This document shows, in pieces, positions 1 through 20,000 of a DNA stretch of 20,000 nt (the stretch's first letter is position 1; each line of letters starts with the position of its first letter). The notes under the pieces were generated by a model, which had not been told where the DNA came from, did not search any database, and saw only the letters and a program-made list of their open reading frames with translations. The translations under genes and the position numbers were made by a program. Source of the DNA: an uncultured virus (IMG/VR IMGVR_UViG_2850711898_000002) (taxonomy: Duplodnaviria > Heunggongvirae > Uroviricota > Caudoviricetes); IMG/VR virus record IMGVR_UViG_2850711898_000002, one strand, 5' to 3'.

Positions 1-2
1 TT

Positions 3-947
3 TTAGAGCTTTATGGTATGCCGATTCGCATTGGTAAATATGGTGCTGGCGCCACTAATGCGGAGAAACGCACTTTACTGCGTGCGTTGGCTGAAATTGG
101 GCATAACGCGGCAGGCATTATGCCTGAATCGATGCAGATTGAACTGCATAATGTCGCTAATGCAGGTGCTGCATCGGGTAATAATCCATTTTTACAAATG
201 GTTGATTGGTGCGAGAAATCTATTGCTCGGTTGATTTTGGGGCAAACCTTAACATCGGGGGCGGATGGTAAAAGCTCCACCAATGCGTTAGGTAATGTGC
301 ATAATGAAGTGCATCGTGATTTGATGATTAGCGATGCGAAACAGATTGCGCAAACCATTACTCAACAAATCATTTTGCCGTATTTGCAAATTAATGTTGA
401 TCCGAATATTGCGCCACATCGTATCCCTTATTTTGAGTTTGACACAAAAGAATATGAAGATTTATCGGTCTTTGCAGAAGCCATCCCTAAACTTACCGGC
501 ATTGGCGTGCAGATTTCTGAAAGTTGGGTGCGGGATAAATTAGGAATTCCTGAACCGCAGGAAGGCGAACTGATTTTAAGCACACCGCAAGGCGAGAAAA
601 CGGACGAAAAAACGACCGCACTTTCTGCCGTGTTTAATCACGGCAAAGGCTGTACTTGCGGTTGTCGTGCTGCTGCGTTGTCGGCGCAGAATGGTAAAAA
701 GGACGAACAAGATGAATTAGACGGTTTGATTGATGATGCACTGGCAAATGCGGATTTTAATCAACAACTTGATCCTATGATGAAACAAATTGTAGGGGTG
801 GTCATGGCAAGTGAAAGCTATGACGAAGCACAGGAAAAACTGATCGCACTTTATCCTGATTTAACCAGTGAAAGCCATCAAGCCTATTTGGCAAGTGCGG
901 TATTTTTAGCTGATTTATTAGGAGCAGCCAATGCCGAGCGCACCTAA
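3..947 (+). CDS. Portal protein, Mu gp29-like (DUF935), 5'-truncated by the window edge
   Basis: Frame is open to the window edge (LELYGMPIRIGKY...). The motif ILGQTLTS...ALGNVHNEV is typical of gp29 portals. Lies immediately upstream of MuF. Confidence 0.9.
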   Translation, partial: LELYGMPIRIGKYGAGATNAEKRTLLRALAEIGHNAAGIMPESMQIELHNVANAGAASGNNPFLQMVDWCEKSIARLILGQTLTSGADGKSSTNALGNVHNEVHRDLMISDAKQIAQTITQQIILPYLQINVDPNIAPHRIPYFEFDTKEYEDLSVFAEAIPKLTGIGVQISESWVRDKLGIPEPQEGELILSTPQGEKTDEKTTALSAVFNHGKGCTCGCRAAALSAQNGKKDEQDELDGLIDDALANADFNQQLDPMMKQIVGVVMASESYDEAQEKLIALYPDLTSESHQAYLASAVFLADLLGAANAERT

Positions 948-2232
948 GTTTGCCATTGGCGTAGAACCCAAACAAGCCATTGAGTTTTTGCGCCAAAAGA
1001 AAATGCTTGCCAGCAAGGTGTTAGTAAAAGAAATGCAGGATAGCGCATTGGCACGTGCCACGACAATTGCGCGCTTAACAAGTCTTGATATGACAAAGGA
1101 TATTTACCAATCTTTAGAAACCGCTATGCGTGAGGGCAAAGGCTTTCACGCTTGGAAAAAAGAACTGGTGAGTGAATTTGAACGTAAAGGCTGGATTTTT
1201 GGGAAAGATCCGTCTATTCGTGGTATTGATGGGCATTTACTGGCAGATCCAAAAACAGGGGAATATTTTGGCACGCCGCGTCGGTTAAATACGATTTATC
1301 GTGTCAATATGCAGTCAGCTTATTCGGCTGCACGTTATCAACGCTTGCGTGATAACGTGGATAATCGCCCTTATTGGCAATATTCCGCCGTGGGGGATGC
1401 ACGTACTCGCCCTGCCCATTTAGCATTGAGCGGTAAGGTGTATCGTTATGATGATCCGTTTTGGGCGACATTCTATCCGCCTAATGGGTTTAATTGTCGC
1501 TGTACGGTGATTGCGTTAGGCGATAGAGATTTGAAACGCCGTGGGATTGATAAGCCTGACGATAGTTCTGAATTTTTGGTGGAAGTAGAACGCCCTGTGG
1601 ATAAGCAAGGTAATCGTGAAAAGACGGTAGGGTTTAAATTACCTGATGGCACGGTACGTGTGACGGATAAAGGCTTTGATTACAATGTGGGGAGATTAAA
1701 CTACAAGCCTAATTTAGATCTTTATCCTGAAAAACTGGCGCATGCGTTTGCGAAGGTTGAGATGAAAGGTGGGGAGTTTAAGCACGATTTTGAATTTTTG
1801 GCAAAGCATGTGGCGGAGATGAAACAAACGCTCAGCCCTGAAGGAAAAAAACTCACTGCTGATCAAATGTTACAGGTGCGTGATAGCCTTACCAAAAATT
1901 TTAAATTTGCAGCAGGTGTCTTGAGTGCGGAAAGTAAGGATTTTTTGAAAAGCAAAACTGGCACAGTGTGGCTTTCTGATGATACTTTAATTAAGCAATT
2001 TAATAGCCGTGATGGGCAAGATTTTGGGATTGATGAGTATGAGGCGTTGCCAGATATCATCAATGCTCCAGATAAAATTGTAGTCGATGAACTAGGATAC
2101 CAATTTTATAAGGATGTTAAGGGTAAGAAACTGCTTGCAGTATTGAAAGTTTTAAGCAAAGAACCAGAAATTTTTGTTCAGTCGTTTAGATTAGTGAGTG
2201 ATAAGCAATGGAGAAAGGCATTTAAAGAGTAA
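931..2232 (+). CDS. MuF (gp30)-family minor head protein with a C-terminal extension (possible PBECR-type nuclease/toxin domain)
   Basis: MuF motifs RLNTIYRVN, YWQYSAVGDARTRPAH and YPPNGFNCRC. About 170 extra residues follow DKGFDYNVG. The nuclease call is inference. Confidence 0.88.
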   Translation: MPSAPKFAIGVEPKQAIEFLRQKKMLASKVLVKEMQDSALARATTIARLTSLDMTKDIYQSLETAMREGKGFHAWKKELVSEFERKGWIFGKDPSIRGIDGHLLADPKTGEYFGTPRRLNTIYRVNMQSAYSAARYQRLRDNVDNRPYWQYSAVGDARTRPAHLALSGKVYRYDDPFWATFYPPNGFNCRCTVIALGDRDLKRRGIDKPDDSSEFLVEVERPVDKQGNREKTVGFKLPDGTVRVTDKGFDYNVGRLNYKPNLDLYPEKLAHAFAKVEMKGGEFKHDFEFLAKHVAEMKQTLSPEGKKLTADQMLQVRDSLTKNFKFAAGVLSAESKDFLKSKTGTVWLSDDTLIKQFNSRDGQDFGIDEYEALPDIINAPDKIVVDELGYQFYKDVKGKKLLAVLKVLSKEPEIFVQSFRLVSDKQWRKAFKE

Positions 2233-2326
2233 GCCACTAGGCGGGGCTCGAACCCACCGCACACAGTCCAAGGTACTATTCAACCTATCGCTTGCGATCC
2301 TCGAGATTCATCGCTTTTCTAGTGGC
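2233..2326 (-). ncRNA. tRNA-like small RNA (not a canonical tRNA), convergent with the MuF gene
   Basis: On the minus strand, 5' GCCACUAG pairs with 3' CUAGUGGC. A T-arm GUGGG-UUCGAGC-CCCGC sits directly before the 3' strand. Internal hairpins are GCGAU/AUCGC and AGGU/ACCU. No encoded CCA. Promoter immediately upstream. Confidence 0.7.
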
Positions 2327-2332
2327 TTGACG

Positions 2333-2361
2333 ACTATACCCCCTTAAATTTAAAAAATCAA
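2333..2361 (-). promoter_or_regulatory. sigma70-type promoter for the tRNA-like RNA
   Basis: Minus strand TTGATT (2361-2356), 17-nt spacer, TATAGT (2338-2333). The G at 2326, first base of the stem, is 7 nt downstream of the -10 box. Confidence 0.7.
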
Positions 2362-2366
2362 CGATT

Positions 2367-2783
2367 ATGATAGACATTGAAATCAATAATGCGCAAGAAG
2401 TTACCGCCTTGCTTGAACGATTAGCGCAAGCCACAGCACATCGTGCGCCTTTAATGCGTAGCATTGCAGGCACAATGGAATCGGCTGTCACGCAGAACTT
2501 TGAAGTGGGTGGTCGTCCTGAGTGGAAGAAATTAAAGCTTCGCCAAGGTACGCCTTTGGTGGATACTGAAAACTTGATGGCGAGCATCACTTCTGAATAT
2601 AATAACAATGAAGCCATTGCGGGGACGAATGAGCCTTACGCAGCTATCCATCAATTCGGGGGTAAAGCTGGACGAGGTCGTAAAGTAGAGATTCCGGCAC
2701 GTCCTTTTTTGGCTTTAACACCTCAAGATGAGGCAGATATTTTGGAAGATATACAAGACTACTTCCAACGCTTAATTAAATAA
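2367..2783 (+). CDS. Virion morphogenesis protein, Mu gpG-like
   Basis: Motifs GTNEPYAAIHQFGG and IPARPFL. Located between F and I as in Mu. Confidence 0.9.
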   Translation: MIDIEINNAQEVTALLERLAQATAHRAPLMRSIAGTMESAVTQNFEVGGRPEWKKLKLRQGTPLVDTENLMASITSEYNNNEAIAGTNEPYAAIHQFGGKAGRGRKVEIPARPFLALTPQDEADILEDIQDYFQRLIK

Positions 2784-2788
2784 ATCAG

Positions 2789-2823
2789 AAAATCGCTCTA
2801 AATCGCACGTAGGGCGATTTTTT
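2789..2823 (+). terminator. Probable intrinsic terminator after gpG
   Basis: AAAATCGCTCTA, 9-nt loop, TAGGGCGATTTT (one G-U pair), running into a T tract. Confidence 0.55.
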
Positions 2824-2847
2824 ACTTTTATGGTATAAGATTTCATC

Positions 2848-2893
2848 TTTAAATTTTTAAAACAATTTAAAACGGTTTTAAAGCGTTTTAAAA
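2848..2893. repeat. Helically phased TTTAAA tracts in the G-I intergenic region (candidate strong-gyrase-site region)
   Basis: TTTAAA starts at 2848, 2856, 2866, 2877 and 2887; the last four are 10-11 bp apart. Mu's strong gyrase site lies between G and I. Confidence 0.5.
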
Positions 2894-2984
2894 TGGGTTT
2901 GGGTTGTTTTCAATCATTCAATCTTTCACGTCTTTAATGTGAGGCTTGTTCCTCATTGTCTAAAATTTCAAATTATTTGGTTGC

Positions 2985-3030
2985 GCTGAAGCCAGTCATC
3001 TCTTGTTATCTTGTTCAATTCGATATTCTG
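2985..3030 (+). promoter_or_regulatory. Putative activator-dependent late promoter (equivalent to Mu P_I)
   Basis: GCTGAAGCCAGTCATCTC, 21 nt, TATTCTG. The same architecture recurs at 14438-14483. No good -35 box. Confidence 0.6.
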
Positions 3031-3062
3031 AAACCCTAGATTAAGTTTTTAAGAGGTTTCAG

Positions 3063-4100
3063 ATGAAATTAACAGTTGCCGCTTGTAGTTTTGAAATTAA
3101 CAAGGCGAAGTATGGTCGTATCCAACTTTTACCTTATGGCAAATTTCGCGCCGCAGACGGCAGACCAACCGATGTGGAGGCATGGTATGTAACAGATACA
3201 AATGGCGCGGATGTGGTGGCGTTGGCAAATAATCAACGCAATCCCCTTCCTATTGACTATGAACACCAAATTATTCACTCCCTAAAAAACGGCAAAGAAG
3301 CACCGAGTGCGGGCTGGATGGAATATTTCTATTTTACCCCACAAGGGATTTTTGCTGATGTGCGTTGGACTGATAAAGCCGCGGACTATATCAAAAATGG
3401 CGAATATCGTTATATCTCGGCTGTGTTTGCTTACGACACAGAGGGCTATGTTCGCAAGATCTTTCATGCTGCATTAACCAATACGCCTGCTTTAGATGGC
3501 ATGGAGGAAGCAATGGTGGCAGCCAGCGTGAATTTGTTACAAGAGGACAATCCAATGAATAAAAAATTATTGGCAGCATTATGCACACTGTTTGTTTTAA
3601 AAGCAGATGCGAGTGAAGCTGACATTACGGAGAAAGTGACCGCACTTTCGGCAGCTAAAGGCGATAGCTCTGTGGACGTGTTAGATGTTTACGCAAAATT
3701 AGCTGAAAAAGAACAATCAGTGGCAGCGTTATCCACACAAGTGGGCAACCCTGATCCTGCTAAATTTGTGCCAGTCGAACAGGTAGCCGCATTACAGGCT
3801 GATTTTAATGCGCTTAAAACATCTGTAGAAGCGGACAAGAAAGCGGCATTAATCACAGCAGCATTATCGCAAGGCAAACTGGCTCCTGCATTAAAAGATT
3901 GGGCGCAAAGTTTATCTGTTGAAGCATTAAGTGCTTATTTAGAAAAAGCACCTGCAATGGCCGCATTAAGTGGTGAGCCGCAAGCAAAAGGCGACCCAGA
4001 GCAGAAAGTGGCAGCGTTAAGTGCTGCAGAGAGTGCCGCAGCAAAAGCGTTAGGCTTAAGCGAAAAAGATTATATGGCAACCTATAAGGAGCAAAAATAA
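3063..4100 (+). CDS. Head maturation protease/scaffold, Mu gpI (gp32)-like
   Basis: Motifs IDYEHQ, APSAGW, EYRYISAVF and ALTNTPAL. Ala-rich helical C-terminal half. SD AGAGG upstream. Confidence 0.92.
   Translation: MKLTVAACSFEINKAKYGRIQLLPYGKFRAADGRPTDVEAWYVTDTNGADVVALANNQRNPLPIDYEHQIIHSLKNGKEAPSAGWMEYFYFTPQGIFADVRWTDKAADYIKNGEYRYISAVFAYDTEGYVRKIFHAALTNTPALDGMEEAMVAASVNLLQEDNPMNKKLLAALCTLFVLKADASEADITEKVTALSAAKGDSSVDVLDVYAKLAEKEQSVAALSTQVGNPDPAKFVPVEQVAALQADFNALKTSVEADKKAALITAALSQGKLAPALKDWAQSLSVEALSAYLEKAPAMAALSGEPQAKGDPEQKVAALSAAESAAAKALGLSEKDYMATYKEQK
3555..4100 (+). CDS. Internally initiated scaffold protein, Mu gpZ-like
   Basis: In-frame ATG at 3555 (MNKKLLAAL...) preceded by SD AGAGGA at the protease/scaffold boundary. 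Mu Z is a nested in-frame product of I. Confidence 0.65.
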   Translation: MNKKLLAALCTLFVLKADASEADITEKVTALSAAKGDSSVDVLDVYAKLAEKEQSVAALSTQVGNPDPAKFVPVEQVAALQADFNALKTSVEADKKAALITAALSQGKLAPALKDWAQSLSVEALSAYLEKAPAMAALSGEPQAKGDPEQKVAALSAAESAAAKALGLSEKDYMATYKEQK

Positions 4101-5023
4101 TGGATAAATTCAAAAAATCGGAACTTTTAAAAGCCCTTGATGAAGCCTTTAAAAAAGACTTTGCAAGCGGTTTAAACGTGATTAATCCTCAATGGTCAGA
4201 AATTGCTATGAAAATTGCAAGTTCTACCGAAACCAATACTTACGGTTGGTTAGGGCATTTCCCAAAATTGCAAGAATGGGTGGGTAAACGTCGTTTACGC
4301 AAAATGCAAGCGCAAGGTATGCAAGTATCGAATAAGTTGTTTGAAAGCACTGTTGCTATCCCACGCACCAATATTGAAGACGACCAGGTCGGCTTATTTA
4401 GTCCGATGGTAAAACAAATGGGACAAAGTGCGGCGGAATTACCTGATGATTTAGTATTTGGCTTAATTAAACAAGGTAAAAGCACCCTTTGCTATGACGG
4501 GCAGAATTTCTTTGATGACGATCATCCTGTTTTTGCGGAAGTCGATGGCACAGGCAATCAAACCACGCAAAGTAATATTACCAAAGGCAGTGCAGCAGGA
4601 AAACCAGCGTTTTATTTGTTGGATACGACGAATGCCGTGAAGCCGTTTATTTGGCAAGAACGCTTAACCCCTGAAATTGAGACGAAATTTGATCCGTCTA
4701 AATCCGATACGGTATTTATGGAAGATACCTATATTTGGGGCGTGCGTGCGCGTGGTAATGCAGGTTTTGCATTCTGGCAACTTGCTCACCGTGTGGAAGA
4801 CAGCGAATTAACTGAAGATGTCTTAATGGGCGTGTTGGAGAAAATGAAATCCTTAAAAGGCGATGGTGGTAAATTATTGAGCATTCGACCGAATGTGTTA
4901 TTGGTGCCGCCTTCTCTTGAGTATACCGCAAAAAAATTAGTGGAAGCCGACATTATCAACGGCACCAGCAATGTGTTGAAAGGGACGCTTAAAGTGATGG
5001 TGTCTTCACAGATTGTGGAGTAA
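4100..5023 (+). CDS. Major capsid protein, Mu gpT-like
   Basis: Motifs YGWLGHFPKLQEWVG, CYDGQNFFDDDHPV and GVRARGNAGFAFWQLA. 307 aa. TAATG overlap with the I gene. Confidence 0.95.
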   Translation: MDKFKKSELLKALDEAFKKDFASGLNVINPQWSEIAMKIASSTETNTYGWLGHFPKLQEWVGKRRLRKMQAQGMQVSNKLFESTVAIPRTNIEDDQVGLFSPMVKQMGQSAAELPDDLVFGLIKQGKSTLCYDGQNFFDDDHPVFAEVDGTGNQTTQSNITKGSAAGKPAFYLLDTTNAVKPFIWQERLTPEIETKFDPSKSDTVFMEDTYIWGVRARGNAGFAFWQLAHRVEDSELTEDVLMGVLEKMKSLKGDGGKLLSIRPNVLLVPPSLEYTAKKLVEADIINGTSNVLKGTLKVMVSSQIVE

Positions 5024-5035
5024 TCCGTCTCTTTC

Positions 5036-5067
5036 CTTGCCTTCCCTCGCTTGCGAGGGAAAGCAAG
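5036..5067 (+). other. Stable RNA hairpin after the capsid gene
   Basis: CTTGC-C-TTCCCTCG, loop CTTG, CGAGGGAA-A-GCAAG. No U tract follows on +. Confidence 0.6.
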
Positions 5068-5086
5068 AAATGACTAGGAGGAAGCT

Positions 5087-5392
5087 ATGGCAAAGAAACA
5101 GCAAAACAAGACAGACGATGAAGTGAAAACCGATTCTGCGGAAAACACCACAGAAACCGACCGCACTTTAGACGAGTTGGATGAGACGCCCAAAGGTAGT
5201 GATGCGATTCATCCCATTGCCTATGCGGTGACGTTACGTGCAATTCATCCGCAAGCCTCTTATGGTCGCTGCGGCTATCGTTTTAACAAAGAAAGTGCGG
5301 TGGAAATTCCAGTTGAAAACTTGACGGGTGAGCAAGTCATTATGCTTGCTGAAGATCCCTGGTTAGAACTTATTCCTATCTGCGAAAAATAA
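5087..5392 (+). CDS. Mu gp35-like small protein
   Basis: Strong SD AGGAGG. Position after capsid. Acidic N-terminus with YGRCGYRF...LAEDPWL. Confidence 0.75.
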   Translation: MAKKQQNKTDDEVKTDSAENTTETDRTLDELDETPKGSDAIHPIAYAVTLRAIHPQASYGRCGYRFNKESAVEIPVENLTGEQVIMLAEDPWLELIPICEK

Positions 5393-5401
5393 GGATGAGT
5401 G

Positions 5402-5833
5402 ATGCATTACGCCAGTGCAGAAGATTTTGTGTTACGCGTAGGGGAAGTGCAAGCCATTGAACTGACCGACCGTGATTTGACTGGGCAAGTTAATGACAAT
5501 TTGCTTGATGTTGCATTGTCTGACAGCTCAAGCCAAATTGATGGTTATTTGGCAGCACGTTATACCCTCCCTCTTGTGAGTGTGCCACAAAACTTGGTGC
5601 GACTTTGTTGTGATTTGGCACGTTATCGTTTAGCGAGTATGTCTCGTGTGACGATTCCAGAAGAAATTATTACACGCTATAAATTAAGTTTAAAAGAACT
5701 TGAGGATATCAGTGTGGGTAAGATTTCACTGGGGTTGCCACCTACAGAGAATAATGATGCCAACGAACACGACAATAGCGTGATTTTTACCAATCCGAAA
5801 AACAGGATTTTTGCGCGTGATCACTCAAATTGA
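5402..5833 (+). CDS. Head-tail adaptor, Mu gp36-like (DUF1320)
   Basis: Motifs IDGYLAARYTLPL and LCCDLARYRL. SD AAGGA upstream. Alternative GTG start at 5399. Confidence 0.9.
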   Translation: MHYASAEDFVLRVGEVQAIELTDRDLTGQVNDNLLDVALSDSSSQIDGYLAARYTLPLVSVPQNLVRLCCDLARYRLASMSRVTIPEEIITRYKLSLKELEDISVGKISLGLPPTENNDANEHDNSVIFTNPKNRIFARDHSN

Positions 5834-6479
5834 AAATGCCCTTGTAGAACGCCTACAGCGTGGCTTAGGGCGTTTAGTCAATACCGTTAAAAGCTATGGT
5901 GGCGAGCTCGATGATGAAAGTCTTGGAACATCACGTTTGCCGATGTGTTTAGTCACTTTTGGGGGCGCACGTATCGAACGTATGGGCACCAATTTGAAAC
6001 GACATCAATCCACAGCAAACTTTGTCATTATCGTGGCAGTAAATAGCTTGCGTAGCAATATTGCTGCACGACAAGGCGGAGCGGATAAACGAGAGGTGGG
6101 CGTTAATCAGTTGATTACAGCAGTACGCCGTTTGTTAGATGCGCAAACCTTAGGGCAATTAGTCAAGCCACTGAAACCGACTAGGGTGCGCACGCTTTTT
6201 AATAATGCCACTTTTAAAGGCGGTGCGATAACGGCTTATGCGATTGAGTATGACGCAGTCTATGAGGATTTAAGCCCGTTAGAAGATGGCCGTTATCCTG
6301 AAATGACACAGGATAGCAAAAATCCTGATTATCTGTTTACGCATTATCATGGTGAGCTATCGCCACCAGATCCGATGTTAGAACGTATTGGTAACAACAT
6401 TTATGACCCAATAAGCGGTGCCAAAGTGCCGTTTGAGGTGGAGACACAAAATGAAAGTGAAAGCAGCAATAGGCATTAA
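5817..6479 (+). CDS. Tail terminator/neck protein, Mu gp37-like (DUF1834)
   Basis: N-terminus ITQIENALVERL...VKSYGGE and synteny. GTG 5817 chosen for spacing from AGGA; TTG 5811 is the alternative. Confidence 0.82.
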   Translation: MITQIENALVERLQRGLGRLVNTVKSYGGELDDESLGTSRLPMCLVTFGGARIERMGTNLKRHQSTANFVIIVAVNSLRSNIAARQGGADKREVGVNQLITAVRRLLDAQTLGQLVKPLKPTRVRTLFNNATFKGGAITAYAIEYDAVYEDLSPLEDGRYPEMTQDSKNPDYLFTHYHGELSPPDPMLERIGNNIYDPISGAKVPFEVETQNESESSNRH

Positions 6480-6633
6480 GGTGCCGATGGAACATCAGCC
6501 TTATACCTATATTGAACAAGTACCGGTAGAGGTAGAGCCGTCGATTTATTATCAACGTCGTATTAATGATGGCGATTTGATTGTAATCACAGAAACACGT
6601 TCTCGTAAAGAAAAGGAGAAAGACAATGGCTGA
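6451..6633 (+). CDS. Mu gp38-like small protein (DUF2635)
   Basis: MKVKAAIGIKVPME...YYQRRINDGDL, directly before the sheath. SD GAGGTGGAG precedes ATG 6451. Confidence 0.85.
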   Translation: MKVKAAIGIKVPMEHQPYTYIEQVPVEVEPSIYYQRRINDGDLIVITETRSRKEKEKDNG

Positions 6634-8041
6634 AATGAATATTGATTTTGATAATATCCCGACGAGTCTTCGTAAACCGGGTGTTTATACAGAATACAAC
6701 TCACGCAATGCAGTGAGTACTTTGCCAACAAATGAGCAAAACGTCTTAATTGTGGCACCAATGTTAAATGCAACAAAAGCATTTAGCGCACCGACACCGA
6801 TTTATTCAGATGTGGATGCGAAAAATACATTTGGTGCTGGGTCTTGGGCTCACTTAATGGCGCGTATTGCTATCCAAAATAATGCCATAATCCGTTTAAC
6901 GGTGATTGGTTTAAAAGAGAGTGATTCAGGTGTGGCGGCAACTGGCACCATTACGCTAACAGGCACAGCAAGCAATGCAGGGGTGCTTAAAGTTATCATT
7001 GGTGGTCTTGATTATGCGGTGGCAATTGCTAAATCGGAAACCGCTGCCAACATTGCCACCCGTTTAAATGCAGTGATTAATGCAGGGGAATATTGTCCTG
7101 TCAGTGCGACAGTCAATGAAGGTACTGTTACGCTTACTGCGAAATGTAAAGGCGAAATTGGCAATGAGATTAGTGTCAATGCCACATTAAGCGTAAATGA
7201 TATGGCAGTGAATGTTTCTGCCCTTGCAAATGGTGCCGAAAATGCCGATTTAGCAGCGGCATTAGCATCTGTAGCTGGTCAGCATTATCACGTGATTATC
7301 TCCCCTTTTGCGGATGATAAAAATGCGAAAGCCTTGCGCGAACATTTAGAGTCGGTCGCAAGTCCTGTTGAGAAAAAACCAGGTGTTGGCGTATTAGGTT
7401 TTAATGGCACATTGGCAAGCGGAACTACTTATACCGAAAAGATCAATGCGAATCGCATTACAGTGGGTTGGTATAAAGGGGCGGTGGAATCTAATGCCTT
7501 AATCGCTGCGGGATATGGGGCGGTTATTGCTGGCGAAGAAGACCCAGCTAAACCGTTAAATACGCTTGAGATTAAAGGTTTAACCCCTGTTGATGCCACT
7601 CAAACACCGTTAAAAACCGAAGTCAATCAGGCGTTATTCCACGGTTTAACCCCTATTACAGTGGTAAATAATCGTGTGCAAATTATGCGTGCAATTACGA
7701 CTTATACCAAGTCACCTGCGAATGTAGATGATCCTGCGTGGTTAGACTTAACCACAATTCGCACACTTGATTATACGCGTAAAGCCATTGAACAGCGTAT
7801 TGAGTTACGTTTCCCTCGTGCGAAATTATCTAATCGCACCCCACCAAAAGTGCGGTCGGAAATCCTTGATGTGCTCTATCGTTTAGAGCAACAAGAGATT
7901 TTAGAAAATGTGGATGCGAACAAGGGTAAATTGCTTGTTGTTCGCAATGGCAAAGATCCAAATCGTTTAGATACGGCAATCCCAGCTGATGTGGTAAATG
8001 GCTTACACGTTGTCGCTAACCGAATTGATTTAATTTTATAG
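6626..8041 (+). CDS. Tail sheath protein, Mu gpL-like
   Basis: N-terminal FDNIPTSLRKPGVYTEY, FGAGSWAHLMA, RAITTY, DLTTIRTLDY and C-terminal DVVNGLHV. 471 aa. Confidence 0.95.
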   Translation: MAEMNIDFDNIPTSLRKPGVYTEYNSRNAVSTLPTNEQNVLIVAPMLNATKAFSAPTPIYSDVDAKNTFGAGSWAHLMARIAIQNNAIIRLTVIGLKESDSGVAATGTITLTGTASNAGVLKVIIGGLDYAVAIAKSETAANIATRLNAVINAGEYCPVSATVNEGTVTLTAKCKGEIGNEISVNATLSVNDMAVNVSALANGAENADLAAALASVAGQHYHVIISPFADDKNAKALREHLESVASPVEKKPGVGVLGFNGTLASGTTYTEKINANRITVGWYKGAVESNALIAAGYGAVIAGEEDPAKPLNTLEIKGLTPVDATQTPLKTEVNQALFHGLTPITVVNNRVQIMRAITTYTKSPANVDDPAWLDLTTIRTLDYTRKAIEQRIELRFPRAKLSNRTPPKVRSEILDVLYRLEQQEILENVDANKGKLLVVRNGKDPNRLDTAIPADVVNGLHVVANRIDLIL

Positions 8042-8050
8042 GGGGCGTAA

Positions 8051-8422
8051 ATGGAAAAATATGCTGGAATGGCGGTGTTAGAAGTAAATGGCGTTGAATT
8101 TGAAATTACCGATTTAAATGTCACAAAACAAACTGGGCGTAAATTAGTCAAAACCATGAACTCTGAAGGTCGTGCACGTGGTTTTGCCAAAGGCATTACG
8201 ACCTGGGAGCTGTCAGTGACTGCTGCTCTGCCGATTGATGGTTCAGAGATTGATTGGGCTGGTATCAGTGATGCGAAAATCACGGTCTATCCGCTTAATC
8301 AAGAAGATAAGCGTATGTCTTACCTTGGTTGCTTTACTACCCAAGTAGGCGAGAAATACACGGTGGATAACGAAGCCGTTATTGATATCCAGATGAATGC
8401 GCTTAAAGAGGTAAAAGAATAA
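8051..8422 (+). CDS. Tail tube protein
   Basis: 123-aa beta-rich ORF directly after the sheath. Confidence 0.8.
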   Translation: MEKYAGMAVLEVNGVEFEITDLNVTKQTGRKLVKTMNSEGRARGFAKGITTWELSVTAALPIDGSEIDWAGISDAKITVYPLNQEDKRMSYLGCFTTQVGEKYTVDNEAVIDIQMNALKEVKE

Positions 8423-8763
8423 TGCGTTTACTTCTTGGTATCTCTTATGAAGACAAGCGTTATTTTGACTTTGGCGTGCGATTACTAACCTTGGGTGGCG
8501 AATGTGCTGCCCTTGAGAAAGTCGCCGAGCTTGGTTTAGATGAGAAAGAAAACCTCACGAAAGCGGAGCAAATGCTCGTGGACTTGGCTTATTTATCTGA
8601 ACAGCTTGATATTATCGGTCTTGCGCAAGATAAGCTCACGCCACAGTTTTTACTGGATAACCTTGCCACGGATGATTATGTGCTGATTACGCAAGCTATC
8701 GCAGAACTGCGAAAAAAGCACATCGACGCTGGGGAAAACCCGAGCAAAGCCGAAACCGAATAA
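8422..8763 (+). CDS. Tail assembly chaperone (short form)
   Basis: Lies between tube and tape measure. Contains an A_AAA_AAG slippery site near its 3' end. Confidence 0.8.
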   Translation: MRLLLGISYEDKRYFDFGVRLLTLGGECAALEKVAELGLDEKENLTKAEQMLVDLAYLSEQLDIIGLAQDKLTPQFLLDNLATDDYVLITQAIAELRKKHIDAGENPSKAETE

Positions 8764-8984
8764 AACAACATTACGGTGTGTTTGATGCCGAGAAAAATTA
8801 CCGAAGTGCGGTTATTTTATTGGCTAAATTTGGGTTTACTGCTGAAGAAGTACGAGCAATGTGTCACGCTGAAGTTGCTGCGTGGGTGGCAAGTTGGCAA
8901 CATTCGCAAGGTATTAAAACTCAGTCAGAAAAAGGCAACACGGTGCATTACAACCTTATGCGTCGTAAAACTAAGGGGGCGTAA
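8712..8984 (+). CDS. -1 frameshift extension of the tail assembly chaperone (includes ORF 8778..8984)
   Basis: CGA AAA AAG at 8710-8718. The -1 frame from 8712 is open with no stop (KKAHRRWGKPEQSRNRIKQHYGVFDAEKNY...) to TAA at 8984. Confidence 0.75.
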   Translation, partial: KKAHRRWGKPEQSRNRIKQHYGVFDAEKNYRSAVILLAKFGFTAEEVRAMCHAEVAAWVASWQHSQGIKTQSEKGNTVHYNLMRRKTKGA

Positions 8985-8996
8985 GCCCCTTTTTTT
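8976..8996 (+). terminator. Intrinsic terminator-like hairpin upstream of the tape measure gene
   Basis: GGGGC-GTAA-GCCCC followed by T7. The loop contains the stop codon of the frameshifted ORF. Confidence 0.7.
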
Positions 8997-9030
8997 GTGG
9001 ATTTAAAATGAGTTTAAAGAGGGTTTAAAA

Positions 9031-11319
9031 ATGGCTGAGTTGAATTTAGCGTTGAAGCTGAAAGCGCAAGACCAAGCAAGCCGTGTATTTCGACGAGCGC
9101 AATCGCAGATTACGCAAAGCACACGTGCTATGGCACAAGCGCGTGAAAGGTTAGGCGTGCGAAGTGAACATAAAATCCAACAAGAAATTAATCATACCAT
9201 TGCCGCTTATAACCGATTAAAACGTAGTGGCACAGCCACTAGTCGCGAATTAGCGCGTGCGGCTGAAGCGACGCGCTCAAAAATTGCTGGGCTTAATGCG
9301 GAAATGGGGAAAACCACGTGGGGGCAACGATTAGGCAATGTTGGTCGAAATATTGCGGGTGCAACGGTAGGTGTTGCCGCTGGTGCAGCGGTTGCTGTAC
9401 CCAAAATTAGAAAGGCGGCAGATTATGATCTTGAAGTGGCAAAAATTGCAAATACAGCTTATTCAGGTGCAAGTATAGAAGAAAAGACAAAAGGTAAAGA
9501 AAAAATCCATGGCGCAATTAAAGCGTCGCTAAATTATGGCGGCACAAAAGAAGATGCATTAGGGGCTGTTGGACGTTTAATTGGTGAAGGCAATGTTTCA
9601 GTTGAGGACGCATTAAAACTTTTGCCAACGATTCAAATGAACGCTACTGCAACTGGGGCAAGCACTGATGATATTGCCGCATTAGTCAATTCATTGCTGA
9701 ATTTCGGCATTAAAGTTGATGATATTCAACAAGCACTTGATTATGCCAGTGCGTCGGGTAAAGCGGGCGGTTTTGAATTAAAAGATATGGCGCGTTATGC
9801 CCCTGAATTTCTTTCAGCCGCAGGCAATGCTGGCTTGGGGGGATTGGAAGACTTAAAACAGGTGTTTAAAGGTGCGCAACAAGTTTATAAGGTTTCAGGC
9901 GGTACGGGACAAAGCTCAACTAACTTAGTCAATTTCTTTTCAAAACTGCGTTCTAGTGATACAGCAAAAAAATTTGAAAAATTAGAAGTTTATGATCCCA
10001 AAACTAAGAAAACCCATGGTATTGATTTTGAAAAATCCATGACTAACGAAATGAAAACAGGCAAAAATGCGATTGAAGCCTTTATGAGCATAATTGATCA
10101 GGTGCTTGCAAGCGATAGAACGTATCAAAAACTGCTAAAAAAACTTAATAACGCAAAAGACGATAAAGAAGCGCAAGCTATTGCAGAGCGTATAGCGAAA
10201 TATGTGGAAACCACAAAACTTGCTGAAGTGATGCCAGATATTCAAGCAGGCACGGCAATGTTTGCAATGCGTCGTGATAAAAATACGGCTCAAAATGTAG
10301 ATGAGCAATATGCCATTGCTGAAAAAGGCAACTTCAACAAAGAAGATTTTGATTTTATGCGCCAACAAAATTCAGTTCGTTTTCAGATTGCTAAAAACAA
10401 ACAGGAAATGAATTCAATTGAAAACTGGAATGGTGCAAATGATAGATTAGGAAATGCCGCAGACTGGTTAAGTGAAAATATAGAAGAATTTCCAAATTTA
10501 ACCAAAGCCGTTGTTGGTGCGACTGACGCGTTACAAATTTTCAGTGCAGGACTTGCTGGGTTTTCTCTAGTTAATTTATTAACGGGCGGGAAAATGGGGG
10601 GCGGTGCTTTAGGTAAAGTGACCCAAGGCGCAGCAACAACATCAGCGATTGCGAATGGAGCTGGCAAATTACTCAATATAGGCGGAAAAGTCGCTACTGC
10701 AACTGGTGCAGCAATGGTTGTAGGTGGTTTAATGATTGCTGGAGAACAACTTACAACGGAAGAAGCGAAGACTGAAGAAAAAGCCGAAGCCAAAACTGCG
10801 CAAGAAAAGCAGTTAGAAAACCAATTTTATGCCAATGCTTACGGTGGCAATAAACCGACCACAACCCATTACGCACCGCAAGGTTTCGGTTATAACAAAA
10901 ATTCAGTCTGGGGGACGGCTTCTCGCTCGGGCGAAGTGGCTGAAATTGCACGTAAAGATGAAGTGGCAAAGGTGCGTTTAGAGCGTGGCACATTGAATCA
11001 AGCCGAATACAACGAGCGTATGCGTCAAAGTGCGGTGAAAATTGCGGAAATTCGCAATCAGGGGAAAGGCTATTCAGGTTTATCTGTAGCGGCTAATGAC
11101 ACCGACTCCGCTTTAAGTCGCACACTGGGTGATTTATCTAGCTTGGCTAACTATCAAGCTGATTTTCAGCATTTTGGGCAAACCATTAGCGACGGATTAA
11201 AAACCGCCATTGAAAGCCAAAATTTCACGATTCAAAACGAAATCAAGGTGGATTTAGACGGACGGATTGTGGCTGAACAAACGTCTCAGTATCAATATCA
11301 AGACTTAAAACGGGGGTAA
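9031..11319 (+). CDS. Tail tape measure protein (Mu gp42 position)
   Basis: 762-aa Ala/Gly-rich helical protein. N-terminal LKLKAQDQAS and GKAGGFELKDMARYAP. Located between chaperone and gpN. Confidence 0.92.
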   Translation: MAELNLALKLKAQDQASRVFRRAQSQITQSTRAMAQARERLGVRSEHKIQQEINHTIAAYNRLKRSGTATSRELARAAEATRSKIAGLNAEMGKTTWGQRLGNVGRNIAGATVGVAAGAAVAVPKIRKAADYDLEVAKIANTAYSGASIEEKTKGKEKIHGAIKASLNYGGTKEDALGAVGRLIGEGNVSVEDALKLLPTIQMNATATGASTDDIAALVNSLLNFGIKVDDIQQALDYASASGKAGGFELKDMARYAPEFLSAAGNAGLGGLEDLKQVFKGAQQVYKVSGGTGQSSTNLVNFFSKLRSSDTAKKFEKLEVYDPKTKKTHGIDFEKSMTNEMKTGKNAIEAFMSIIDQVLASDRTYQKLLKKLNNAKDDKEAQAIAERIAKYVETTKLAEVMPDIQAGTAMFAMRRDKNTAQNVDEQYAIAEKGNFNKEDFDFMRQQNSVRFQIAKNKQEMNSIENWNGANDRLGNAADWLSENIEEFPNLTKAVVGATDALQIFSAGLAGFSLVNLLTGGKMGGGALGKVTQGAATTSAIANGAGKLLNIGGKVATATGAAMVVGGLMIAGEQLTTEEAKTEEKAEAKTAQEKQLENQFYANAYGGNKPTTTHYAPQGFGYNKNSVWGTASRSGEVAEIARKDEVAKVRLERGTLNQAEYNERMRQSAVKIAEIRNQGKGYSGLSVAANDTDSALSRTLGDLSSLANYQADFQHFGQTISDGLKTAIESQNFTIQNEIKVDLDGRIVAEQTSQYQYQDLKRG

Positions 11320-11322
11320 AAG

Positions 11323-12660
11323 ATGGCTGGTTGGACAATGCCTGTGCAACGTGCGAGTTTTCGTGGCGTGCGTTTTGATGTGCTTTCGGTGGATGATGAT
11401 GTCTATCGCTCAACCATTGAGCATACTTATCCTTTCGTCAATGGCGCGGACGTGGAAGATTTGGGATTAAATCCATTAACCGTGCGTATGCAAGCCGTAT
11501 TTTATGGGACAGGCTATTACACGGACTTTAAGAAATTTTTAAGCGTGTTACAAAAATCAGGGGCGGCAACATTAGTGCATCCGATTCGTGGGCGTTTGCA
11601 AAATATGATTTGCACCGGGGCGAGTTTTCATCACGAAGCAGAAATGATTGATTATGTGGCGTTAGATTTGACTTTTATTGAATCTACGCCAGCTAAACCG
11701 ATTTTTGTCTTTAATTATTCCCTATTGGCAAAAATAGATGCCTTACTGACTGAATTAGAAAATTTTGTTGATGATGTGATGGCATTGTATGGCGAATTTA
11801 TGGAGATTGTTGCCTTTGCCGCTAATACAAAATCACGTTTGTTGGGTGTTTATGGCGCATTATTTGGCTGTTTTGAGCAAGTGCGCGGGTTATTTGATTT
11901 TGACAAAACCAAGTATGGTGTGTCGCCTGTCGTGACACAAGATAACTTTAAAGCAAAATATAGCCGTGCTGTGCGTGATTTGGTAACCATGATTGATTCT
12001 GGGTTGCGCCAAATTGCTGCACGCAAGGACTTAACCCTGCGTGCAAAATTTGATGAGGTACTCCGCACAATACGTCAAATCAAGCATATTCCTGCTGATT
12101 TAGTGAGTGGTAAGAATATTAAATCTGCCAAAGAACAAGCGGCGTTGAAATCATTAACGACCTCTTTTAGTAAGGACGATACTGAATCTGTGCATTTAAT
12201 GATGCAGTTAGCCTCTAGTGTTGCTTTGTTGCGTATTGCCACTGAATTGGTAGAGGACGATGATTTATTGCCACAGGATATTGAGTACATCACGACTCAA
12301 GTGCGGTCACAAATTATGGATAATTTACAATTGTTACGCAAACAAGCAGACGATGAACATCGTGGGGAAAATATCACGGTATTAACCACGCCTAATACGA
12401 GTTTTTATACGGCTGCGCACAATACGGCAGAGCAATTACGCAATAAAGCGCATAAGTTTACTCAACTTGCCCTTGCGGCAATTAATCGTAAACCGCCTTT
12501 AATGGTGCGTGAGGTGCCATTTAGCGGTACTGTGCAACAAATTGCACATGCATTTTATCAGGATTACAAACGTGCAGATGAATTATTAAGATTGAATCCG
12601 CAGATCCGTTATCCGAATTTTGTTGAGCGTGGGGAGTGGTTAAACAGCTATGTCAAATAA
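11323..12660 (+). CDS. DNA circularization protein, Mu gpN (gp43)-like
   Basis: N-terminal ASFRGVRF...HTYPFVNGADVEDLG, LVHP motif, and C-terminal YQDYKRADELLRLNPQIRYPNF. Confidence 0.92.
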   Translation: MAGWTMPVQRASFRGVRFDVLSVDDDVYRSTIEHTYPFVNGADVEDLGLNPLTVRMQAVFYGTGYYTDFKKFLSVLQKSGAATLVHPIRGRLQNMICTGASFHHEAEMIDYVALDLTFIESTPAKPIFVFNYSLLAKIDALLTELENFVDDVMALYGEFMEIVAFAANTKSRLLGVYGALFGCFEQVRGLFDFDKTKYGVSPVVTQDNFKAKYSRAVRDLVTMIDSGLRQIAARKDLTLRAKFDEVLRTIRQIKHIPADLVSGKNIKSAKEQAALKSLTTSFSKDDTESVHLMMQLASSVALLRIATELVEDDDLLPQDIEYITTQVRSQIMDNLQLLRKQADDEHRGENITVLTTPNTSFYTAAHNTAEQLRNKAHKFTQLALAAINRKPPLMVREVPFSGTVQQIAHAFYQDYKRADELLRLNPQIRYPNFVERGEWLNSYVK

Positions 12661-13774
12661 TTACCCTTATGAAAATGATGTTACGCTGGAAGTGGACGGT
12701 AAAGCCCACAATAGCTGGAAAAGTTATGATATTGATAGTGACTTTTTAATCCCTGCCGATGCCTTTAAATTTGATTTGGGCTTGCCTTCAAATAGTACGG
12801 TTTTACCTGACTTTTCGGGGGCTGAAGTGAAAGTGTGCATTAATGGCGAATTGGTGATGACAGGCATCGTGGATACGACACAGCATACTATGAGTAAAAC
12901 TAACCGCACTTATAGCCTCAATGGGCGTGACCGTGCGAGTATCCTTGTGGATTGCTCTGCCCCCATTACCAATGTAAAAGGCTTGACTGTGTTAGATGCG
13001 GTAAAAAAAATTGTTGAACCACTTGGTATTAAAAAAGTGGCATTGCGTGCGGAAAATAATCCAACATTAGATAAAGTCGATATTGACGTAGGCGAAACAG
13101 CTTGGAATGCGGCAATGCGTTGTGCGAACTCGGCAGGCTTGCACTTGTGGTTTGAGCCAAATGGAGAGCTAATTGTGGGCGGTGCGGATTACAGCACACC
13201 ACCTGTGGCGACCTTGTGTTGCATGAAAGACGGCAAACGAAACAACTTTGAGCAGGCGGATTTAACGTTTGATGTGTCGAATCGGTTTAGCGAAGTAACG
13301 TTTTTGGCGCAAAGCCACGGCAAGCAAGGGCAAGACAACAAAAACGATCTGAAATGGGTTTATCACGATCCTGAAATGACTACCTACAAGCCGAAAACCG
13401 TGGTGGTGTCTGATGTGGATAATTTGGAAGCCTTGCAAAAATGGGCGAAAAAATACATTGCGGACAGTATGCTAGAAGGTTTTACCCTTACTATCGTCGT
13501 ACCCGATCACAAAATGCAAGACGGTACATTATGGCAACCAGGGCAACGTGTGCATGTAATTTGCGAGGAATATGATATTGATGCCATTTTCTTTTTAATG
13601 GGGCGACGTTTTATGCTGAGCCGAAACGCTGGCACGCAAACGGAACTACGCTTTAAACAAGACGGCATTTGGACACCAGACGCTTACAACGCAAAAGCAG
13701 AAAAAGCACGTAAGCGTAAGGGCAAGAAATTAATGGCTACTAACGGACATGGCAGCTGGGTGGCTGCGAATTAA
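12650..13774 (+). CDS. Baseplate hub protein, Mu gpP (gp44)-like
   Basis: Motifs GRDRASILVDCSA, GETAW and LWQPGQRVHV. Synteny. Confidence 0.9.
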   Translation: MSNNYPYENDVTLEVDGKAHNSWKSYDIDSDFLIPADAFKFDLGLPSNSTVLPDFSGAEVKVCINGELVMTGIVDTTQHTMSKTNRTYSLNGRDRASILVDCSAPITNVKGLTVLDAVKKIVEPLGIKKVALRAENNPTLDKVDIDVGETAWNAAMRCANSAGLHLWFEPNGELIVGGADYSTPPVATLCCMKDGKRNNFEQADLTFDVSNRFSEVTFLAQSHGKQGQDNKNDLKWVYHDPEMTTYKPKTVVVSDVDNLEALQKWAKKYIADSMLEGFTLTIVVPDHKMQDGTLWQPGQRVHVICEEYDIDAIFFLMGRRFMLSRNAGTQTELRFKQDGIWTPDAYNAKAEKARKRKGKKLMATNGHGSWVAAN

Positions 13775-13783
13775 GGGGACAAA

Positions 13784-14419
13784 ATGAGACGATTAAGCCA
13801 AGTCATTCAACAAAAGGCGCAAGGTGCGGCAGAGGAAATCCGTCAAGCCTTTCGCGGTGTGCTGCACTTAGTGAAAAGTGCGGACAATATTCAAAAAGTG
13901 CAAGCTTCAGGGCTTGCCGATGAAACCTTGCAAGATGTGGAGTTGATGCAGCAGTTTGGCTTTACCTCTGTGCCTCCAGCAAATACGCAAGCGGTGATTT
14001 TACCCATTGGCGGACAAACTACCCACGGTATTGTGATTGCAACCGAGAACGGTTCTTTCCGCGTAAAAAATCTGCAAGGTGGCGAAGTGGCCATTTATGA
14101 TGAAAGTGGCTCTAGCATTGTATTAAAAAAGGGGCGGTTAATTGAGATTGATTGTGATGTATTAAAGATTAACGCTGCAACAAAAGTGGATATATCAAGT
14201 CCACTGGTTGAAACCGATCAGGTCTTTACTGCCCAAGGGCAAATCAATGGTAATGGTGGTATGGCTGTGCAAGGTGGCAGTGGTGCGAGCTTTACTGGTA
14301 ATGTACAGCAAAGTGGCGGTAGCTTTACGACCGACGGCGACGTGGAGGCTGGTACAATTTCGTTAAGGAACCACAAACATACTGGCGATAGCGGAGGCAA
14401 AACCAGTAAACCTGAATAA
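13784..14419 (+). CDS. Baseplate spike, Mu gp45-like
   Basis: QQFGFTSVPP and GEVAIYD motifs, a Gly-rich beta-helix and C-terminal HKH (HxH metal site). Confidence 0.92.
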   Translation: MRRLSQVIQQKAQGAAEEIRQAFRGVLHLVKSADNIQKVQASGLADETLQDVELMQQFGFTSVPPANTQAVILPIGGQTTHGIVIATENGSFRVKNLQGGEVAIYDESGSSIVLKKGRLIEIDCDVLKINAATKVDISSPLVETDQVFTAQGQINGNGGMAVQGGSGASFTGNVQQSGGSFTTDGDVEAGTISLRNHKHTGDSGGKTSKPE

Positions 14420-14428
14420 TCTAACCTT

Positions 14429-14465
14429 AAAGGAGATGCTGAAACCCTGCATCTCCTTTCTTTTT
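14429..14465 (+). terminator. Intrinsic terminator after gp45
   Basis: AAAGGAGATGC, 9-nt loop, GCATCTCCTTT (perfect 11 bp), followed by CTTTTT. Confidence 0.75.
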
Positions 14466-14483
14466 ACCTCTTATCTTATCCTG
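14438..14483 (+). promoter_or_regulatory. Second putative activator-dependent late promoter
   Basis: GCTGAAACCCTGCATCTC, 21 nt, TATCCTG. Matches the box at 2985 at 14 of 18 positions with identical spacing. Confidence 0.6.
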
Positions 14484-14488
14484 TCAAT

Positions 14489-14839
14489 ATGGACAGAGAG
14501 ATCAGCCCGCTTACCGGGGATTATACAAGTAAACAAATCAGTACGCTTGCCAATGCAGCGTATATCAGATTGACCACACCATTAGGCTCTTGGTGGGCAG
14601 ATGGGCGTGTAGGCTCTCTGCTCCATCTTATTCCGCGCGAAAAAGATTTGTCACGCATAGGTTTAATTGCACAACAATATGCCGAAGAAGCCTTGCAACC
14701 CTTGATTGATGATGGACGTGCGGACGAAATTATTGTCAATCATACCCAGCCACATAACGGTGTATTGATTTTAGATATATCCATCCGAGATAACCGGGGC
14801 GAAACCTATCATTTTAAACACCCGGTAAAAGTCATTTAA
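14489..14839 (+). CDS. Baseplate wedge protein, Mu gp46-like
   Basis: GSWWADGRVGSLLHL and YAEEALQPLIDDGRA motifs. Confidence 0.9.
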   Translation: MDREISPLTGDYTSKQISTLANAAYIRLTTPLGSWWADGRVGSLLHLIPREKDLSRIGLIAQQYAEEALQPLIDDGRADEIIVNHTQPHNGVLILDISIRDNRGETYHFKHPVKVI

Positions 14840-14853
14840 AAAGGGTTTAAACC

Positions 14854-15918
14854 ATGTTTATTGTGCCGAGTTTAGAAGATATTCGCCAAGCGATTTTGCG
14901 CGATGTGCAGTCATTAGAGCCGAGTGCTGATGTGAGCATAGATAGTGACTATTATGCACGTGCCAGTAGCCTTGCTGCTGTAGCGGAAGGTATTTATGCT
15001 CATCAAAAATGGATTATTAAACAATTCTTTCCCGATACTGCCGACACAGATTTTCTTGAAAAACATGCTGGCTTGCGTGGTATTCGCCGTCGTAATGCGA
15101 CTTATGCTAGTGGGCGTGGCGCAACAGTGACAGGTACCCCTGATGCGGTGATTAAAGTTGGATTACAAATTAAAACAGACGATAACCGATTTTACGAAAC
15201 CACCGAAAGTGCGGTGATTTCTGCAAGCGGTTCTGCCGTTGTTACCGTGCGAAGTCTTGCGACAGGTGCCAGCCAAAATATTAAAACTGCGACAAAAGCA
15301 AACTTTATGGCAGCACCTTTAGGCGTGCAATCCGATGTGGTGCTAAATGATGTAATTGGTGCAACGGACGCGGAAAGCGATGCGTCTTTGCTCGAACGTT
15401 TGCTTGAGATTATTCGCCGACCACCTGCTGGGGGCAATCGTTATGACTATCGTACATGGGCATTATCGGTGGATGGCGTGGATGCTGCTTATTTTTACCC
15501 ATTGCGTCGTGGGCTTGGTACGGTAGATATTGCGATCACATCAAATAACGATGTGCCAAGCGATGAAACAATACGTCGCTGCCAAGAATATATTGACGAT
15601 GTGCGTCCAGTAACCGCTCGTGAAAGCAAAGTGGTGAAACCTGATGTAACAAAAGTCAATTTTAATATTCAGGTAAAAATCAGTGGCGTGACCTTACCCG
15701 AAATTAAGGCAGCGATTTCCACCGCACTTGCGGATTATTTTAATACGTTAATCCCAGGCGATGATTTGATTGTGTCGCAATGTGAAGCGGTGGTAAATAA
15801 CTTGGTCGGTGTGGTTGACCGTAAGTTTACGGCACCTATCACTAATCTAAAAGCAGATGTGCGTACAAAAATTGAGTGGTTTCGGTTAGGTCAAATCACC
15901 GTTACGGAGATGGCATGA
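14854..15918 (+). CDS. Baseplate J-like protein, Mu gp47-like
   Basis: FFPDTAD...LEKHA, GATDAESDASL and PPAGGNRYDY..WA motifs. Confidence 0.93.
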   Translation: MFIVPSLEDIRQAILRDVQSLEPSADVSIDSDYYARASSLAAVAEGIYAHQKWIIKQFFPDTADTDFLEKHAGLRGIRRRNATYASGRGATVTGTPDAVIKVGLQIKTDDNRFYETTESAVISASGSAVVTVRSLATGASQNIKTATKANFMAAPLGVQSDVVLNDVIGATDAESDASLLERLLEIIRRPPAGGNRYDYRTWALSVDGVDAAYFYPLRRGLGTVDIAITSNNDVPSDETIRRCQEYIDDVRPVTARESKVVKPDVTKVNFNIQVKISGVTLPEIKAAISTALADYFNTLIPGDDLIVSQCEAVVNNLVGVVDRKFTAPITNLKADVRTKIEWFRLGQITVTEMA

Positions 15919-16511
15919 TGCAAACTGACCACAAAAAGGTGTTAGCAAAACTTTATCCGCCTGTTTCATACGACGTAAATGGAGAGCGTTTTTTAGCACA
16001 GTGTGAGGTGGATGGTAATGCCTTTGACCGATTACAAAAAAGTGCGGTGGATTTATTGCAAATTATTGAACCTGCCACCTCCAATACGATGTTGTCCGAT
16101 TGGGAACGTTTATGCGGCATAAAAACAGATTATACCAATAACTATCAAGCACGAGTAAAACGTGTTATTGCCAAGTTAAATGCAATTGGGGGCTTATCCA
16201 TTCCCTATTTTAAACGGATTGCGGAAAGTATTGGATATCGTATCGAAATTAAAGAGTTTTCTCCCCTTGCGAATGATTTACCAACAACGGGGGATTTAGC
16301 ACAATTTCGTAATGAAGCGCGCGATAACTTGATTTTTATGTGGCGAGTATCAGTGCTTAATGGGGATGACAATATTGTGTATTTTCGCGCAGGTAGTTCC
16401 TTTGCAAGTAATCATTTAGTGGAATTTGGCGACCCAATTATTGAGGAATTCTTCCGAGATTTAAAACCTGCAGATACTTACTGTTATTTTGCTTATCAAA
16501 CAGGATCTTAA
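15915..16511 (+). CDS. Baseplate protein, Mu gp48/YmfQ-like (DUF2313)
   Basis: LSDWERLCG, GGLSIPYF...AESIGY and LKPADT motifs. ATGA overlap with the gp47 stop supports a start at 15915. Confidence 0.88.
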   Translation: MMQTDHKKVLAKLYPPVSYDVNGERFLAQCEVDGNAFDRLQKSAVDLLQIIEPATSNTMLSDWERLCGIKTDYTNNYQARVKRVIAKLNAIGGLSIPYFKRIAESIGYRIEIKEFSPLANDLPTTGDLAQFRNEARDNLIFMWRVSVLNGDDNIVYFRAGSSFASNHLVEFGDPIIEEFFRDLKPADTYCYFAYQTGS

Positions 16512-16514
16512 TAT

Positions 16515-18647
16515 ATGAAAAGTTTAATGCCTCAAATTGATTCAAATGATGGCCTTTTTCACAATGGTAATCCAGCAACAGGTGAACAAGGCACACGAGT
16601 AACCGATACGTGGCTTAATAATTTGCAAGACCGAGTACGCGATGTACAAGCGGAAGCCCATTATGTGTTGCAAAAAGCGGGGTTCCAGCCCGTAGAAAAT
16701 AAGCAAACTCAGCTTTATGAGGCGATTGTTAAGATTATTGATGACAACCGAAAGACGGCAAGTTTAACTCAAAAAGGCGAAGTTCAGCTTAGTTCGTCCA
16801 CTAACAGCAACAGTGAAACCCAAGCGGCAACCTCAAAAGCCGTCAAAATCGCCTATGATAAAGCGGTAGAAGCCAAAACTACCGCAGAGAGCAAAGTAGG
16901 ATTAAGGGGCAATGAATCGATTCAAGGTACCAAAAGTTTTGAATCTAAAATCATTGGGTTTCGTGGCATTGGGGTGGCTGATTCGCAAACTTATGCAAAT
17001 GCTAATCACCTCTTAAATATGGGGGCAAATGATGGCGACGGCTGGATAGAGTATAAAAAAAGTAACCGAGTTATCGGCACCATTCGTATTCGGGCAAATG
17101 GGGAATTGTTATATAACAATCAAAAAATCTATCACGCTGGGGCAAAACCGCAATTTAATACGGATATTGAAGGCAAGCCTAATACACTTGCTGGCTATGG
17201 TATTGGAAATTTCAAAGTAGAACAAGGGCAGGGCGATGCTAATGGCTATAAAACCGATGGCAATTATTACTTAGCAAGCGGTCAAAATCTACCCGAAAAT
17301 GGGGAATGGCATATTGAAGTAGTTAGCGGTGGGGCAACAAATGCGGTGCGTCAAATTGCACGTAAAGCGAATGATAACAAAATCAAAACACGCTTTTTTA
17401 ATGGCTCAAATTGGTCAGAATGGAAAGATGCAGGCGGCGACGGCGTGCCTATTGGTGCCGTAGTGTCATTTCCCCGTGCGGTAACTAATCCCGTTGGTTT
17501 TTTAAAAGCAGATGGCTCAACATTTAACCAACAAACCTTCCCTGATTTATACCGCACTTTGGGCGACAGCAACCAACTTCCTGATTTAACCCGTAGTGAT
17601 GTGGGGATGACAGCTTATTTTGCCGTGGATAATATCCCTTCTGGGTGGATTGCCTTTGATGAGATTGCCACACAAGTGACCGAACAACGTTACCCCGAGT
17701 TATATCGCCACTTAATCGACAAATATGGTTCAATTAATAGTGTGCCTAAAGTAGCAGATAGATTTTTGCGTAATGCGGGGAATGGCTTGTCTGTGGGGCA
17801 AATACAAGAGGATGAGTTAAAACGACATGTGCATAGAGTACCGATAGACTACGATTCTTGGTTCGACGACTCAAGTCAAGGAAGAAATAATTCGTATTTT
17901 GATTATACAACATTTGCTCAGTCTTCAGATTTGTGGAGCACCCTTGGTTATGACAATGCAGATGGCGATAATGGCTTTGTGTCCCCAAAAGACACCTCTC
18001 AAATGGCAACAGGTGGCGATGAAACTCGCCCTAAATCGCTTATTCTCAAACTTTGTATAAAAGCAAAAAACACATTTGATGACGTGCAATTTTGGGTTAA
18101 AGCATTCGGTGTTGTTGAAAATGTTGGGGCTTTAGATGCGGGTACACTTGCACAAAATATGCAAGCGTTATCTGCGAGGGTTGACCAAGAAATAGAAGAA
18201 AATAAACAATATACTTTACGAGAAATAAACAATGCAAAATCTGATATAAATCAGCAATTTTTGCAGGCGAAAGAGAGTTTATCTCAAATTAGTACATTAA
18301 AAACAGTGTGGCAAGGTAATGTAAATTCTGGGAGTATTAATATTTCAGAAAAGTGTTTTGGTAAAACACTTATTTTGTATCTTCAGTCATCGTCAGGCCA
18401 CAGTTTTGATGATAATAACAATATTGAACTTGTCAGTTTTGAAGTAGGGGCAGAGATTGAAGGTAAAAGTGGCGGTGGAGTTTATTTGTCTGCTACTCAT
18501 GACGTAACTCCACACTATTCTTCTAGTGGAGGTCGTTTATATGGTGTAGTGGTCAAGAAATTCGCTGTGTATGTTGGTAGAGGCGGTACAACAATAGAGA
18601 TTGAAGACCTTTCTAATTATTTTGTAAAACGTATCAATATCCGATAA
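16515..18647 (+). CDS. Tail fibre protein with a fibre repeat and two tail-collar-like domains
   Basis: N-terminal FHNGNPATGEQGTRV..WLN, repeat ASLTQKGEVQLSS...AATSKAVK, collar motifs VPIGAVVSF...GFLKADG and VGMTAYF...PSGWIAFD, and ETRPK. Confidence 0.92.
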   Translation: MKSLMPQIDSNDGLFHNGNPATGEQGTRVTDTWLNNLQDRVRDVQAEAHYVLQKAGFQPVENKQTQLYEAIVKIIDDNRKTASLTQKGEVQLSSSTNSNSETQAATSKAVKIAYDKAVEAKTTAESKVGLRGNESIQGTKSFESKIIGFRGIGVADSQTYANANHLLNMGANDGDGWIEYKKSNRVIGTIRIRANGELLYNNQKIYHAGAKPQFNTDIEGKPNTLAGYGIGNFKVEQGQGDANGYKTDGNYYLASGQNLPENGEWHIEVVSGGATNAVRQIARKANDNKIKTRFFNGSNWSEWKDAGGDGVPIGAVVSFPRAVTNPVGFLKADGSTFNQQTFPDLYRTLGDSNQLPDLTRSDVGMTAYFAVDNIPSGWIAFDEIATQVTEQRYPELYRHLIDKYGSINSVPKVADRFLRNAGNGLSVGQIQEDELKRHVHRVPIDYDSWFDDSSQGRNNSYFDYTTFAQSSDLWSTLGYDNADGDNGFVSPKDTSQMATGGDETRPKSLILKLCIKAKNTFDDVQFWVKAFGVVENVGALDAGTLAQNMQALSARVDQEIEENKQYTLREINNAKSDINQQFLQAKESLSQISTLKTVWQGNVNSGSINISEKCFGKTLILYLQSSSGHSFDDNNNIELVSFEVGAEIEGKSGGGVYLSATHDVTPHYSSSGGRLYGVVVKKFAVYVGRGGTTIEIEDLSNYFVKRINIR

Positions 18648-18658
18648 AGGAGCGTTAA

Positions 18659-19267
18659 ATGAAAGTCTATTTTTTAAAAGAAAATTTGAATAGTTATCAA
18701 ATTTTCCCTATTCCGCAAAACTTAAATGATTTTGTGGAAATGGAAGTAGAAAACGAATCAGAGCTTGAGACTAAACAACTTATTTATTTTAAAAGTCAAT
18801 ACATTCTAGTTGATAGACAACCAACAGAATTACACAAATGGAACGGAATCACTTGGGTTATTGATGAAAAAAAGAAAACTGAAATTAAGCGTAAACTCAT
18901 TAAAAATCTAGTTGATAGCATTGATGATACAGCGGCTAACATTAGTGCAAGATGGACAAGGTTTGCCGAAGAGTATAAGGAGCGAGAAGCTGCCGCAGAA
19001 GCCTTTAAAGCCGCAAATTATGAAGGCGAGTGCAGTCGTTATATCTCAGATTTCGCGCAACGCGCAAGACTGGATAATAAGACCGCCACAAACCTGATTT
19101 TGACGCAGGCGGCAGGCTTGAAAAAACTACAAATGGAGCTTGCCAACCAACGTATGCGCAAGTATGAACTCAAAGCCCCTAATCTCACACTTGAGCAGTT
19201 GCAATCAATCCATGATGACATTATCAAGCAGATGGATAACTTGATGGAGGCATATCAAAATGGCTAA
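18659..19267 (+). CDS. Tail fibre assembly/associated protein
   Basis: Follows the fibre gene. SD AAGGAG. QPTELHKWNGITWV resembles the P..W.G..W motif of fibre chaperones. Confidence 0.7.
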   Translation: MKVYFLKENLNSYQIFPIPQNLNDFVEMEVENESELETKQLIYFKSQYILVDRQPTELHKWNGITWVIDEKKKTEIKRKLIKNLVDSIDDTAANISARWTRFAEEYKEREAAAEAFKAANYEGECSRYISDFAQRARLDNKTATNLILTQAAGLKKLQMELANQRMRKYELKAPNLTLEQLQSIHDDIIKQMDNLMEAYQNG

Positions 19268-19745
19268 GGTCTATTTGACGATGTACAAACACAAACGAGA
19301 CTGGCGCAAAGAGCCAGCCAAAGCGATAGCCGACCGCATTACTCGATTTTGCACAAAGGGCAAATACTCGCACTGCGAGATTGCCATTGAGCGTATTGAG
19401 TTTGGCAACGGGCATCATTATGAGCATGCGACAGTATATGACTGCTACTCATCATCGGTACAAGACGGTGGGGTGCGTTGCAAACAGATTGATGTGTCCG
19501 ATAACACCAAATGGGATTTAATCCCACTCAACGATGTTACTGAGGAACAAATCAAAGCCTATTTTAGCCGCACTTTGGGATGTAAATACGACTGGTGGGG
19601 TGCGCTAGGAATCGTACTTGGAATCAAACAAAAACGCTCTAAGTATTTTTGTAGCGAATGGTGTTTTAATGCGATTTGCGGTGGGGAAAATGGCTGGCGA
19701 TTTAGTCCGAATCAATTAGGGGCAATGTTTAAACATGATGACTAA
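19260..19745 (+). CDS. Permuted papain-like (NlpC/P60, YiiX/YaeF-type) hydrolase
   Basis: YSHCEI (His), G.KYD and YFCSEW (Cys), in His-before-Cys order. SD GGAGG. Confidence 0.7.
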   Translation: MAKVYLTMYKHKRDWRKEPAKAIADRITRFCTKGKYSHCEIAIERIEFGNGHHYEHATVYDCYSSSVQDGGVRCKQIDVSDNTKWDLIPLNDVTEEQIKAYFSRTLGCKYDWWGALGIVLGIKQKRSKYFCSEWCFNAICGGENGWRFSPNQLGAMFKHDD

Positions 19746-19812
19746 AGACAAACCGATCATTAATTTCCACTGGAAATTTTATGCGATTTACCCCATACCA
19801 CGCAGACCCTAA
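19735..19812 (+). CDS. Possible 25-aa peptide (MMTKDKPIINFHWKFYAIYPIPRRP)
   Basis: Start overlaps the end of the previous gene, as elsewhere in this operon. No other support. Confidence 0.25.
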   Translation: MMTKDKPIINFHWKFYAIYPIPRRP

Positions 19813-19915
19813 AATAAAAGGCAATGAGGCAATACCTGACATTGGCCCCAAAAATCTAAGACCGCCAGCCATGATGTGGACAACATCCGATCCTTGGCCT
19901 GATAGGGTTTAAGAT

Positions 19916-19943
19916 AAACGGCGGGTAATTCCGCCGTTTTTTT
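19916..19943 (+). terminator. Intrinsic terminator closing the late operon
   Basis: AAACGGCGG-GTAATT-CCGCCGTTT, with the 3' arm ending in a T7 run. Confidence 0.88.
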
Positions 19944-19969
19944 ACAATTTTCTCCAAATGGTATATTAT
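19941..19969 (+). promoter_or_regulatory. sigma70-type promoter firing out of the window
   Basis: TTTACA (19941-19946), 17 nt, TATTAT (19964-19969). An overlapping extended -10 TGGTATATT is also present. Confidence 0.55.
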
Positions 19970-20000
19970 TACCCAAGTTACTTAGAGATTCATCAATCAT

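Follow-up and report, generated by a model that had tools for sequence, protein, structure and literature searches.

Which kind of element follows a MuF gene that encodes a toxin-like C-terminal extension when the adjoining gap holds no immunity gene? This question is raised by a locus of an uncultured virus (IMG/VR record IMGVR_UViG_2850711898_000002), of which a stretch of 20,000 nucleotides, here called the window, was analysed. According to the accessible part of Jamet et al. (2017, PMC5576092), polymorphic toxins of the MuF class whose immunity factor is a protein combine an N-terminal MuF with an exchanged C-terminal module and downstream element. Here too, an N-terminal MuF carries a C-terminal module, and the two neighbours, module and downstream element, are swapped together. 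Unlike those systems, however, the locus has an RNA gene in place of the immunity ORF, the swap is limited to the last ~67 residues, and the toxicity of the C-terminal domain, PBECR3, is putative. A possible answer, developed below, is that the RNA itself acts as the inhibitor of this domain.

Organization of the MuF–gpG junction

Table 1. Features of the MuF–gpG (F–G) junction, in window coordinates
Feature	Position	Strand	Basis or remark
MuF (gp30-like minor head / DNA pilot protein)	931..2232	+	433-aa ORF; Pfam Phage_Mu_F; PHROG 220
PBECR3 domain (PF18812), MuF residues 325-428	1903..2214	+	E 5e-17, 62.3 bits against a cut-off of 30
Exchangeable cassette: RNA with the final ~67 MuF codons	2030..2310	.	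identity drop against L013; X21 read gap
RNA gene, 94-nt cloverleaf (core, P1 to P1')	2233..2326	-	covariance models R1 93.7 bits, R2 93.5 bits; covariation; G-U against A-C
P1, 3' strand (CUAGUGGC)	2233..2240	-	directly after the MuF stop codon
P4 hairpin, 5 bp, no spacer to P1	2241..2260	-	97.7% paired; 3/5 pairs change on both sides
P3 hairpin, length and loop variable	2271..2286	-	differs between loci
P2 hairpin, 5 bp, 11-nt loop	2294..2314	-	5/5 pairs change on both sides
P1, 5' strand (GCCACUAG)	2319..2326	-	pairs with 2233-2240; 8/8 pairs change on both sides; 97.7% paired
Predicted sigma-70 promoter of the RNA	2333..2361	-	-35 TTGATT 2361-2356, 17-nt spacer, -10 TATAGT 2338-2333
gpG (virion morphogenesis / tail completion)	2367..2783	+	Pfam Phage_tail_S, E 1.3e-26

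The Phage_Mu_F core (PF04233) covers MuF residues 57-194 (Pfam, E 7e-28), and the protein also matches PHROG 220, 'minor head protein and DNA pilot' (E 4e-92). With PBECR3 at residues 325-428, MuF extends well past this core, as the earlier note on this DNA had observed. The gap to gpG (2233-2366, 134 bp) is occupied by the minus-strand RNA gene behind its own promoter; the 3' end of the RNA adjoins the MuF stop codon (2230-2232), and the two genes converge tail-to-tail. At the F–G junction of phage SuMu, other small inserts are gathered as well.

Only two ORFs of at least 40 aa touch the gap, a 49-aa frame on the plus strand (2198-2347) and a 110-aa frame antisense to gpG. Among 44 distinct homologous RNA units, 4 have all six frames closed while retaining the RNA fold, which speaks against a protein product; the other 40 hold some open frame, as expected for ~31 codons, so that they do not discriminate and the 4 closed units are the informative ones. 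No conserved immunity-protein ORF was found 3' of MuF, either in the window gap or across the 44 units. The ORF list, the covariation and the promoter match thus bear out the earlier description of a gap that lacks an immunity ORF and is filled by a 94-nt minus-strand RNA with its promoter.

Structure and covariation of the RNA

The RNA is a real structured element, a four-helix cloverleaf whose side loops kiss. Over the whole molecule, 92.2% of alignment cells are paired, compared with 33-45% when the partners are slid; 21 of the 27 pairs change on both sides, and the covariation score was reached by 0 of 500 shuffles. P1 and P4 form a 13-bp coaxial stack, with 0 nt between P4 and the 3' strand of P1. 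The P2 loop (2300-2305, CUCGAG) kisses the P4 loop (2247-2252, UUCGAG), and this kissing helix is 89% paired, with both-sided change in 3 of its 6 pairs, for example from CUCGA/UCGAG to CUCCC/GGGAG. Members of the family measure ~90-120 nt and have long, conserved junction linkers; two junction types, A and B, are distinguished. The loop of P3 varies between loci: it may measure 5-10 nt or be GAAUAG-like, it may be a GNRA tetraloop, and in yet other loci it is a long insert, so that no anticodon-like loop is conserved; in locus L004, where MuF is 99% identical, the RNA differs from that of the window in P3 alone. Single-sequence folding of the window is uninformative and does not separate the strands (z -1.06 for the minus and -2.66 for the plus strand). 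Across the RNA alignment, G-U combinations number 29 against 6 for A-C, an excess that favours the minus strand.

Promoter and expression

The RNA gene is probably transcribed from its own sigma-70 promoter, convergent with MuF. A promoter match at 9 or more of 12 positions occurs in 49 of 70 distinct upstream stretches, compared with 4.9% of shuffles. An RNA-seq contig over 2181-2263 reaches a depth of 6594, against 400-900 for its neighbours, in contigs that carry neither strand nor end information. Covariation, G-U bias and promoter conservation agree with the earlier proposal of a real minus-strand RNA with its own promoter and cloverleaf topology.

This arrangement also invites a cis-acting explanation, antisense or transcription interference, in which the strong convergent promoter and the stable structure would damp late F–G read-through in lysogens or else fix the proportion of F to G. 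A distance of 6 nt separates the -35 box from the start codon of gpG, many loci have P1 overlapping the final codons of MuF, and transcription enters the 3' end of MuF, the deep RNA-seq contig reaching 52 nt past the 3' end of the RNA into that gene. Four helices and a covarying loop-loop helix nevertheless exceed the needs of interference, and the arrays and orphan copies described below lie at a distance from F and G from which no cis action is possible. Such a role is considered quite improbable.

Relation to known RNA classes

The RNA represents a new family of small structured RNA genes. At the gathering score, Rfam 15 gives 0 matches in the window, and over the RNA itself, in the window and seven variant loci, none at E up to 10, including no tRNA and no ribozyme. 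A weak match to SSRC41 over the promoter region (E 7.6) and terminator-like matches after gpG were rejected. ARAGORN finds 0 tRNAs in the window and 0 among the 44 units at default and -ps thresholds; at thresholds of 60-80%, some units are called in inconsistent registers, and these calls were rejected as evidence. Outside the family sample, the covariance model of the RNA matches genuine tRNA-Asn and tRNA-Arg and nothing else.

The likeness to tRNA and tRNA-like molecules (tmRNA, YrlA/Y-RNA-like) lies in the four-helix cloverleaf, in a T-like P4 that abuts an acceptor-like P1, in the UUCGAG-type loop of many copies and in these cross-matches to real tRNAs. Unlike a tRNA, the molecule has no 7-nt anticodon loop with conserved flanks and no encoded CCA: the position after P1 reads UUA in the window, and no 3' CCA occurs in the other loci read. 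The D/T-loop contact is replaced by 5-6 Watson-Crick pairs, and P3 stands at the anticodon position. Of the tRNA mimic put forward earlier, the cloverleaf is retained, whereas mimicry of an anticodon substrate is unsupported because P3 is variable, with no conserved anticodon-like loop; the tRNA finders and Rfam gave blank results.

No description of the RNA was found in literature on PBECR, MuF immunity, tRNA-like prophage antitoxins or Mu-like prophage sRNAs. The N. meningitidis sRNA NMnc0031 (prophage island, 195 nt; accessible part of PMC5449619) was considered as an earlier description and rejected, as the motifs of the RNA are absent from it by eye. The main texts of two papers on Pasteurellaceae sRNAs (PMC4986893, PMC10204968) contain no phage or tRNA-like sRNA, although it could appear under a different name in their supplementary tables. 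Neither a tRNA nor an intergenic element is mentioned in the paper on the genome of SuMu (PMC3447690).

The PBECR3 domain of MuF

Virion proteins and polyvalent proteins of phages often contain PBECR domains. The MuF tail had been read in the earlier note as a PBECR2-type domain; its BECR-type character holds, whereas the PBECR2 assignment gives way to PBECR3 (14 bits, under the cut-off, against 62 bits). The MuF proteins of SuMu and of a Mannheimia phage also match PF18812. In an AF2 model of the PBECR3 construct (pLDDT 84.6), a helix at 61-71 is followed by four strands at 93-132, and the domain is thereby modelled as a BECR fold of N-terminal helix and four-stranded sheet. The best structural neighbours of this model are RNase toxins of the BECR/RelE fold, at a middling score (VIA, Z 4.5-6.3), and the top neighbours, CDI toxins, colicin D, BrnT and RelE, cleave tRNA or mRNA. 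A Foldseek search of the PDB with the model returned nothing at E <= 0.001. In the family alignment, K66, Q67, R71, K117 and S129 (construct numbering) are invariant; K66 and R71 lie in the helix of the model and S129 in its last strand. The same alignment has no invariant His, either at the canonical catalytic BECR position or elsewhere, the window MuF has no His within its last 115 residues, and PBECR3 may be non-catalytic.

In its accessible part, the study of polyvalent proteins by Iyer, Burroughs, Anand, de Souza and Aravind (Iyer et al. 2017, PMC5512222) predicts RNase or RNA-binding roles for MuF-fused PBECR domains, predicts that the inactive PBECR of Mu gp30 binds RNA, reports one PBECR family in which Arg replaces His, and speculates that PBECR co-evolves with an RNA-based factor. 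The MuF-PBECR fusion seen here has precisely an architecture described there. No partner RNA is described in that part of the study, whereas here an RNA gene is physically linked to the domain; moreover, the canonical His is missing here, whereas the same helix has an invariant Arg, R71 in construct numbering.

These features are also compatible with a ribonucleoprotein, in which a catalytically dead PBECR3 would bind the RNA as its ligand or cofactor, and the RNA would serve head assembly, be packaged or be delivered with the DNA. Such a partnership would suit a domain that has no invariant His yet has five other invariant residues, as well as the tight linkage of the RNA to MuF and the RNA binding predicted for the inactive PBECR of Mu gp30 (Iyer et al., PMC5512222). 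The covarying complementary loops could in principle pair between molecules, although intramolecular kissing would be the natural geometry of a cloverleaf. The promoter, however, is of the constitutive sigma-70 type and not a Mu-type late promoter, orphans and orphan arrays in MuF-less genomes are hard to square with virion assembly, and the RNA is absent from phage Mu, the very example for which RNA binding was predicted. The ribonucleoprotein is therefore regarded as improbable.

A loose analogue is the pRNA of phi29, a portal-associated RNA that drives packaging and whose loops pair between molecules. Both are structured phage RNAs with two complementary loops and a tie to a portal-associated protein. 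The present RNA differs in its constitutive promoter, its orphans and its arrays, and it is known from sequence and not from virions.

Distribution and linkage to MuF-PBECR3

The RNA is present in 55 of 55 related IMG/VR and phage loci in which DNA is retained after MuF; in the other five of the 60 sources the contig ends no later than the MuF stop, and these were left out of this count. At the genome level, 46 of 151 genomes of the window's family and 18 of 121 genomes of the Neisseria family carry it. Across loci, its 3' end lies at -13 to +9 nt relative to the MuF stop, and it adjoins or overlaps that stop even where other DNA separates it from gpG. Among 53 genomic RNA loci, 37 have a convergent PF18812 match 2-35 nt away, a further 6 have a diverged MuF C-terminus (by inspection), and about ten have no MuF at all (nine by inspection). 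Truncated MuF remnants retain the PBECR3 end together with the RNA at three loci (G001:1596656, L102 and L107).

Equal presence of the RNA beside MuF genes that lack the extension had been named beforehand as an outcome that would refute the earlier reading; the RNA was found in 0 of 4 Mu-like phages whose MuF lacks PBECR3 (Mu, BcepMu, Ralstonia YO088_1 and Pseudomonas VW-6B). One genome, G001, holds a His-bearing MuF-PBECR3 of another lineage, without the RNA and without an obvious immunity gene. The co-occurrence of RNA and MuF-PBECR3 does not extend beyond a single MuF clade, found in two families of bacteria, and is confounded by ancestry.

Cassette exchange, arrays and orphan copies

Sequence comparison shows that the RNA and the C-terminal portion of PBECR3 are swapped together as a cassette. 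Identity between the window and locus L013 is 92-100% up to about position 2010, about 50% over 2011-2310 and 75-85% beyond. Raw reads of strain X21 map on both flanks and fall to 0 depth over 2094-2255, a gap over the RNA that is attributed to a different cassette in X21.

Copies also occur outside this setting. Arrays of six (G045) and four (G447) RNAs were found, as well as two-copy arrays; the sequence of the kissing loops varies from unit to unit, the units have their own promoters close to consensus, and some dicistronic units are just 5-6 nt apart. Orphan RNAs and orphan arrays lie among housekeeping genes at many different sites, with their own promoters retained, and orphan RNAs occur in genomes without a PBECR3 match. 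In cassette exchange, arrays and orphans, the RNA resembles an immunity gene, a resemblance that favours the earlier reading.

The same copies allow the view that the RNA is an independent, moron-type small RNA unrelated to MuF, either a tRNA-shaped decoy against tRNA-targeting defence nucleases of hosts or rivals or a trans-acting regulator, and that its place reflects one ancestral insertion at the F–G junction. Orphans and orphan arrays that keep promoters at many housekeeping sites fit such independence, and so do the other small inserts hosted by the SuMu F–G junction. Also in its favour, junction types A and B do not follow PBECR3 subtypes (L057; L066 compared with L058 and L062), and L011 has a different middle section of PBECR3 together with an unaltered RNA. 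Against it, the RNA always lies at or over the MuF stop despite DNA inserted before gpG, the cassette bounds take in the PBECR3 end and the RNA together, and the MuF remnants keep both. This explanation is considered rather unlikely.

Copies at many unrelated sites could further suggest that no stable functional small RNA exists, and that the element is a mobile DNA with inverted repeats or a self-cleaving ribozyme that cuts the arrays. P1 does form an 8-12-bp terminal inverted repeat, and the closely spaced dicistronic units need some cutting. The excess of G-U over A-C and the conserved promoter nevertheless indicate an RNA, no Rfam ribozyme match is seen at E up to 10, and the internal helices covary, whereas a MITE would conserve sequence and not structure. 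This makes a mobile element or ribozyme highly improbable.

A possible RNA immunity factor

The preferred reading, to which a probability of roughly 40% is given, is that the RNA is an inhibitor or decoy of an injected PBECR3 domain and would serve as an RNA immunity factor. MuF, a virion protein, would leave the capsid together with the DNA, with PBECR3 at its C-terminus as a BECR-fold RNA-binding or RNase module. The RNA would be a pseudo-substrate that binds and neutralises this module, giving a type III-like antitoxin pairing with the polymorphic-toxin-like MuF. As a constitutive product of the prophage and of orphan copies in the chromosome, it would shield lysogens from PBECR3 delivered by superinfecting relatives and perhaps also the producing cell.

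Inhibition is favoured by the structure and strand of the RNA, its linkage to MuF, the four negative controls, the cassette, the arrays and orphans, the tRNA- and mRNA-cleaving toxins among the neighbours of the PBECR3 fold, the roles predicted by Iyer et al. for MuF-fused PBECR domains, the likeness to tRNA and the deep RNA-seq contig. It is weakened by the missing invariant His, the variable P3, the change in L011, the mismatch of junction types and subtypes, the G001 lineage without the RNA, the confounding by ancestry and RNA-seq data that carry no strand or ends and whose deep contig overruns the 3' end of the RNA by 52 nt; loci without MuF also fit a function independent of it. To our knowledge, the convergent layout of RNA and protein matches no known type III system, which likewise counts against inhibition.

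Type III toxin–antitoxin systems (ToxIN, CptIN, TenpIN) have an RNA upstream of the toxin on the same strand, with short tandem repeats of the 36-nt type, and an endoRNase toxin of the ToxN/AbiE type that is bound and inhibited by the RNA and also processes it. The present locus would resemble them in that a structured RNA directly neutralises a protein endoRNase; it is phage-related, and some loci have tandem RNA units. In contrast to those systems, the RNA is convergent and downstream of MuF, a single ~94-nt cloverleaf in the window with arrays in some genomes only, and its protein partner would be a domain of the BECR fold that forms the end of a virion protein.

In its fullest form, the proposal would make this the first polymorphic-toxin-type locus with RNA immunity, in which a virion-delivered BECR RNase is matched by diversifying, cassette-swapped, arrayed and orphan-spreading tRNA-shaped RNAs that provide RNA-based kin discrimination and superinfection immunity among Mu-like phages of Pasteurellaceae-type and Neisseria-type hosts; this is tentative and less probable than inhibition as such. 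A mirror-image variant is equally open, in which the RNA would be the exclusion factor of the resident prophage and the injected PBECR3 a counter-weapon that cuts it.

The locus offers a concrete, well-supported RNA candidate that is physically tied to one PBECR family and that exists in natural variants, in arrays and as orphans. Should the RNA bind or block PBECR3, immunity to an injected phage effector can be RNA, and the pair would form a new type III-like toxin–antitoxin arrangement. There would then also be a reason for the retention of a strongly expressed small RNA within the late operon of prophages in Haemophilus-, Mannheimia- and Neisseria-type hosts. Whatever its function, the RNA forms a new structured family with a Watson-Crick loop-loop helix in place of the tRNA elbow, and it merits a curated model. 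Further copies came from a genome-wide DNA pattern scan, in which 80 loci were looked at: the matches listed are mostly chance matches, and among them at least five loci carry a clear RNA, namely L127, with two copies, L162, L163, L205 and L201.

A tRNA-shaped RNA between MuF and gpG

Late-region DNA of a Mu-like prophage makes up the window, whose MuF-gpG junction encodes a new, strongly supported RNA family that is tRNA-shaped and constitutively promoted. In the 134 bp between the MuF stop and gpG, ARAGORN finds no tRNA and Rfam no family, at gathering score or at E up to 10. Literature searches, supplementary sRNA tables of Pasteurellaceae papers aside, returned no earlier description of the RNA.

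Coordinates of the features discussed (window unless a locus or genome is named)
Feature	Position	Strand	Remarks
Portal gene	ends at 947		ORF and Pfam
MuF	931-2232	+	433 residues; ORF and Pfam
PBECR3 (PF18812)	1903-2214	+	MuF residues 325-428
MuF stop codon	2230-2232		
P1	2326-2319 with 2240-2233	-	closing helix, 8 bp
Linker AAAA		-	3' of P1 5' strand
P2	2314-2310 with 2298-2294	-	loop 11 nt
P3	2286-2283 with 2274-2271	-	variable hairpin
Linker after P3		-	conserved, GUGUG at its end
P4	2260-2256 with 2245-2241	-	no spacer before P1
Kissing pair	2305-2300 with 2252-2247	-	P2 loop CUCGAG, P4 loop UUCGAG
Sigma-70 promoter	2361-2333	-	TTGATT-17-TATAGT
gpG	2367-2783	+	ORF and Pfam
Terminator-like hairpin	2800-2820		3' of gpG, within 2784-3062
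A+T-rich stretch	~2840-2900		reiterated TTTAAAA(C/G) words
Mu I-type protease/scaffold gene	from 3063		ORF and Pfam
Real tRNA-Asn/tRNA-Arg genes matched by RNA model	L110 1498-1573; L111 1502-1578		
Second MuF-PBECR3 gene	L104 2332-3642 (G001:C1:~1458600-1459940)		436 aa, other lineage
Frameshifted/truncated MuF genes	L038 1501-2867; L102; L107; G001:C1:1596526-1596967		
SuMu junction	L001 2167-2590		
Six-unit array	L085 3040-3844 (G045:C2:121039-121843)		
Orphan RNA loci	L093 2231-2325; L086 2838-3038; L095; L096; L099; L100; L101; L103; L106; L246 2230-2994		a pair and an array of four included
Bergeriella denitrificans frame	L127 208-447		

The stretch 3' of the MuF stop is 86% identical in the nearest genome and virus record and is kept in IMG/VR MuF relatives down to 47% protein identity, as well as in Haemophilus phage SuMu, where it carries no annotation. 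A covariance model built from 26 hand-checked sequences detects the RNA in 55 of 60 sources (the window, SuMu, a Mannheimia phage and IMG/VR loci, leaving out roughly two dozen IMG/VR loci whose downstream stretch was identical; a few duplicates remained), and in the other five the contig breaks off no later than the MuF stop. The alignment (56 rows, 44 distinct) is fitted to the model, which favours the proposed 27-pair structure, and the raw sequences already show compensatory changes plainly; 92.2% of its paired cells pair, against 33-45% when 3' partners are slid by 1-3 columns. In this alignment both sides change in 21 of the 27 pairs (P1 8/8, P2 5/5, P4 3/5, loop-loop helix 3/6), and the covariation score was reached by none of 500 shuffles. 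The kissing pair covaries as CUCCC/GGGAG, CUCGG/CCGAG and CUUGG/CCGAG (with G-U). One locus, L038, has an insertion of ~25 nt in the P4 loop.

The RNA shares tRNA topology but departs from a tRNA in three respects: a Watson-Crick kissing helix replaces the D-loop/T-loop contact; the linkers at the junction, long and conserved, come as type A (CGAA...GGGA) or type B (AGCC...CGAGAGCGUGUG); and the loop of the middle hairpin varies by locus between GAAAUAG-like sequences, GNRA tetraloops and long inserts. Since the P3 loop differs among loci, there is no conserved anticodon mimic, and the tRNA-like RNA proposed in the earlier note is borne out in its cloverleaf but not in that respect. ARAGORN called none of 44 RNA units at normal thresholds, and Rfam found nothing over the RNA in seven variant loci. 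In a one-genome-per-family sample of the class the model matched, beyond the window's family, only real tRNA-Asn and tRNA-Arg (24-25 bits), so that "tRNA-shaped" is a fair description and "tRNA" is not.

Strand and expression

Paired cells contain 29 G-U against 6 A-C, and A-C on this strand would be G-U on the other. Of 70 distinct upstream stretches, 49 have a suitably placed promoter agreeing with the consensus at 9 or more of 12 positions, compared with 4.9% of shuffles; four stretches among those scoring lowest precede second units of two-unit transcripts. In the window the -35 box and the gpG start codon are 6 nt apart. A single RNA-seq run yields an 83-nt contig, spanning 2181-2263, at a word depth of 6594 against 400-900 in flanking contigs, which suggests an abundant transcript, although contigs give neither strand nor ends and this one reaches 52 nt past the RNA 3' end. 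Raw reads of one run, from a strain of differing sequence here, include none over 2094-2255.

The PBECR3 domain

MuF carries a Phage_Mu_F domain (residues 57-194, 7e-28) and a C-terminal PBECR3 domain (5e-17, 62.3 bits against a cut-off of 30). The earlier note had read this tail as PBECR2-type; a PBECR domain is indeed present, as PBECR3, whereas PBECR2 scores only 14 bits. Iyer et al. 2017 (PMC5512222) describe the MuF-PBECR fusion, regard the Mu gp30 copy as inactive and probably RNA-binding, mention one PBECR family in which Arg replaces His, and suspect co-evolution with an RNA-based factor. A 2026 BECR classification preprint (10.64898/2026.08.28.747851) places PBECR3 among colicin-like members that have Lys before the catalytic His.

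Thirty aligned C-termini share invariant T, V, W, S, D, K66, Q67, R71, F, Y, P, K117 and S129 (numbered along the domain construct) and no invariant His; the window MuF has no His in its last 115 residues. In the AF2 model (pLDDT 84.6), K66 and R71 fall in the helix where the catalytic His normally sits, and S129 falls in the last strand. Foldseek returned nothing significant for this model, and in an all-against-all structural search the top ranks go, with middling scores, to BECR/RelE-fold RNase toxins: type II toxin 7vd7 (Z 6.3), BrnT (6.0), CDI toxins 7m5f and 5i4q (5.5 and 5.3) and colicin D (4.7). An RNA serving as ribonucleoprotein cofactor of a dead PBECR3 would be consistent with the missing His; we judge this reading unlikely.

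Linkage and distribution

In Mu-like prophages of two bacterial families, the RNA is tightly linked, physically, to the PBECR3 tip of MuF. Its 3' end lies -13 to +9 nt from the MuF stop across loci, and in many the P1 3' strand is the last MuF codons. A cis-acting interference element would suit this overlap, yet is very unlikely beside copies that stand far from any MuF with promoters of their own. Within the window's family the RNA occurs in 46 of 151 genomes (26 of 50 genera; 63 matches, 53 loci) and PF18812 in 36. A convergent PF18812 match lies 2-35 nt away at 37 of the 53 loci; six have, by inspection, a diverged or truncated MuF C-terminus and nine have no MuF and housekeeping genes on their flanks (52 inspected or PF18812-matched, one left out). 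Seven PF18812 matches lack the RNA, only two of them above the Pfam cut-off; these two belong to another MuF lineage, with a His-rich helix (IRHILKQHG), in a phage remnant. The second MuF-PBECR3 gene at L104 lies in a phage remnant beside pyrD, has His in its catalytic helix, and is accompanied there by neither the RNA nor an evident immunity gene.

In the 143 other genomes sampled from the order the RNA was not found, and PF18812 occurs there only in three giant polyvalent ORFs. In the second family 18 of 121 genomes have the RNA; scanning by DNA pattern and then with the model placed it, among the matches listed, in Neisseria and Bergeriella, and N. polysaccharea has it between gpG and a MuF C-terminus exactly as in the window. 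Frameshifted or truncated MuF genes keep the PBECR3 end together with the RNA. In SuMu a 66-aa ORF (SuMu_29) and further DNA sit between the RNA promoter and gpG, so inserts accumulate at the F-G junction and the RNA keeps its place next to MuF.

Four Mu-like phages without PF18812 served as controls: Mu (MuF 439 aa, weak MuF_C match only), BcepMu (a short MuF, 278 aa), Ralstonia YO088_1 (460 aa) and Pseudomonas VW-6B (410 aa). In each, F and G either overlap or adjoin, and the model, with every filter off, detects no RNA in any of the four. The earlier note held that the RNA beside MuF genes lacking the domain would speak against its toxin-antitoxin proposal; this was seen in 0/4. Every positive case comes from a single MuF clade, so ancestry confounds the co-occurrence.

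Cassettes, arrays and orphan copies

In cassette-like exchange, arrays and orphan copies, the genetics of the RNA recall those of an immunity gene. Locus L013 matches the window at 92-100% identity as far as ~2010, at ~50% over 2011-2310 (the last ~67 MuF codons and the RNA) and at 75-85% beyond 2310; reads of another strain drop out over this exchanged stretch. At L004 MuF is 99% identical and the RNA differs only in the P3 region. Over window 2251-2330, differences from L004 fall almost only in the P3 hairpin and adjacent linker, and the stem changes are compensatory. Two findings count against strict pairing: L011 has exchanged only the middle of PBECR3 and kept its RNA, and junction types A and B do not track protein subtypes.

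The most economical function is that the RNA binds and blocks the PBECR3 domain, a tentative reading to which we give a probability of about 0.4. It would then act against a virion-delivered MuF effector as an immunity factor made of RNA. Such a decoy would mimic the tRNA body, not the anticodon, because the acceptor-like/T-like stack, elbow and junction are retained while the anticodon arm varies.

In genome G045, gpG and MuF are separated by six units in tandem that make up four transcription units, every one preceded by a TTGACA-17-TATATT or TACACT promoter; type A and type B units occur together, with three kissing-loop sequences (CUGCC/GGCAG, CAGC/GCUG, CUCGA/UCGAG). Doubles occur at L035 and in five further genomes, and Bergeriella has an orphan array of four amid housekeeping genes. 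Orphans retain their own promoters, and eight of nine orphan-bearing genomes of the first family lack any PF18812 match. A moron small RNA acting independently of MuF would account for such copies; we judge it less likely than the blocking function. The orphan unit, ~140 bp, lies at differing sites, mostly in genomes without a PBECR3 match, and neighbours of nine include genes for inositol monophosphatase, an HslU-type ATPase, enoyl-ACP reductase, an AcrB-type pump with a two-component system, TrkH and shikimate dehydrogenase. A mobile DNA element, which scattered sites might suggest, or a ribozyme is hardly credible. Beside an orphan in Bergeriella denitrificans, a short frame starting MIADYIDNIF resembles the gpG N-terminus (MIDVKIDNIF, Neisseria); from this resemblance, orphans seem to include a fragment of that phage junction between F and G.

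Downstream of gpG in the window, the A+T-rich stretch between the terminator-like hairpin and the Mu I-type gene may be the late promoter region ahead of that gene.
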